64,000 bases of DNA from an uncultured Nitrospiraceae bacterium (lineage in GTDB: Bacteria > Nitrospirota > Thermodesulfovibrionia > Thermodesulfovibrionales > SM23-35). Below, piece after piece: positions 1 through 64,000 of the stretch. The notes under the pieces are model-generated. The model worked only from the letters and a program-made list of their open reading frames with translations. It did not search any database and had not been told where the DNA came from. Each line of letters opens with the position of its first letter. Position 1 is the first letter of the stretch. The position numbers were made by a program, and so were the translations under genes. Where the stretch lies: assembly GCA_963727775.1 (NCBI GenBank), contig CAVSHB010000001.1, positions 1,472,001-1,536,000 on the forward strand, given 5' to 3'.

Positions 1-126
1 ACCATAGCAAAAAAGGTACCCCTTGGCGATGCCTCTTTTTTGAGCCTTGCAAAGGGCTTAAGCGGTTTGCTGAGTGAAGGAGTCAGGGAAGTGAACGGCG
101 GTCTGATGAAGGCCTGTAAACGATAA
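1..126 (+). CDS. 3' end of an unknown gene entering from the left edge
   Basis: Frame 1 is open from base 1 to TAA at 124-126 (TIAKKVPLGDASFLSLAKGLSGLLSEGV...), converging on alaS. Confidence 0.35.
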   Translation, partial: TIAKKVPLGDASFLSLAKGLSGLLSEGVREVNGGLMKACKR

Positions 127-140
127 GACGGACCAGAACT

Positions 141-2780
141 CTACCCGTGACGTGCCGGGTTTTTTTTAATGAAGTCGTTCAATGAAATAAATACGCTGTT
201 CAGTTTTTCGATATCTTTTGTTCCGCCCTGGGCCATTTCGGGTTTCCCGCCGCCTTTTCCGCCTGCAGCAGTCGAAATCTTTCTTACAATCTCCCCTGCA
301 TTATAGATATTGGTAAGGTCCTGTGTTATCATGCAGACAATGGAAGCCTGAGTGTCAACGACTGAAGTGACAATGATAATGCCTGACCTTAGACGGTCTT
401 TTACGTTATCGGCAAACAGGCGGAGCTCGTTAGCGTTCAGACCGTCCTGCCTTATCTTCACAATCTTCACTCCGTTAAGGTCGTATGCAGTTGTTAGTGC
501 TTCAGATATCTTGTCTCCGGCAGAGCCTGTCTTGAGTTTCCGGATTTCCTTTTCCATTGACTTTACGTCATTGATAATTTTTTCAATCTTCTCAAAAGGG
601 CTGTCAGTCTTCAGCATCCCCTGTATTTCTTCAAGGTCGGATTTTTTCTTTCTCAAATAATCAAAAGCCGGCTTTCCTGTTAAGGCCTCGATTCTCCTGA
701 TGCCCGATGCAACACTGCCTTCGGAAACGATGACGAAGATTCCAATGTCCCCGGTTGACGCAGAATGAGTACCCCCGCATAACTCGGCGCTGACCCCGGG
801 CACTTTGACCACCCTGACTCTCTCTCCATATTTTTCTCCAAATAAAGCAATAACGCCTGATTTAATCGCGTCCTGTATATCCTTAATCTCTGTCTCAACT
901 TTAATATTGGAGAGTATCTTATCATTAACAATGTCCTCAATCGCATGAATTTCTTTCTTGTCGATCTGATGGAAATGAGAGAAGTCAAAACGCAATCGTT
1001 CGGGCGAAACATAAGAGCCTGCCTGTTTTACATGTTCTCCTATAACCGTCCGCAACGCTGTATGGAGCAGATGTGTAGCGGTATGGTTTCTCGCTGTGGC
1101 CAGTCTTTGCTCTCTGTCGACACTGCATTTTACAGTGTCCCAAACGTGCAGCTTTCCGCTCCTGATCTTTACTACGTGCGCTGTAAGCCCGGCCTCTTTC
1201 TTTGTATTGATAACATGAGCTTCCGTGGTACCGGCGGAGATTACGCCTGTATCACCGACCTGCCCGCCTGATTCGCCATAAAAGGGTGTTTTATCGAGTA
1301 ACAACTCGACCGTATCGCCTTCATTTGCCTCTTTAACTATCTTGCCGTCCCTGATCATGGCCTTAATCGTGGATTCGGACTCAATAGTCTCATAACCGAT
1401 AAAATGAGTTTCTCCCGTCTCGGATTTAAGCTCTTTGTAGATGGAAGCAATAGCTTCTTCTTCGCCGACCCAGGAAGCCCTTGCCCTCTCTTTCTGTATT
1501 TCCATTTCCCGGTGGAACCCTTCCTCGTCGATGAGCAAATGGTTGTCTATTGCTATGTCTCTTGCAAGGTCCAGGGGAAACCCGAAGGTATCATAAAGCT
1601 TGAAAAGCTCTTTCCCAGGAATAATATCCTTACCGGTGTTCTTTACGGAATTGATGAGGTTATCGAGTATTCTCATCCCCTGTTCAAGGGTCTGCGAGAA
1701 CCTCTCTTCTTCGAACAGGAGCAGCTTTGATGTGCGTTCTTTGTCATGAAGCAGTTCAGGATAAATATTCCCCATCGCGTCTGCAACCGAGTCTACCAGG
1801 CGGAACAGAAAGGCATTTTCAACGCCAAGTAATTTTGCATGACGAGAGGCCCTCCTCATTATGCGCCTCAATACATAACCCCTGCCTTCATTGGAAGGCA
1901 TTAACCCTTCGGAGAGGAGAAAGGTTATTGCGCGTATGTGGTCCGCTATAACTTTAATCGAAATATCTTTGTCGGGGTCTTTGCCGTAAGATACCCGGGA
2001 TAAAGATTCAATGGATGAAATAATGGTAGCAAAGATATCGGTGTCGAAGTTCGTTTTTTTATGCTGTAAAACTGCCGTTATCCTTTCAAGTCCCAATCCC
2101 GTATCGATGCTCGGTTTCGGCAACGGGGTGAGGCTTCCGGACTCATCACGGTTATATTGCATGAAAACGAGGTTCCAGAGTTCAAGGTATCTGTCACAGT
2201 CACATCCTACCTTACAGTCGGGTTTGCCGCATCCGAATTCTTCACCCTGATCGATAATGATCTCCGAGCACGGGCCGCATGGGCCTGTATCGCCCATCTG
2301 CCAGAAATTGTCTTTTGCGCCAAGCCTTACGATTCTATTTTCAGGAAGTCCTGCAAGATTCGACCAGAGCTCTGCAGCCTCATCATCTTCCTCATATACA
2401 GAGACATAAATTTGCTCTTTTGGCAGCTTAAAACATTCGGTAAGGAGCTCCCAGGCAAAAAGCATCGCGTCCTCCTTAAAGTAATCACCGAATGAGAAAT
2501 TGCCGAGCATCTCAAAAAAAGTGTGGTGTCTTGCGGTATGCCCGACGTTTTCGATGTCGCTGTGCTTGCCTCCCGCCCTCATGCATTTCTGGCAAGAGGT
2601 GGCGCGATTGTATGGACTTTTTTCTTCACCTAGAAAGACCGATTTGAACTGGACCATGCCCGCGTTTACAAACAGGAGGGTAGGGTCGTGCCTCGGGATC
2701 AAGGAAGAACTCGGAATTATTTTATGACCTTTCGATTTAAAATACTCAAGAAATGTGGTACGTATCTCTGAACTTTTCAT
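141..2780 (-). CDS. alaS: Alanine--tRNA ligase
   Basis: DPTLLFVNAGMVQFK, HHTFFEMLGNFSFGDYFK, editing motifs HTATHLLH and ELCGGTH, C-terminal GGKGGG. Confidence 0.99.
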   Translation of the reverse strand: MKSSEIRTTFLEYFKSKGHKIIPSSSLIPRHDPTLLFVNAGMVQFKSVFLGEEKSPYNRATSCQKCMRAGGKHSDIENVGHTARHHTFFEMLGNFSFGDYFKEDAMLFAWELLTECFKLPKEQIYVSVYEEDDEAAELWSNLAGLPENRIVRLGAKDNFWQMGDTGPCGPCSEIIIDQGEEFGCGKPDCKVGCDCDRYLELWNLVFMQYNRDESGSLTPLPKPSIDTGLGLERITAVLQHKKTNFDTDIFATIISSIESLSRVSYGKDPDKDISIKVIADHIRAITFLLSEGLMPSNEGRGYVLRRIMRRASRHAKLLGVENAFLFRLVDSVADAMGNIYPELLHDKERTSKLLLFEEERFSQTLEQGMRILDNLINSVKNTGKDIIPGKELFKLYDTFGFPLDLARDIAIDNHLLIDEEGFHREMEIQKERARASWVGEEEAIASIYKELKSETGETHFIGYETIESESTIKAMIRDGKIVKEANEGDTVELLLDKTPFYGESGGQVGDTGVISAGTTEAHVINTKKEAGLTAHVVKIRSGKLHVWDTVKCSVDREQRLATARNHTATHLLHTALRTVIGEHVKQAGSYVSPERLRFDFSHFHQIDKKEIHAIEDIVNDKILSNIKVETEIKDIQDAIKSGVIALFGEKYGERVRVVKVPGVSAELCGGTHSASTGDIGIFVIVSEGSVASGIRRIEALTGKPAFDYLRKKKSDLEEIQGMLKTDSPFEKIEKIINDVKSMEKEIRKLKTGSAGDKISEALTTAYDLNGVKIVKIRQDGLNANELRLFADNVKDRLRSGIIIVTSVVDTQASIVCMITQDLTNIYNAGEIVRKISTAAGGKGGGKPEMAQGGTKDIEKLNSVFISLNDFIKKNPARHG

Positions 2781-2805
2781 TTATATCCGGTATCTTTGCC
2801 TGAAT

Positions 2806-3126
2806 TTATTTTATATATATCAATTTACCGTCAAAGAATAAAAGAAGTTTATTCCCTACTACGCCCAGTGTGGCCTGTGTTGAATAAGTCCATTCTTCTC
2901 TCGGCTTCCCTTCAAAAGGCTCCAGGAATTTTATGGAATCGGGAGACCCCCAGGCATATCTTACCTGCTCCTGAGACATGCCTAAGTCAATTTGCGCCTT
3001 TCTGATGTGCTCCTGGACATTCGGTGGGAAACTCTTTATCTCTTCTTCCGTATAACGTACCGATTTTGTACAGCCTGTCTGTAAAAGGAATAGTAAAGCC
3101 ATGACAAAGAGCAAAACTTTTTTCAT
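2806..3126 (-). CDS. Small lipoprotein (SmpA/BamE-like fold possible)
   Basis: Signal peptide with lipobox-like QTGC; GMSQEQVRYAWGSP...EEWTY pattern. Confidence 0.7.
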   Translation of the reverse strand: MKKVLLFVMALLFLLQTGCTKSVRYTEEEIKSFPPNVQEHIRKAQIDLGMSQEQVRYAWGSPDSIKFLEPFEGKPREEWTYSTQATLGVVGNKLLLFFDGKLIYIK

Positions 3127-3127
3127 A

Positions 3128-3598
3128 TTAATCCTCCTTTGTAAAATTTATCTTTCTGAATACTGTCATTATTGTATCGGAAGAGTACCCCCTTCTTGAG
3201 AGCAAGCCATATAGCCGTTTCTTTGCTGTCTCCGGTGGATAATTTTTTAATACCCTGAATTTTTTTTCCGCAAACCTTGCGGCATTGTCGATGTCCGTAT
3301 CGTCAGTTTCGCTGAATACCATATCGGCAATATCAACCGGAATACCTCTGTTCATCATAAATCTTCTCGCCCCGTTTCGGCTGAGCATTTTTGTGGTTAA
3401 AGCCTCTCTTTTCAGTGTTTCGGCCAATGACTTATCGTCAATGAGACCTGCATGTTTCAGATACTCTATTGCAGAAAACGCTTCGGCCCTGGAAATACCT
3501 TTTTTTATGAGGCGCTCTTCCAGTTCCCTTTCGCTTCTTCCCCGGTAGCTTAAAAGCTTCAAGGCATATTGCCTTGCTTTATTTTGAGAACCGTTCAA
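3128..3598 (-). CDS. recX: Regulatory protein RecX
   Basis: ALKLLSYRGRSERELEERL...LSRRGYS; downstream of recA. Confidence 0.93.
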   Translation of the reverse strand: MNGSQNKARQYALKLLSYRGRSERELEERLIKKGISRAEAFSAIEYLKHAGLIDDKSLAETLKREALTTKMLSRNGARRFMMNRGIPVDIADMVFSETDDTDIDNAARFAEKKFRVLKNYPPETAKKRLYGLLSRRGYSSDTIMTVFRKINFTKED

Positions 3599-4751
3599 TT
3601 TTCATCTGGTCCTTGTTATCTGGCTTTTCGGGTTTTTCGGGTCTGTAACTAAGCTGTTCTTCGAGGGAAAGCTCACTTGTGGACTGGATCCCTTTTACCC
3701 TGAGGATAAAATCATCGGGATTCGTAGCCCTCCTGAGCGCCTCTTCATATGTTATCAGCCCTGACTTGTAGAGACTGAAAATAGACTGGTCAAAGGTCTG
3801 CATTCCATAATGCAAGGCGCCTTGTTCGATGACGTCAGGGATCGTTTTAGTTTTATCAGGATCGAGGACGCAATCTTTGATCGTAGCAGTGGCAATAAGT
3901 ACCTCGACGGCAGGGACCCTTCCTTTGCCGTCGGCCCTTGGCACGAGCCTCATGGAGATGATGCTCTTAAGAACGGACGAGAGTTGCATCCGCACCTGTT
4001 TATGCTGATAAGGAGGGAATACGGCGATAATCCTGTTGATGGTCTCTGTCGCGTCTATTGTATGTAATGTGCTTAATACAAGATGGCCTGTTTCAGCGGC
4101 AACCAATGAAGTCTGAATGGTTTCAAAATCCCGCATCTCTCCCACGAGTATGATATCGGGGTCCTGCCTTAGTGCCTGTCTCAGCGCCTTACTGAAAGAT
4201 TCAGTGTCGCTCCCGATCTCCCTTTGGTTGACGATGCTTTTTTTGTCTCTGTGGAGATATTCTATGGGGTCTTCTATAGTCATGATGTGTTCTGTCCTCG
4301 TTGAATTTATTAAATCTATCATCGAGGCGAGAGTTGTCGACTTACCGCTTCCGGTAGTCCCTGTAACAAGGATTAACCCCCTGCGTTCCATGGATATCTT
4401 TTTAATGACCTCGGGAAGGTTCAATTCTTCGATTGTGGGAATCTTCATCGGGATAACTCTGAAAACAATGCCTATTGTCCCTCTTTGCATAAAGATATTG
4501 CACCTGAACCTTCCGAGACCCGGAACACCATAGGCGAGGTCAATGTCGTTTTTCTTCTTGAAGGTATCAGTCTGTCCCTTGGTCATGACAGCCAAAGCTA
4601 TATTCATTGCGTCTTCATTGGTTATTTTCTTTTCGGAGGTCAAAGCGGTAAGCTCCCCGTATATCCTTACTATCGGAGGAGATCCGACCTTAATATGGAG
4701 GTCCGAGGCGTCCAAAGAGTGTGCTTTTTTCAAAAGCTCATTTATATCCAT
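3579..4751 (-). CDS. pilT: Type IV pilus retraction ATPase PilT/PilU family
   Basis: ASDLH, Walker A GTTGSGKST, TIEDPIE, ALRQDPD, AAETGHLVLSTLHT, GMQTFDQ. Confidence 0.95.
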   Translation of the reverse strand: MDINELLKKAHSLDASDLHIKVGSPPIVRIYGELTALTSEKKITNEDAMNIALAVMTKGQTDTFKKKNDIDLAYGVPGLGRFRCNIFMQRGTIGIVFRVIPMKIPTIEELNLPEVIKKISMERRGLILVTGTTGSGKSTTLASMIDLINSTRTEHIMTIEDPIEYLHRDKKSIVNQREIGSDTESFSKALRQALRQDPDIILVGEMRDFETIQTSLVAAETGHLVLSTLHTIDATETINRIIAVFPPYQHKQVRMQLSSVLKSIISMRLVPRADGKGRVPAVEVLIATATIKDCVLDPDKTKTIPDVIEQGALHYGMQTFDQSIFSLYKSGLITYEEALRRATNPDDFILRVKGIQSTSELSLEEQLSYRPEKPEKPDNKDQMKIERFSK

Positions 4752-4753
4752 GA

Positions 4754-5764
4754 CTATTTCCCGGAATTAAACCATTCGATAATCTTGCCTTCGATCTCTT
4801 TCGAGACTTCAGGGTTGTTTTTCATAAATTCCTTGGCATTCTCCCGACCCTGTCCGATCCTGTTGCCGCCATAACTGTACCAGGCGCCTGATTTTTCGAT
4901 AAACCCTTTTTCAACACCGAGGTCAACAATCTCTCCGACCCTCGATATCCCTTCATTGAAATAGATATCAAACTCCGCTTGCCTGAAGGGAGGGGCTACT
5001 TTGTTCTTTACAACCTTGACCCTTACTCTGCCGCCTATGGTCTCCTGGTTTTCTTTAAGGCTTTCTATCCTCCTGATATCAAGACGCATAGAGGAATAAA
5101 ACTTAAGAGCATTGCCGCCGGTTGTTGTCTCAGGGCTTCCGAACATGACGCCTATCTTCATGCGTATCTGATTTATAAAAACAACTGTTGTAGAAGATTT
5201 TGATATTGCCGCGGTCAGTTTTCGTAATGCCTGGCTCATAAGACGCGCCTGCAGTCCGGGCAAAGAGTCACCCATGTCTCCCTCAATTTCAGCCTTCGGT
5301 ACCAATGCAGCCACAGAGTCTATGACAACGATATCAACAGCGCCGCTTCGCACAAGGACCTCTGTGACTTCAAGCGCCTGCTCACCCGTATCAGGTTGAG
5401 ACACAAGGAGATCATCTATTTTAACGCCGAGTCTTTGCGCATAACCGATATCGAGCGCATGCTCTGCATCAATGAAAGCCGCGGAACCCCCGGCTAATTG
5501 GGCCTGAGCGATGGCGCCTAATGCAAGTGTAGTTTTTCCCGATGATTCCGGACCGTATATCTCAACAACCCTTCCTTTGGGAAAACCACCGATGCCTGTT
5601 GCAATATCAAGGGTAAGGGAACCGGTTGATATTGCCTGAATACCCTCTGCGGCTGCTCCTTCGCCAAGACGCATGATTGCGCCTTTCCCAAAACTCTTTT
5701 CGATCTGCGAAATGGCCATCTCAAGGGCTTTGACCCTGTCTTTATTCATTTCTTTATTCATCAT
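4754..5764 (-). CDS. recA: Recombinase RecA
   Basis: [39 protein letters not shown]. Confidence 0.99.
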
Positions 5765-5814
5765 CCCTCCATATTTTCCGATAAACTTAGCGTTATCAGT
5801 TTGATAGTTATCAT

Positions 5815-6381
5815 CTATCTTTGCATAAAAGGTATCTCATACAAACAACTATATTCGGGACCTCCGGGCTTTAATTCACTTTTCATCAGTTCAATGCATT
5901 CGACAGAGAAGGACCCGAATTCCTTGCCTTTAAAATTATCGAGTTCGGTAACTGCATGCACAACACCTTTTTGGGAGCGGACCCGTCCGAGCGTGAGATG
6001 AGGGTTGAATTCTTTGTCTTCCCTCTGATATCCGAATATTGACATGGACCCTTCGATATCTTTCTTTAATTTTTTCAGAATGTCCGGATCTTCTATGCCG
6101 ACCCAGATTACCCTCGGGTATCTTTTATTTGGGAAAACCCCTGTCCCATATATTCTAATATAAAACGGTACGTAAGATGATACTATATCCGAGAGCGATT
6201 CTTTTATTTTGGGTAATATGGCTTCGTCTGTGCCGCCTAAGAATTTGAGCGTAAGATGCATGTTTTCGGGTCTGACCCATTTTATATCCGCATCATGTTT
6301 TTTCAAAATATCCATTACTTCTCCGATATCTGTCTTTATCGGTTCCGGTACCCCTATAGCTATAAAACATCTGAGGTTCAT
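5815..6381 (-). CDS. thpR: RNA 2',3'-cyclic phosphodiesterase (2H family)
   Basis: Two HLTL motifs, RCFIAI N-terminus, PRVIWVG. Confidence 0.93.
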
Positions 6382-6394
6382 TTCTTAGAATGTG

Positions 6395-6874
6395 TCAGGC
6401 AACATGAAGGTTTATGGTTCTCCATATCTGCAAAAGTGCATTTACATATACTGCTGCTGCAATATCGTCCGCCATGATCCCTAAGCCTCCGTTTAAAGCG
6501 GATTCTATATTCCTGATCGGAAACGGTTTTAGTATATCGAAAACTCGAAATAAAAAAAAGGCTGTTACCGCATAGCTGATGCTGAAAGGGACAAAGAGAA
6601 CGGAAAGGAAATATCCGCAGAATTCATCTATGACTATGTGCCTGCTGTCCTTAACGTTTAATATCCTTTCAGCATGGTGAGAACTTATCGTACCGATAAT
6701 TACTGTACAAATCAATATGGAAATATGAATAAATAGAGAAGGCTTCAGAAGAATATATACGATGAACGCAACCAAAGTGCCGAAGGTCCCCGGAGCGAAC
6801 GGCATATAGCCGATCATGCTCAGCGTGGCAATGTTTTTCAATATTGATCGGCTGAAATGAGAACCGGGTTTCAC
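6395..6874 (-). CDS. pgpA: Phosphatidylglycerophosphatase A
   Basis: APGTFGT, IVIDE, LFRVFDILKPFPI, GGLGIMADD. Confidence 0.95.
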   Translation of the reverse strand: MKPGSHFSRSILKNIATLSMIGYMPFAPGTFGTLVAFIVYILLKPSLFIHISILICTVIIGTISSHHAERILNVKDSRHIVIDEFCGYFLSVLFVPFSISYAVTAFFLFRVFDILKPFPIRNIESALNGGLGIMADDIAAAVYVNALLQIWRTINLHVA

Positions 6875-6901
6875 TTCTTATCCCGACTTCACAATTATGT
6901 T

Positions 6902-7321
6902 CTATTCCGGGATTATCCGGTAGCTGAAGTTTATTTTTGCGGAACCTTCGAGTGTCGCTTTAACAGAGCAATACTTATTCATGGACAGATCGACCGCTCT
7001 TTTTACCGCAATCACGGAAATATTCCTGCCTTTTACCACAAACTCTAACGTTATTTCGATAAATTTTTTAGGATAATCTTCGGCCTTTTTGCCCTTTATG
7101 TTGATCTCAAGCCCTGTAACGTCCTGTTTCTTCTTTTTAAGGATCGAAATAACGTCCATTCCCGAACATCCTCCTGCGCCGAGAAGGAGTAGTTCCATCG
7201 GCCTTGGTCCTGAATTATGTCCGCCGGAAGCACTGTCGCCGTCCATAACTATTGCATGGCCTGTAGATGAGTCTCCCAAAAATTGCAGGCCCTTTACATA
7301 TGTCACCTTTGCAGTCAGCAT
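6902..7321 (-). CDS. OsmC/YhfA family protein
   Basis: GPRPMELLLLGAGGCSGMDV and KYCSV. Confidence 0.9.
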   Translation of the reverse strand: MLTAKVTYVKGLQFLGDSSTGHAIVMDGDSASGGHNSGPRPMELLLLGAGGCSGMDVISILKKKKQDVTGLEINIKGKKAEDYPKKFIEITLEFVVKGRNISVIAVKRAVDLSMNKYCSVKATLEGSAKINFSYRIIPE

Positions 7322-7412
7322 GTATACCTCCTTTTTGTATCTTGAGTTAATTTATTTGAGATGAATGCATTTGTCAAGAAAACCTCTGCAGTATGACGAC
7401 ATTTAAATTAAA

Positions 7413-7460
7413 TAACTCCCCCAACCCCCTCTTAATCTAAGAGGGGGCAAGGGGGAGTTA
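7413..7460. repeat. Nested palindromic intergenic repeat (REP-like)
   Basis: TAACTCCCCC-AA-CCCCCTCTTA-ATC-TAAGAGGGGG-CAA-GGGGGAGTTA: two perfect 10-bp arm pairs between divergent genes. Confidence 0.8.
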
Positions 7461-7616
7461 CGTAAATCTGATTGTCTGCTTGTGTATTATGAGTAAATAA
7501 TTATTTTGAACAATATCTGCATTTTTCGGGTAAATTTGATTTTTGATTGAAAGTATTTTTTAATAAATAATATAAATGGATCCGTTTGAGTCGAACAATA
7601 ATGATAGGATATACCT

Positions 7617-8198
7617 ATGGATGCCTTGATTTTGGCGGGCGGGGAAAACAGAAGGATACCGGTAATAAAGGGGTTTCTTGAGATAAACGGCAGAAGGATC
7701 ATCGATGCAAATGTCGGGCTTTTTAAAGGACTGTTTGACAGGATTTTCATAAGCACAAACAATCCCGAGCTCTATTTCTATCTCGACGTTCGAATGGTCG
7801 GCGATGTAATCAAATACAGAGGACCGATGACGGGTATATTTTCAGCTTTGACCGTTCCCGGTGTATCTGATATTTTCGTGACAGCGTGTGACATGCCCTT
7901 TATAAATGATATACTTGTCAGGTATATGCTTGAGAAGTGGGAAAATACTCACGATGCCCTCATACCTGTCTTTAATAAGGAGCCGCAGCCTTTCCCTGGA
8001 ATTTATTCAAAGAAAATTGCGCATCGCGTGGAGGAAAGCATAAAGAGCGGCAAAAGGAGCTTGAAGGATTTTTTAAAAAGGATGAATGTTTTCTATATAT
8101 CTGAAGCAACGGTGAACAGAATAGACAGGGAAGGGAAGTCTTTTGTAAATATAAATGCTGCGGAAGATTTCAGAAGAGAAGGGGGCAGGATTTGTTAG
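7617..8198 (+). CDS. mobA: Molybdenum cofactor guanylyltransferase
   Basis: ILAGGENRR, GPMTGI, ACDMPF, FVNIN. Confidence 0.9.
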   Translation: MDALILAGGENRRIPVIKGFLEINGRRIIDANVGLFKGLFDRIFISTNNPELYFYLDVRMVGDVIKYRGPMTGIFSALTVPGVSDIFVTACDMPFINDILVRYMLEKWENTHDALIPVFNKEPQPFPGIYSKKIAHRVEESIKSGKRSLKDFLKRMNVFYISEATVNRIDREGKSFVNINAAEDFRREGGRIC

Positions 8199-8231
8199 GT
8201 GTGAATACCCAATGCAAAGCAGGAGGAAAAG

Positions 8232-9371
8232 GTGATCAGGGGCCATGTCGCAGAGATCAGTCTTTCGGCTATAGCGAAAAACCTTCAATCCGTTAAAAGG
8301 ATCGCGAAGACCGCTGAGATAATAGGCGTTGTTAAGGCTGACGCTTACGGCCACGGCGCAGTGGAAGTTTCAAAAAAACTCCGAAAGGAAGGAGTTTCCT
8401 GCCTGGCAGTCGCATATACTTCAGAAGCCGTGGAACTCAGGGATGCGGGGATCAGCGGACCCATTATTGTCCTGTTTGACAAAGGGTACGAAAAGGATTT
8501 CTTTGATCACAGGCTTATCCCGGTTGTCCATAATTTAGATACCGCTCTATCTTTGTCACGTGAGGCCCGGAAAAGGGACACGTCAATAAAGGTCCATGCG
8601 AAGGTCGATACAGGCATGGGGAGACTGGGGTTTCATGGCGAGCATATAATCGAGGAGCTGATGAAGCTGTCCGAGATGCCCGGCATAGAACTGACAGGAC
8701 TTTTAAGCCATTTTTCAGAAGCAGACCTTTATGACAGGTCATATGCGATCTCGCAGATCGAGAAATTTAACACTATCAACGAGACAGTCTCAAAGAAGAT
8801 AAAAAGAAAATTATTTTTGCACATGGCGAACAGCGCAGCAGTCCTAACTTTTAAAGAAGCCCATCTCGACGCGGTAAGACCCGGAATTATGCTATATGGA
8901 TATTCTCCTTGCTCTTTAAACACCGGGTATTTGGCGACAGAGCGAAAAAAAACTGAGCTTCCAACGTTAGTACCCGTCATGACAATCAAAACAAAGATTC
9001 TCACTATTAGAGATGTTCCCTCGGGAACCCCTATAAGCTACGGCAGGACATTTATCACAAAAAGACCGAGCCGGATAGGCGTATTGCCTTTAGGTTACGC
9101 TGATGGATACAACAGATTATTTTCTAATAATGCCGCGATATTGGTTCATGGAAAGCGGGCGCCTGTTGTCGGCAAGGTCTGTATGGACCTGACGATGGTC
9201 GACCTGACAGAAGTTAAAGGAGCAACAGAAAATGATGAAGTTGTCATTCTCGGGAAACAAGGGAAAGAGACGATAACAGCGGATGATCTGGCAGATAAAG
9301 CTAACACTATCTCATATGAGATTCTAACGTCCCTTGGCGCAAGGTCAAGGAAAAGTTATGTTGAAACTTAA
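8232..9371 (+). CDS. alr: Alanine racemase
   Basis: VVKADAYGHG (PLP lysine), KVDTGMGRLG, GYADG, VCMD, TISYEIL. Confidence 0.98.
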   Translation: MIRGHVAEISLSAIAKNLQSVKRIAKTAEIIGVVKADAYGHGAVEVSKKLRKEGVSCLAVAYTSEAVELRDAGISGPIIVLFDKGYEKDFFDHRLIPVVHNLDTALSLSREARKRDTSIKVHAKVDTGMGRLGFHGEHIIEELMKLSEMPGIELTGLLSHFSEADLYDRSYAISQIEKFNTINETVSKKIKRKLFLHMANSAAVLTFKEAHLDAVRPGIMLYGYSPCSLNTGYLATERKKTELPTLVPVMTIKTKILTIRDVPSGTPISYGRTFITKRPSRIGVLPLGYADGYNRLFSNNAAILVHGKRAPVVGKVCMDLTMVDLTEVKGATENDEVVILGKQGKETITADDLADKANTISYEILTSLGARSRKSYVET

Positions 9372-10500
9372 GTTATATGAAAGCAAAAAAACAAATCTTA
9401 AGTCACTGGCAAAAGAAGAAATATTCAGATTTATAGAAGACAAAGGACTTCCCGGATACAGGGCAGAACAACTAATCCGTTGGATTTATCAAAGATATGC
9501 TGCTGCGATAGACGAAATAACCGTATTTTCTTTAGACCTGAGGAACGACCTGAATAGAGATTCTTTTATCAGTAACCTCGCTGTTGTTGAAAGGATGAGG
9601 TCTTCTGACGGTGCTGAAAAATTTCTTTTTTCTCTGGAAGACGGTAACACGATAGAAAGCGTATTGATCCCCGATGCAAATCGTCTCACACTATGCATAT
9701 CTTCACAGGTAGGATGCGCAATGGGATGTCTGTTCTGCCTGACGGGAAGAAGCGGGTTTATCAGGAATCTGAAGGCATACGAGATTGTGGACCAGATAAT
9801 AGCAGTGAACAGGATAATAAAAAATGAATACAGTAATCCCACCATCCCACCTTTTGAAAAGGTGGGTAAGGTGAAAGTTTCTGATAAAAAGATTACCAAT
9901 ATCGTATTCATGGGCATGGGAGAGCCCCTCGCGAATTTTGACGAAGTCGTTGACGCGTTATGGAGGATCGTGCAGCTTCTCGGCATTTCAAGAAGAAGGA
10001 TTACCTTATCGACAGCCGGCGTAGTTCCCAAAATATTGCTCCTGCCGGAAAAGGCTCCGGATATAAACCTCGCTATTTCTCTGAATGCGACGACAGACGA
10101 AATACGTGGCGAGATCATGCCGATCACAAAAAGATACCCCATAAGTTCACTGATTAACGCATGCAAAAAATATCCCTTGCGCCCGGGCAGGAAGATCACT
10201 TTTGAATATGTGCTCATTAGAGAAAAAAACGATTTGCGGGAAGATGCATACAGACTTCTTAAACTTCTGAAGGGAATCCGCTGCAAGGTAAACCTTATCC
10301 CCCTGAACCCATATCCGGGGAGCAGCCTTGAAAGGCCGCCTGATGAAAAAGTATTGGCCTTCCAAAGGATCCTTTTGCAAAATGGGGTAAGGGCATTGAT
10401 AAGGGAGAGCAGGGGCAAGGACATCCTTGCGGCGTGCGGACAACTCAGGGCAAAAACATCGGGAGAGGCTGATTCCATGAGCCGGGCAGCACAGGCATAA
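9358..10500 (+). CDS. rlmN: 23S rRNA/tRNA m2A methyltransferase (radical SAM)
   Basis: CISSQVGCAMGCLFC, MGMGEPL, ACGQL; ATG 9358 overlaps the alr end. Confidence 0.96.
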   Translation: MLKLKLYESKKTNLKSLAKEEIFRFIEDKGLPGYRAEQLIRWIYQRYAAAIDEITVFSLDLRNDLNRDSFISNLAVVERMRSSDGAEKFLFSLEDGNTIESVLIPDANRLTLCISSQVGCAMGCLFCLTGRSGFIRNLKAYEIVDQIIAVNRIIKNEYSNPTIPPFEKVGKVKVSDKKITNIVFMGMGEPLANFDEVVDALWRIVQLLGISRRRITLSTAGVVPKILLLPEKAPDINLAISLNATTDEIRGEIMPITKRYPISSLINACKKYPLRPGRKITFEYVLIREKNDLREDAYRLLKLLKGIRCKVNLIPLNPYPGSSLERPPDEKVLAFQRILLQNGVRALIRESRGKDILAACGQLRAKTSGEADSMSRAAQA

Positions 10501-10521
10501 TACAGCAGATGGAGCAGGCGG

Positions 10522-11616
10522 TCAGCGGATTTCCAGATTACTCAGGTTCGCGACAATATTTCCCACCGGTACTTTTGTTTCTACTTTTACCGGCATCTTT
10601 TTTTCATCATCAGTAAGCCAAATCAGTATGTCCCCGGTCCTTTGAAAAAGACCTTCTGATTTTAGTTCCGGCTTTACAATGACAGTACTCACCTCTCCAA
10701 GATTTGGCACGTCTATCTTTTCTTTTCTGAGCACACTAATTTCCGCCTTAAAGAATTTGTTGCTGTCAAACACATCAATATAAACTGTCTTTCCCACTTC
10801 AAGCCGTTGATCTCTCAGATAATAAAAACCTGAAAGAAGATCCCATACGACTTCATTATTAAGGGCGTGTTCACTTCTGTTGCCCTTCAGGTAATTGTAA
10901 AAGGTTATTTTCTTATCGTTCATGTCAAATATCGTCTCTTTATCGCTTTTATATCTGCCTTCGCGCTGCCTGATCCTCAGGTTCGACGGCATTCCGTCTT
11001 TGACAAGACTTTCAATATAATCTTCCACTTTATAAAAGGCGGATACAAAAGGGGCTGAATGGACCTGAGTGGTTATTCGCATCACGCCGTTTTCATTGGA
11101 TGATTCAAGGACAGCATTACCTGCATAGATACCGAGCCAGTATATGTCAAAGCTCAGCTTTTCTTTGGTATACCTCGCTGCTTGATGGGTCTCTCTCCGG
11201 AAATTATCATCAGCAATATTAGTGTTCGGCTTTATTTCAGGTTTACTGCTTTTAATGGCAATAGCTTCTTTTAGGGGTTGTGCAATATCCGTATTAATTA
11301 AGGCGTTAGAATCAATTTCCGGTTCCTTTCTATCTTCCGTTAAGGGGACATTTTTGATATTATTTATATAAGCATCTTCTTCAATGTCCTTGCTTTCGCG
11401 AGAATCTGCAGATAAGGGTGGTCTTTTCCCAGGTGAGGAAGCGGCTTTTGTGGATATTTCTTTTTCCAGATTTACAGCCAGGATCTGATTTTGCATCGTA
11501 ACGGGAAACGACAATCCTTTATAACCGGATAACCAGGACACAAAGGTAAAGTGGAATATTATCGAAAGGGAAAAAGATATAAAAAAAGCAGAAGAATTTC
11601 TTCTAAAATTCAGCAT
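10522..11616 (-). CDS. DUF3108-like exported/membrane-anchored protein
   Basis: N-terminal TM, disordered linker, EKLSFDIYWLGIYAG...IWLTDDEKKMPVK. Confidence 0.7.
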   Translation of the reverse strand: MLNFRRNSSAFFISFSLSIIFHFTFVSWLSGYKGLSFPVTMQNQILAVNLEKEISTKAASSPGKRPPLSADSRESKDIEEDAYINNIKNVPLTEDRKEPEIDSNALINTDIAQPLKEAIAIKSSKPEIKPNTNIADDNFRRETHQAARYTKEKLSFDIYWLGIYAGNAVLESSNENGVMRITTQVHSAPFVSAFYKVEDYIESLVKDGMPSNLRIRQREGRYKSDKETIFDMNDKKITFYNYLKGNRSEHALNNEVVWDLLSGFYYLRDQRLEVGKTVYIDVFDSNKFFKAEISVLRKEKIDVPNLGEVSTVIVKPELKSEGLFQRTGDILIWLTDDEKKMPVKVETKVPVGNIVANLSNLEIR

Positions 11617-11720
11617 ATTAATTTTATCATATATAAATTCGGCAATTTGCTCAATAGTATCTGCAAATGAAGCCTGATATTATTGCAATTATTTATATCA
11701 ACATTATCAAAGGGGAGAAA

Positions 11721-12586
11721 ATGAAAAAAAAGAATTAATTGAACTTTTGAATAGGGACCTTACAGACGAACATGCGGCTATAATCCGTTATCTTGTCCAT
11801 GGCTGGCTTGAAGGTGAAGACACACCTATAGGCGCAAGTCTGTTGTCAAGGTCAAGGGAAGAAATGTGGCATATGAATTGGCTTGGCACAATAATCGGTA
11901 AGCTGGGAGGAGAACCGGACTTCATTCCCGACCCGTATCCTTACGATCCTTCAAACAGGACGACAATATTCCAATCATATGTTGATTACGAGGAAAAACT
12001 GGTTCCTCATTATAACGGAGAAGCCGATATGGTTGATGATTTATATATCAAAAAGGTATTACAAAGAGAGGCATGGGAATCCGCAATTCATGCCAGAAAA
12101 TTCCAGCGGATACTGGACAAGCTGGGTCCTGAAGAGGCAAACAGCGCGCCGGGCGGCGATGTCAAATTGCCCGATAGATTCCTTGATGTCCTGCAGGAAG
12201 AGGTAACACATAAGTACAACGAGATGCTGCAGCACATTCGTTATTCCTGGGTTTTTCAGAAAAAAGGGAGCTTGGGATGGAAGCTTATGGACCAGGCTGC
12301 GGAAAAGATGAAACACCTTGCTCATTTTGCCGAGGACATCGGCGGTAATGGGATACGTCCGCAATTCAAGCCCGGTAGGATAGATATCAGTAAAGCCCTC
12401 GGGACGGCATTACAGAAGGCATTGGAAGATGTCAGAAAATCCCGTAAAAGGCATATGAAATTAAGCAAAGACAATGAATTTAAAAAGCCTGAAGGCCTGG
12501 TCATTGATCTTGATCTTACGATACAGCAGGAAAAGTATCAGGATGAAGAACTCGAAGGGATGCTCAGAGACAGCCGCGTCGACTAA
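11721..12586 (+). CDS. Tandem ferritin/bacterioferritin-like protein; 5' end out of frame at an A8 run
   Basis: Two ferritin-like units (EHAA..EEMWH; EML..EKMKH). RBS GGGGAG plus ATG 11721 joins the main frame (MKKKELIELLNRD) only with 9 A's; 8 are present. Confidence 0.7.
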
Positions 12587-12635
12587 AACAGCTTAAATAC
12601 CGTATCCACCGGCATATTTTCCCAAATAATCCGGG

Positions 12636-13691
12636 CTAAAGACAGAATTTATTTCCTGTGGGTATATCCCAGATTGTATTGTCGTCATTAAATTTAAGAG
12701 AGATATTGTGACAGCCGGACGGTATGTATTGTCTGCTCAATTCGGCCTCCCATCCGATTATAAAATCCTGATAGTATTGTTCACCGAGGTTAAAGTACTT
12801 TGCAACGTCAGGTCTGTTAACGATAAAATTAGCTTTAGATGAAATGCGTCCATCAACGGCAACAGAAAGGTTGTTTGTAGGAACACTTTTAACCGCATCA
12901 AATGCCCATCCCTTTATGATGATATATTTTGCATCGTCCGGTATTCTTACCTTACGGTCTTTAAAAAACTTGAAATCTTTGCAATTTGTATCATTTATTT
13001 GATCTATCCAGAATTCCTGATTTCTATAGCTGTCGTGATATTCATGATTAATCCAGTATAAAAGGATATCTTTACTATGCGCTTTTTTTGCGCTATCGAG
13101 CCATTGCTCATACTTCGAAAAAAAATACGGTCCGATCGACCGGTAGAATGGGAAGACGCCGTAACGGAACGAGAATTGCTTTTTCAGCTCGGATAAAGGC
13201 GGGTCATTCTCGATAGCCAAAGCTAAAGCGCTTACCATACCGGATCTGTCGGACCCCCGCCGGCAGTGAATGAGGATAGGCTTTTCGGACGTTTGGATGA
13301 TATTCAGGATATTCATGAGGTCGAGATACTTAGGGAGTTCATCAGCTGTCAGTCCGATGTCATACAGTTTTGCGCCATATTTTGTTGCTATTTCATTCTC
13401 CCTCATATGCCATGCACTATCAGTGGCTTTACCTGTGAGGTTAAGAATCGACTTAATACCCTTCTCCTTCATGGTTCTTTCGAGAATGTCGCCGGAGAGC
13501 TGTCCGCTGCGGTAGACCTTGCCTTCTATAACAGTGAAGACACTTGAAGAAAAAAGCAGAGCATTATAAGCAAAATACAATACAAGCGGGACCACAGGCA
13601 AAGCAATACAATAAATGAAAATCTTCTTCCATGCAACGCATCTTCGTTCATGTATCATCGTATTAGTATAACTGAAAATGGTAAGATCCAA
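12636..13691 (-). CDS. Exported/membrane-anchored tyrosine or dual-specificity phosphatase family protein with C-terminal Ig-like domain
   Basis: YRSGQL, P-loop HCRRGSDRSG (CX5R), N-terminal TM; C-terminal IKGWAFD...RPDVA; start uncertain. Confidence 0.8.
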   Translation of the reverse strand: MDLTIFSYTNTMIHERRCVAWKKIFIYCIALPVVPLVLYFAYNALLFSSSVFTVIEGKVYRSGQLSGDILERTMKEKGIKSILNLTGKATDSAWHMRENEIATKYGAKLYDIGLTADELPKYLDLMNILNIIQTSEKPILIHCRRGSDRSGMVSALALAIENDPPLSELKKQFSFRYGVFPFYRSIGPYFFSKYEQWLDSAKKAHSKDILLYWINHEYHDSYRNQEFWIDQINDTNCKDFKFFKDRKVRIPDDAKYIIIKGWAFDAVKSVPTNNLSVAVDGRISSKANFIVNRPDVAKYFNLGEQYYQDFIIGWEAELSRQYIPSGCHNISLKFNDDNTIWDIPTGNKFCL

Positions 13692-13757
13692 ATAGTTTTC
13701 TTCATCCGTAATGTGGTAAAATGCAAAAAATATTAAGCCGATAGAGGAGGATCTTTC

Positions 13758-14948
13758 ATGCTGTCTGAAAGGGCGCGCAAGATTAAACCTTCACCGACAC
13801 TCGCCATTGATGCAAAGGCAAAGGCGATGAAGTCGAAGGGAGTTGATATTGTTAATTTTGGTGTGGGTGAGCCGGACTTTGATACACCTGAAAATGTAAA
13901 AGAGGCCGCAATTAAAGCCATAAAAGAGGGGTTCACAAAATATACACCTGTTGGCGGCATAAACCCCTTAAAAGATGCGGTTATAGATAAATTCAGGAAG
14001 GACAACGACCTCGGATATGAACGCGAGGAAATTATTGTTTCGTCCGGAGCAAAACATAGTCTATATAATATTGCACAGGCGTTGTTCAGTCCGGGAGATG
14101 AGGTCTTAATCCTATCCCCTTACTGGGTATCATATCCCGACCAGGTTTTATTAAACGACGCTGTCCCCGTTTTTGTTAAAACATTCGAGACCGATTCATT
14201 TATGGTTAATCCTGATGCGTTAGAGTCTCATATAACAAAAAAAACAAAGGCCTTGATTTTGAATTCGCCTTCAAACCCGACCGGGCTCACCTATGACAGG
14301 AAGACTTTGGAGAGCATCGCCGGGATTGTCCTGAAGCACAATCTTTACCTGGTATCAGATGAGATATATGAAAAACTGACATACGACGGCTTTGAGCATA
14401 TAAGCATCGCGTCACTGGACAATAATGTTAAAGCAAAAACCATTGTTGTAAACGGCCTTTCAAAATCTTATGCTATGACGGGTTGGAGGATCGGTTTTGC
14501 TGCAGGACCCAAAGATATAGTGAAGGCGATGACAAATATTCAGAGTCAATCGACGTCCAATCCCACGTCCATTTCCCAGAAAGCCGCTGTCGAGGCGCTC
14601 ACAGGACCGCAGGACTTTATTAAGAAAATGCTTGAGGAGTTCGACAGAAGAAGAAGGCTTCTCATCGCAAAGCTTAACGCCATTCCCGGAATACGCTGTC
14701 TTACTCCAAAAGGCGCTTTTTATGCATTTCCAAATGTCTCAGAGTATTACGGAAAATCTATTGACGACCGGAAGATATCGTCTTCCGCTGATCTTGCCCT
14801 CTATCTTCTTGAAAAGGCCAATGTAGCACTTGTGCCGGGCAATGCCTTTGGCGATGATGCTTATATACGGCTTTCATACGCAACGTCTATAGATGAGATA
14901 CAGAAAGGAGTTGACAGGATCACAAAGGCTTTGGGTAATCTTTCCTGA
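13758..14948 (+). CDS. aspC: Class I PLP aminotransferase (aspartate aminotransferase type)
   Basis: GEPDF, NSPSNPTG, SDEIYE, SKSYAMTGWRIG, IRLSYA. Confidence 0.92.
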   Translation: MLSERARKIKPSPTLAIDAKAKAMKSKGVDIVNFGVGEPDFDTPENVKEAAIKAIKEGFTKYTPVGGINPLKDAVIDKFRKDNDLGYEREEIIVSSGAKHSLYNIAQALFSPGDEVLILSPYWVSYPDQVLLNDAVPVFVKTFETDSFMVNPDALESHITKKTKALILNSPSNPTGLTYDRKTLESIAGIVLKHNLYLVSDEIYEKLTYDGFEHISIASLDNNVKAKTIVVNGLSKSYAMTGWRIGFAAGPKDIVKAMTNIQSQSTSNPTSISQKAAVEALTGPQDFIKKMLEEFDRRRRLLIAKLNAIPGIRCLTPKGAFYAFPNVSEYYGKSIDDRKISSSADLALYLLEKANVALVPGNAFGDDAYIRLSYATSIDEIQKGVDRITKALGNLS

Positions 14949-14958
14949 GATAAAATAA

Positions 14959-15858
14959 ATGAACAATGAGACTATCAAAGACTTTCGCTCCGGTTATGTG
15001 TCGATCATCGGAAGGCCGAATGTCGGTAAATCAACACTTCTTAATGCTATCCTCGGTGAAAAGATCGCGATCGTTACGCCTAAACCGCAGACAACAAGGA
15101 ATAAAATTGTGGGAATCAAAAGCCTTCCCGAGGCACAGATTGTCTTTATGGACACCCCGGGGATACACAGGCCGAGACATAAGCTTGGCGAAGCAATGGT
15201 CAAGACTGCCATGGAGGCATTGAATGAGGTGGATATCATTTTGTTCATGGTTGAGCCTAAAGAACCGGATAGGGGAGACATGGCTGTCATTAATTTGGTT
15301 AATAAAATCCGTTCTCCTGTTCTGCTCATTATAAACAAGATCGATACCGTCAAAAAAGCCGATATCCTTCCTGTAATGGACCAATATAAAACATTGTCTC
15401 AGTTTAAGGAAATAATCCCGGTGTCCGCAAAGAAAGGAGACGGTATCAGCGTTCTTCTCAAAAAAATCTGTGACTATCTCCCGCAAGGGCCGCCATACTA
15501 CCCCGATGATCTTGTGACCGACCAATTGGAAAAGTTTATGGTCTCCGAGATAATAAGGGAAAAAATCATGGAACTCACCGTGGAGGAATTACCGTACTCG
15601 GCGGCAGTCGAAGTAAATAACTGGACAGAGAGGGAGGACGGCCTCGTATCTGTAAGTTGTAACATATATGTTGAAAGAGAAGGTCAAAAGGCTATAATAA
15701 TAGGTAGCAAAGGAGAAATGCTGAAATCTATAGGCAGCGCTGCAAGGGTTGATATTGAAAAGCTCCTTCAGACAAAAGTCTTTCTTGAATTATGGGTAAA
15801 GGTACGGAAAAACTGGAGAAATGACGACCAGTTGCTGAAAGAATTAGGGTATAGATAA
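14959..15858 (+). CDS. era: GTPase Era
   Basis: GRPNVGKST, QTTR, DTPG, NKID, KH domain, LELWVKV. Confidence 0.98.
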   Translation: MNNETIKDFRSGYVSIIGRPNVGKSTLLNAILGEKIAIVTPKPQTTRNKIVGIKSLPEAQIVFMDTPGIHRPRHKLGEAMVKTAMEALNEVDIILFMVEPKEPDRGDMAVINLVNKIRSPVLLIINKIDTVKKADILPVMDQYKTLSQFKEIIPVSAKKGDGISVLLKKICDYLPQGPPYYPDDLVTDQLEKFMVSEIIREKIMELTVEELPYSAAVEVNNWTEREDGLVSVSCNIYVEREGQKAIIIGSKGEMLKSIGSAARVDIEKLLQTKVFLELWVKVRKNWRNDDQLLKELGYR

Positions 15859-16311
15859 ATGCTGATCCAGATGAAAGTTGAAGGGATGCTGTTTGATCCC
15901 CGGAGCAATATGTATATACTGCTTTTGAAAGAGATCAACGGTAACGGCACGCTGCCCATATGGATCGGCAAACCGGAGGCCGATTCAATAGCATTGGCCT
16001 TGGGGAAGGTAGAAACACCGAGGCCGTTGACCCATGACCTTATTAAAAATATTGCCGACAGCCTGAAACTCAAGATAACAAAGATCATCGTTACCGATAT
16101 CCAGGAAAATACATACTATGCCCTTCTCTGCCTCAACGACGGGAAAAAGGAAACCGTCGTGGATTCGAGGCCAAGTGACGCTGTCGCTGTCGCCTTACGG
16201 GTGAGCGCCCCCATTTTTGTGGAAGAAAGCATCCTGGAACAGAAAAGCTCCGACGAACTTGAGGAGTGGCTTAAGAATCTTAAGCCGGAAGACTTCGGGA
16301 ATATTATGTAA
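15859..16311 (+). CDS. Bifunctional nuclease / DUF151 family protein
   Basis: LPIWIGKPEA, RPLTHDL, DSRPSDAVAVA. Confidence 0.92.
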   Translation: MLIQMKVEGMLFDPRSNMYILLLKEINGNGTLPIWIGKPEADSIALALGKVETPRPLTHDLIKNIADSLKLKITKIIVTDIQENTYYALLCLNDGKKETVVDSRPSDAVAVALRVSAPIFVEESILEQKSSDELEEWLKNLKPEDFGNIM

Positions 16312-17048
16312 TGCTGCAAAGGACTGAAGGCATTGTCCTCAGAACAATTCCTTTCGGTGAAGCAGACCTTATCGTTACGTATCTCACGTCTGATTTTGGA
16401 CTTATCAAGCTTTTTGCTAAAAGTCCGCGCAAGTTCAGGAGCCGTTTCGGAAGCAGTCTTGAGCCGCTGACACACTCAAAGATATCGTTCTGGGGCAAGG
16501 AAGACGCTCCGCTGCCGAAATTAACGCAGTCTGATATCATGCAGCCTTTCCAGGGCATCAGGGATATGTTGCACAGTTTTCTTAAGGTGTCGGAGATCAT
16601 TGAACTCACCATAAACTTTTTACCTGAAAGAGACGTAAATAGAAAGGCGTACTCCCTGCTTTTAGATACACTTCAGGTTATCGAAAAAAACCGTAATGAA
16701 AATTTTATGGCGCAACACTACAAGATAAAACTCCTTAATCTCGCAGGCTTCGCGCCTAAACTCAATGCCTGCGGGCAATGCGGTAAGAACGGAACGAAGT
16801 TCTATTTGTCCCATGGATCTGTCATTTGCGAGACATGTGCAAAGGGAATGGATTCGCCGATAAAGATTTCCCCTGCAGTTTTAAAACTCTACACAGACCT
16901 GCTTACATGGGACACCATAAAAATAAATCGGATCAAACCGTCAGACAGTCTTCTAACGGAGCTTTCAGGCATAATCAATATGCATATAAAATATATTCTG
17001 ACAAGACCTTTAAAATCCGAGATATTTATTCGATTGTCACATCAATAG
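16311..17048 (+). CDS. recO: DNA repair protein RecO
   Basis: GIVLRTIPFGEADLIV, SRFGSSLEPL, Zn finger CGQC..CETC. Confidence 0.93.
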   Translation: MLQRTEGIVLRTIPFGEADLIVTYLTSDFGLIKLFAKSPRKFRSRFGSSLEPLTHSKISFWGKEDAPLPKLTQSDIMQPFQGIRDMLHSFLKVSEIIELTINFLPERDVNRKAYSLLLDTLQVIEKNRNENFMAQHYKIKLLNLAGFAPKLNACGQCGKNGTKFYLSHGSVICETCAKGMDSPIKISPAVLKLYTDLLTWDTIKINRIKPSDSLLTELSGIINMHIKYILTRPLKSEIFIRLSHQ

Positions 17049-17423
17049 ATTTAAAGTTTGCAGATATAGTTTTTTTCAGAGTGATCCTTAAAAGCATACT
17101 TCAGCCACAAAGTCGCATTTCCCAAGTCGGTAGATGACTCTCAAATACTAAAGCAATTAGATAAGAAAGATTCACTGCGATGCAGATTCAAATAATAATA
17201 AATGAGGGTAGGCTTGGACTCCTGTATAAAAGAGGCTCCTGTATAACTTGACAGTTCCCCTATTTTCTGATATGAGAATAACAAGAAGGAACTGAGACAA
17301 CAGAAATCTAAGAATAGATTCATTCGAAAGCTTCATTTGGCATGAAGCCTGTTTGACTGTAATTGTTCGTTAAGGCTGCTCTACAGAGCCAAGAATAATC
17401 ACTACCATACGGAGGGCTATATT

Positions 17424-17777
17424 ATGACAAAAATTACTATGTATGCCGTAGTCTTAGTCTTAGTATTTGCAATAATCGCCATTTTATGGAGCGGAATATC
17501 TATGGGAGAAGTCGATCAAGGGAAACAACTTTATACAAATAGATGCCAGCTCTGTCATGGTGTCAGGGGAGATGGTAAAAGTCATGCAGCTGCGTTTCTC
17601 AATTCCAAACCTGCTGATTTCACCGATCCGAAGTTCTGGGAGAAAGAGGATACTAAGAAGATAGCAGAGACAATTGAAAACGGCAAAGGCGAAATGCCAG
17701 CATTTAACTTGAAGCCAGAGGAGCTGAAGGCCATTATCGATTACATAACCAATTCATTCAAACCAGAAACCAAATAA
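17424..17777 (+). CDS. Periplasmic monoheme cytochrome c
   Basis: Signal/TM, CQLCH, distal MPAF; RBS GGAGG. Confidence 0.92.
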   Translation: MTKITMYAVVLVLVFAIIAILWSGISMGEVDQGKQLYTNRCQLCHGVRGDGKSHAAAFLNSKPADFTDPKFWEKEDTKKIAETIENGKGEMPAFNLKPEELKAIIDYITNSFKPETK

Positions 17778-17781
17778 GGAA

Positions 17782-19155
17782 GTGGATATGGCTAAAGAGA
17801 TACTCAATAAATTTACCATACCGATAGGTATTGTCATCGTGTCAATATTGCTGTCTTTTAATAATGCCTCTGGGGTACCGAGTTTTGCAAGACAGGTGGG
17901 GATGGAATGCAATGCCTGCCATACGGTCTTCCCAGAATTGACCCCGTTGGGAAGATCTTTCAAGCTCGGCGGTTATTTAATGACATCGAGCGATAAACCG
18001 TATGAGTTTCCTCCGCCACTTGCGGGCATGGCGCAGATATCATATACGCATACTGACAGGGCTCAACCTCCCGGTTCCATCGACGATAATTGGGCAACCC
18101 GCATCACCTCGTCAGAAAACAATGTTATAAATATTCCGCAACAGTTGAGCGTATTTTACGGGGGAAGGATTATTTACAACGTAGGCGCATTCATACAAGG
18201 CACCTTTGACGGACCCAGCAACTCGGTTTTCCTGGACAATACCGATATCCGCTTTGCAAATAGCGGCACCATATTCGGGAGAAAATTGATTTACGGTATT
18301 ACAATCAATAACAATCCCACGGTACAAGATGTCTGGAACAGCACCCCTGCATGGGGTTTCCCATACGGAACATCCGGTATCGCTCCAACTCCTACCGCCG
18401 TAACAGTCATTGATGGAACATTAGGCCAACAAGTAGGCGGTATAGGTCTATACGCGCTATGGAATAATCTGATATATGCTGAAGCGACCCTATACAGGAC
18501 TACCCGTAACGGAATTACGAGACCTTTAGGAGCTGGGACACATAACGACATGGTAGTCGACGATGTTGCGCCCTATTGGCGACTGGTATTGCAGCAGCAA
18601 TGGGAGAAAAAACATTTCCTATCTGTCGGCACTTATGGAATGGTTGCAAGTATTTTTCCGAGCGGCAGCAGTAGCGGACCATCCGATAAGTTTACCGACA
18701 TGGCCTTTGATGCTCAGTATCAATATATTAACAAAGATCATATTTTCTCAGCCCAGACGACCTGGATTCATGAACAACAGGACTGGGATGCCAGTTTTGC
18801 ATTGGGTAATACATCCAATAAATCTGATAGCCTGGTTACGTTTCGAATCAATGCAAATTACTATTACAGAAGTCATTTCGGCAATATCGGAGGAACTGCC
18901 GGCTATTTTTCTACAACGGGCGATAAAGATAGTTTGCTATATGCTCCTGATCCGGTTGACGGAAATAGAACAGGGAAACCAAACAGCAATGGTTTCATTC
19001 TTGAGGCAGACTACTTACCCTGGAAAACAGGAAAGATTTCGCTTCAGTACACAATCTATAACAGATTCAACGGCTCCCATTCAAATTATGATGGATCAGG
19101 AAGGGCTGCCTCTGATAACAACACACTCTTCTTAATGGTTTGGCTTATGTTTTGA
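17782..19155 (+). CDS. cyc2: Cyc2-like fused monoheme cytochrome-porin (outer membrane)
   Basis: Signal peptide, then VPSFARQVGMECNACHTVFPELTPLGRSFKLGGY (Cyc2 signature), beta-strand-rich body, terminal Phe. Confidence 0.8.
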   Translation: MDMAKEILNKFTIPIGIVIVSILLSFNNASGVPSFARQVGMECNACHTVFPELTPLGRSFKLGGYLMTSSDKPYEFPPPLAGMAQISYTHTDRAQPPGSIDDNWATRITSSENNVINIPQQLSVFYGGRIIYNVGAFIQGTFDGPSNSVFLDNTDIRFANSGTIFGRKLIYGITINNNPTVQDVWNSTPAWGFPYGTSGIAPTPTAVTVIDGTLGQQVGGIGLYALWNNLIYAEATLYRTTRNGITRPLGAGTHNDMVVDDVAPYWRLVLQQQWEKKHFLSVGTYGMVASIFPSGSSSGPSDKFTDMAFDAQYQYINKDHIFSAQTTWIHEQQDWDASFALGNTSNKSDSLVTFRINANYYYRSHFGNIGGTAGYFSTTGDKDSLLYAPDPVDGNRTGKPNSNGFILEADYLPWKTGKISLQYTIYNRFNGSHSNYDGSGRAASDNNTLFLMVWLMF

Positions 19156-19546
19156 AATTATTGAAAAGGCGTCACTTGACAAGAATTTATGGATCTTATA
19201 CATAATAGACTCTCACACGGGTCTATTCTTGTTGTTGAAGTGTATATATAAATGCAAGTAGACATTATCCCACATGTTATAGGCTTACCTATTTGCACAT
19301 GAAAGTCACGGTATTTAACAAACTCCTAAAATGCGTTCTTGATGAAGAAATGTTGAATCCTCAAGTCGATCCATTTTTAACACTTTGTAGATGAAAGTGA
19401 TATTTTAGATAATGTCGTAAGCATCTCACTTATAGGGAGAAAGAAAGACAACCCGTTAAACCGCTGAAATTCTCTATTTCTATGTCTTATGAACTTTTTG
19501 ATCCACGGTTTTTCATGCCATCAGCCATTATCTTGGCAAAGATAGT

Positions 19547-19879
19547 TCAGAACAGAAGCGGCTTGAATTTGGCGAGAATTGTTGCAAGAGATGTCATTGA
19601 AATGTGATCGACAATCTTTATGTTTCGAGTCTTCCAGTCGACAGAACGAACCTGATCGGAGAGGGCGACCCCCGTGGTCTTTTTTGCACCATCGAGAATC
19701 ACCTCGAAAGGGTAACCTTTGATATTCGTAGTAATTGGACAGACAAGACAGAGTCCGGAGGCCTTATTGTAGTATTCCGGCGATAGAACAACCGCGGGTC
19801 TGAAGCCTGCTTGCTCATGCCCTAATGTTGGATCGAAACTCAAAAGGATGACATCTCCGCGATCTGGAATTGTTTTCAT
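19547..19879 (-). CDS. mazF: MazF/PemK endoribonuclease toxin
   Basis: PDRGDVILLSFDPTLGHEQAGFRPAVVLSP, CPITT, DQVRSVDW. Confidence 0.95.
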   Translation of the reverse strand: MKTIPDRGDVILLSFDPTLGHEQAGFRPAVVLSPEYYNKASGLCLVCPITTNIKGYPFEVILDGAKKTTGVALSDQVRSVDWKTRNIKIVDHISMTSLATILAKFKPLLF

Positions 19880-20121
19880 TACAAAAGCTCCTTTCCAACA
19901 GGACGTCCAAAATCAATCTCGCCATGCCGGTTTTGAGGAGTAATTCTGCTAACAAGTTCCCTTAACAAATACTCCTTCTTCCCTACAAGCTTTATAATAA
20001 TGCCATCGTCAGCTTCGTCAATCTCTACAGTGGAGTCAATACCAATCCCTGCCTTCTTCGCCAGGTCTTTGGGTATCCTCACGCCGATACTATTACCCCA
20101 TTGGGCTGTCTTCGCAATCAT
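19879..20121 (-). CDS. mazE: MazE (AbrB-fold) antitoxin
   Basis: QWGNSIGVRIPK, ITPQNRHGEIDFGRPVGKE; coupled to mazF. Confidence 0.95.
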   Translation of the reverse strand: MIAKTAQWGNSIGVRIPKDLAKKAGIGIDSTVEIDEADDGIIIKLVGKKEYLLRELVSRITPQNRHGEIDFGRPVGKELL

Positions 20122-20156
20122 AGAGCACCTCCTTTTAGCGACAGACTTTTGATATA

Positions 20157-20175
20157 GTATATCCTATGGATATAC
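20157..20175. promoter_or_regulatory. Probable mazEF autoregulatory operator
   Basis: Perfect inverted repeat GTATATCC-TAT-GGATATAC ~35 bp upstream of mazE. Confidence 0.6.
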
Positions 20176-20289
20176 AAAAGAACAAGCCCCCGGGAAACGA
20201 GATTACCTGATAGTACGCACCCACTATCACATTGCGCCAATAATATTTATCTTGAAAATGAACGCTGCTTCCGATAATATCTTCCGTAT

Positions 20290-22386
20290 ATGCTGGACAA
20301 TTTTTTTTCTCCCAAATCGATTGCGGTAGTCGGCGCATCCAGAACCCCCGGAAAAGTGGGTTATGACATCCTCAAAAACATACTGCAATACGGCTTTCAG
20401 GGGGCTCTCTACCCTGTGAATCCCGCTGCACCGGAGGTCCTGGGAGTGAAGGCATATCAATCACTCCTCGACGTTCACGGTAAGATTGATTTGGCCATAA
20501 TAGTGGTTCCCGCAAAGAATGTTCTTGAGACGATCGAACAGTGCGGCGAGAGAAAGATCGACTCAGCCATAATCATAAGTGCAGGGTTTAAAGAAAGCGG
20601 AATGGAAGGGGCGAAGCTCGAGCTCGAACTGGTCAAAAAAGCAAAGAAGGCCGGGGTGAGGTTCATCGGCCCGAATTGCCTCGGGATAATCGATACTCAT
20701 TCGATGATCAACGCTTCTTTTGCTTCGGGAATGCCTGCTAAAGGCAGCATCGGTTTTTTCTCGCAGTCGGGAGCTCTGTGTATTGCTATTCTGGATCGCG
20801 CACTGCCTGATGGGATAGGATTTTCCAAGTTCATCAGTATGGGGAACAAGGCGGACGTCTCCGACACGGACATTATGCTGTCTTTGGCCGAAGATGAGAA
20901 TACGAAAGTAATTCTCGGATACATTGAGGGAGTGAGCGATGGGAGAAAATTCATGGAAGTCGCCGCGCAGATATCGAAAAAGAAACCTCTCATTATCCTG
21001 AAATCCGGCATCACAAGCTCGGGGGCCAAGGCGGCGTCTTCTCATACCGGCGCCCTTGCAGGCCGTGAGGCGGCCTTTGATGCCGCTTTCAGGCAGAGCG
21101 GAGTTATCAGGGCGCACACAATAAACGAACTTTTCAACTATGCCCTGGCTTTTGCGAATCAGCCCTTGCCGAAAGGTCCGAATGCGGTGATCGTAACGAA
21201 TTCAGGCGGACCGGGCATTCTGGCTGCGGATGCGTGTGATAAATCGGACCTTCAGTTAAACCCGTTGCCGAAAGATATCGTTGATGAGCTTAGGACGTTC
21301 TTGCCTCCGGTGGCGTCATTCTATAATCCGGTGGATATTCTCGGCGACTCAGGGGCGGATAGATATGAAAAAGCTATCCGTACCGTGCTGAAAGATGAGA
21401 GGACAAATGGTGTAATTGTCCTCCTTACGCCGACAGCGGTGGTTGACGTTGAGGAGACTGCCAAGGCCGTGGTGAGTGTCTCCAAATTAATCGACAGGCC
21501 GATACTCGCCTCCTTTATGGGAAAGCAGAGGGTTGAGCCCGGCATAAAGGTCCTCATGAAAGGCGGTGTTCCTAATTACAGCTATCCCGAAGAGGCTGTC
21601 CTTGCTTTGAATGCGATGTATCGTTATAAGTTATGGGCCCAAAGTCCTGAGAAGACGTATCCCAAACTTGACAATCTGAAAGCAATGGCGTCCCCGATTT
21701 TTGCAGATGTCAAAAGAGAAAATCGTGAGCGCCTCTACGAAATGGAAGTTCATGACGTTCTAAATGCGTATGGCTTCAAACAACCGAAGAGTTTGTTCGC
21801 CAGTTCACCCGAAGAGGCTGTTGCCGCTGCCAAGGGAATAGGATACCCCGTGGTAATGAAGATCATTTCCCCTCAGATTTCGCACAAGAGTGATATCGGC
21901 GGCGTGAGAGTGAATCTGAACAGCAAGAAGGACGTTGAGAATGCCTTTTTCGATGTTACTACTCGTGTCAGGAATATTATGCCGACGGCGCATATTTCAG
22001 GGGTGATGATTCAGGAAATGATACCCAAGGGAAAAGAAGTGATAATGGGCATAACCCACGACCCGCAGTTCGGTCATATGATCATGTTCGGACTGGGAGG
22101 GATATATGTTGAAGTCTTGAAGGATATTTCATTCAGGATAGTTCCGTTGAGCAGGGAAGATGCCCATGAGATGATACGGGAGACAAAAACGTTCCCTTTG
22201 TTGAGGGGAGTGCGAGGGGAGGCTGAGGCGGATATCGAGGCTATCGAGAAGTGTCTGCTGACGCTCTCCCAGATGGCTATTGATTTTCCTGAGATCATCG
22301 AAGCTGATATCAACCCTCTCCTGGTCAGGGCAAGGGGAGAAGGGGTAACAGCAATCGACGCACGGTTTACCATAGGAGGTGCCTAA
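20290..22386 (+). CDS. ADP-forming acyl/acetate--CoA ligase (fused alpha-beta)
   Basis: SIAVVGAS, GPNCLG, SQSGAL, ASSHTGALAG (phospho-His), NPVD, ATP-grasp HKSDIGGV, DINPL. Confidence 0.92.
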   Translation: MLDNFFSPKSIAVVGASRTPGKVGYDILKNILQYGFQGALYPVNPAAPEVLGVKAYQSLLDVHGKIDLAIIVVPAKNVLETIEQCGERKIDSAIIISAGFKESGMEGAKLELELVKKAKKAGVRFIGPNCLGIIDTHSMINASFASGMPAKGSIGFFSQSGALCIAILDRALPDGIGFSKFISMGNKADVSDTDIMLSLAEDENTKVILGYIEGVSDGRKFMEVAAQISKKKPLIILKSGITSSGAKAASSHTGALAGREAAFDAAFRQSGVIRAHTINELFNYALAFANQPLPKGPNAVIVTNSGGPGILAADACDKSDLQLNPLPKDIVDELRTFLPPVASFYNPVDILGDSGADRYEKAIRTVLKDERTNGVIVLLTPTAVVDVEETAKAVVSVSKLIDRPILASFMGKQRVEPGIKVLMKGGVPNYSYPEEAVLALNAMYRYKLWAQSPEKTYPKLDNLKAMASPIFADVKRENRERLYEMEVHDVLNAYGFKQPKSLFASSPEEAVAAAKGIGYPVVMKIISPQISHKSDIGGVRVNLNSKKDVENAFFDVTTRVRNIMPTAHISGVMIQEMIPKGKEVIMGITHDPQFGHMIMFGLGGIYVEVLKDISFRIVPLSREDAHEMIRETKTFPLLRGVRGEAEADIEAIEKCLLTLSQMAIDFPEIIEADINPLLVRARGEGVTAIDARFTIGGA

Positions 22387-23460
22387 ATGATTTCTTTGTA
22401 CGTAGGATCAACATCGGGATATACAGGGAAAACCCTGGTGACCATGGGGCTTGGCCAAAAATTCAGGAAGGACGGTCTCAGGGTCGGTTATATCAAGCCT
22501 GTCGGTATCCTGCCGATAAAAGTGGACGACACCCTTACGGACCATGACGCCTGGCGCATTTATAGGGCACTGGAGCTGAAAGATCCGATATCGGAGATAT
22601 GCCCTGTAGTATTGACGCAGGAGCTGGAAGTGAGGAGCTACCATAAGGATGTGAAGTGCCTTTTATCCAGGATTATAAAGGCGCACAAGCAACTGTCTCA
22701 AGACAAGGATATCATGCTCATCGGCGGTTACGGAAGCATCTATACGGGGAGTTATCTGGGCGTTCAGGGACTCGAGGTGATAAAGCGTCTCAATGCCAAA
22801 GTGGTCATCGTAGTGAAATATGAGGGTGAATATGTTGTCGATTATGTTCTTCAGGCGAAAAAGGACCTTAAGGACAGATTCATCGGGGTGATATTGAATA
22901 AAGTCACTGCGGAGCACAACCAAAGTGCAGCGGACAATGCCGTTCCCTTCCTGAACAGAAAGAACGTGGACATTCTCGGGATAATCCCGCACGATGCGGT
23001 AGTGGGTTCGATCACCGTGGAAGAACTGAATGAAATGCTGGGAGGAAAGGTTTTGTGCGGGCATGAGAGGCTTGATAATCTGATCGAGCATTTCCTGATC
23101 GGGGCTATGCAGGTGGACAAAGCGATCCAGTACTTTGAGAGGACGAGAAATAATGCCGTTATCGTTGGGGGTGACAGAGCGGATATTCAACTGTCCGCCA
23201 TTGAGTCCGGTTCAAAGTGTCTCATACTCACCGGTGAGCTCTATCCCAGTGAAATGATCCTGTCGAGGGCGGAGCAGAAAAATGTTCCCATTCTGGTGGT
23301 AAGAGAAGACACGTACAGCATTGCAAAGAAGCTCGAAAAACTCTCAGTCCGGCTCAGGTTGAGGGACAAAGCCAAGGTTGAAAAGGGCATGAATCTTGTG
23401 ATTGAGAACATAAGTTTTTCGTTGCTGTATAAGAAGCTCGGCATAAAAATAGGGAAATAG
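22387..23460 (+). CDS. Phosphotransacetylase N-terminal-like (BioD/DRTGG) protein
   Basis: GKT P-loop, VGYIKPVG, GAM, IVGGDRADI, LILTG. Confidence 0.85.
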   Translation: MISLYVGSTSGYTGKTLVTMGLGQKFRKDGLRVGYIKPVGILPIKVDDTLTDHDAWRIYRALELKDPISEICPVVLTQELEVRSYHKDVKCLLSRIIKAHKQLSQDKDIMLIGGYGSIYTGSYLGVQGLEVIKRLNAKVVIVVKYEGEYVVDYVLQAKKDLKDRFIGVILNKVTAEHNQSAADNAVPFLNRKNVDILGIIPHDAVVGSITVEELNEMLGGKVLCGHERLDNLIEHFLIGAMQVDKAIQYFERTRNNAVIVGGDRADIQLSAIESGSKCLILTGELYPSEMILSRAEQKNVPILVVREDTYSIAKKLEKLSVRLRLRDKAKVEKGMNLVIENISFSLLYKKLGIKIGK

Positions 23461-23506
23461 TACGGCAATATCCTGTAGTGCCTGTCCCTATTTCATTGAT
23501 TTTATC

Positions 23507-23536
23507 TTGACATTGCAAACATCTTTGATATATAAA
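23507..23536 (+). promoter_or_regulatory. Candidate sigma70 promoter for ino1
   Basis: TTGACA-N18-TATAAA upstream of 23632. Confidence 0.45.
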
Positions 23537-23631
23537 TCTGCGGATATAGAAAGTCTTTTGAAGGAGTTTAACTCAAAACTCGAAGACCTTATAATGCTTT
23601 TATCCTGAAGAATTCAGAAGGTGAGATAATA

Positions 23632-24735
23632 ATGGGAAACATCAGAATTGCGATTGCGGGTGTCGGAAATTGCGCCAGTTCATTAATCCAGGGTATCGGA
23701 TATTACAGGTCACTCGGCAAGGACCATCCTGACAAGTCTCTCGGCCTTATGAATTATGACCTCGGAGGATACGGGCCTGATGACATCGAGGTTGTGGCTG
23801 CATTTGACATAGACAAGAGAAAAGTTGATCATCCGCTAAAGGAAGCTATTTTTGCAAAACCCAATTGCACAAAAGTATTTAACGCCGGTCTTGCCGAATT
23901 CCCCGTGACTGTGATGATGGGGAATGTCCTTGACGGGGTTTCATCTCACATGAAGGATTATCCTGAAGAACGCAGGTTTATTGTTGCAAGAAAGAAGTCA
24001 TGTGATGTAATAAAGGTTTTAAGGCAAAGCGGGGCGGATATCCTTCTAAGCTATCTGCCTGTGGGGTCTGAAAAGGCAACCGCGTTTTATGCAGAAGCAT
24101 GTCTTAAGACAGGCATAAGTTTGATCAACTGCGTGCCGGTTTTTATCGCATCGGATAAATCATGGGCGGAACGTTTCAAAAAGAAAGATATTCCGATAAT
24201 AGGCGACGATGTCAAGAGCCAGATTGGAGCTACAATTATTCACAGGGCACTCACGGGATTATTCGAAGACAGAGGCGTAAAGATCGATAAAACATATCAG
24301 CTGAATGTCGGCGGCAACACGGACTTTCTGAACATGCTGAACAGGGCAAGGTTAAAATCAAAGAAAATATCAAAGACGGAGGCCGTACAATCGCAATTGC
24401 ACGTTCCCCTGAAGAACGAAAACATCCATATAGGTCCCTCGGATTATATACCCTGGCTAAATGACAACAAGATATGTTTTCTCAGAATGGAGGGTAGGGG
24501 ATTCGGGAATATATCGATAAATCTTGAGATGAGGCTCTCTGTCGAAGATTCTCCGAACAGCGCCGGTGTTGTTATCGATGCAATAAGATGCTGTAAAATT
24601 GCGCGGGACAGGGGGATAGGGGGAGTGCTCATTTCTTCGTCTGCATACTTCATGAAGCATCCGATGATTCAGTTCCCCGATGAGAAGGCAAGAGATATGG
24701 TTAAAGATTTTATCACAGGCAAGATAGAGAGGTAA
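23632..24735 (+). CDS. ino1: myo-inositol-1-phosphate synthase
   Basis: GVGNCASSL, YLPVGS, GDDVKSQIGAT, QLNVGGNTDF, DSPNSAG. Confidence 0.95.
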   Translation: MGNIRIAIAGVGNCASSLIQGIGYYRSLGKDHPDKSLGLMNYDLGGYGPDDIEVVAAFDIDKRKVDHPLKEAIFAKPNCTKVFNAGLAEFPVTVMMGNVLDGVSSHMKDYPEERRFIVARKKSCDVIKVLRQSGADILLSYLPVGSEKATAFYAEACLKTGISLINCVPVFIASDKSWAERFKKKDIPIIGDDVKSQIGATIIHRALTGLFEDRGVKIDKTYQLNVGGNTDFLNMLNRARLKSKKISKTEAVQSQLHVPLKNENIHIGPSDYIPWLNDNKICFLRMEGRGFGNISINLEMRLSVEDSPNSAGVVIDAIRCCKIARDRGIGGVLISSSAYFMKHPMIQFPDEKARDMVKDFITGKIER

Positions 24736-25308
24736 ATGCTTAGTGCAAAATTCGGTCATTTTCTGGATGCTCCCCTCGGACTGCTTGTAAAAAGAATTCC
24801 TTTCAGTCCAAATGTCCTTACCATAACCGGTTTTCTCATAACAATTATTGCGGCTTTGGTTATTCCACATAGTCTTAGACTTGGCGGAATACTTATTTTA
24901 TTCGGCGGCTTTTTTGACATGCTCGACGGAGTTGCTGCAAGAATAAACAACAGGGCCACGAAATTCGGCGCTTTTCTCGATTCAGTTCTGGACAGGTATT
25001 CGGACGCCTTTATTTTTCTTTCAATATCATATTACTTCGCCGCAAATGGAAATCATACGGGAGCCTTTCTCAGCCTGGGCACACTGGTCGGCGCATTATT
25101 GATCAGCTACGCCCGCGCAAGGGCGGAAGGAATCGGTGAATCCTGCCATACCGGAATAATGGAAAGACCGGAAAGAATCATTCTCTTGATCTTTGCAACC
25201 CTGACAGGCTGGCTTGTGCCCATATTGTGGGCAATGTTGATCCTAACGCACATCACTGTCATCCAGCGGATATATCATGTTTGGCTGGCTACGAAAAAGA
25301 AACGATGA
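24736..25308 (+). CDS. CDP-alcohol phosphatidyltransferase (PIP-synthase-like)
   Basis: PNVLT, DMLDGVAAR..FGAFLDSVLDRYSD, SYARARAE, ERPER. Confidence 0.88.
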   Translation: MLSAKFGHFLDAPLGLLVKRIPFSPNVLTITGFLITIIAALVIPHSLRLGGILILFGGFFDMLDGVAARINNRATKFGAFLDSVLDRYSDAFIFLSISYYFAANGNHTGAFLSLGTLVGALLISYARARAEGIGESCHTGIMERPERIILLIFATLTGWLVPILWAMLILTHITVIQRIYHVWLATKKKR

Positions 25309-26349
25309 GTATACATTAAGGGACGGAGGGAGACCAAAATATTGTTCCTCAGTATGCCCCGAAAGAAACATCCCATTTTGCGCAACACGCCTGCTATCCA
25401 GCGCAAAAGGCGGGTTTCTTTTCTGGGGAGTCACCTATAGGAGTATTTTTCTATTTCTTCCTTGTTTATCCGCATATCCCAGACACAGCATATTTATGCG
25501 TAGTGCAACTGATATTCGATAAGCAAATATGTGAAAAAGGCTATACCAAGTAGTCGATTATTCAACTTTGGAAAATATTTTTTATAACTCTTTTCAAATG
25601 AGCTTACTTCTCCTGCAATTTACTTATCAAACATCCCCTACAAGGAAAATCAAACTTCCCTGACAGACTTTTGCAGAAGAAAAGAGTTAATATTTGGATA
25701 GAAACAAAACCGGCTTGTTTGCAAATATTAATAATAGAGGATTCCAAATGAGAAAAGAAATAAGAAGGTTATCAATTTTTCTATTCTTGCTGTTTCTGCT
25801 TTTTGCAATGGCAGGCATATCGGGGGCGGATATTGAAGGCACTATCGGAACAAGGTTTACCATAACAGACTCCGGATTCGGGACCAAGAAACCTCAGGTG
25901 TATATTCAATATAAGAAAAAACCTGGAGTGGTCAGAAAGGTATACGCCAAAGTGGAACAATGGAGCGATAACTCGATTACCTGTCTGTGGACGGAAACCC
26001 TCTCTGCCGGGACTTACAACTTATTTGTAAAGCCCAATATAGCAAAAGCCAATCCTATTGCTGAAGGTACATTCAACATCATGCCACCTTCCATTGATGA
26101 AGTTACTCCTGACACTCTAACACCAGGGGCAACGATAACAATAAACGGACAATTTTTCACAAACAAAAAACCGACGATCTATCTCGTAGACCTTGTGTCT
26201 TCAAAGAAGAAAGGTTGCAGAGTTGTAAATCCCACTATGGACCCGGAAACAGGAGCAAGCTCATTAAATTTTGTTGTGCCTAAATGGGGATCGGGCAAGT
26301 ATGAAATCATTTTACAGACATTGGTTAGTGAAACATCTTTCAGATTAGT

Positions 26350-27090
26350 GTCCATCTCCGGTAAGGTAACTGATTCATCAACTGGATCTGGTATTTCGGG
26401 TGTCACTGTGGTACTTAACGGTGTGGAGACAATCTCTGCTGTTACAGTTGATGACGGGACGTATTCTTTCACAAACATCCCAGATGGAAGTTATACGATA
26501 GCTCCTTCCCCGTCAAGTTATACATTCTCTCCTCAAAACATACAGTAATGGTAAATGATTCTGACGTTACAGGACAGGATTTTGTTGGAACTCATGTTTC
26601 TTCCATATTAGGGCGGGTGACTGATTCATCAACGGGGATGGGGATTGCGGGTGTATTTATAACTCTTTCAGGTTCGGGTTCCATCGCTACTGATGTCAAT
26701 GGAATATATTCTTTCACAAACATCCCAAATGGAAGTTATACGATAGCTCCTTCCCCGTCAAGTTATACATTCTCTCCTCAAAACATTACAGTAACGGTAA
26801 ATGATGCTGACATTACAGGGCAGGATTTTGTTGGAACTCATGTTTCTTCCATATTAGGACGGGTGACTGAACCATCAACGATAATGGGGATAGCGGGTGT
26901 AACGATGACTCTTTCAGGATCAGGTTCGGGTTCCATCACTACTGATGTCAATGGAATATATTCTTTCACAAACATCCCAAATGGAAGTTATACAATAACT
27001 CCCTCGAAAACAGGGTATTCATTCTTACCTCAGAGCATAACAGTAACAATGGATAATTTTGATATGACTGGGCAAGATTTTGTGGGAACT
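26350..27090 (+). repeat. Three ~246-252 bp intragenic tandem repeats
   Basis: TATTCTTTCACAAACATCCCA at 26462, 26707 and 26959; near-identical units. Confidence 0.9.
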
Positions 27091-27435
27091 TCTCAGAACT
27101 GGCACTGGCGAAATCCATTGCCACAGGGAAATACACTTGCAGGGGTGACCTATGGCAATGGCACCTTTGTAGCCGTGGGGTTTCCGGGCGTCATCCTAAC
27201 CTCACCAGATGGGGTAATGTGGACGTCCAGAGACTCGGGAACATTTAGTTCTTTGAGTGGGGTGACCTATTGTGGGCGGCGGAGTAAAAGAACTGGTAAC
27301 GGAGGAACCGAAAGCGTCGCTGATGGAGCCAGCCTGAAGATTGCAGTTAGAATTAATGAGTAGACTGAAGAACCCACCTTAGAGACCCACCTTTACATAC
27401 AATGATACCTACAACAAAGTAGTTGGAGGTAATCA

Positions 27436-27804
27436 TTGGTAAAGAGATGCATGCACTGTGGGCGGTATTTCACGCCTGATAAACGGATCGGAGCGAGGCA
27501 GAAAGTCTGTCAGCGAAAGCAATGCAAGCGGGCAAGAAAGAACCAGTCCCAGCAGCGGTGGCGCCAAAATAATCCTGAGTATTTCAATAACCTGTATCTC
27601 GACTATGTCAAACCCTGGCGGCAGCGACGCAAAGAGCTACATGTGTCTCCCTTGCCGCGACAAATGATAAAAGACGAGATACCCCCTTCAAAGCCTTTAC
27701 AGGAACTGGTTTTGCTGATACCGGGTGGCATTAAAGGGATGATAAAAGACGAGATACGACTGCGAAGGCTTGATAGTCATACGTTTGCGGCCTATGGGCC
27801 ATGA
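27436..27804 (+). CDS. IS21 accessory Zn-finger protein
   Basis: RBS GGAGG plus TTG; CMHCG...VCQRKQC, basic helix WRQNNPEY. Confidence 0.7.
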   Translation: MVKRCMHCGRYFTPDKRIGARQKVCQRKQCKRARKNQSQQRWRQNNPEYFNNLYLDYVKPWRQRRKELHVSPLPRQMIKDEIPPSKPLQELVLLIPGGIKGMIKDEIRLRRLDSHTFAAYGP

Positions 27805-27879
27805 TAAAAGACGAAATGGACTCGTAATCGGCGCTGAGGTAAACTGGATCATCACATCAGGGAAGGAGATGATCCATCA

Positions 27880-29292
27880 ATGCAAGAATCGCTTCAAAAC
27901 CGGGCGCGGCACCTATATCAGGTTGAAGGGTTGAGCCTGAATCAGGTAGCGACGAAGCTGGGCATATCGAGAAAAAAGGTTACCCGCCTCATTCGGCAAG
28001 ACGACACCAGGAGAAGATCCTCCGGTAACATCCTGGCGCCCTATGCGCGGTTAATTCAGCAGTGGTACACGGAATATCCGTTTCTGCAGGCCATACAGGT
28101 AATGGAGCGGCTGAAGGGCTACGGGTATGAGGGAGGGTATACGGCGGTGAAGGATTACACGCTCCCATTAAGAAAGAAGCGGAAGGGCAACTCCTTCCAT
28201 GCGCTGGAGTTTCTTCCAGGGGAAGAATCGCAGGTTGATTGGATGCAGAGGAGCATGCCTTTCGGGGTAGTCTACGGGTTCGGCTACATCCTGTCCTATT
28301 CGCGGTACCTTTACGCTCACTTCTATCTGAGGAGCTCTATGGAGTTTTTCCTGGACGGCCATATTGAGGCCTTCAAAGAAATAGGAGGTGTCGCCAACAG
28401 ACATGCTTATGACAATCTCAAGTCCGTAGTCATAAAGAGAAAACCGGAGATAACTTACAATGCTCGTTTTTTGGACTTTGCACGGCACTATAATTTCTCT
28501 ATCCGTGCCTGCAATCCTGGCAAGCCTAATGAGAAAGGCAGGGTTGAGCGGGTCATCAGAGACATTGAAAGCTTCCTCGTCATCAATACCTTCGCCGATA
28601 TCGACGATCTTAATAAAAGATTCGGCCTCTGGCGCATACAGAGAAATGCCAGGATTCACCGATCCACGGGAATGCCTCCTGTTGAGGCGTTAAAGCAGGA
28701 GAGACTCATAGCTCTCCCCCAAATCCATTACCTGCCTTACAGACAGGAGCCGGCATCCATCAACAAGACGTGCTTTGTGGAGTTCGACACCAACCGCTAC
28801 TCAGTGCCATCCCAGTACGGAGATATGCCCTGCGACATCTTTGGGTATCCTCAGCACATAGAAATAGCGGTGCATGGCAGAAAGATAGCGACGCACAAAC
28901 GGGTATTCGACAGAAAACAAAAGATAGAACATCCTTCTCACCGCGAGAAACTTCTCAATATCACTCCCCACTATAAATACAAAAGGATGCACCAGCTTCT
29001 GAAGTCCATGGACAAAAACATCGAACACTTCCTCAACCGCGCTGAACAAGAGGGACAGGATCCTCTTGAGGTTGCTTACGAACTGTTCAAACTTCTTAAA
29101 GGCATAGCCAGGGAGACACTGATATCGGCGGTCAAGGCCGCCATAAGCATCGATACCTATAGAGTGACCTATATCCAGGGGCTTCTGGGTCCGGCGGGCA
29201 ATCAGGACAATCCCGTGCATCCCCAGAACCCGGGGCTGTTACATATCTCATATGAAGGGAGGCAACTGAGCGATTATGATGAACTTATCTGA
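27880..29292 (+). CDS. istA: IS21 transposase IstA
   Basis: N-terminal HTH, PGEESQVDW, YDNLK, KGRVER, NRYSVP. Confidence 0.95.
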   Translation: MQESLQNRARHLYQVEGLSLNQVATKLGISRKKVTRLIRQDDTRRRSSGNILAPYARLIQQWYTEYPFLQAIQVMERLKGYGYEGGYTAVKDYTLPLRKKRKGNSFHALEFLPGEESQVDWMQRSMPFGVVYGFGYILSYSRYLYAHFYLRSSMEFFLDGHIEAFKEIGGVANRHAYDNLKSVVIKRKPEITYNARFLDFARHYNFSIRACNPGKPNEKGRVERVIRDIESFLVINTFADIDDLNKRFGLWRIQRNARIHRSTGMPPVEALKQERLIALPQIHYLPYRQEPASINKTCFVEFDTNRYSVPSQYGDMPCDIFGYPQHIEIAVHGRKIATHKRVFDRKQKIEHPSHREKLLNITPHYKYKRMHQLLKSMDKNIEHFLNRAEQEGQDPLEVAYELFKLLKGIARETLISAVKAAISIDTYRVTYIQGLLGPAGNQDNPVHPQNPGLLHISYEGRQLSDYDELI

Positions 29293-29953
29293 GCTGTGGA
29301 GGCACTTCAGGCTCCTTGCGGATCTTGAAGCTCTTTCAAAAGAACAAAAGGAGTTTATGTTGAAGTTCCTCACCGAGGAGTATCATCGAAAGGAGTTAAA
29401 AAGGATCCAGTACCTCATGAACATGTCCGGCATCAAGAGAACAAAGATCCTCGATGACTTCGACTGGAAATATAATCCAAAGATACCAAGGGACAAGATC
29501 ATAGAATACATGAACACCCAGTGGCTTAAGAAACCCAGCAACCTTGTGCTCATAGGCCCGGCCGGTGTCGGTAAAACCCATGTCGCAACCGCACTGTGCC
29601 ATGATGCCCTTACCAAAGGCTGTCAGACGGTCTTTCTTACCTTGTTTGACCTCACCGCCAAAATGGCGAAGGCCAAGAGCATCTACAGCTTCATCGAATA
29701 CCACGCGCGGGCAGCCGTTTGGTGTCTGGATGAGATCGGCTATGTGATCCCGAGCAAAGAACAGGCAGACTGCATCTTCCAGATAATCTCAAAAAGGGCG
29801 GAAGTGGGCACGACCATCGTCACCACCAACCTTGTACCGTCAAACTGGGGGAAGGTGTTTGATACCGTGACTGCATCGGCGATTCTTGATCGGCTCAGCA
29901 TGAACGGAAAGTTCATCACCTTCGAAGGAAGGTCCTATAGAAATAGGCAGTAA
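29276..29953 (+). CDS. istB: IS21 helper ATPase IstB
   Basis: DFDWKY, GPAGVGKTH, LDEIGY, TTN, AILDRL, GRSYR. Confidence 0.95.
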   Translation: MMNLSELWRHFRLLADLEALSKEQKEFMLKFLTEEYHRKELKRIQYLMNMSGIKRTKILDDFDWKYNPKIPRDKIIEYMNTQWLKKPSNLVLIGPAGVGKTHVATALCHDALTKGCQTVFLTLFDLTAKMAKAKSIYSFIEYHARAAVWCLDEIGYVIPSKEQADCIFQIISKRAEVGTTIVTTNLVPSNWGKVFDTVTASAILDRLSMNGKFITFEGRSYRNRQ

Positions 29954-31215
29954 GCTGGGTAGAATAATAACGAAAGTTCCGAATCAGGGTTACAACTGAT
30001 TAGAGATAACTCGCCTCGGCGCAGGGCGTTCCACGCTGGATTGCGCCCTGACCAGCTACAGCAGGCATCCGCCGCCGCCATATTCGGTTCCTTTCGAGCG
30101 GCGCCCACACCTATGGCAATGGCATCTTTGTGGCAGTCGGAGGAGACGAGGTAAATGCAGGTCATCACAGCTATCCTATAGGAATCATCCTAACCTCACC
30201 AGATGGGATAACATGGACATCTACCACCTGGGATGTACCAGAAGGTAATTTTCACAGCGTGACCTATGGCAATAGCACCTTTGTAGCCGTGGGGAATTCT
30301 GGCATCATCCTAACATCACCAGATGGAGTAACGTGGACGGGAATAAACTCGGGAACATTTAGTTCTTTGAATGGGGTGACCTATGGCAATGGCACCTTTG
30401 TAGCCGTGGGGCGGTCTTACGTAGAGGAGACTAGCATCATCCTGACTTCACCAGATGGGGTAATGTGGACAATCAGAGACTTGGACGGCTTTGGAGGTTG
30501 GTTCGGGGTAACCTATGGCAATGGCACCTTTGTAGCTGTGGGGGTTGGCACTATCCTGACTTCACAAGATGGGGTAATGTTTACAACCAGACACTTGGAA
30601 ACTAATGCTGCTATTCTTCTTTATGGGGTGACCCATGGCAATAGTACCTTTGTGGCAGTGGGGGAGTGGGGCATCATCCTCAGCTCACCAGATGGAGTAA
30701 CGTGGACATCCATAAACTCGTTAAGAGTACCATCTTTGTCCGGGGTAACTTATGGCAATGGCACCTTTGTGGCTGTGGGCTCTGGTGGTAAGATTATCCA
30801 ATCAGATCCCATTGAGTAATTGCACATAGTATTCAGAGAGAACAGCATAGAATAGAGTCTTATGCTTGTTATGATCGGGAACATGCAGATTTCCGATCGC
30901 TTTAATTTTCACACTTTGTAGGTGAACCTGAGATATCAGACGCACGAATTATTACTCAACTTTCATCTCAGGGAGGACGTTTGATACGGGGCGAGGGTTG
31001 CAGGATTTGTTTCGCTTTGAAAGTGCCATATCTTAGAAGTGACCGCAATATTTTTGAACGGAATGTTCAAATTAACAAGCCAAATATTTCGAGACTCACG
31101 TGAAGTTGCAGCGGGACGTTCTCATTTGACATTATGGCAATTAGAAACTATTACATTATGACATATTGACGAAAAGACAATAAGGATGATATTCTATAAA
31201 TAGAAAGGAGTTAAC

Positions 31216-31479
31216 ATGTTGGTTGCAATTGATAAGAGAGGAAGCGTCAACCTTCCTTCAACAATCAGAAAGGAAATGGGCCTCGATACGGGAACGCATC
31301 TGAATCTTGAGGTCCTCAGTGGAGGGGCTATTGTATTAACGCCTGTCGCCATTTATCCGACCATTAAACTGAATGAGAAGGGTCTGAACAAACTCAGAGA
31401 AGCGCGCAAGAGCGGTACAGCGAAGATGCCTGCTCAGTTGGCAAAACAAATAAAAAATGCCGGAACTGACGCCGACTAA
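31216..31479 (+). CDS. AbrB/MazE-type antitoxin
   Basis: IDKRGSVNLPSTIRKEMGL; RBS AAGGAG; overlaps the next gene. Confidence 0.8.
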   Translation: MLVAIDKRGSVNLPSTIRKEMGLDTGTHLNLEVLSGGAIVLTPVAIYPTIKLNEKGLNKLREARKSGTAKMPAQLAKQIKNAGTDAD

Positions 31480-31759
31480 GCTTTTTCTCAAAGACATTTC
31501 TGTTTTCCAATCAAACCAGGCACTCGACAAAAAGATAGTCAAAGCCTTGGCCTTTCTTCAGGAAAACCCGTTCCACCCCGGGCTGCACATTGAGAGAATC
31601 ATCAATGATCCAACCGCTTGGTCCGTTCGAGTAGATAAACGATATCGCATCTCTATTGATCCTAAGGCTTATAATGAACCAGGTACCCCGGATTGGAATA
31701 AAGGTATTATCCTGCTTCGGATACTTGACCACGACGATCTGTATAAAATAACCCGATAA
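31457..31759 (+). CDS. RelE/YoeB-superfamily toxin (probable)
   Basis: TKLFLKD, NPFHPGLHIERI, WSVRVDKRYRI, LRILDHDDLY. Confidence 0.75.
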   Translation: MPELTPTKLFLKDISVFQSNQALDKKIVKALAFLQENPFHPGLHIERIINDPTAWSVRVDKRYRISIDPKAYNEPGTPDWNKGIILLRILDHDDLYKITR

Positions 31760-31831
31760 CCCTGCCGGATTAAGAAAGTAAAAAGCTCTCACTATAACGA
31801 TTCTCATCGAGAAAAAGAAGCTGAAGACGTG

Positions 31832-32041
31832 TCAAGGCTCTGAGTTGTCCGCTTGAACAAAAAATGTACAGCTATAACGCGATGATACAAACAGTTTAAG
31901 GCGGTCGCATATCCCTGACTCTGCCCTCACGGATGAATAGGCGGAACTCAGGGAGTTCAAGCCTGGAAAGGCTGTTTCGATCACAACGGGATCGTTCTGG
32001 AAGAACACGCAGTCAATGCACTTGTGCCCCACATTATTCAT
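31832..32041 (-). CDS. Small 4-Cys protein (HiPIP-like Cys spacing)
   Basis: CIDCVFF...GIC...SCTFF; start ATG 32041 (ORF extends to 32086). Confidence 0.6.
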   Translation of the reverse strand: MNNVGHKCIDCVFFQNDPVVIETAFPGLNSLSSAYSSVRAESGICDRLKLFVSSRYSCTFFVQADNSEP

Positions 32042-32272
32042 AGAATTCTTCAATAGGTGCGCCGGAGACAGAGTATTTCCGCTCATTCTCGGCCCCGAAA
32101 GCTTTCGTGGCCTCCGAGGGCTTTTGCCTCTCTACTATCATAATGTATTTGATTATCGGCAAAAGAATCCGCTCCAACGCTCTATCTCCGTCTATTGCCC
32201 GCAAGCCTGTGAATAGTTTGGGCTAAACTCTCCTTCATAGGGCCAGGATGCCCTGCCTTACGCCGAGATATC

Positions 32273-33643
32273 TTATTTGCCGAGGGTCATCCAATAACCG
32301 CCGAATACGTAAACAGAGAGAACAAAGCCAAGCGTTACATTCACCAGAACACCGACCGTGAATGAGATGAAAGGTTTCACCCCGGCAGACTTTAGCTCCT
32401 TAAAGCGCGACGTAAGCCCTATGCTCATGAAGCAGAAAATAAAGGCCCATGTGCGAAGCCCTGCGATAGGTCCAAAGACGCCTGGTTTAAAGACCTTATT
32501 GAAGTCCACCGCCGAATAGCCGGAAGCTATTATGGTCATAAGCAATGATGCCAAAAAAAATCCTAACACAAATTTCGGGAACCTCCACCATATCTCCATG
32601 GCGTTCGGCCTCACCCCGCACTCCTCTTTCTCCCATTTCAGGCAGGCGATCAGGGCAAAGACAAATGACCAGATGCCTATCCAGATATCCCTGCCGATGA
32701 CCTTCATTAAAGTAAAGCCCTGAATGGCTGCGTCCTCATTGCCTGCCATTTTCCCATAGGCGCTGGCAGCGGCAAAACCGGCTGCATCGGCAAACTCTGA
32801 TGTCCCCACCCAAGCCCCGGCTATTCCGGGATGAAGATTAAGCGTCTTTGACACAAACGGGATAAAGAATACCATGACTATGGCCCAGATAACCACGAGG
32901 GTAACCGAGGTGTACAGATACTCTTTTTTGGCGCCCACCGCGCTTGCGATAGCCATGGAACCCGATACGCCGCATACGGCGCCTCCCGTGCCGATAACCG
33001 CTGCGAGTCGCTTATCGAGTCCGAATATCTTCGTTGCCACAAAGTAAATTGTCAGGCATGTTGTAACAGATATTAGCGTTGCCTGAAATAGAGCAATCGG
33101 TCCCGCCGATGCCACAAGGTTGAGGGGAAACGTTGCGCCGAGGAGGACAATGCCTGTCTTGATATAGTATTCCACCCTGAAGCCCGAGTCCATCCATTTC
33201 GGAAAGGGGAAAACGTTTGCTATAACAAGCCCTATCAAAAGAGCCGCAATCGGCGGCTCCAGCATCCACCGGCCCGCGTCCTTCCATCCGCCGATCAAAA
33301 AAGCTAATATTGACAAGATATAGAGAATGATAAACGCGGGAATAAACTCCGAAGTCTTTATGCGCATTATCTTTGTTGTAATGCTGAATACGACCAGCCA
33401 GAACAGAAATTGCATGCCGTACAGAGCTATGTTATTTGAGAAATGCTCAACCACCTTGTCGGTAGAATCGAATGTCCATTTCAGACCGCCCGGATTGATC
33501 GCCAATGATTTTGCAAATGTCGAGCCGTTAAAAAAAGCGATAAGGCAAAGCAGCGCAATGCCGAAACCGACATAGATGGCCCACCAATCCTCTTTGAGAT
33601 ACAGTTCCTTCCATCCCATCGGTTTTCTTGCTTCCTCTTCCAT
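32273..33643 (-). CDS. YeiH / putative sulfate exporter family membrane protein
   Basis: EDWWA, EYYIKTGIVLLGA, AVCGVSG, GAWVGTSEFADAAG, KVIGRDIWIG; RBS AAGGAGG. Confidence 0.88.
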   Translation of the reverse strand: MEEEARKPMGWKELYLKEDWWAIYVGFGIALLCLIAFFNGSTFAKSLAINPGGLKWTFDSTDKVVEHFSNNIALYGMQFLFWLVVFSITTKIMRIKTSEFIPAFIILYILSILAFLIGGWKDAGRWMLEPPIAALLIGLVIANVFPFPKWMDSGFRVEYYIKTGIVLLGATFPLNLVASAGPIALFQATLISVTTCLTIYFVATKIFGLDKRLAAVIGTGGAVCGVSGSMAIASAVGAKKEYLYTSVTLVVIWAIVMVFFIPFVSKTLNLHPGIAGAWVGTSEFADAAGFAAASAYGKMAGNEDAAIQGFTLMKVIGRDIWIGIWSFVFALIACLKWEKEECGVRPNAMEIWWRFPKFVLGFFLASLLMTIIASGYSAVDFNKVFKPGVFGPIAGLRTWAFIFCFMSIGLTSRFKELKSAGVKPFISFTVGVLVNVTLGFVLSVYVFGGYWMTLGK

Positions 33644-33748
33644 GAGACCCTCCTTTGCTGAATTAAAGGTTAACAATGGATGAGACCTATAAAAATTAAT
33701 TAGTAGGTTAGCGCTATCGATATTGAATGTCAAGATAGGAGATTGGAC

Positions 33749-33823
33749 TGGAGCGGGCGACGGGATTCGAACCCGCGACTTTCAGCTTGGGAAGCTAACA
33801 CTCTACCACTGAGTTACGCCCGC
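33749..33823 (-). tRNA. tRNA-Gly (CCC)
   Basis: GCGGGCGTAACTCAGTGGTAGAGTGTTAGCTTCCCAAGCTGAAAGTCGCGGGTTCGAATCCCGTCGCCCGCTCCA; cloverleaf, encoded CCA. Confidence 0.97.
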
Positions 33824-33941
33824 AAATCAACGACTTACCGCATATTATAACATGCAACGTCAAAAAAATCGTAATACTTTGCCCATTTTTAAACCCATTT
33901 AAGAAGCTGGGAATTGAAGAAGTTTATTCGTGGTCGCTTTC

Positions 33942-34445
33942 TTACTTTTGCATTTCATAGCCGACTGATGTCACCACAAAGGCTTCCGTACCGTGGGGCC
34001 TGCTCACCACGACTTCTTCGCCTTCGGTCTTGCGCAACAACGCCTTTGCCATTGGAGAATCAATGCTGATATAACCCCTTTTGAGATCGAATTCGTCCGG
34101 ACCTACGATGCGATACCGAAACAGATTCCCATCGGAATCCTCAAGCTCGACCCAGGCGCCGAAAAATACTTTCGACGTATCATCAGGCGGCCTGTCCACG
34201 ACAATCAATTCGTTCAACCTTTGTGTGAGAAACCGCAAACGGGAATCGATCTGCCTCAACTGCTTCTTACCGTAGATATACTCCGCGTTCTCTGATCGGT
34301 CCCCCATGGCCGCGGCCTCGGCAACCGCCTGTGTGACCTGAGGGCGCTTCACCTTCCAGAGATATGAGAGTTCCTCGCTTAAATGCGTTCGACCTTCAGG
34401 GGTAATATACCTGGAGGCCTTCGCCTTATTTCGAAATGGTTGCAT
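33942..34445 (-). CDS. greB: Transcription elongation factor GreB
   Basis: YITPEG, LWKVKRP, GDRSENAEYIYGK, YISIDSPMAKAL. Confidence 0.95.
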   Translation of the reverse strand: MQPFRNKAKASRYITPEGRTHLSEELSYLWKVKRPQVTQAVAEAAAMGDRSENAEYIYGKKQLRQIDSRLRFLTQRLNELIVVDRPPDDTSKVFFGAWVELEDSDGNLFRYRIVGPDEFDLKRGYISIDSPMAKALLRKTEGEEVVVSRPHGTEAFVVTSVGYEMQK

Positions 34446-34475
34446 ATGGCAGTGCTTGGTCTAAAATTAAGAAAG

Positions 34476-36689
34476 TCATTCTTTCTTTATCCCAAGCCTG
34501 ATATCAGCTGAATTAGTTTTGCGCTTTTTACCGATCATTATTCCCATACCATTTTCATCTTCCGCGTAAGCCTGTCCTTTGCTGCTATAAGTGAGTCGAT
34601 CATTATCCTTCAGGTTTATAAATATGCCTAAGCTCCCATCTGTGGCCGCACCTTGCACTAAGGTCCCTCCCCAAAACCGGTCATTGCCTCCGGCATCCTG
34701 GAAAAAACCGATACCGAAATCATGTCCCATGCCCTGCGCCACGCCGAATGAAGAATAATAAAAATCGTTGCCCTTCTGATCTATCAAAACCCCTACAGAG
34801 GAATGTATGCCGGCACCCTGAGCGTAGCGTCCTGAAATATACTGGTCGTTGCCGGCCATATCGTTTAAGATACCCAACCCATAGTAATAGGATGCACCCT
34901 GCGCAAAATAATCGGCAACGTAGATATCGTCTCCCTCTTCATCTATCAGCATCCCTATCCCCCCAGGCACACCGTTTATGCCCTTTTCTGGTCTCACTCC
35001 CTGCCCGAAACCCTGCCCCATGCTAATCGTAGACTTCGAGGGGTCACGGAAGTCCGGCACTACCCCGCCTAATTTGTAGAAATCGTTACCAGCTTCATCG
35101 ATTAGAATGCCGGCTCCGCCGAAAAGACCCAGTCCCTGTCCCTGATACGTGCAAAGATAGCAATTATCGCCTTTGCTATTTACGATTAGGCCGACACCCA
35201 TTTGTCCTACACCTTGGGAGAAGCTCCTTGCGGTATAAACTCCGTTCCCATCGCCATGGTAAAGGAATCCGATACCCCAAAAACCAACTCCCTGACTTGC
35301 ATCCAATGAAACAAACGTCGCATTACCTCCGAGATCAATCAAAAAGCCACCACCCAAAACTCCAGCTCCTTGGGAAAAATTCTCGTTGCTGATGTAACGA
35401 TTATTCCCTCCCCAATCAATTACCAAAGATACAGGCATTCCGGGTCGAGTTCCCCCCGCGTTATTGAGGTAGAGGTTATCACCGCCAAGGTCAAGAATCA
35501 AAGCTGCATCATCCCTGTATACATTAGGTCCGGGACCGCCTACGATAACCTTGCCTATGGGGGTCATAGACTCGTAGAGTATTTCCTTATTATTGCCGAA
35601 CCGATTAATGAGGTCATCTTTCAAATGCGACAGATTGTCCCGGGTAAAAAAGGAAAGAAGGGGAGAAAATGCGTTAAAGAGTTTTGCACGATCCACCTTC
35701 ATCGAAATATCGAGTATCCTATTCCACTGGCTGTCGTCCCATGGATTTAACGCCTTATTCCACAACAGCTCTTTCTCTTCCGGCGTTAAGTTGTTTAAGG
35801 CCTCTTCAACTTTATTTTTTGCTTCCTCCATTATCCGAAGTAATGCAGGAAAACTGGTTTCTGCCGGCCTTTCGGAAAGAGACAGCTCTATATCAAGGAG
35901 AGAGGCAATCTCTCGGACACTCTGCCCTATACGCCAGTCATTTTCATGGAAAGGAGTGATGACTCGCTGCGACAATTCGCCGGCAACTTCTCCCGCCGCC
36001 AGAGGATGCCTCATCATGTAGGTCAGTTCTTTCATCTGCAGCGGATGAGATTTCTTTTCATAAGCCAGACCCGGGTTATGCACGGCGTTTGACCTCTTAT
36101 ATAATTCATCAAGGACATTGTTAAATGCAGAAAGATCATTTTGATCACGCAGGGAATTTTCGAGCATCGAGGATGGGCCGGAGCATTTATCCATATTAGG
36201 GTGCTTGGCTTCCGGTTGTTCATGCGTCGGCCTCTCTTCCAGTACGGCGGTCATAGAAAGTTGTTGGTCGTTACGCAAAATACCCAGTGCGACCTGAGCC
36301 CCGATTTTTTGCTGCTCAATCATTTTTCTGAAAGACGTTAGGATGTGCTCAACATCACCGCAGGCAGGATTGCCGTTAATGGACAGGATGATATCCCCGT
36401 CTTTGAGACCCGTCTTTGCCGCCGCCGTTCCGTCTATAACTCCTGCAACCTGTATGAAAGTACTTTCCTTACACGCGTGAATAGATTGTTCTAATTTCTT
36501 GGAAGCCAAATAGATTCCAAGATAAGACTTACGTTCAATTGCGGGATAAGGTTTTGACGGCACATGGAGCAAGTCACAATATGAGAAGGGTCCTATCAAC
36601 GGAATGGAGTTTTGTTGCGATAAAAACTTCCCGCTACACGAAAAAGAAAATACAGTCAAGAAAACGCAGAGATACCATTTTCTCATCAT
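34476..36689 (-). CDS. Exported PDZ-domain protein with Gly-rich D-x-x-G-N-D-x-Y / S-Q-G repeats
   Basis: Signal/lipobox-like FSC, PDZ (GLKDGDIILSING), multiple IDxxGxDxY..QG repeats. Confidence 0.75.
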   Translation of the reverse strand: MMRKWYLCVFLTVFSFSCSGKFLSQQNSIPLIGPFSYCDLLHVPSKPYPAIERKSYLGIYLASKKLEQSIHACKESTFIQVAGVIDGTAAAKTGLKDGDIILSINGNPACGDVEHILTSFRKMIEQQKIGAQVALGILRNDQQLSMTAVLEERPTHEQPEAKHPNMDKCSGPSSMLENSLRDQNDLSAFNNVLDELYKRSNAVHNPGLAYEKKSHPLQMKELTYMMRHPLAAGEVAGELSQRVITPFHENDWRIGQSVREIASLLDIELSLSERPAETSFPALLRIMEEAKNKVEEALNNLTPEEKELLWNKALNPWDDSQWNRILDISMKVDRAKLFNAFSPLLSFFTRDNLSHLKDDLINRFGNNKEILYESMTPIGKVIVGGPGPNVYRDDAALILDLGGDNLYLNNAGGTRPGMPVSLVIDWGGNNRYISNENFSQGAGVLGGGFLIDLGGNATFVSLDASQGVGFWGIGFLYHGDGNGVYTARSFSQGVGQMGVGLIVNSKGDNCYLCTYQGQGLGLFGGAGILIDEAGNDFYKLGGVVPDFRDPSKSTISMGQGFGQGVRPEKGINGVPGGIGMLIDEEGDDIYVADYFAQGASYYYGLGILNDMAGNDQYISGRYAQGAGIHSSVGVLIDQKGNDFYYSSFGVAQGMGHDFGIGFFQDAGGNDRFWGGTLVQGAATDGSLGIFINLKDNDRLTYSSKGQAYAEDENGMGIMIGKKRKTNSADIRLGIKKE

Positions 36690-36836
36690 TTAATCCGTCT
36701 TCATATATTATATTTACAAAAGCTTTTGATCATGAGCAATAAAATACATTTTGTGCTAACGACCAGATAATGATACCAAAGATTTGAGGAAATAGGGTGA
36801 CACTCCAAGTTTAGGTTAACGAAAGGAGTGTCATAG

Positions 36837-38399
36837 ATGGAACCAGCAGAGGGTGTACAAAAGAGCAGTACAAAGAGGAAGTTTCCGAAGCGAAGCAATC
36901 GTTACGGGCCCGATTTCAAGCTTCAAATAGTCAAGAAGTACGTTGAGGAGAGCGTTCCCGTTCCGGTGATCCGGCAGGAATGCGGAGTGAGCAGTAATTC
37001 GGTAAGACGCTGGGTACGTGCCTATCGTCGTGAGGGCGAAGCCGGACTATCGATGAGGTACACCGGTAAGGGACGCAGCCTTCCCACTCCAGTGAAAGAG
37101 AAGATCGTCGAAATCAAAGAAGGCAACCCGCTTTTCGGTATCAAGCGCATTTCGCAACTATTAAAGAGAGTGTTTTTCCTTTCCGCCAGCCCTGAGACGG
37201 TCCGTAAGACACTGCATGAATCATCCCTCATGACGGCCCCACCCAAGAAGCGGCAGCGTAATATTACCCGTCCCCGGTTTTTCGAGCGATCAACACCGAA
37301 CCAGCTTTGGCAGACGGATATCTTTACGTTTCGACTTGGGGGCCGCTATGCGTTTCTGATCGGCTATATAGACGATTATTCCCGCTACATAACGGGGCTT
37401 GAGCTTTTCCGCAGCCAAACGGCGCAGAATGTTATAGAGGTATACCGTCGGGCGGCCTCCGAGTACAACCCGCCCAAAGAGATGCTTACGGATAATGGGC
37501 GGCAGTATACGAGCTGGCGCGGCAACAGCCGCTTCGAACTGGAGTTAAAGAAAGACAAAATCCACCACATCAAATCGCAGCCTCACCACCCGATGACATT
37601 AGGGAAGATAGAGCGATTCTGGAAGACGATTTTTCTGGAGTTCCTAAGCCGAGCCCAGTTCGGTAGCTTTGAAGATGCGGTTGAGCGGATACGTCAGTGG
37701 GTGAAGTATTACAACCATAAAAGGCCGCATCAGGGTATCGGCGGCTTGTGTCCCGCAGACCGGTATTTTGAGATCCAGAGCGAGCTTAGAAAGACCATCG
37801 AGCAGGGCATCCAGGACAACCTCCTTGAGATGGCGCTAAGGGGCAAGCCGCGCCTGCCGTTTTACATGGTGGGCCGGATGGAGGGGCAGTCGGTGGTGCT
37901 GCGTGCGGAAAAGGGCAGGCTGAGGTTGTCGGTTGACGCCGAAAACGACGACATTACGCAGGAAGTAGTTTACAATCTAAATGAGAAAGGACATGACAAT
38001 GGAGAAGACGGAGAAGATAAAGAGCGAGAAGAAGCGGCAGCCGATGAACTACGGGGCAATGGAAAAGTGCAAGGCGGTACTGTCTGTATGGACGGAGAGG
38101 CGCAGACCGGCGGAGATATGCCGGGAGCTGTCGATCCCCTGGATGGCGCTTGCGCACTGGCAGAGGCGGGCGATGGAGGGGATGCTCCAGGCGCTGGAGC
38201 CGAGGGTGAGCCTGGACAGGGGGCCAGCGCTTTCTCCCCGCTTGCAGGCGTTGCTGGAGAAGAAGCGTCTGACGCTCTTGACGAGCACAGTGCAGGGCAG
38301 ACTGGAAAGGACGCTATCAAAGGCACAGGAAGCAAGGAAAGCGGAGACGCCTCAGTCGAAGGAGATAAAACCCTCCGGCGAAGCCTTGCGGAAAACTGA
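36837..38399 (+). CDS. IS481-family DDE transposase with acidic low-complexity tail
   Basis: HTH, PNQLWQTD, IDDYSRY, LTDNGRQY, GKIERFWKT, YNHKRPHQG. Confidence 0.93.
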   Translation: MEPAEGVQKSSTKRKFPKRSNRYGPDFKLQIVKKYVEESVPVPVIRQECGVSSNSVRRWVRAYRREGEAGLSMRYTGKGRSLPTPVKEKIVEIKEGNPLFGIKRISQLLKRVFFLSASPETVRKTLHESSLMTAPPKKRQRNITRPRFFERSTPNQLWQTDIFTFRLGGRYAFLIGYIDDYSRYITGLELFRSQTAQNVIEVYRRAASEYNPPKEMLTDNGRQYTSWRGNSRFELELKKDKIHHIKSQPHHPMTLGKIERFWKTIFLEFLSRAQFGSFEDAVERIRQWVKYYNHKRPHQGIGGLCPADRYFEIQSELRKTIEQGIQDNLLEMALRGKPRLPFYMVGRMEGQSVVLRAEKGRLRLSVDAENDDITQEVVYNLNEKGHDNGEDGEDKEREEAAADELRGNGKVQGGTVCMDGEAQTGGDMPGAVDPLDGACALAEAGDGGDAPGAGAEGEPGQGASAFSPLAGVAGEEASDALDEHSAGQTGKDAIKGTGSKESGDASVEGDKTLRRSLAEN

Positions 38400-38409
38400 G
38401 AAACCGTAG
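37999..38409 (+). CDS. HTH protein overlapping the transposase tail in another frame
   Basis: AAGGA RBS; KAVLSVWTERRRPAEICRELSIPWMALAHWQRRA resembles ORF 38554. Confidence 0.7.
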   Translation: MEKTEKIKSEKKRQPMNYGAMEKCKAVLSVWTERRRPAEICRELSIPWMALAHWQRRAMEGMLQALEPRVSLDRGPALSPRLQALLEKKRLTLLTSTVQGRLERTLSKAQEARKAETPQSKEIKPSGEALRKTEKP

Positions 38410-38553
38410 CGTAGAGACATCCTAATAATGGGGCAAGGCAGAAAACGGGTGATGGTTAAATATGGACCGAGTTGAGAAAATCGATTGTAGGGCTTCTGAG
38501 GAAGGCGATTTTCTCTCAATCCGAAGATTTTTAGTTGTTAAAGGGAGTGTGCT

Positions 38554-38940
38554 ATGAGCGACTCAAAGGATAAGGAGCGTGCCCGCCAAAGAGCAGCGGT
38601 GGTGTTTGCCGTGCGCAGCGGCCAGATAACAGCCGAGGAGGGTGCGCGCCGACTGGGCGTGTCCCGCAAGACCTACTACGAATGGGAAAGCCGGGCATTA
38701 CAGGCGATGACAGAAGCCATGGAAAACAAATCTGCCGGCAGACCGAACATGCCGCAGGACGAGGAGAAGCAGCGTTTACAGGAGGAGGTTACCGAACTCC
38801 GGAAGAAGTTGTTTGTCGCTGAAAAGACGGTAGAAGTGCGGGATATGTTGCATGCGTATGAGTTGCAGAATGCCGGTGATAAGAAAAGCGTCCCGACAAA
38901 TCGGGAGGAAAAAAAACGAAAGCAAAGGAAGAAACGATAA
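38554..38940 (+). CDS. OrfA-like HTH/coiled-coil protein
   Basis: TAEEGARRLGVSRKTYYEWE HTH, coiled coil, ends near the A8 slippery run 38909-38916. Confidence 0.85.
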   Translation: MSDSKDKERARQRAAVVFAVRSGQITAEEGARRLGVSRKTYYEWESRALQAMTEAMENKSAGRPNMPQDEEKQRLQEEVTELRKKLFVAEKTVEVRDMLHAYELQNAGDKKSVPTNREEKKRKQRKKR

Positions 38941-38945
38941 CTCGT

Positions 38946-39989
38946 ATGCTTGCCATGATTGACCAGATCAGGGAGAGGACCGGGATGCCCTACAGAGCGA
39001 TCTGCTATGCCGTAAGACTGCCCTACCCGAGTTTTATGCGGTGGCGCATACGGCGCAAAAAAGATACGCCCTTGGTGCGGCAACCTGGTCCTCCCAAGGT
39101 CAAGCCACCGGATTTTGGCAAGATTGAGCAGGATATAGCACAGTTATCTCACGGGCACAATCGCACGCAGGGAACCGGGGCGTTATATGTTCGCTACGGA
39201 TCCACCGTATCAAGGCGGAAGCTGCATACAATGGTAGCAATGGCGCGGCACGATCTCAATACCTACCATCGTCAGAATCTGCGGCGCATCCGCTGGAACG
39301 TGCCGAACGTCGCCTGGTCCATGGACCCCTGCGAATACGAACAGCGTGACGCAACTGGTGCAAAGGTATACCTGAACCAGATGCAAGATCTCGCGTCACG
39401 CTATAAGTTTAATCCCATGACGGGAGAAGTTCCCTGCGGCGAAGAGATATCCGGCTATCTTGCGGCAACCTTCAATCGGTTTGGAGCACCCCTGTTCCTA
39501 AAACGGGACAATGGAGGTAACCTCAATCATGCAGCTGTCAATGACGTGCTTGCCGATTATTTTGTCCTACCGGTGAATAGCCCGGTCCATTATCCGCCTT
39601 ATAACGGTGCGATCGAAGAGGCGCAAACCGAGCTGAAAAATGGGCTTGCCGCTAAGCTCTCGTACAGGCCCTTTTGCCCACGAGAACACATAGAGGCATA
39701 CGCCTCGACGGTTGAGCATGATCTTAATCACCAACCTCGTCCGTGCTTGAACGGTAACAACGCCTGCAGGGTGTACTTCATCGGAAAAAGAGCTTTTTCC
39801 AAATGGGAAAGGAGGGATGCCTATGTTTGGATAACGACCTTGCAGAGTGATATACTTTGCAGTGAAGGGGTTCAGCCCCAGGCGGCTTGGCGCATCGCCG
39901 TGGAGGCATGGCTGAACATGAAAGGCTTTATTACGATTACGATTAATGGAAAAGTGTTACCCAATTTTTTCTCATTTCGGTATCATTAA
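38946..39989 (+). CDS. OrfB-like integrase-core (DDE) transposase
   Basis: PNVAWSMD, QDLASRY, KRDNGG, YNGAIEE; -1 frame relative to 38554 and open from the A8 run. Confidence 0.85.
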   Translation: MLAMIDQIRERTGMPYRAICYAVRLPYPSFMRWRIRRKKDTPLVRQPGPPKVKPPDFGKIEQDIAQLSHGHNRTQGTGALYVRYGSTVSRRKLHTMVAMARHDLNTYHRQNLRRIRWNVPNVAWSMDPCEYEQRDATGAKVYLNQMQDLASRYKFNPMTGEVPCGEEISGYLAATFNRFGAPLFLKRDNGGNLNHAAVNDVLADYFVLPVNSPVHYPPYNGAIEEAQTELKNGLAAKLSYRPFCPREHIEAYASTVEHDLNHQPRPCLNGNNACRVYFIGKRAFSKWERRDAYVWITTLQSDILCSEGVQPQAAWRIAVEAWLNMKGFITITINGKVLPNFFSFRYH

Positions 39990-40129
39990 CTCTTGGCGTG
40001 CACAGCGGTGTGGAACCGATAAAAACGAGTGAAATTCTACCTACTTTGCAGGAGGAGGTTTTCGTTATGGTAATACCGCGTTTGATGAAAGTGAACGCTT
40101 TATATAGAATATAACAAGGAGGCTGCCAT

Positions 40130-40327
40130 ATGGGAACATCAATAAAAGATTTGAGCGTTGAGGAATTACAAACGCTTATATCAAATACTGTCAGAGAAAC
40201 GATGGAAGATGTGATCGAAGATATGCTCGCGCTTTCGAGTGAAAATTTTCTACTTTCGATAGAACAGTCAAGAAAAGATTACAAAGAAGGCAGAATAAAA
40301 TCATTCGAAGAAGTCTTTAATGTTTAA
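40130..40327 (+). CDS. Putative antitoxin
   Basis: RBS AAGGAGG; C-terminus IEQSRKDYKEGRIKSFEEVF typical of RelB/Phd-like antitoxins. Confidence 0.65.
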   Translation: MGTSIKDLSVEELQTLISNTVRETMEDVIEDMLALSSENFLLSIEQSRKDYKEGRIKSFEEVFNV

Positions 40328-40380
40328 GATCGTCATAACTGACAGGCATTAAAAGACATTTGAAGATCCTGCAGATATAA
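40320..40380 (+). pseudogene. RelE/ParE toxin remnant
   Basis: ATG overlapping the antitoxin end: MFKIVITDR then stop; +1 nt would give RALKDI; no continuation. Confidence 0.45.
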
Positions 40381-40492
40381 ACCCTCCACTCCCGTCCTTG
40401 CCTTCGGCGCATATTTCTGATAGCATTCAACGTAAGGGACACAGGTTCTCGAAAGACAAGAATATGACCGGCAACACCAAAGGAGGCACACA

Positions 40493-40609
40493 ATGGGAGA
40501 CAAAGGCGGCAAAAAGGACAAAGAGAAGGGCCAGAAACAGAAGGCGATGAAACAGGCAATAGATATAAAAGAGAAGAAGGACAAACAACCAAAAAGCGCA
40601 CTGAAATAG
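40493..40609 (+). CDS. 38-aa Lys-rich small protein upstream of mgtA
   Basis: AAGGAGG RBS; MGDKGGKKDKEKGQKQKAMKQAIDIKEKKDKQPKSALK. Confidence 0.65.
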   Translation: MGDKGGKKDKEKGQKQKAMKQAIDIKEKKDKQPKSALK

Positions 40610-40725
40610 GGAGCTGGATTCAACCGATAGAAAAAAGAAGAAGAGGGTGCAAATAACCGGCAATTGATAACACAACTACGGAATAGTACTATTATTAAAG
40701 ATAATCTTTTTAACAAGGCAAGTAA

Positions 40726-43254
40726 TTGAATTTGGACCCTCAACCGGCATTTTGGAGCATCCCCGCTGCTGATCTTCTTCAGCAACTGCAGACAACTCCC
40801 CAGGGACTGACAAATGATGAAGCGCGGCAGCGCTTTGTCCGCTACGGCGCCAATCTTCTGAAGCCCAAAAAGAGATCGAACACACTCACTCTTCTGCTTT
40901 CTCAATTTAAAAGCCCGCTCATCCTTATCCTCATCTTTGCGGTTGGACTGTCATTTTTCCTGCACGATCCCGTCAATGCCGGCATCATCCTGACAATCGT
41001 ATTAGTAAGCGGTCTTCTCGGTTTCTGGCAGGAACGCGGAGCGGCAAATGCGGTCGAAAAATTGCTCTCCATTGTACAGATAAAAGCCGAGGTGCTGCGT
41101 GATGGCGCAACGAGGGAAATCCCCGTTGAGGAGATAGTACCCGGAGATATCGTCATATTCAACGCCGGCGACGTTATTCCCGGAGACTGCCTGATTACCG
41201 AATCGAAAGACCTTTTTGTAGATGAAGCTGCCCTTACAGGTGAAACTTACCCCGAAGATAAGATGCCGGGAATACTGCCGGAAGAAACTCCTTTGGCTCA
41301 GCGGACGAACACTCTATTCATGGGAACGCATGTAGTCAGCGGCAATGCAAAAGCACTGGTTGTCCGTACGGGCAAGGGAACTGAATTCGGAAAGGTTTCC
41401 GAACGATTGGCGCTCAGGCCGCCTGAGACGGAATTTGAGCACGGTGTCAGGAGATTCGGCTACTTTCTAATGGAGGTCACACTACTGCTGGTAATTATCA
41501 TTTTTGCAGTCAATGTGTACCTGGCGCGCCCGGTTCTGGATTCGTTTCTTTTTTCCTTGGCACTGGCCGTCGGATTGACCCCGCAGCTGCTGCCTGCGAT
41601 TATCAGTGTCAATCTTGCGCACGGCGCAAAATACATGGCGCTCAAAAAAGTAATTGTGAAACGACTTGCCTCTATCGAAAACTTCGGCAGCATGAATGTC
41701 CTCTGCTCTGATAAGACCGGCACTTTAACAGAGGGAGTAGTACATCTGCAGTCTGCCCTTAATATAAATGGGAATGAGAGCGAAAAAGTCCTGCTCTTCG
41801 CCTACCTCAATTCTTTTTACGAGAAGGGATTCACAAATCCGATTGATGAAGCTATATGCTCCTATCGCAAATTTGACGTATCAGATTATGAGAAGCTTGA
41901 TGAAGAGCCGTATGACTTCATTCGTAAGCGATTAAGCATCCTGGTATCTAAAGGTAACGCACATCTTATGATTACGAAAGGGGCGTTACGAAATGTGCTT
42001 GATGCATGCTCAACAGCAGAAGATTCGACTGGCGCAATTGTGGATATCGCAGGAGTCCGCGAAGTAATACAGCGCCGCTTTGAGGAACTCAGCGGCCAAG
42101 GCCTGCGTACGATAGGCATTGCCTACAGGGATATGGGAGTGGCTGCGGAAATTACAAAAGATCATGAAGCTGATATGACGTTTTTAGGGTTCCTTGTTCT
42201 TTTCGATCCGGTCAAACCCGGAATCGTTGAAACCATCTCGGAACTACGCGGCCTCGGAATTTCGCTCAAGGTCATCACCGGAGACAACCGTCTGGTCGCA
42301 GCCCACCTCAGTCGTCAGGTCGGCTTATCGGATGCAAAAATTCTTGCGGGACCGGACCTTCGCCGGATGAGCGATGAAGCGCTGCTCAAACGGGTCAATG
42401 AAGCGGATGTTTTCGCGGAAGTCGAACCTAATCAGAAGGAGCGCATCATCCTTGCGCTGAAAAAGGCAAAAAATGTCGTGGGGTACATGGGAGATGGCAT
42501 TAACGATGCTTCAGCGCTCCATGCCGCCGACGTGGGCATATCTGTGGACAGCGCCGTTGATGTTGCGAAAGACGCAGCCGATATCGTACTCCTGGAAAAA
42601 AATCTTGCTGTTCTTGTGCAGGGCGTGCGGGAAGGAAGAAGAACTTTTGCCAATACTCTCAAGTATGTGTTTATGGCGACAAGCGCTAATTTTGGTAATA
42701 TGTTCAGCATGGCAGGGGCATCTCTTTTCCTGCCCTTTCTCCCTTTACTTCCAAAGCAGATCCTGCTTACCAATTTACTTACGGATTTTCCGGAGATGAC
42801 TATTGCCACTGATAACGTGGACAAAGAATTAGTTGAAAAACCCCGGCGATGGAACATAGCTTTCATACGCAAATTCATGATGACTTTCGGTCTTTTGAGT
42901 TCCGTGTTTGACTATCTCACCTTTGGAGTACTGTTCCTCATCCTGCATGCTGCACCCGAAGAATTCAGAGCCGGTTGGTTTCTGGAGTCTGTCATCTCAG
43001 CGTCATTGGTTGTACTTGTTGTGCGTACAAGGATGCCCTTTTTCAAAAGCATTCCAGGGAAATATCTGTTGACGGCAACACTGCTGGTTATCAGCATTAC
43101 GCTTGCTTTGCCTTTCATTCCAGTCGGAAGAAAGCTCTTTGGATTTACAGCCTTGCCGATCTCCTTTCTTATATTGATGGGAGTAATCGTAGCTCTATAC
43201 ATTATCTCAGCCGAAGTGCTGAAAAAGGTATTTTACAAAAGGGTGAAATTTTGA
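40726..43254 (+). CDS. mgtA: Mg2+-transporting P-type ATPase
   Basis: LTGET, AVGLTPQLLP, DKTGTLT, GDGIND, SANFGNMFS, GWFLES. Confidence 0.93.
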   Translation: MNLDPQPAFWSIPAADLLQQLQTTPQGLTNDEARQRFVRYGANLLKPKKRSNTLTLLLSQFKSPLILILIFAVGLSFFLHDPVNAGIILTIVLVSGLLGFWQERGAANAVEKLLSIVQIKAEVLRDGATREIPVEEIVPGDIVIFNAGDVIPGDCLITESKDLFVDEAALTGETYPEDKMPGILPEETPLAQRTNTLFMGTHVVSGNAKALVVRTGKGTEFGKVSERLALRPPETEFEHGVRRFGYFLMEVTLLLVIIIFAVNVYLARPVLDSFLFSLALAVGLTPQLLPAIISVNLAHGAKYMALKKVIVKRLASIENFGSMNVLCSDKTGTLTEGVVHLQSALNINGNESEKVLLFAYLNSFYEKGFTNPIDEAICSYRKFDVSDYEKLDEEPYDFIRKRLSILVSKGNAHLMITKGALRNVLDACSTAEDSTGAIVDIAGVREVIQRRFEELSGQGLRTIGIAYRDMGVAAEITKDHEADMTFLGFLVLFDPVKPGIVETISELRGLGISLKVITGDNRLVAAHLSRQVGLSDAKILAGPDLRRMSDEALLKRVNEADVFAEVEPNQKERIILALKKAKNVVGYMGDGINDASALHAADVGISVDSAVDVAKDAADIVLLEKNLAVLVQGVREGRRTFANTLKYVFMATSANFGNMFSMAGASLFLPFLPLLPKQILLTNLLTDFPEMTIATDNVDKELVEKPRRWNIAFIRKFMMTFGLLSSVFDYLTFGVLFLILHAAPEEFRAGWFLESVISASLVVLVVRTRMPFFKSIPGKYLLTATLLVISITLALPFIPVGRKLFGFTALPISFLILMGVIVALYIISAEVLKKVFYKRVKF

Positions 43255-43279
43255 AAGATAATTGTTCATATTATTAGCT

Positions 43280-44755
43280 ATGACGGATCCAAGCATTAAA
43301 GGTCATCGCGCTATACTGCAGAGAATTGCCCGCCGGGCGATGATCATGCGCGGCCTGTTTCCTGATTTTTCCCCCGAGGCGTTGTCCGAACTCAACAAAA
43401 TCAATGCGCCTGCAATAAGAACGGAAGAACCGATACGTGATCTCAAAAACCTCCCGTGGTGTTCAATCGACAATGATGATTCACGTGATCTGGACCAGCT
43501 TACTATTGCCGAGGGAATGTCTGACGGTTCAGTGAAGGTCCTGGTCGCTGTCGCAGACGTAGACGCTATTGTCAGGAAGGGTTCGGCCATCGACGCTCAT
43601 GCGCGGCAGAACACTACCTCTGTCTATACTGCCGCCGAGACATTTCCTATGATTCCCGAAAAATTGTCAACCGATCTTACCTCCCTTAATTACGGGACAG
43701 ATCGTCTTGCCATCATAATTGAGATGGTGATTGCCCAGGATGGCTCGCTCCAGACTTCCGGGATCTATGGAGCAACGGTGCATAACCATGCAAAGCTTGC
43801 ATACAACAGTGTCGCTGCCTGGCTTGAAGGTAACGGCCCCATGCCGGAAGGTATTGGTGCAGTTGAGGGGCTTGACGAGAACCTTCGCATTCAGGACCGG
43901 CTTGCTCAAAGTATGAAAGCTTTCCGGCATGTGCATGGAGCCCTGAATCTCGAAACTATAGAGGCGCGCCCGGTGTTTGATGCAGATGAGTTGCGGGGAC
44001 TTGAAGTCGAAAGCAAGAATAGGGCTAAAGATATCATTGAAGATTTCATGATTGCGGCTAATGGCGTAACCGCCCGATATCTTTCTTCCAAAATGTTTCC
44101 CTCTCTGCGGCGTGTAGTCCACACGCCTAAACGCTGGGACCGAATCATGGAGATTGCCTCAGAGTCAGGATATGCGCTGCCCCCGAAGCCGGATGTAAGG
44201 TCGCTGGAGCAGTTCCTGGTAAAAACAAAAACTGCTGATCCCCTGCGCTTTCCCGATCTCTCTCTGAGTATTATCAAGCTGCTGGGACCGGGTGAATACA
44301 CAATTGAATTTCCAGGAAACAGTTCAGAAGGGCATTTTGGACTTGCAGTTAAGGATTATACCCACTCCACGGCCCCTAATCGCCGGTACCCCGATCTCAT
44401 TACGCAACGATTGCTGAAAGCTGCAATAGCTGAACACCTCGTACCCTATGTAAAAGATGATCTGGAAGCTTTAGCCCGCCACTGTACGGAAGAAGAGGAC
44501 GCAGCAAAGAAGGTCGAACGCCAGGTAGAAAAATCTGCAGCAGCAATGCTCTTGGAGTCAAAAATCGGGGAACAATTTGATGCTATTGTGACCGGCGCAG
44601 CTCCCAAAGGCACATGGGTTCGTCTTCTTCAGTTGCCCATTGAAGGGAAATTAGTACAAGGGTTCAAAGGTATGGACATAGGCCGGCGGATTCGCGTACA
44701 GCTGATTCACACTGACGTGGAGCAGGGATTCATCGACTTCAAGAAAATTGAGTGA
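43280..44755 (+). CDS. RNB-domain exoribonuclease (RNase II/R family)
   Basis: SIDNDDSRDLDQ, IEDFMIAAN, HFGLA..YTHSTAPNRRYPDL, C-terminal S1. Confidence 0.92.
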   Translation: MTDPSIKGHRAILQRIARRAMIMRGLFPDFSPEALSELNKINAPAIRTEEPIRDLKNLPWCSIDNDDSRDLDQLTIAEGMSDGSVKVLVAVADVDAIVRKGSAIDAHARQNTTSVYTAAETFPMIPEKLSTDLTSLNYGTDRLAIIIEMVIAQDGSLQTSGIYGATVHNHAKLAYNSVAAWLEGNGPMPEGIGAVEGLDENLRIQDRLAQSMKAFRHVHGALNLETIEARPVFDADELRGLEVESKNRAKDIIEDFMIAANGVTARYLSSKMFPSLRRVVHTPKRWDRIMEIASESGYALPPKPDVRSLEQFLVKTKTADPLRFPDLSLSIIKLLGPGEYTIEFPGNSSEGHFGLAVKDYTHSTAPNRRYPDLITQRLLKAAIAEHLVPYVKDDLEALARHCTEEEDAAKKVERQVEKSAAAMLLESKIGEQFDAIVTGAAPKGTWVRLLQLPIEGKLVQGFKGMDIGRRIRVQLIHTDVEQGFIDFKKIE

Positions 44756-45974
44756 CATGCTGCTTTCAGAAATTGAGATAAGGAGTAAGGTACTCAGAGA
44801 CCGCTATAACTCTATCGTCTTCGAAAAGGGAAGGGGAAAGGTTTACCTTGTTGGTGGATATGTACGTGACATTTTGAGAGGAATAAAATCTCAGGACAGA
44901 GATTATATCGTCTTCGGAAATCTCAGGTCTTTTGTAAATGATATAAAGAGAAATACTGGAGGGAGCGTTGTTGAATTCAAAACTGAAGGAACGATCAGGA
45001 TAGCTTTTACAAAAGGAGTCACCCTGGATTTTTCATCGCCGATTGGAACACTTGGAGAAGATTTGTCCAGAAGAGATTTCACGATTAATGCCATGGCCTG
45101 GTATCCTCAAAGCGGGCTTATAGACTTATACAATGGAATAGATGATTTAAATAAGAAAAGGATATGTTTAGTTTCAAAAGAAAATATGATTTCTGATCCT
45201 TTGAGGATGTTGAGGGCATACAGATTTGCAGCCGAACTCGAAGGATCTTTAGATGAAAGAACGCGAAATATTATAAAAACACTCCACAACAATATCAAAG
45301 ATGTGTCTCATGAAAGAATTACTTTAGAATTATTTAATTTGTTAAACTCGAATCATCCGGCAAAATACCTTACGATGGCTTTGTCCGACCGCCTTTTGAA
45401 TAATATTTTATTGTTACCGGATAATATATTAGAAAATAATATTAGAGCAATTTCTAAGCTTGAACACATCACCTTTAAGTGTATATCGAGTAATATTAAA
45501 GCATTACTTAAGAAATCATTTTCCCAAAACCTTACTTATAAAGGATTATTATGTTTGGAACTGATAATGCGGCAACATCATTCTTCTGCAAATATGGAAA
45601 ATATCAACTTAAGACTGAGTAATATTATAAGAAAACGGATCGCTATAGCTCATAGAGGGATTAGAGAATTACATGCAGCACAAAGGAACCTTAAAGAAAA
45701 ATTATTTGACGTGTTTAAAAACTCTGGAGAAGCATCACTTGATATATTGATAATATCGAATAGGTTAGACCTTTTGACATATTTAAGAAGATATACAAAG
45801 ATTATTAGGAAAGGAATTTTAAGTTCAGAAGAAATAATCAACACTTCGGGGATCAATCCCGGCCCTGAATTAGGGAACATGATACTGCAACTCCAAAAAG
45901 CCCAGTTCGAAAAAAGGGTAAATTCAAAAAGCAGGGCAATAAAATTCATCAGAGAAATTAGAGGTTCCGTATAG
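44748..45974 (+). CDS. Class II tRNA nucleotidyltransferase, probably CC-adding type
   Basis: VGGYVRD..DRD, EDLSRRDFTINAMA, DPLRMLRAYRF, ERI; flexible loop before motif B is absent. Confidence 0.85.
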   Translation: MSDMLLSEIEIRSKVLRDRYNSIVFEKGRGKVYLVGGYVRDILRGIKSQDRDYIVFGNLRSFVNDIKRNTGGSVVEFKTEGTIRIAFTKGVTLDFSSPIGTLGEDLSRRDFTINAMAWYPQSGLIDLYNGIDDLNKKRICLVSKENMISDPLRMLRAYRFAAELEGSLDERTRNIIKTLHNNIKDVSHERITLELFNLLNSNHPAKYLTMALSDRLLNNILLLPDNILENNIRAISKLEHITFKCISSNIKALLKKSFSQNLTYKGLLCLELIMRQHHSSANMENINLRLSNIIRKRIAIAHRGIRELHAAQRNLKEKLFDVFKNSGEASLDILIISNRLDLLTYLRRYTKIIRKGILSSEEIINTSGINPGPELGNMILQLQKAQFEKRVNSKSRAIKFIREIRGSV

Positions 45975-46175
45975 ATAGTGCAAGTGCTAATTTAGTTTGA
46001 TTAAGCTTAAAAGCTTCTTTAACAATTAATAAAAATCTATACTCTGCTTTAGGCTTTTACTATAACTCCCTATGAATTCACAACATTTGACCGAGAGACG
46101 TTATTGGGGGTATACGAAAGAAATAAATATAATGAATCAGATGCTTTACAAATAAACATGCCCGCAAGAAAGCCT

Positions 46176-46203
46176 ACTTTACATAATATATATTATCAGA
46201 CAT
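46176..46203 (-). other. dif-like XerC/XerD recombination site
   Basis: Minus strand ATGTCTGATAA-TATATA-TTATGTAAAGT: 11-6-11 layout, XerD-like arm, intergenic between convergent genes. Confidence 0.8.
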
Positions 46204-46335
46204 TGTAAATAAACAAGCGTTGTTAATAACCTGTTATTAATACTGTTTGGATATTATCTCTCTCCTTGAGGATTATAGGGTCAACCGTCTTTGATTAGGA
46301 TTTAGGCACGGGAAATATTTCGCATTTATAACACC

Positions 46336-47574
46336 TTACATGTTATCTATGGGAATTCCTTTTAACAAATTCCCTTCGATGCATACAATCCCTACATGCA
46401 CAAGGGATTTGGGGTTATACCTATCAGACGGTATCTTTACTTTCAGGTAATTGCTTGATGTTCCGAGTGCCGCGCTATCATCACCCCTACCTTCTACAAC
46501 AATATCAAGGGTCTTGCCAATATGCGCAGACATGTAGGCGAGCTTTTTCGCGCTGTTTAAGGCATTCAGCCCATCAAAGCGTTCTTTCTTTTCAGAAGAT
46601 GTAAGTTGCATGGGCATTTTTAAAGCTATTGTATTTGGTCTGGGTGAAAATGGGAAAATATGCATATATGTTATAGGCAATGATTCCAAAATCCGTTTGG
46701 TATTTAAATATTCTTTGTTGCTTTCTCCAGGGAATCCGACTATTACATCTGTTCCAATAGACATCCCAGGCGACTTTTTAATAATATTTTCTATTACGCT
46801 TATGTATTCTTCCGCAGTATATGTCCTGTTCATACGCGCTAAAATAGTGTTGTCTCCGCTTTGCAATGGGATATGCACATGTTGGCATATGCGGTTTTCC
46901 TGGAGCAGTTCAACTATTTCATCATGTATTTCATTTACTTCAATAGAGCTTAGTCGTATACGGTTTATTTTTGTTTTATATAGTATAGTTTTAAGTAATT
47001 GTGAAAGTTTTGATTTATGTTTTAAGTCATATCCGAAGGAGCCAAGATGAATACCCGTCAACACAATTTCTTTATATCCTGCCGACACGAAATTATCAAC
47101 TTGTTCAATTATCTCTGCGATATTGGTGCTTATAGATCTTCCTCTTGATTTAGGAACAATACAATAAGTACATGCATTATTGCATCCGTCCTGCACCTTT
47201 ATATATGGCCTCGCTTTCGAGCTGTAGCTTAAATTGTTGCTTGCGGTTATATTAGTTATCTTATTAATAATATGCAATTTATTATTATTCTCAACAATAT
47301 CAACAGACCCATCTATATTCTTTATTTCATTATGGTTTAATTGCGAGTAACAGCCGGTAACAATTACCTTTGCCCCTGTTTTAACGGCCCTTCTTATTAG
47401 CTGGCGTGATTGATAATCGCTCTTTGCGGTGACTGTGCAGGTATTCACTACGCAGTAATCAGGATGCTCAGATAAGCCGACAATTGAACATCCGCAATAG
47501 CGAAGGTTGCCTTCTATTGTAATGCTTTCCGCCTGGTTAACCTTGCACCCGAGGGTAAGGATTGAGACCTTCAT
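46336..47574 (-). CDS. mtaB: tRNA t6A37 methylthiotransferase
   Basis: TLGCKVNQAE, NTCTVT, VTGCYSQ, KVQDGCNNACTYC, LTGIHLG. Confidence 0.93.
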   Translation of the reverse strand: MKVSILTLGCKVNQAESITIEGNLRYCGCSIVGLSEHPDYCVVNTCTVTAKSDYQSRQLIRRAVKTGAKVIVTGCYSQLNHNEIKNIDGSVDIVENNNKLHIINKITNITASNNLSYSSKARPYIKVQDGCNNACTYCIVPKSRGRSISTNIAEIIEQVDNFVSAGYKEIVLTGIHLGSFGYDLKHKSKLSQLLKTILYKTKINRIRLSSIEVNEIHDEIVELLQENRICQHVHIPLQSGDNTILARMNRTYTAEEYISVIENIIKKSPGMSIGTDVIVGFPGESNKEYLNTKRILESLPITYMHIFPFSPRPNTIALKMPMQLTSSEKKERFDGLNALNSAKKLAYMSAHIGKTLDIVVEGRGDDSAALGTSSNYLKVKIPSDRYNPKSLVHVGIVCIEGNLLKGIPIDNM

Positions 47575-48890
47575 TATCCGATGGAATTTCCTTCAAGAGA
47601 ATGTTTTCTGCCCTTTGTAATTTTAACGTTTATTAGTGTGCCGCGCACAACATTATCTCCGGGGTTCTTGGTGATAGTTATTATTTTATTCGATCTTGTC
47701 CTGCCTGCTAATTTTTCCTTATCCGTTTCGCTGTCTCCCTCGATAAGTATTTCCTGGACTGTTCCTTCCAAAGACTTGTTTTTTTTCATTGTTATCTCAT
47801 CCTGAATACCAAGGATTTCATTAAGCCGCCCGGTCTTTAACTCATCCGGTAGTTGGTCCTGCATAACAGCAGCCTTTGTGTGAGGCCTAGGAGAATAATT
47901 GAAGGCGAATACACCATCAAATTCGATATCTTTTAATGCGCCGATAGTAAGGAGATGATCCTTCTCCGTCTCGCCGGGAAATCCCGCGATTATATCGGAA
48001 GTTATCGCCATAGACGGGATCTTCTCCCTCAGATCCAAGACCTTTCTTATATACTCATCGTGTGTATAACCCCTGTTCATTAACTTTAATATAGCGCTTG
48101 AGCCTGACTGCATAGGCAGATGAATGTGCTCGCATACCTTGGATAGTTCGGACATGGCGTCTATCAGTTCTGCAGATAGGTCTTTGGGATGTGAAGTTAC
48201 AAAGCGTATTCTCTCGATACCTTCCACTTCATTAAGCTTTTTTAGCAGTCCCGGGAAGTCCGTATCACTTCTATATGAATTGACATTCTGTCCAAGCAGG
48301 GTTATTTCCTTATAGCCCTTTTCTGCAAGGTCAGAGACCTCTGAATAGATATTTTCACTCGGTCTCGATTTCTCCCTGCCCCGCGTGTAAGGGACAATAC
48401 AATAGCTGCAGAAATTATTACATCCATACATTATAGTCACCCAGGCTTTAACTCCATCTTCCCTTTTCGCAGGAAGGTCTTTCAGAGCTATGTGCGGATT
48501 ATCTTCAACAGCAACAACCTCAGTCATTTTGCTTGAAATACCATCGAGAAAATGTATGTTCTGGGGCCCGAATATATAATCCACATGCGGCGCCTTTTTT
48601 AGTATGTTCCTGCCTTCATTCTGCGCGATACAACCGGCAACGGCAATTTTCAATTCCGGTCTGTGTTTTTTGTATGATTTCATCCTGCCCAGTTCACTGT
48701 AAAACTTCTGTTCCGCTTTCTGTCTTATACTGCATGTATTGAAAACGATCAAATCAGCGTGCTGCGGGTTGTGAATTTGGGAATAACCTTCTTTTTGTAA
48801 TACTCCAAGAATCTTCTCGGAGTCGTGGACATTCATCTGGCAGCCAAAGGTGTGAATATATACTCTTTTATTCATTTTAAAATGTAACAT
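47574..48890 (-). CDS. miaB: tRNA i6A37 methylthiotransferase
   Basis: TFGCQMNVHDSE, NTCSIR, GCNNFCSYCIVPYTRG, LLGQNVNSY, TRAM; start may be 48875. Confidence 0.96.
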   Translation of the reverse strand: MLHFKMNKRVYIHTFGCQMNVHDSEKILGVLQKEGYSQIHNPQHADLIVFNTCSIRQKAEQKFYSELGRMKSYKKHRPELKIAVAGCIAQNEGRNILKKAPHVDYIFGPQNIHFLDGISSKMTEVVAVEDNPHIALKDLPAKREDGVKAWVTIMYGCNNFCSYCIVPYTRGREKSRPSENIYSEVSDLAEKGYKEITLLGQNVNSYRSDTDFPGLLKKLNEVEGIERIRFVTSHPKDLSAELIDAMSELSKVCEHIHLPMQSGSSAILKLMNRGYTHDEYIRKVLDLREKIPSMAITSDIIAGFPGETEKDHLLTIGALKDIEFDGVFAFNYSPRPHTKAAVMQDQLPDELKTGRLNEILGIQDEITMKKNKSLEGTVQEILIEGDSETDKEKLAGRTRSNKIITITKNPGDNVVRGTLINVKITKGRKHSLEGNSIG

Positions 48891-49085
48891 GTATTTTCTT
48901 GTTATGACAAGGCTGGTAAGGATATGTCAGTGATTTATCTTGACGGCAAAAACTTGATTTGCTAAGTTTATGTTATTGGATTGCAGCAGGCGTGATTTCT
49001 ATAATAATAGTTATGCATGGCCGGTTCATCTTATTCGCCTGCTAATTCTTGAAATAATAACTCTCTTAATCTTATTATATTAGCT

Positions 49086-51761
49086 ATGATTGGAACATTA
49101 CTAAGCAAGGTTTTCGGTACAAAGAACGAGCGCGAAATAAAAAGGCTATGGCCGATGGTAGAGCGCGTTAATACCCTGGAATCGCAGACAGCTTCTCTGT
49201 CGGATATCCAGCTCAAGGAAAAGACCGGGGAATTCAAGAGAAGGCTCGACACAGGAGAATCTCTCGAGGATTTACTTCCTGAGGCATTTGCAGTGGTACG
49301 CGAAGTCTCCAGGAGAAAACTGAACATGAGGCATTTTGACGTACAGATACTTGGTGGTGTCGTGCTTCATGAGGGCAAGATTTCAGAAATGAAAACCGGT
49401 GAAGGCAAGACCCTTGTCGCCACCTTGCCCGTTTATCTGAACGCCCTCGAAGGCAAGGGGGTGCATGTTGTTACGGTGAATGATTATCTCGCAAAGAGAG
49501 ATCCGCAATGGATGGGGCCGCTATATAACTTTCTCGGCCTCTCGGTAGGCGTCATACAACACGATGTTTCTTTCTTATACGATCCGTCTTATTTATCGAC
49601 CGATAAAAGACAGAATTTCCTTAAGCCGTGTTCTAGGCAGGAGGCATATGCAGCCGACATAACATACGGCACTAACAATGAGTTCGGTTTCGATTACCTC
49701 AGGGACAATATGAAATATGAAATTACCGATTACTGTCAGAGGGAATTGAATTACGCCATAGTCGATGAAGTAGACAGCATCCTCGTAGACGAGGCAAGGA
49801 CGCCCCTGATCATATCCGGTCCGTCGGAAGAATCGACCGATAAATATTATAAAATAGACAAGATTATTCCTAAACTCCAGAAAGACATAGATTATACGGT
49901 AGATGAAAAGGCGAAGACGGCTGTTCTCACTGAAGACGGCAACATTAAGGTGGAGAGACTGATCGGCGCGGGAAACCTCTATGACCCTTCAAATATTGAG
50001 CTTGTGCACCATGTCCTGCAGGCGCTGAAAGCGTACACACTTTTCAAAAAAGATGTCGACTACGTTGTTAAGGACGGTGAAGTGATTATTGTTGATGAGT
50101 TTACGGGCAGGCTAATGCCCGGCAGGAGATGGTCTGACGGCCTGCATCAGGCGGTAGAAGCAAAGGAAGACGTTAAAATCGAAAGTGAGAACCAGACCCT
50201 TGCGACGATCACTTTTCAGAATTACTTCAGAATGTACAATAAACTTTCCGGAATGACAGGAACAGCCGATACCGAAGCGGAAGAATTCGCAAAGATATAT
50301 AACCTGGAAGTTGTTGTTATCCCGACGAATCAACCTATGGTAAGGGACGATCATCCCGATATGATTTATAAGTCGGAAAAGGGTAAATTTAATGCTGTAA
50401 TTACAGAGGTAGAAGAACTCAACCAGAGAGGACAGCCTGTTTTGGTAGGGACTATTTCCATAGAGAAGTCGGAATTATTGAGCTACCTCTTAAAGAAAAA
50501 AGGCATTAAACATTCCGTCCTTAATGCAAAATACCATGAGAAAGAAGCGGAGATTGTTGCCCAGGCAGGGAGAAGCGGGGCCGTCACAATAGCTACAAAC
50601 ATGGCAGGAAGAGGGACGGACATAGTGCTCGGTGGCAATCCCGACGGCCTTGCAAGAGAACTCCTGAGGGATAATACCGATTATTCAGATGAAGAATGGG
50701 AACGGGCATTCTCAAAGGCGGAAAATATCTGCAGGGCCGAAAGGGAAAAAGTAGTATCCGCCGGAGGACTGCATATACTTGGAACGGAAAGGCACGAAGC
50801 AAGGAGGATTGACAATCAATTAAGAGGCCGTTCAGGAAGGCAGGGAGACCCCGGTTCATCCAGGTTTTACCTGTCAATGGAAGACGACCTTATGAGGATC
50901 TTCGGTTCAGACAAGATATCAGGACTCATGGACAAGCTCGGCATGGAGGAAGACATGCCCATAGAAAATAAGATGGTCTCAAAAGCGATAGAAAATGCGC
51001 AGAAACGCGTGGAGGCGCATAACTTTGATATAAGAAAACATCTTATCGAATACGATGACGTTATGAATAAGCAAAGGACGGAAATCTATTCATTCAGAAA
51101 AGAGATCCTTCAGGGAGAAAACCTTAAGGACCGTGTCATGAGTATGATGGAAGAAGTCATCGACGAGCTGCTCTTCATTTATTGTCCCGAGGAAAAACAC
51201 GTTGAAGAATGGGACCTGAAAGGGCTTAAGGATGCAGCATATGGAATATTTTTGATCATGCCGGATATCGTGCCTGCGAACCGTGATTCGTTTAAAGATT
51301 CGCTCATTTCCGAATTCAGAAATGCATATGGAAAGAAGGAAATGGAAGCCGGCAGTGATCTCATTAGGTACCTTGAGAAAGTCATGCTTTTACAGGTCAT
51401 CGATGCCCAGTGGAAAGACCATCTGCTCGGGATGGACCATCTGAAAGAAGGCATCGGACTCAGGGGATATGGCCAGAAAGACCCATTGGTTGAATATAAG
51501 AAAGAGGCGTTTGACGTATTCGCGGATATGACGACCAGGATTTCAACTGAGGTCGTAAGCAGACTTTTTAAAATCCAGCTTCAAAAGAAAGAACCCATAA
51601 GGAATGAGCCGTCAAGGCAGGTGAGATTAAACTATAACAGGGGGGAAGGTTCCTCTGCTCCTGCCCAATCAGTGAGGCGCGGCAAAAAAGTAGGCAGGAA
51701 CGACCTTTGTCCTTGTGGAAGCGGTAAGAAATTTAAGAAGTGCTGTGGCGTCAATGCCTAA
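49086..51761 (+). CDS. secA: Preprotein translocase ATPase SecA
   Basis: [54 protein letters not shown]. Confidence 0.99.
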
Positions 51762-53139
51762 AATATTTTTAGTCGGTCAAAGCGCAATAAGAGATGATTA
51801 TGAGTATGCTTTAACATCTTCAGGATATAGTATCAGCAAGTTCTCTTCATTTGATAAGGTCATCCCCGGCTTGAAAGAAAATCCCGTTTTGTGCATCGTA
51901 GACAAGAAACTCGGAAATACTTCGTCTTTCAAAGAATTCCTCGCCGGATCAAAAACCATCCCCAAGATTATCATTTCAGATATCCACTCTTTTAAGGGTT
52001 TTACTCCATGGACAAAAGATACGCCGGCTTATCCTCTGTATTCGCCCGGAGATAGGGAACTAGTATATTTTGTTAAGAGAATACTTAACGAATATAAAAT
52101 GCTCGAAGAAAATAACAAATTAAAATACGGATTATCAACAGCGAAGCGCGAGCTGAATTTTTACGAAGAAGTGAACAAGTCCCTTACTTCATCATTGGAG
52201 CTGAAACACATTCTCGTAAAAATAATGGGAAAAGTCAAAGAGATGACAAGATCATACGCATGGTCCGTGTTTTTAATGGACCAGGAAACCGGAGACCTCG
52301 TTTTTGAGCACACAGATGTAAAGAAAATACGGAAATTCAGGCTAAAGATGGGCGAAGGGATTGCCGGCTGGGTTGCCCAGGAAGGGATACCCGTTGTTGT
52401 CCCCGATGTGTCCAAGGACGAACGGTTTTTAAGAAAGATAGATCAAGCCATCCATTTCAAGACCAAATCTTTGATGTGTGTTCCCATAAAAATCAATGAG
52501 CAGGTAATCGGTGTTATTGAGCTTGTTAACAAGAGCACGGGAGAACATTTCGTAAAGGAAGATCTCGACCTCCTGATGAAGTTCGTTGATCAGATTGCGA
52601 TCGCTATTGAACGGACGTCGTTGTACCAGAAGATGACGGAGCTGGCTATAACGGACGATCTCACAAAGCTCTTCAATACGCGTTACCTCAACAGGACCAT
52701 CGAGATCGAGATACAGCGCTCAAGCAGATACAACACATCTGTTTCATTGATCTTCATGGATATAGACTTTTTCAAGCGCATAAACGACCGATATGGCCAT
52801 CTCGTGGGAAGCAAAGTGTTGGTCGAGATAGGACAGCTTCTTATAAAGAGTCTCAGGGCTATTGACATAGTGGCGCGATATGGAGGAGACGAATTCGTTA
52901 TCGTGCTTCCACAGACCCACCCGGGCGCTGCAAAACAGATCGCAGAAAGGATGAGGAAATCCATTGAACAGAATACCTTCCTTAAGAAAGAAGGGTACGC
53001 GCTGAAGTTGACCGCAAGTTTTGGTGTGGCCTCATTCCCTGAAAGCGCAAAATCCAAGGAAGATCTTATAAGGCTTGCAGATGACGCGATGTACAGGGTG
53101 AAGTTTCAAACAAGAAATGCGGTTTATGCTATATTATAG
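51754..53139 (+). CDS. Diguanylate cyclase (degenerate REC, GAF, GGDEF)
   Basis: [38 protein letters not shown] overlaps the secA end. Confidence 0.93.
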
Positions 53140-53141
53140 CG

Positions 53142-54218
53142 ATGGCGCTTTTTAATTATGCTACCAAAGAGATCACAATCAAAATCGTTTATTACGGCCC
53201 CGGACTGAGCGGCAAAACAACAAATCTTCAGTATCTGCATTCCATTTTTGATCCTTCCAAAAGGGGAAAGCTTTTGTCCCTTGCGACAGAGGCCGACAGG
53301 ACGCTCTTCTTTGATTTTTTGCCTGTAGAGCTGGGTAAAATAAGTGATTTTTCGATCCGTTTCCAACTATATACCGTACCGGGGCAGGTCAGATATAACG
53401 CAACGAGAAAACTCGTCCTTAAAGGGGCTGATGCTGTTATTTTTGTTGCAGACTCGCAGCGCGAGATGAAAGAGCAGAACATAGAGAGTCTGAAAAATAT
53501 GCACGAAAATCTTATTGCGAACAACATTGACCCTTATGAAATACCGGTCATCATGCAATACAACAAAAGGGACATAAAAAATATCCTGTCTGTAACTGAA
53601 TTAAACAAAGACCTTAACGAAGAAGGGAAACATGAATACCGAGAAGCAATAGCCATAGACGGGACAGGCGTTGAGGACACATTTAAGCGCATAACCAAAC
53701 TCGTGATCGAGGGTATTTCAAAAAAGCACAAGGTAAATATACAACCCGTCGAGGAATCTGCAGAACATGCCGCAAAAAGCGCCGTACGGGAAGAGATTGT
53801 TCATAAACCTGCACCGACAAAGCCTGAGCCAATAATCCCCGTGATCGAACCTTTACGATACGATGAACATCCGGGAACGGAAATAGAACGCTCCGTTTAT
53901 GATATGGCTGAAAACAAGAAGGAACCTTTACGATCGGTCATCGAAGAGCCCCACCCTGCTCCCATAAAAGGTGTTGTCGAACAAAGCGTAGAAATCAAGG
54001 AAGCGCCTGGTATATCCGTTGAAAAGCTTGACAAGATAACCAATAGCGTAACCGAGATGTCGCAAACCATAAGAGAATTAAAAAACATAATTTCAAGTGT
54101 TCACTCTGAAATGAAGGAGATGAAGAGGGACCAAAAAGAAATCAGCAGCATGCTCAGGACCTTGACAAACACTTTTGAAGACATAAGAATGAAGAAAAGC
54201 TGGTTCAGGTTTTCATAA
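53142..54218 (+). CDS. MglA-family small GTPase with C-terminal extension
   Basis: KIVYYGPGLSGKTTNL, DRTLFFDFLP, TVPGQV, NKRD; Pro/Glu linker plus coiled coil. Confidence 0.9.
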   Translation: MALFNYATKEITIKIVYYGPGLSGKTTNLQYLHSIFDPSKRGKLLSLATEADRTLFFDFLPVELGKISDFSIRFQLYTVPGQVRYNATRKLVLKGADAVIFVADSQREMKEQNIESLKNMHENLIANNIDPYEIPVIMQYNKRDIKNILSVTELNKDLNEEGKHEYREAIAIDGTGVEDTFKRITKLVIEGISKKHKVNIQPVEESAEHAAKSAVREEIVHKPAPTKPEPIIPVIEPLRYDEHPGTEIERSVYDMAENKKEPLRSVIEEPHPAPIKGVVEQSVEIKEAPGISVEKLDKITNSVTEMSQTIRELKNIISSVHSEMKEMKRDQKEISSMLRTLTNTFEDIRMKKSWFRFS

Positions 54219-54233
54219 ACTGAGCTGAACACC

Positions 54234-55718
54234 TCAAGCCATTTTCAGGGTATTTATCAGTGCTTCGGCTTTTTTCAATGTTTCAAAGTATTCCTTTTCC
54301 GGGTCCGAATCTGCGACAATACCTGCGCCTGCCTGGACATATGCTGTCCCGTCTTTTATGACAAACGTTCTTATGACTATATTCAAGTCCATATTTCCCG
54401 AGAAACCGACATACCCTATTGACCCTGTATAGGGACCTCGTCTTACAGGTTCAAGCTCATCTATGATTTCCATGCACCTGATTTTCGGAACGCCTGTTAT
54501 AGTCCCTCCGGGGAAGGCGGCCTTTATTGCGGCAAAGCAATCTTTCCCATATACAAGATCTCCGGTAACATTCGAAACTATATGGATGACGTGTGAATAA
54601 TCTTCTGTAATCATAAGCTCATCAACTCTTACCTTGCCGTACTCAGAAACCCTGCCGAGGTCATTCCTTTCGAGGTCTATCAGCATAATGTGCTCCGCCC
54701 TCTCCTTTTCATTCAAAAGCAACTCCGAGCGCATCATTTCATCTTCATCCCTGTCTTTGCCCCTAGGTCTTGTACCTGCAATAGGCCTTGTCTCGATCAC
54801 CCTGTCTTTGACTTTCAGTAATCTTTCAGGGGAAGAACTCACGATTTGGTAATCTCCGAAATCGACATATGCAGCAAAAGGAGACGGGTTTATGTTCCTA
54901 AGTATTTTATACAGAGGCCACGGGTCCTTTTTCATGAGATGCGCAGAGACCCTCTGAGAAAGGTTCGTCTGAAAGATATCACCTGCCGCAATATATTCTT
55001 TTGCCTTTTTTACAATATCCATATATGTTTTTTTTCTCATCTCGTAGACAATATCTATTTTTGTTTTGGATTTGACTTTTTCAATTTTTAATTTTAAATT
55101 AAACCTATTAACTGCCTCTGTTATCTTCTCGATCCCGCATGCCGCTTCATCATATTTTTCAGACCAATATGACGGTATGTAAGGTGTTTCACCTTTAACG
55201 CAATCTTTAACTCCAGGGCAAATTATGATCCAGCATTTTTTTAGTTTATGATCAAAGGCAATTAGTTTATCGATCATCAAAAAATGCGCATCAGGGAGGT
55301 TTATGTCATCTAATGCATTCCTCGGCAATCTTTCAAAATACTGTACAAAATCGTAACCGAAGACGCCGGCAAGACCGCCCTGAAAAGGCGGGAGCTGATG
55401 CACAGCAGATTGATGATATGCTCCTATAAGGTTTTTTAGCAGATTTATAGGTCTGGCTGAGGATAAAGTCATTTTCCTATCCGAATAGATCTCTATCAAC
55501 CCATTTTTTGCTTTAAATGTGAGAACGGGATCAAAGCCTATAAAAGAGTACCTTGCAATTTTTTCGGGACCCTTCACGCTTTCGAGCAGAAAACTTTTTG
55601 GCGATGCTATAGACTCATAGATAGAGTCTGGAGCCGCATACGGGAGTTCCTTGTAAAGTGGCGGTATACTCCCACTTTGCGCAATTTCTAAAAACTTCTT
55701 TTTCAAGGGTGCGATCAT
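54234..55718 (-). CDS. Chorismate-binding enzyme component I (PabB/TrpE family)
   Basis: LLES, ARYSFIG, SSSPERL, RPIAGT, KERAEHIMLIDLERND, FPGGTITGVPK. Confidence 0.92.
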   Translation of the reverse strand: MIAPLKKKFLEIAQSGSIPPLYKELPYAAPDSIYESIASPKSFLLESVKGPEKIARYSFIGFDPVLTFKAKNGLIEIYSDRKMTLSSARPINLLKNLIGAYHQSAVHQLPPFQGGLAGVFGYDFVQYFERLPRNALDDINLPDAHFLMIDKLIAFDHKLKKCWIIICPGVKDCVKGETPYIPSYWSEKYDEAACGIEKITEAVNRFNLKLKIEKVKSKTKIDIVYEMRKKTYMDIVKKAKEYIAAGDIFQTNLSQRVSAHLMKKDPWPLYKILRNINPSPFAAYVDFGDYQIVSSSPERLLKVKDRVIETRPIAGTRPRGKDRDEDEMMRSELLLNEKERAEHIMLIDLERNDLGRVSEYGKVRVDELMITEDYSHVIHIVSNVTGDLVYGKDCFAAIKAAFPGGTITGVPKIRCMEIIDELEPVRRGPYTGSIGYVGFSGNMDLNIVIRTFVIKDGTAYVQAGAGIVADSDPEKEYFETLKKAEALINTLKMA

Positions 55719-57907
55719 ATAATATGGAGTATAGCCTGAATAGAGTTTCCATGGCAAAATATATCACCGGGTTTTCCGTGAAAATACTGTGTACTCCATG
55801 GTTACAAATAAATAGTGCATCCCGCACAAAATGGTTAAAAAAAGACACAAAATGGTTAACACCTTCGTTTAAGCATCTGATATAATGCTCGAATCGTGTT
55901 TTGCAGCCTACCTTAATCTGAGAGGGGTTTTTTAGTGAAGCCGAAGTTTATTAGAGGGGACATAGTGCGCAAAATTGATGCCAGACTATTATTTCTATCC
56001 TTATTTATCTTTTTTGCTCCTTGCCCAATAGAGGCATCTGATCTCGGTCTTGAAAAAGACTTACAGGGGCGGCTGCAAGAAAGCAGTCTTATAATAGACA
56101 AAGCTTTAGGGAACCTCTCCTCGGGCAACTCCGTAGTAAATGATATAAACGGACTTAAGAAAGTTGCAGACAAAATCAGAAGCTTAGACTTTCTGCTCCA
56201 GGATAAGTTCAAGCAGAGCGAGCAAGACACACAGTCGAGGGGGGCGAAGGCCCTGGAGAGACAAAGAGACATGTCGGATGCTTACCGAGAGGCTTTGCAG
56301 GAATACCTGAGCCTTGTAGACGGTCTTCCCCCTAATGTAGCAGTCTCACAGCCCCAACTGGAAAATGTAGCAGCCTTCCTTAACAAGATCCTTCATAAGA
56401 AGAAAAGACCGCTCCTTGGCAGTCTTCCATACAGGAACCTGAATTATCCCTCCAAAGAACCAAATGCAGACCCTGCAATAAAGCCTGCATACAAAGGCGG
56501 CAACAAAGTTATAAGTCCTGACGATACTAAAGATACGGAAGAAGCCCCGATATCAGCGGAGATAGCGGACCTTGCACAATCATTAAACTGGAACCCGGTA
56601 TCTATATATGAATATGTGAAAAACAACATAGAGACAGAGTGGTACTGGGGGTGCATGAAAGGGGCTGAGGAGACATTAAGGCAGAAATCCGGCAACGACT
56701 GTGACCAAGCGACACTGCTGACTGCTTTGCTGAGGTCTTCCGGTTTTCCATCGAGGTATGTGAGGGGAACAATAGCATTCTTCGCCGGCAAAAATGCGCC
56801 TATCACAAAGGTAAGGAACCTTTTGGGAATCGACGATCCCTGGAAAATAGCAGAATTCTTCCAGAAGGCCGGTATCCCAAATAAGCCGATCATAGCGGGT
56901 GGGACGATATCCAATTTTCAGATAGAGCATATATGGGTGGAAAGCCAGATACCTTATGCGAACTATCGTGGGGCTATGATCGATCAACAGGGCAAGACCT
57001 GGCTCGGACTTGATACCAGTATAAAGGTAAAGGACTACCAGTACAATAATCCGCTGGATATTCTGCAGGAGATGTCTTTCTCAAACATAAGAGATGAATA
57101 TTTGGGTACAATACAGACACGGACGCCTTTGGAATATATAGAATCAAATGTGCAGGCTTATCTGACACAAAACCATCCTGATAAAACATACAGCGATCTA
57201 TTGCAATCAAAGACACTCACCCCTGAGGTCATGAACATCCTTCCGGCGAGCATGCAGTTCGACCAACCGAGTATAACCCATGAATATACCGCGATACCCG
57301 ATGAGCTCAAACATAACATAAAATTCACAGCAACAGACGTAAACAACAATGAATTGTTCAGTGTAATCATTGACACTCTGAACCTCTCGAACCAGCAGAC
57401 AGCCATAAGTTACGAACCTGAGACAGTGGAAGACCAGCAGATTATCGATTCCTATGGAGGGCTGGACAACACGCCCGCTTACTTAGTGAGACTGAGACCT
57501 GTATTAAAGGTAAACGAAGAGATGGTGGTTGCAGGTAAATCCGGATTGCCGATGGGCACAGATTACAACCTCACCATCGAGCTCATCTCGCCGGGTGGAG
57601 ATGAAAAGATAACAACCGCCCATATAATAGGGAATGTCTCAGCGATAGCGATAGCTGCTCAAAAAGTCATAAAACCGGAACAAATCCCTATGGAAGAAAA
57701 AGACGCAGAGAGGCTTCTGTATGAAGAGGCAAGCAACCATATCGATCGCTGGAACCAGGCTGAGGAAGAACTTGCATCACTCATCCATCTTTCTTTCACG
57801 AGACCGGTCCCAACCGTTGTAACTGATACTGATTAAGGCCCCCCTGAACCATACCCGAATCAGGTATGATTCAGGAACCGAAATCATTTACCAAAAGGAG
57901 GCCTCAA

Positions 57908-58954
57908 ATGAGATTTTACATCAAGCAGCACAAATTTTACTGCGGTATCGATCTTCACGCAAGGACTATGTACCTTTGCATCCTCAACCAGGAAGGAAAG
58001 ATCGTCCTGCATAGGGACATCAAGACAGACCCCGACATCTTTCTCAAGACGATCGCGCCATATCGTGAGGACATCGTAGTTGCCGTTGAGTGCATCTTCA
58101 CCTGGTACTGGCTCGCCGATCTCTGCTGTAAAGAGAATATTTCCTTCGTCCTTGGCCATGCTCTCTATATGAAAGCCATCCATGGCGGCAAAGCCAAGAA
58201 CGACAAAATAGACGCATATAAGATAGCAGCCCTGCTTCGGGGCGGCATGATGCCCATGGCCTATGTTTATCCTTCCGATATGCGCTCCACCAGAGATCTG
58301 CTCAGGCGGCGCACTCACCTCGCAAGAAAAAGGGCTGAACTCATTGCCCATATCCAAAACACCAATCACCAGTATAACTTCGCCGATATGGGAAGGATCG
58401 CAAGGAAATGCGACAGAATCAAAGTAGGCGTTGCCGACCGCTTCACCGATCCCAGCGTACAAAAAAGCATAGAGCTCGATATCACCCTTATCGAGCATTA
58501 CGATAAACTCCTAAACCATCTCGAACATGAACTCTCTCTTATTGCGAAAGTGCATGATGCCGATTCCTATTTCCGCCTCCGCTCTATTCCAGGCGTCGGA
58601 AGGATCCTCGGCCTCACCATCCTCTATGAGATACATGATATCAACCGCTTCCCTCGCGTACAGGATTTTGTCTCATACTGCAGACTGGTGAAATCCGCCA
58701 AGGAGTCGGCTGGGAAAATAATCGGGGCATCCGGCAAGAAGATCGGCAATGCCCATCTGAAATGGGCCTTTTCCGAAGTTGCTGTGCTTTTCCTCAGGAG
58801 AAACCCAGAAGCCGTAAAATACCGCGCAAAGCTGGAGCGAAAGCACGGCAAGGCAAAGTCTCTGACCATCCTTGCTCATAAGCTTGCAAGGGCTGTCTAT
58901 AATATCCTCAAGAAAAAGGAGGTGTTTAATCCTAAAGTATTCTTTGCGAAATAA
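57908..58954 (+). CDS. IS110-family DEDD recombinase/transposase
   Basis: GIDLH, VEC, KNDKID, SIPGVG, ESAGK, GNAHLKWAF, LAHKLAR; RBS AAGGAGG. Confidence 0.95.
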   Translation: MRFYIKQHKFYCGIDLHARTMYLCILNQEGKIVLHRDIKTDPDIFLKTIAPYREDIVVAVECIFTWYWLADLCCKENISFVLGHALYMKAIHGGKAKNDKIDAYKIAALLRGGMMPMAYVYPSDMRSTRDLLRRRTHLARKRAELIAHIQNTNHQYNFADMGRIARKCDRIKVGVADRFTDPSVQKSIELDITLIEHYDKLLNHLEHELSLIAKVHDADSYFRLRSIPGVGRILGLTILYEIHDINRFPRVQDFVSYCRLVKSAKESAGKIIGASGKKIGNAHLKWAFSEVAVLFLRRNPEAVKYRAKLERKHGKAKSLTILAHKLARAVYNILKKKEVFNPKVFFAK

Positions 58955-58956
58955 AG

Positions 58957-59220
58957 CTGGGACCGGGTGAGCCTGTTCGTCTAACTGGCGCCATTAGGGT
59001 GAAGTCCGATAGATGCTCGTAAACATCATATGTTTGCAGCTTCGACTGCCCTTCGATCATCCTGGAATATTATGCCCGGCGCAAATACGCTTTGATTAGG
59101 ACATCCGGTCCCTCATAACATATAAAGATTGTTAAGGTTCTGTCCCTTACCCGAGCCTGATACTAACTGGATGAGGCCACTGACCTGAACCAGACCTTTG
59201 AATAGGACGGTACAAGGGTA
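58957..59220 (+). ncRNA. Putative bridge/seek RNA of the IS1111-type element
   Basis: Two stem-closed modules, each GAGCC-[variable]-TAACTGG...CTTTGAnTAGGAC; variable parts match target (CTGTT) and donor (TGATACT). Confidence 0.65.
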
Positions 59221-59231
59221 CTAAATTGTTT

Positions 59232-60314
59232 CTAGTGTAGTGTCCCACTAACGGCTTTACAATGAACGACCTTTTCCAAGATGGCATCGACCTTTTTCGT
59301 CCAGACAAACGGCTTGGGACTCTCGTTGTTGATCTGGATGAAGTCTTCTATTGCAGCAACAAGTTCCGAAACACTGCGAAAAACTCCACAGCGAATGCGT
59401 TTCCGTGTGATCTCTCCGAACCATCTCTCCACCAGATTCAACCATGAGGAACTGGTCGGCGTGAAATGAAGGTGAAATCGGGGATGTTTTTTCAGCCATG
59501 CTTTAACCTTGGGATGGTTGTGCGTACCATAATTATCCAGAATCATATGGACGCCCAATTCCGAGGGTACGGTGGCGTCGATCTGTCGCAGGAATTTCCG
59601 AAATTCGATGTTGCGATGCCTCGGATAACAGGAGCCAATAACTTTTCCCTCCAGCACATTCAACGCCGCGAACAGACACGTAGTGCCATTGCGCTTATAG
59701 TCATGGGTCATGGTTCGGCAGCGCCCTTTCTTCATCGGCAAGCCGGGTTGTGTCCGATCCAACGCTTGAACTTGGCTCTTCTCGTCAACACACAGCACCA
59801 CCGCCTTGTCCGGCGGATTCAAGTACACTCCCACCACGTCCGTCAGTTTTTCAACAAACCGCTTGTCCTTGGATAACTTGAATGTCTCAACGCGATGAGG
59901 CTGAAGACCGTGCGCGTCCCATATACGTTGCACCGTGGACTTGCCGACTCCCTGAGCCCTTGCCATCGAACGCACCGACCACTGCGTGGCATCGCGAGGT
60001 GTCGTGTGGAGAGTCGCTTCGACAATGGCCTTCACCCGGTCCGGCGGAAGAGCCTGTGGACTCGGGCCATGGGGTGCGTCCTCGGCCAATCCCATCGGTC
60101 CATGCTCTTCGAAACGTTTGCGCCATTGGATTACTGTCGGGCGGGAGGTGGACAGTTGGGCCGCGATAGCGTTGTTCGACAAGCCATCCGCCGCCAAAAG
60201 ACAAATACTCGCTCGCAGTACTGCTCGCTGAGGGCTGGTCTTAGCCCGTTTCCAAGCTTCCAATGTCCTGCGCTGCTCTTTTGTCATCTCCAGAACTTCT
60301 GCTTTTTCCCACAT
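59232..60314 (-). CDS. IS630 transposase
   Basis: VDEKSQVQAL, THDYKRNGT, ILDNYGTH, SSWLNLVERWF; stop codon uses the target TAG. Confidence 0.95.
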   Translation of the reverse strand: MWEKAEVLEMTKEQRRTLEAWKRAKTSPQRAVLRASICLLAADGLSNNAIAAQLSTSRPTVIQWRKRFEEHGPMGLAEDAPHGPSPQALPPDRVKAIVEATLHTTPRDATQWSVRSMARAQGVGKSTVQRIWDAHGLQPHRVETFKLSKDKRFVEKLTDVVGVYLNPPDKAVVLCVDEKSQVQALDRTQPGLPMKKGRCRTMTHDYKRNGTTCLFAALNVLEGKVIGSCYPRHRNIEFRKFLRQIDATVPSELGVHMILDNYGTHNHPKVKAWLKKHPRFHLHFTPTSSSWLNLVERWFGEITRKRIRCGVFRSVSELVAAIEDFIQINNESPKPFVWTKKVDAILEKVVHCKAVSGTLH

Positions 60315-60371
60315 GCCATATAGCTTACCATGACAACTAATCATTGTCCAGCTTTTAGTGGGACAGTACAC
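59235..60371 (-). mobile_element. IS630-family element (1137 bp)
   Basis: IR GTGTA(G/C)TGTCCCACTAA at both ends; TA duplication at 59233-34 and 60372-73. Confidence 0.95.
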
Positions 60372-61018
60372 TAGGTCGTGGAGAACAAGGGCAATTGCTC
60401 TCTCCACTGTCGCCGGGGATAGAGATTGTGAAAACAGTTCTCTTTCTCATGGCTATTGAACCTCGATAAGTGTTTGGTGCAGACATTGATCTAACGCCGC
60501 ATTTGAAACCAAGTCAGAGCTGGCGATGGTCTTTTAAAAAAAAGAAATAGAATTTTATTTTATTTCCGATCAGGATCGTTTTTTCTCTTGACAGGGCAGG
60601 GCCTTATAAGTGTTGGAGGAGTGATAGATGTCACCTATGTTCTTGATACCCCGCATGGATACGAATGGAAAGGCGTCTTTGCAGACGCAAATCTGAGAGC
60701 GATGGAAGTAACCCCCTCTCACTCCCCCTTACCCCAAGGTGGAGAAGGCGATAGACAAAAGACATTCATGCAGCTTTCTGCATTGCAGGGGTCTATCCTT
60801 GAGAACAGGATATTTGAGGACGATTTTCAGGTGGAGTCGATCTCGACGGCAAAGCTATTTGAAATTGTAAACACTAATCTGCCTCCGACCCCAATTATAA
60901 CAATAGACAAAACCAACGTAGATAGTATGCTTCCAAGCCTTCCTTTCGATGAACAGATAAAAACGGACATTACAAATGCTGTAAACCAAAATCTAAACGT
61001 AAAGATTCCGCAATCGGA

Positions 61019-61170
61019 TGTAAATAAACGAGCGCCGCACCATGCGCGTCGCTCGTTACGACACCACAGGGCGTTTACCCTGTGGGTCGGCAAGGGTCTT
61101 CGCTTCGCTCCGATGCCCTGCACCCCGACGACGCAAGGTTCCCGTGGCAGAGACCACGGGGTGTTTTAAT
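61019..61170. mobile_element. ~152-bp GC-rich multi-hairpin non-autonomous insertion
   Basis: Interrupts KIPQS|..|INYQDW and shifts the frame; stems at 61027-57, 61064-85, 61086-129 and 61141-60; exact ends ambiguous. Confidence 0.65.
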
Positions 61171-63387
61171 AATTAATTATCAGGACTGGACAGGGCTTGG
61201 CTATATTACGGAAAACCCATTGACTAGCGAAGCGGGGTACATGCTTTCCGGCATGATAGCGGGCGGCATGACGGCGAAGAACAAGCAATTGTGGATAAAT
61301 CAGGATTTGGCGAATACATTGAGCCTGCCGAATACAAAGCAAACAAATATGGATGTTAACGCAGTCGTAAGGGTTGTCAGATTGGACAAAGCAAATACGG
61401 ACTACCAGGCGGGTATAGTAGGCAAAGATCTTACAACTCCCTTTCAAGTAATTGCCCTGGACGCTAATGACAGTCCGGTTCAAGGTGTCAATATAACCTT
61501 TAAGGTACTTGCGGGTGGGGGGCAAGTAAAAGGTATAAAGCCGCTCACAGCAAAAGACACCCAGGTAACGGTAATCACCGGGGCAGACGGTATAGCCTGG
61601 GCGCTGCTTACTCTGGGGCAGAAGACGTCGGTCTCTCCGTACTACCGTCAGATGACCGATTCTAAAGGTGTAATATATTGGGAACTTGTAGGTCAGAATT
61701 TTGTTTCGGTATATGCAACAACATAAAAGAATACTATCTCTACCGACAAACCTTTTGAGGCCTATGGAAGCCCGGGAGAGGCAACAACCATTGTCAAAGT
61801 GAACGGAGACTCAATTTCCGGGTATCCCAATGTTTTCTCGGGAACATTGTGGGTGAAGATAACCGACCAATATGAAAATCCGATCTCAAACAAGAAAGTC
61901 TATTTCACTATATTGCCCCAGACCTTTTTATCGGTGCCCCCAGTCGGCGAAACAAGAAATGCAAAGATATTCAAGGCGTTGAACGACTGCCCGATGATAG
62001 CCACACTTGATTGTCCTAATGCTTTACCCAATGACACAGACCCGCGTAATCCTATAGAAACCACTACGACTTATTATGGAGTTATGACCTACGCAATTCT
62101 TGGAAATACAACCGACACCAAATATGCGTTTAAAGTGAGTGCAAAGAAAGACTTCTTCAACGATAAAGGTGAAAGGGTAGATACTACTGCCGATATAACC
62201 GATGTAAAACTTGCTTCCGGATCTGCTTCTCCTGCCGAATTCGACCATTATATAGGGCATGCAGACGTCACTGATTTCCTTAAGCTTTTTTACGTATCCC
62301 GTATTAACGAACAAGGACAAATAATTGACGCGGGCGGAACAGAACAATTCTTTCCGTTTACGGTAGAGATGTGGTATATGAAGGAAAGAGAAAACACCAC
62401 TATATTCGATTCTACCCCTGTATATGACGGTACAGCAAAATTTTATGTATACCAAGACCAGGGAACCGGTACCTTTTGGCAACAATCTGTAACTAACCTT
62501 GGATGGAAGAAGAACAACAAATATATGACTTCTTACAAACTCGGAACGGAACCGGAACAGAACATTTTATATGCAACCGGGAATGCAACGATAGATGGGA
62601 AAGACCTGTATGCCAGGAGCGATAATGTTCCTATATGGACGGTAACGGCCACTGCAGACAATGCCGCTGTAATAATAAACAGTGACGGTTATCCATCCCT
62701 TGACACGGTAATAGGATATACAATAATGCCAGACGAATATAACCCTGCAACAATTGAAGTCTTCTTTTACGAAAATAACCAATATATGGGGTTAATACCT
62801 GGAAACAGGGACGAGGTGATAGTGAGTCAGGGCTTTGCAAAAAATCGACCCTGCAAAATCATATTCCTTTGAGGTAGTGCTAAACAGAGGTACCGACATG
62901 GAGATACGGAGTCATAGAGTGCCTATGATTGCAAGTAATTCAAGAGTAAAGCTTTGTAGGAGGGATTTAATAGGTGTTCCATATTGGCTTGTCGAGAGGT
63001 TTATTTCACAGGAGGATTATAATCAGCTTTACCATAATTTTGTTTGGATTGATGGGCATACATTTGGGTTCACCACGGGGGATAAAACGTATACTGAAAG
63101 GTGCATAGTTGAAGGTCCCGGTAAGGTTGAGGAAGATTTAACGGAGGATATTTGGGCAGCAGCTTCCGGTTCCATGCATGGAAGTTGTCAGGATATTTCA
63201 TGCAATAATCCTGCCCGGCTTTTAGAAGAAGCTATAGGACAGGCTAATTTTACACGGTATTATTATTGTTTATCATACGACCCTCTCAATAACGAAAGCG
63301 GCGGGATAAATTGCCAGGAGTGGGCGACTATGATGCTTAGAACATATTGCTATTGAAAGGAATCGACAAAAGGAGTCATGGAAACTA

Positions 63388-63985
63388 ATGGGTAAAATTT
63401 TTATTGGCTTATTAATCGTTATATGCATATTGTCCTTTGCTTTATTTTTACATTTCAATGAAATGCTGGACATCTAAAAAAAAAATAGTTTTGAAAGAAG
63501 GCGTTTTCAAGGTGATTAATGAGAAAAATGAGTTTGAGTTTGATAAGCTGAAAAACAAACCTTTTGATGTAATCGTGAGATTTTATAAGCAAGAAGGCAT
63601 TAATTACGTAGGTTTATTTTCAGGTAAAGTTGATTATGCTATTCAGACAGAATTAAAGAACCATAAAAATAGAGTTATTAAGCGGAATACTATAGAGCCT
63701 GGTAATTTTATGCCAAAAGGTTTTACAAATGAATATTTTGAATGGACATTGATGCGATTCGATGCAAATCAGTGGGAGAAATACAAAGTCAAGATTATTT
63801 TCGATAGCGGGTTTAATGATTTTGATACTATGAAAAAAGAAATCTACCTGGAGCAACATTATGACCGCCCCTCTGCTGTATGGTGGTTCGCACTTCGTCC
63901 CTTCTTCTTAATAATCTTTATTATTACATTTATCCCAATATTGATAATGGGCTTGATCTCTTGGCGACGGAAAAAAGAAAAATGA
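63388..63985 (+). CDS. Two-TM membrane protein, candidate immunity protein (5' frameshift)
   Basis: AT-rich, directly after the toxin-like domain; N-terminal TM MGKIFIGLLIVICILS joins the 63437 frame with one T fewer at 63436-38; C-terminal TM plus basic tail. Confidence 0.55.
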
Positions 63986-64000
63986 TGAAGAAATTAGGGA

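Follow-up and report, generated by a model that had tools for sequence, protein, structure and literature searches.

A four-gene insertion sequence with two conserved DDE transposases and no target-site duplication

The window, a 64,000-nucleotide stretch of DNA from an uncultured Nitrospiraceae bacterium, carries an active jumping gene of a widespread, apparently unnamed family. Positions 36752–40004 are a single insertion sequence that moves as one 3-kb unit, with two genes for DDE transposases between one pair of ends. We give about even odds (0.5) to the reading that it is an autonomous DDE insertion sequence of the IS3/IS481 group that needs both transposases, divided by step, and whose one-ended joining replaces target DNA. 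On the usual view, DDE insertion sequences encode one catalytic transposase, join their ends in concert and leave a short duplication. The family departs from this one-enzyme picture in that two catalytic enzymes are kept, there is no duplication, and the flanks look swapped or lost. It is a small, testable model for studying how one transposon is shared between two RNase H-fold enzymes, and for asking if transposition can routinely end in deletion.

Boundaries and ends

The element (36752–40004, oriented rightwards) is 3,253 bp long and has no target-site duplication (TSD). Its own genome contains four copies, each of exactly 3,253 bp, 0–1 SNP apart and with unrelated flanks, which puts both boundaries beyond chance and bears out the initial annotation in treating it as a single mobile unit. 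The left end (IRL, 36752–36804, plus strand) and the right end (IRR, 39953–40004, minus strand) are the longest inverted pair; both start with TGTG and are identical at 38/53 aligned positions, in agreement with the single pair of ~53-bp TGT..ACA repeats first noted. The termini are thus of the IS481 type, TGT...ACA with terminal inverted repeats. The left-end family consensus, from 22 elements, is TGTCCTA..aCCAG..ATGA ... GGGTgACACT, and that of the right end, which overlaps the stop of ORF D, is TGTgC ... TtATGa ... GGGTaACACTT. In these 22 elements the outer 4–16 bases are consistently unlike between left and right, and the inner motifs are common to both.

End-like sites were sought inside the window copy and none was found; end profiles run over 61 elements gave no internal ends but for a single weak match (E 0.64) immediately behind the L073 left end. 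No module of the family was found with its own pair of ends; one-sided truncated copies are common. The second module is accordingly not a nested insertion sequence, in line with the initial annotation, and the term composite transposon does not apply: with no flanking insertion sequences, one pair of ends and no internal ends, this is one insertion sequence.

Gene content and conservation

Four ORFs, all transcribed rightwards, lie at the places originally given. ORF A (36837–38399) encodes 520 aa, and its core (36837–37980) is an IS481-type DDE transposase with two HTH regions and an integrase core (D161, D219, E259) that matches Pfam rve, rve_3 and HTH. IS481 is the best NCBIfam family for A of the window (215.6–216.7 bits against the curated model, cut-off 224), and 60/60 aligned members match. 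The triad is kept in 61/61 elements and dN/dS is 0.13. An SD sequence precedes the ATG; the SD evidence in this study rests on direct reading of the window copy, and the comparison of D with A–C across elements used unequal rules. AF2 modelled A poorly (pLDDT 57), and that structure was set aside.

The remainder of ORF A (37981–38399) is an acidic, Gly/Ala-rich extension of ~140 aa, in the −1 frame of ORF B. ORF B (37981–38409; 142 aa, HTH and coiled-coil-like) runs in the +1 frame within the last ~140 codons of A, with a probable start at 37993 behind an SD sequence in the window copy. It is in the +1 phase relative to A in 61/61 elements, and its dN/dS is 0.24. The A tail is open across B in all 61 (0 stops, 229 expected), with no constraint at the residue level (dN/dS 1.7). 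The overprinted HTH gene of the initial annotation is therefore upheld, and the pair is a clear bacterial example of a long overlap held open by selection without residue conservation. B is a paralogue of C (hhalign probability 96%); it is missing from one two-ended copy, and only one HTH gene is present in a sister clade, which shows that some members can do without B.

ORF C (38554–38940) encodes an IS3 OrfA-like HTH protein of 128 aa (Pfam HTH_28, HTH_Tnp_1; dN/dS 0.22) that aligns to positions 2–82 of the IS3 model. ORF D (38883–39989), the second, IS3 OrfB-like DDE transposase, is open from 38883, with its first ATG at 38946, from which it encodes 347 aa; its stop (TAA, 39987–39989) lies within IRR, as first described. 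Its triad (D127, D188, E224) is kept in 60, 61 and 61 of 61 elements, the single miss being an N base, and its dN/dS is 0.20. The AF2 model of D (pLDDT 87.9) has retroviral integrases, IstA and TnsB as its best Foldseek matches. NCBIfam matches of D are weak (IS3 35.7 bits, IS481 40.4 bits), and the curated IS3 model (cut-off 160) is missed by both D and C (28 bits), scored separately rather than fused. Current annotation misses the family: D has no Pfam match and is mostly called hypothetical, although it makes up 2,068 clusters at 90% identity.

The C/D overlap includes an A8 run (38909–38916), the sole A7+ run in the window copy, and an A7–A9 run is present there in 61/61 elements. D is in the −1 phase relative to C in 50 elements and +1 in 11, the phase differing between clades; an ATGA-type overlap of the C stop with a D start occurs in 22/61, and no conserved hairpin was evident 3' of the run in eight elements folded. 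We infer that slippage on the A8 run would produce a C–D fusion of ~478 aa, and this sequence signature supports the frameshifted IS3-like OrfAB originally proposed.

The layout A, B, C, D recurs across the family: of 59 A-anchored loci long enough to show it, 58 have D, preceded by B and C, and A, B and C accompany D in 55/62 D-anchored loci. Across 61 distinct elements purifying selection acts on each of the four genes (dN/dS 0.13–0.24) and neither DDE triad has been lost, and the layout is retained down to ~32% D identity and in a deeper sister clade. The co-occurrence and dN/dS checks that the initial annotation suggested thus both came out for two intact, selected DDE genes, neither of them degenerate in the family. 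Selection on both shows that each matters, though not that every event uses the two. The A and D trees are broadly congruent (rho 0.70; 17 supported splits common, 7/35 conflicting). Profile comparison indicates that the two DDE proteins, initially called unrelated, are homologous, if very distantly so (18% identical across 272 profile columns, hhalign probability 46.6%). A predicted complex of the A core with D scored 0.00, which carries no weight either way. An HTH plus D-like pair exists in distant relatives, with no A in the 530 bases upstream (L213). D has no match in viral contigs or plasmids, and the plasmid search with A gave one 34% IS481 match. We note that the family with two catalytic enzymes spans several phyla.

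Target sites and mechanism

TSDs are absent at all four own-genome copies. Among 73 complete copies, flank matches of 0, 1, 2 and 3 bp number 55, 12, 4 and 2, against 53.4, 12.1, 5.8 and 1.3 in shuffled pairs; matches of 2–3 bp are thus at chance level, and none (0/73) is at least 4 bp. Two other insertion sequences of the same genome retain TSDs, of 6 bp in 10/11 copies and 8 bp in 6/6. A copy's flanks are not two halves of a single target, its most unusual property and one that the initial annotation missed. Three of the four own copies lie between truncated genes of unlike kinds, and if the genome also holds an intact relative, the missing part is absent from the opposite flank; in two such cases this part is 2.7 kb from a three-integrase element and the whole of an IS110-like element save 150 bp. 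Flanks of L019, L043 and L102 are mismatched likewise, and for every checkable cut gene the two flanks derive from different places; this continuity test covered 34 elements, mostly judged by eye, and the result is given without L039 and L116.

Both ends are joined to the target precisely at ACA, with the same bias at each: not T at +1, A/T at +4 and mostly T at +5. The motif fits 101/199 junctions (41 expected), left and right are homogeneous at positions 1–5 (p 0.26–0.77; 96 versus 103 junctions), and the bias is non-palindromic at every stagger of 2–12 bp.

A search for an empty-site allele in the same strain gave none, which leaves loss of DNA during insertion and loss at a later time indistinguishable. 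Four contig sets yielded no empty site and no circle joint, and junctions of abutted ends or circles were absent from the family loci collected as well as from these sets, all assembled contigs; among sequencing runs, none of RNA was listed as carrying the element. A tblastx search of the flanks against the own genome gave no credible left-right pair, and gene order with the sole relative having the left-flank gene is too broken to size the deletion. Three candidate links were rejected: the TniB-like flanks of L017 and L019 are different genes; a 6-bp cross match between L043 and L041, considered as a split target, lacks the real C-terminus of the methyltransferase; and two three-integrase fragments beside the contig 4 copies could not be linked to one ancestral site.

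The same non-palindromic bias at both ends favours separate one-ended joining, with loss of target, over an end-specific pair. In the preferred reading, C and D would yield OrfA and, when the A run slips, a low level of C–D fusion; A would be produced separately, and B and C may act as end-binding cofactors or regulators. A and C–D would divide the work by step, not by end. IS911-type transposition is copy-out, and donor ends would most likely be processed in this way by the IS3-like fusion; joining to the target would fall to a single enzyme, and A, which is better conserved, is the probable one, an assignment of steps that we infer. Each end would be joined in a one-ended reaction of its own, the two sites often lying kilobases apart, so that a new copy would replace the intervening DNA and surviving copies would mostly adjoin dispensable DNA. 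A bolder proposal, which we hold only tentatively, is that this is new chemistry: a two-DDE insertion sequence with target replacement as its normal product, its ends delivered singly to distant sites by step-divided transposases, every jump deleting host DNA, and the acidic tail acting as a brake or scaffold.

It is possible, if rather unlikely, that both transposases are needed for ordinary concerted insertion with a short TSD and that frequent adjacent deletion soon removes one flank. Such deletion accounts for 14/83 insertion sequence events in the Lenski lines, all of IS150 (PMC11708052), is also described for IS3 (PMC8860574), and would suit the common one-sided truncated copies. The other 69 Lenski-line events kept their TSDs (PMC11708052), whereas here none of 73 copies has one of at least 4 bp and TSDs are lacking even in four copies at most 1 SNP apart; no TSD was found split between two copies in a genome, the lone 6-bp cross match not being real, and the palindromic bias expected of concerted attack by a symmetric enzyme is rejected for staggers of 2–12 bp. 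The end-specific pair suggested by the initial annotation, with A cutting and joining one end and the C–D fusion the other at separate target sites, would likewise uncouple the flanks, and the unlike outer bases of the two ends speak for it; however, enzymes 18% identical should differ in target preference, and the indistinguishable left and right junctions weaken it to a doubtful alternative.

Pasting into pre-existing breaks during rearrangements, with no target cut and hence no TSD, has been proposed for some IS481 and IS5 movements, in single events of which one is of the IS481 family (PMC11708052), and suits both the missing TSDs and the deletions, but a fixed-position bias at both ends points to attack sites chosen by a transposase and the second enzyme is left unexplained, making this a very improbable account. 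Least credible is an old nested insertion, one insertion sequence within another, in which either DDE gene has since become a mere passenger. A merger is the probable origin, given the A-less HTH plus D-like pair in relatives and some conflict between the A and D trees; for the element in its current form, nesting is largely refuted by the lack of internal ends, the two kept and selected triads, the layout conserved into the deeper sister clade, and the A frame woven through B.

Comparison with known systems

IS481 elements by definition have a single transposase ORF, whereas each of the 61/61 intact elements here has four ORFs that are conserved, and DDE triads in two of them. The likeness to IS481 lies in the TGT...ACA ends and in A as an HTH plus DDE protein, and the differences are three more genes, a second DDE enzyme and a length of ~3 kb. 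A literature search found no description of a two-DDE family, deposited ISfinder elements being compared indirectly through one supplement, a 2022 IS481 alignment (PMC10045372) in which only a generic GKIERFW matched the A and D motifs. IS481 elements have TGT termini and make TSDs of 2–15 bp, mostly 6 bp (PMC10045372), and this element makes none.

C and D resemble OrfA and OrfB of the IS3 family (IS3, IS911, IS150; IS1447 subgroup) in the HTH gene, the A run at the overlap and the D(35)E spacing. IS3 elements have one DDE enzyme and a 3–4 bp TSD, and move by copy-out through a figure-eight and a circle with abutted ends; the present element departs on both of the first two counts, adding an IS481-type enzyme and a second HTH gene inside the same ends, with D far below the IS3 cut-off. 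IS1447 slips in both directions on 7–9 A (PMC6211511) and so sets a precedent for finding D in either phase, −1 or +1.

Tn7/Tn5053-type elements and IS21 likewise have several transposition proteins and TG(T) ends, and the fold of D is like those of IstA and TnsB. In those systems a lone DDE enzyme works with an ATPase, Tn7 having a non-DDE nuclease as well, whereas the present element encodes two DDE enzymes and lacks an ATPase. Ngan et al. (PMC11708052) described insertion sequence movements with deletions or duplications and absent TSDs, as a minority outcome of ordinary elements. These too place an insertion sequence at a rearrangement junction without a TSD; here that is the state of every copy examined.

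Two DDE enzymes in one mobile unit

The element is a 3,253-bp insertion sequence (window 36752-40004) in which imperfect inverted ends (36752-36804 and 39953-40004, 38 of 53 positions matching) flank four genes on one strand: A, an IS481-type DDE transposase; the paralogous HTH genes B and C; and D, a second DDE enzyme that is IS3 OrfB-like. The host genome contains four copies, each of exactly 3,253 bp with 0–1 SNP and all with different flanks, and neither an isolated module nor an isolated end was found there; the element is thus real and recently mobile as a unit. It is active and widespread, and is almost certainly a single IS with two maintained DDE genes. The host genome is IS-rich, with more than ten multi-copy families of 0.6–1.9 kb, some nested within one another. 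To the left of the window copy (34476-36689, minus strand) is a gene for a 737-aa protein that has a PDZ domain and a C-terminal half that is repetitive and rich in Gly and Asp; it is present in only one of 56 other genomes of the host family. The right flank (40005-40330) contains a short open stretch severed at the junction, and also a 65-aa ORF (40130-40327) with a weak DUF760 match that resembles an antitoxin with a broken partner.

That the four ORFs belong together, as the initial annotation proposed, is borne out elsewhere. Among 80 metagenome loci anchored on A (A identity 62–94%), 59 are long enough for the remaining genes, and D is found in 58 of these, with B and C between A and D; the exception, L153, is severed directly past the A core. 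Among 78 genome loci anchored on D, 62 have at least 1.5 kb upstream (13 are too short and three comprise the D tip only), and A, B and C are present in 55. Of the seven misses, five have the 5' side of D cut, L081 is without the A core, and the seventh is L064. A module moving alone with its own ends, named in that annotation as evidence against a single unit, is absent from the 18 partial-copy loci inspected, all of them one-sided truncations or internal deletions. The A and D trees agree in their main clades (rho 0.70, 17 supported splits in common), with 7 of 35 A splits in conflict. Variants include an element in which three HTH genes separate A from D (L071), another (L225:1466-4389) in which B is missing while both ends are present and A, C and D are intact, and two copies with right ends facing, ~3.4 kb apart and enclosing another DDE-like gene (L063/L064), a possible composite structure. 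The nearest D relatives (74–92% identity) are in records titled Nitrospirota or its lower ranks, with remoter ones in Desulfobacterales, PVC and further groups; a search for D hit 7 of 301 host-phylum genomes and 16 of 401 from a second phylum, and D forms 2,068 clusters at 90% identity, with 408 representatives at E<1e-30 among the 50% clusters.

Both enzymes are conserved. Removal of near-duplicates reduces 65 complete elements to 61, all with four intact ORFs. The A triad (D161/D219/E259) is invariant in all 61, as are D188 and E224 of D, and D127 is present in 60, with an N base in the remaining one; dN/dS, estimated from 18 independent pairs, is 0.13 for the A core, 0.24 for B, 0.22 for C and 0.20 for D. 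A Pfam search of D gave no hit; its model has a confident integrase-like fold (pLDDT 87.9), with retroviral integrases, IstA and TnsB as the best structural matches. A and D share 18% identity across 272 columns and are distant homologues, not the unrelated pair first described.

Overlapping frames and expression signals

A run of 7–9 A lies in the C/D overlap of all 61 elements, and A8 runs are nearly lacking elsewhere. D is in the -1 phase in 50 elements and in the +1 phase in 11, and a run serving both phases fits transcriptional slippage, as demonstrated on 7–9 A in IS1447 (PMC6211511). The window copy has SD-like sites for A, B and C and none near the D ATG, from which we infer that a C-D fusion is probably the main form in which D is produced. 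A sigma-70-like promoter match (37948-37976, 9/12) that lies within A, a short way 5' of B, could drive B-C-D separately; the region has 6 matches versus 3.3 expected, near chance.

Relative to A, B is in the +1 frame in all 61 elements, and the A frame over B has no stops versus 229 expected under synonymous shuffling (controls: 225/270 in a D segment, 184/286 in an A segment), a count to be read with the kinship of the elements, which are not 61 independent trials. Even the closest pairs, however, have a synonymous divergence of 0.53 in B. The resulting A tail is acidic and Gly/Ala-rich with a dN/dS of 1.7, and the frame is open through C as well in 21 elements; its role lies either in the disordered tail itself or in ribosome passage over B and C.

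Junctions, flanks and the joining reaction

Target-site duplications (TSDs) of 0, 1, 2 and 3 bp were seen in 55, 12, 4 and 2 of 73 complete copies with both flanks, versus 53.4, 12.1, 5.8 and 1.3 in shuffled flank pairs, and offset and inverted repeats at these flanks are likewise at chance level. This is not an assembly effect, because the two other host IS compared, from among its multi-copy families, keep TSDs of 6 bp in 10 of 11 copies (one 4-bp) and 8 bp in 6 of 6. No TSDs split across copies within one genome were found.

Nor do the flanks make up one target. One host copy lies between a cut PAS-type gene and a cut gene of another kind, another between 396 bp from the start of a three-integrase element and a cut oxidoreductase-like gene, and another between 1,569 bp of the three-integrase element and the final 150 bp of an IS110-like one; we presume these labels from the translations. 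With intact relatives as reference, the missing gene parts are absent from the opposite flank and from beside the other host copies; the window copy, with an intergenic left flank, is uninformative. On host contig 4, two copies have left ends abutting opposite halves of the three-integrase element, presumably RIT-like (G000:C4:51986-52380 and C4:175513-177079, with an intact copy at C3:341995-345152). Neither of the two adjoins 1.2 kb from the middle of the three-integrase element, a pattern compatible with a single shared event or with two separate ones. From 82 complete elements, 34 have both flanks of at least 200 nt and a junction frame of at least 120 codons, and in these no frame visibly resumes across the element, as judged by eye with Pfam labels for some. 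The remainder of a cut TniB was not found in its genome, the C-terminus of a cut methyltransferase is absent from either candidate flank, the two long flanking frames of L102 are different proteins, and the cut frame of L039 has no homologue in 63 other genomes.

Among 199 distinct junctions (96 at left ends, 103 at right ends), T is seldom the base next to ACA (13 of 199), A or T occupies position 4 in 144, and T occupies position 5 in 96. Such a bias indicates junctions made by transposase; insertion into breaks, which would also leave flanks without duplications, fits less well and is very improbable. Left and right junctions do not differ (p 0.26–0.77), so the same kind of reaction joins both ends, and end-specific enzymes, one per end, which the initial annotation offered beside a heteromeric pair, fit less well and are unlikely. 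That one DDE gene is a passenger also fits less well beside the two kept triads, and we consider it scarcely credible. The pattern is not palindromic at any stagger of 2–12 bp, which makes the two joins unlike halves of one staggered cut.

The best reading, to which we give a probability of about one half, is that the two enzymes would take different steps of transposition, each end being joined alone at a separate site and the DNA between the sites being replaced. Its main rival, ordinary insertion after which neighbouring DNA is very often deleted, is possible and clearly less probable. In the Lenski lines, as reported in PMC11708052, deletions accompany 14 of 83 events and the TSD is retained in the other 69; deletion beside the element is also described for IS3 (PMC8860574). 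The flanks of L017, L019, L025, L043, L047, L079, L131 and L149 hold many mobile and defence genes (TniB-like ATPases, IS4, IS110, recombinase, methyltransferase, DruA), as would follow if deletions survive only in dispensable DNA. With separate one-ended joins, the outcome of the reaction is possibly new.

Origin and comparison with known families

In a deeper-branching sister clade (L222-L224), the acidic tail of A overlies one HTH gene, and an A7–A9 run and a D-like gene are also present; the member L223 is 2.7 kb with ends of the same kind; L213 has an HTH and a D-like gene, with A absent from 530 bases upstream. These layouts suggest, in unrooted comparisons, that an IS3-like pair merged with an IS481-type gene and that the HTH gene was then duplicated. 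IS481 TSD values for comparison are from PMC10045372; a comparison by motif with the supplement of that paper gave no specific match to A or D, although alignment gaps could hide one. No paper with this layout was found in the mostly open-access literature searched at abstract level, and the family is apparently without a published name. The element is of the IS3/IS481 kind. Under the general definitions of the two families it uses parts of both and lies outside each, with two DDE genes and no TSD.

Follow-up and report, generated by a model that had tools for sequence, protein, structure and literature searches.

The element at 57824..60612 of the window, the whole stretch of 64,000 nucleotides that was analysed, is probably an insertion sequence of IS1111 type from the ISGsu4/ISShfr7/ISMahy12 clade, mobilised by bridge-RNA-guided recombination at a TG core and with a predicted guide RNA of three modules, or loops, instead of the usual two. 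The preliminary description of this DNA had already proposed an RNA-guided recombinase of IS1111 type and a guide RNA at the right end with loops that track target and donor, and covariation among homologues supports that call. The loops and strands that appear to do the reading are other than those first named. Coordinates refer to the plus strand unless stated.

The element, its ends and its insertion site

The element consists of a recombinase gene of IS110/IS1111 type, repeats at the ends, a core TG and, at the right end, a region for a structured RNA. The gene (57908..58954; start picked from the ribosome-binding site and from homologue starts) encodes an IS110-family protein of 348 aa with the DEDD RuvC domain and the C-terminal domain with catalytic serine (D15, E61, D99, D102, S267), and matches the profiles PF01548, PF02371 and NF033542 over cut-off, the last with 201 bits against a cut-off of 140. 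Its non-coding flanks measure 84 nt on the left and about 520 nt on the right, the long downstream region typical of the IS1111 group.

The host gene encodes a transglutaminase-like domain protein (PF01841), its 5' part lying at 55935..57825 and its 3' continuation at 60613..61169, and cutting out 57826-60612 restores its frame, giving 815 aa instead of 633. Two further genomic copies have the same ends. The target and TG core reconstructed earlier were correct on both counts. As is usual for the IS110 family, insertion is conservative at a common 2-nt core with no longer duplication, TG (left copy 57824..57825) being common to both junctions in all three genomic copies, and the insertion points in this genome, G000, read TG-TT in four cases out of four. 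The left-end donor arm (57826..57833), in which base 57831 is G in the window copy and C in the other two, is followed by the left subterminal inverted repeat (57834..57841), which pairs perfectly over 8 bp with 60599-60606, within the 7-17 bp of the IS1111 group; this repeat shows 8-12 of 12 matches in 85/85 elements, with the reservation that the right ends had been called with the same repeat. The right terminus (60599..60612) consists of the repeat, the donor arm TAAG and the right copy of the core. When the ends are joined in a circle, a putative -35 half at 60588..60593 would be placed before a -10 half at 57825-57830, which shares the first bases of the left donor arm, and this predicted promoter, TTGACA-18-GATACT, is exact in 42 of the 85 elements having both ends. 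The intact copy has a single promoter-like match, on the minus strand, which is below chance (1 against 2.6 expected).

An IS630-family element with TA duplication (59235..60371, minus strand; NF033545, 273 bits) is nested in the window copy. It has four copies in the genome, is absent from the two other IS110 copies, and separates the strands of module 3 in the window copy only. Since it splits loop 3, the window copy probably lacks a working donor loop; its ends are intact, and it could be moved by the two intact genomic copies, one of which occupies C4:107333-108982 of G000.

A predicted guide RNA of three modules

All three modules are present in 113 of 149 full-length homologues, at 54-100% identity, which departs from the two-loop architecture of bridge RNAs and seekRNAs. 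Module 1, the target-binding loop (58959..59112), is closed by GGGACCGG/CCGGTCCC and shows two-sided changes in 15 of its 16 predicted stem pairs (41 sequences). Module 2, a second loop of target type (59144..59218), is closed by CCCTT/AAGGG and shows them in 8 of 10 pairs (50 sequences), a score that 0 of 500 shuffles reach. Both modules had been recognised in the preliminary description, together with their shared motifs. The third had been overlooked, as had the IS630 that splits it into a 5' part (59219..59234), with a putative left-end-reading strand (59224-59232), and an inner stem with the 3' part (60372..60519). The latter extends up to a conserved 3' motif (60505-60519), which can close modules 2 and 3 into a single domain.

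The structure is visible in alignments only, the single-sequence fold of 58955-59231 being not significant (z -1.5), and an Rfam scan gave no match at E up to 1. In the literature consulted, every characterised bridge or seek RNA combines a single target loop with a single donor loop, and no three-loop bridge RNA was found there. Relatives are contained in three runs of one metatranscriptome study (5-9% of words), and one 305-nt contig of the same study covers modules 1-2; since such contigs may derive from DNA and do not reveal transcript ends, they are evidence neither way on expression.

Predicted target guides in loop 1 and donor guides in loop 3

Covariation shows the predicted pairing of loop 1 with both target strands, overlapping at the core, which is the arrangement of a target loop. 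The 5' guide strand (58979..58985) complements the core G and the right target (attC GTTAGRC), with 4.50 against 3.96 matches of 6 (n=84; 0 of 3000 shuffles as high) and 17:4 in nearest-relative pairs; the first data set, paired earlier in a less sensitive way, had given only 7:3. The 3' guide strand (59088..59096) follows the left target and TG, with 2.86 against 1.98 matches of 5 (n=126) and 41:9 in nearest-relative pairs, and its register is the best of 110 (z 9.4). These greedily chosen pairs lower the relatedness but leave some. The strand ends in the dinucleotide AT, which equals the donor AT in 126 of 131 elements. Natural retargeting points the same way, the loop-1 guides of L037/L181 and of L127 matching their own, differing right flanks 6/6. 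These elements belong to a six-member clade, hereafter the TA clade, in which A has replaced T at target +2 and likewise in loop 1, in loop 2 and in the handshake of loop 3.

Loop 3 is shown by covariation to be the donor loop, with predicted pairing to the element's right end. Its 3' guide strand, ATAAGTG, followed by the handshake TT (60466..60474), agrees with the right end at the variable base in 73 of 77 elements and 17:0 in nearest-relative pairs, that base having changed 10 times on the tree. Loop 3 probably pairs also with the left end, but the signal is weak: for the left-end-reading strand the best of all position pairs falls in the predicted register (z 7.4), but nearest-relative pairs give only 5:2 (p=0.23) and the strand mismatches the left end at +2 in 115/115 elements. 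The 5' strand of module 3 may instead pair with a GAAAY motif within the RNA. The loop-3 handshake tracks target +1/+2 (n=77), the variation stemming from one clade. One retargeted clade and conservation thus suggest that the dinucleotides after the core in loops 1 and 3 act as handshake guides, as in IS621 and as is characteristic of bridge RNAs and seekRNAs.

Insertion into attC sites

Judged from its flanking sequences, the family inserts into the attC sites of integrons, at TG|TT in the R'' box and antisense to the cassette genes. The exact site of group IIC-attC introns, TTGT/T, is nearly the same bond. The target consensus of the family matches the published target of ISKpn4 and ISPa25; hairpins with z < -2 occur in 31 of 60 left flanks against 9 of 60 right flanks; a gene on the opposite strand ends at the insertion site in 18/38 cases against 7/127 controls; and further sites lie on the same strand 30 times and on the opposite strand never, shuffled sequences giving 1. 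A hairpin-closure test gave a weak signal (31/58 against 43/183), which the counts just given reinforce. Insertion antisense to the cassettes, as in the IS1111-attC group, thus applies to the family and not to the window copy, which is an off-target insertion in a gene at a site that is not an attC: the attC-profile score of its target is -3.4 (lower in only 3 of 81 sites), the hairpin z is +1.5, and the target fits loop 1 poorly (5.0 of 11). No intact integron integrase above the cut-off was found in G000.

Possible roles of module 2

Module 2 repeats the target-loop scaffold in conserved form and keeps its whole layout, including the core TG. Its 5' guide-like strand (59161..59167) has the register of module 1, and its 3' guide-like strand with a handshake-like dinucleotide lies at 59194..59202, the first base of the dinucleotide being A in 110 of 117 elements. 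The scaffold covaries, but the guides are not predictive of sites: in nearest-relative pairs they follow the insertion site 9:10 (5' strand) and 21:11 (3' strand, p=0.055). In the TA clade module 2 switched along with the target, and its tie to the target comes from this one clade; in four related elements from soil (L049, L095, L107 and L111) the changes at the three +2 positions are not coordinated. Module 2 as a reader of the left end, of the right end or at any flank offset was unsupported, and a fixed home site was equally unsupported in G000, which holds no exact match to the loop-2 target.

Most likely, loop 2 would duplicate the target loop, bind a recombinase dimer and read only the near-core bases, with no say in new insertion sites. 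A tentative but tenable extension gives the middle loop a task of its own as a second functional target loop: it would read the near-core bases of the current flank and work with the donor loop during copy-out, or with loop 1 during direct transfer, leaving to loop 1 the selection of new attC sites. If true, separate loops of the RNA would program insertion and exit, and it could carry three recombinase dimers.

It is possible, if rather doubtful, that modules 2 and 3 together form a multi-loop donor domain in which module 2 serves as a structural arm and reads no DNA. Its guide-like strands would in that case be relics of duplication or would pair, within the RNA, with the module-3 3' strand, and in function this would be an ordinary two-loop bridge RNA. 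One long-range stem can indeed close the two modules, multi-loop donor regions in IS1111 RNAs were noted by Durrant et al., and module 2 shows no independent covariation with the target. Its 5' strand is 4/5 complementary to the 3' strand of module 3, and this is kept in the TA clade and in L159. However, the internal pairing is broken in the four soil elements, the 3' strand of module 2 leans to the left target (the 21:11 above), and a purely structural arm sits poorly with the retention of the full target-loop layout, in which both the core TG and the A that opens the handshake are kept.

That module 2 would be an alternative loop directing the element to a second class of sites is unlikely. 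On the tree its guide columns change at about the frequency seen for the loop-1 columns, the TA clade shows it switching along with the target, and the right flank of L087 matches loop 2 6/6 and loop 1 4/6. Nevertheless, the best fit of both loops is no better than with a shuffled loop 2 (p=0.80, n=56), with no gain either among the 9 sites badly fitted by loop 1. Loop 1 is the better at fitting the site in 57 of 73 elements and loop 2 in 8, and where the guides differ the sites follow loop 1 188 times, loop 2 51 times and neither 102 times. The four copies in G008 all fit loop 1, the lack of an exact loop-2 target in G000 argues in the same direction, and loop 2 does not read the other attC arm (n=32, p=0.75 and 0.72). 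Multi-copy genomes were scarce, with matches in 6/57, 4/68 and 6/401 genomes, so that few multi-copy sets entered the test for two site classes.

The two-loop model first proposed, with CTGTT (58973-58977) of module 1 as target guide and TGATACT (59158-59164, overlapping the 5' guide-like strand) of module 2 as donor guide, can scarcely be right: both matches exist in the window element, and TG-TT recurs at its four genomic insertion points, but of the elements with a target continuing in TT only 7/77 have TGTT in the module-1 segment, and of those with a TGATACT left end only 12/93 have TGATACT in module 2 (all at least 82% identical to the window transposase). The two segments show no covariation (p=0.95, n=114; 1:3 in nearest-relative pairs), the outcome that the preliminary description had itself named as refuting, where other segments do, both overlap paired scaffold, the supposed core T being a stem base (column 20, 18 two-sided changes), and a core-first guide is the reverse of the IS621 geometry. 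The actual target guides adjoin conserved motifs previously taken for scaffold, and the donor guide sits in the third module, beyond the nested IS630. Antisense transcription, considered as an explanation of core-first guides, became superfluous once these guides were identified. Short guide-like matches from one sequence can therefore mislead annotation even when the overall call is correct.

Proposed mechanism

Joining of the ends would create the promoter, from which transcription would read through the recombinase gene into a three-loop RNA of about 430 nt. Loop 1 would pair with both strands of the target, the R'' box of attC on the strand opposite to the cassette genes, while loop 3 would pair with the right end and probably also with the left end, the dinucleotides after the core serving as handshake guides. 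Loop 2 would most likely bind a recombinase dimer and read only the bases adjacent to the core, with no part in the choice of new sites. A widespread clade that keeps a third, target-type loop down to 54% identity would allow a direct test of whether insertion, excision and the proposed direct transfer use different loop pairs.

Comparison with known systems

The window transposase belongs to the ISfinder clade of ISGsu4, ISGsu5, ISShfr7, ISShwo5 and ISMahy12 (supplements of PMC11187229 and PMC11208160), 48 of its first 73 residues, counted by eye, being identical in ISGsu4. The filing of this clade is mixed, ISGsu4 standing under IS110 and ISShfr7 and ISShwo5 under IS1111, and ISGsu4, ISGsu5, ISShfr7 and ISShwo5 form one cluster in Supplementary Table 1 of Durrant et al. 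The parts of the literature consulted describe no RNA or target for the ISGsu4/ISShfr7/ISMahy12 clade, to which the element is likened here by its transposase and not by its DNA.

The IS1111-attC group (ISKpn4, ISPst6, ISPa21, ISPa25) uses the same attC region and antisense orientation, but inserts 5 nt to the left of the TG core found here. In a comparison made through ISGsu4, which is 15-23% identical to the first 160 entries in the published matrix, the transposases of ISKpn4, ISPst6 and ISPa21 show only about 17% identity to it, and the two clades cluster separately; attC targeting therefore looks convergent with that distantly related group, and would be a second, apparently independent IS110-family route to attC sites, at a different bond. 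Group IIC-attC introns (PMC3001079), which are unrelated retroelements, likewise insert into the bottom strand of attC.

Among the IS1111 seekRNA elements, ISEc11, ISPa11 and ISKpn4 (Siddiquee et al. 2024, PMC11187229) share the downstream non-coding region, the subterminal repeats, the junction promoter (predicted for the window element) and the position of the top-strand guide 5' of the bottom-strand guide, but their long RNAs have 148-172 nt, against about 430 nt predicted here with a duplicated target-type loop. IS621 and ISCro4 (PMC11208160, PMC11208158) resemble the family in their two-strand guides overlapping at a 2-nt core, DEDD and serine catalysis and handshakes; in both, a target-loop handshake AU faces a donor AT, provided that the window element is read on its opposite strand. 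They differ in having the RNA in the left end, a CT core and two loops in 177 nt, and their protein similarity to the window recombinase extends over the C-terminal domain only (E 5e-5). In the direct-transfer pathway of CazIS110-1 (bioRxiv 10.1101/2025.10.25.684509) a complete bridge RNA likewise works together with an additional target loop, in that case a truncated version of the same loop, whereas the family described here carries a second, diverged target-type loop in cis.

The element, its copies and the host gene

The element runs from the TG at 57824 to the TG at 60611-60612 and encodes a 348-aa recombinase (57908-58954) that scores above the NF033542 cut-off, with D15, E61, D99, D102 and S267 identified as catalytic residues from the motifs and from an IS621 alignment. 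The preliminary description had proposed an IS110/IS1111-type recombinase and a TG core, and comparison of the sequences establishes both: TG is found at both element ends, and excision in silico restores a host reading frame of 815 aa instead of 633. The ends contain an 8-bp subterminal inverted repeat and, once joined, read TTGACA-18-GATACT, exactly so in 42 of the 85 elements having both ends. Two further copies, 99.9% identical, are present in the source genome (G000), and both lack the IS630-family element (59235-60371; NF033545, with TA duplication) that the window copy has nested in its right end. The insertion falls precisely where the 5' loop strand of module 3 gives way to the inner stem, and the window copy, with module 3 split, would have lost its function.

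The host gene opens a long surface-protein-like run (55935-63985; a transglutaminase-like domain, a weak Ig-like match and additional frames), after which come two small genes. Inside the interrupted gene, where the frame changes, there is a GC-rich repeat of ~165 bp (61014-61178) with 25 hits in G000, of which one is nearly identical and about 20 are more diverged; it is probably a miniature mobile element.

A three-module RNA

The comparison was based on 160 related loci (the best 80 from each of two scans), to which 3 plasmid loci and 35 loci from whole-genome searches were added; 10 loci (duplicate or too distant) and 4 exact repeats were dropped, and 188 elements were kept. The set holds the two intact G000 copies and not the window copy, left out because its RNA is split. 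Three elements with doubtful right-end calls (L068, L100, L134) were left out of the guide tests, and for a copy with a duplicated end the outer flank was taken. Motifs were located by consensus patterns, so sample size varies between tests.

In place of the two-loop RNA originally described, comparison establishes three predicted modules, all six loop strands being located in 113 of the 149 elements whose right end is full-length, at protein identities of 54-100%. Elements without all strands, as inspected in the first set, were mostly truncated, interrupted or mis-parsed. Two-sided changes occur at 15 of the 16 predicted pairs of the module 1 stems and at 8 of the 10 of module 2, where none of 500 shuffles reached the score and slid controls were much lower; the module 3 inner stem is also compensated (30 sequences). 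Modules 1 and 2 have a common scaffold, and modules 2 and 3 can be closed together by a long-range stem. The intact RNA, presumably expressed, would measure about 430 nt.

In L101 and L105, as in L052 and L060, module 1 gives way to unrelated sequence in place of modules 2-3. Three of the four (L052, L060, L105) keep a right end further on, so that nested insertions or replaced ends may be the cause. The same family is found on Vibrio and Pseudoalteromonas plasmids (L161, 2501-4000; L162, 2501-3800): the former keeps modules 1 to 3 and lies within a repeat similar to Vibrio attC, and the latter is cut inside module 3, beside an IS3. A distant relative at 32% identity, labelled ISGsu4 family (L163, 2200-2500), differs in the make-up of its downstream region, where the layout AAG-CC ... 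CTGG ... GATTGG is similar.

Module 1 as target loop and module 3 as donor loop

The module 1 5' strand corresponds to the complement of the core G plus the right flank (4.50 vs 3.96 matches of 6, n=84), and the 3' strand to the left flank plus the core (2.86 vs 1.98 of 5, n=126), both registers being the best among all offsets scanned. In nearest-relative pairs differing in guide, the own target was favoured over the swapped one by 17:4 for the 5' strand and 41:9 for the 3' strand; an earlier pairing without the guide-difference condition gave 7:3 and 19:5. Module 1 is thus shown, at the level of sequence, to be the target loop. The guide first proposed for it, CTGTT, did not hold: among 77 elements with TT next in the target, only 7 carry TGTT in the module 1 segment.

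Six related elements (L034, L037, L041, L127, L134, L181) have moved off attC onto TG|TA sites, and modules 1, 2 and 3 have changed in concert. The loop 1 guides of L037 and L181, from the same genome, and of L127 fit their own, differing right flanks 6/6. This clade offers a ready-made natural test of reprogramming.

The module 3 3' strand equals the right end, its sole variable base agreeing in 73 of 77 elements (pairs 17:0), which identifies module 3 as the predicted donor loop and right-end guide. The 5' strand, where the signal is weaker, may guide the left end: the strongest position pair falls in the predicted register (z 7.4), but pairs stand at 5:2, one position mismatches the left end throughout, and an RNA partner motif also exists. 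After the core, the loop 1 dinucleotide is AT, as in the donor, in 126 of 131 cases, and that of loop 3 changes from TT to TA where the target changes likewise. These dinucleotides may serve a handshake function.

At 57831, the left-end position covarying most with module 3, the window copy has G and the other two copies C; in this one case G would permit a wobble pair with module 3 where C mismatches. The copy at G000:C4:11448-13342 (minus strand) has its right end tandemly duplicated over 245 bp, starting at an internal TG-TT in the module 3 5' strand, a few bases from the IS630 landing point of the window copy. This resembles a self-insertion that later collapsed, or else reflects an assembly artefact.

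The role of module 2

Module 2 had been proposed as donor loop with TGATACT as guide, a role that falls to module 3. TGATACT is found in module 2 of 12 of the 93 elements with that left end, all 12 at least 82% identical to the window recombinase, and the segment fitted the left end of its own element no more closely than that of another (4.29 vs 4.33, p=0.95, n=114; pairs 1:3). In the supposed core, the T is a stem position at which 18 two-sided changes occur. Module 2 did not predict insertion sites in nearest-relative pairs either (9:10 and 21:11), and no reading was found against element ends, the partner attC arm or a home site. Among 73 elements, loop 1 fitted the site better in 57 and loop 2 in 8, with 8 ties; where the two guides differ, the site follows loop 1 188 times, loop 2 51 times and neither 102 times.

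The main rival explanation is that module 2 is structural or a relic. It has nevertheless a target-loop layout with variable guide columns, and in the retargeted clade its +2 base switched when target, loop 1 and loop 3 handshake did, as a single event; in four other elements the +2 positions vary out of step. Most likely, module 2 would bind the recombinase and read near-core bases at some step apart from the selection of sites. Excision complexes are described as binding junction DNA across loops (PMC13626964), and a free target loop as supporting direct transfer in CazIS110-1 (bioRxiv 2025.10.25.684509).

Integron attC as the target

Hairpins with z < -2 are found in 31 of 60 left flanks and 9 of 60 right flanks, and at 18 of 38 sites, vs 7 of 127 controls, a gene on the opposite strand terminates. 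Further sites nearby are on the same strand in 30 cases and on the opposite strand in 0 (shuffles, 1), as in cassette arrays. Of 88 right flanks, only 33 conform to TTRRRY, the strict attC consensus. The family consensus site can be aligned to the targets published for ISKpn4 and ISPa25, and comparison shows the predicted family target to be the integron attC site. With profile scores of 20 and 17, the two intact G000 copies occupy attC-like sites; the window site scores -3.4 and fits loop 1 by 5.0 of 11, and the window copy is therefore an off-target insertion. The best integron-integrase match in the genome (G000:C1:927995-928957, plus strand) is under cut-off, lacks its middle part and is split by another reading frame, presumably four-helix-bundle-like.

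Comparison with known systems

No three-loop or two-target-loop bridge RNA was found in the literature searched (PMC11208160, PMC11187229, PMC11208158, PMC3001079, PMC11616780, PMC12288879, PMC13604230, PMC13626964, bioRxiv 2025.05.14.653916 and bioRxiv 2025.10.25.684509), whose figures and supplementary predicted structures could contain one. The characterised bridge and seek RNAs described there measure 148-177 nt, against the length predicted here. As far as these accounts go, the top-strand-first guide order is that of IS1111 elements, the two post-core bases behave like the handshake guides of IS621, and ISKpn4 and ISPa25 insert 5 nt left of the TG core used by this family. Among named elements, ISGsu4, ISGsu5, ISShfr7, ISShwo5 and ISMahy12 come closest. 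Since ISGsu4 shares only about 17% identity with ISKpn4, ISPst6 and ISPa21, the element is, as judged from its relatives, an IS110-family member that operates in the manner of the IS1111 seekRNA elements and stands outside the IS1111-attC group.
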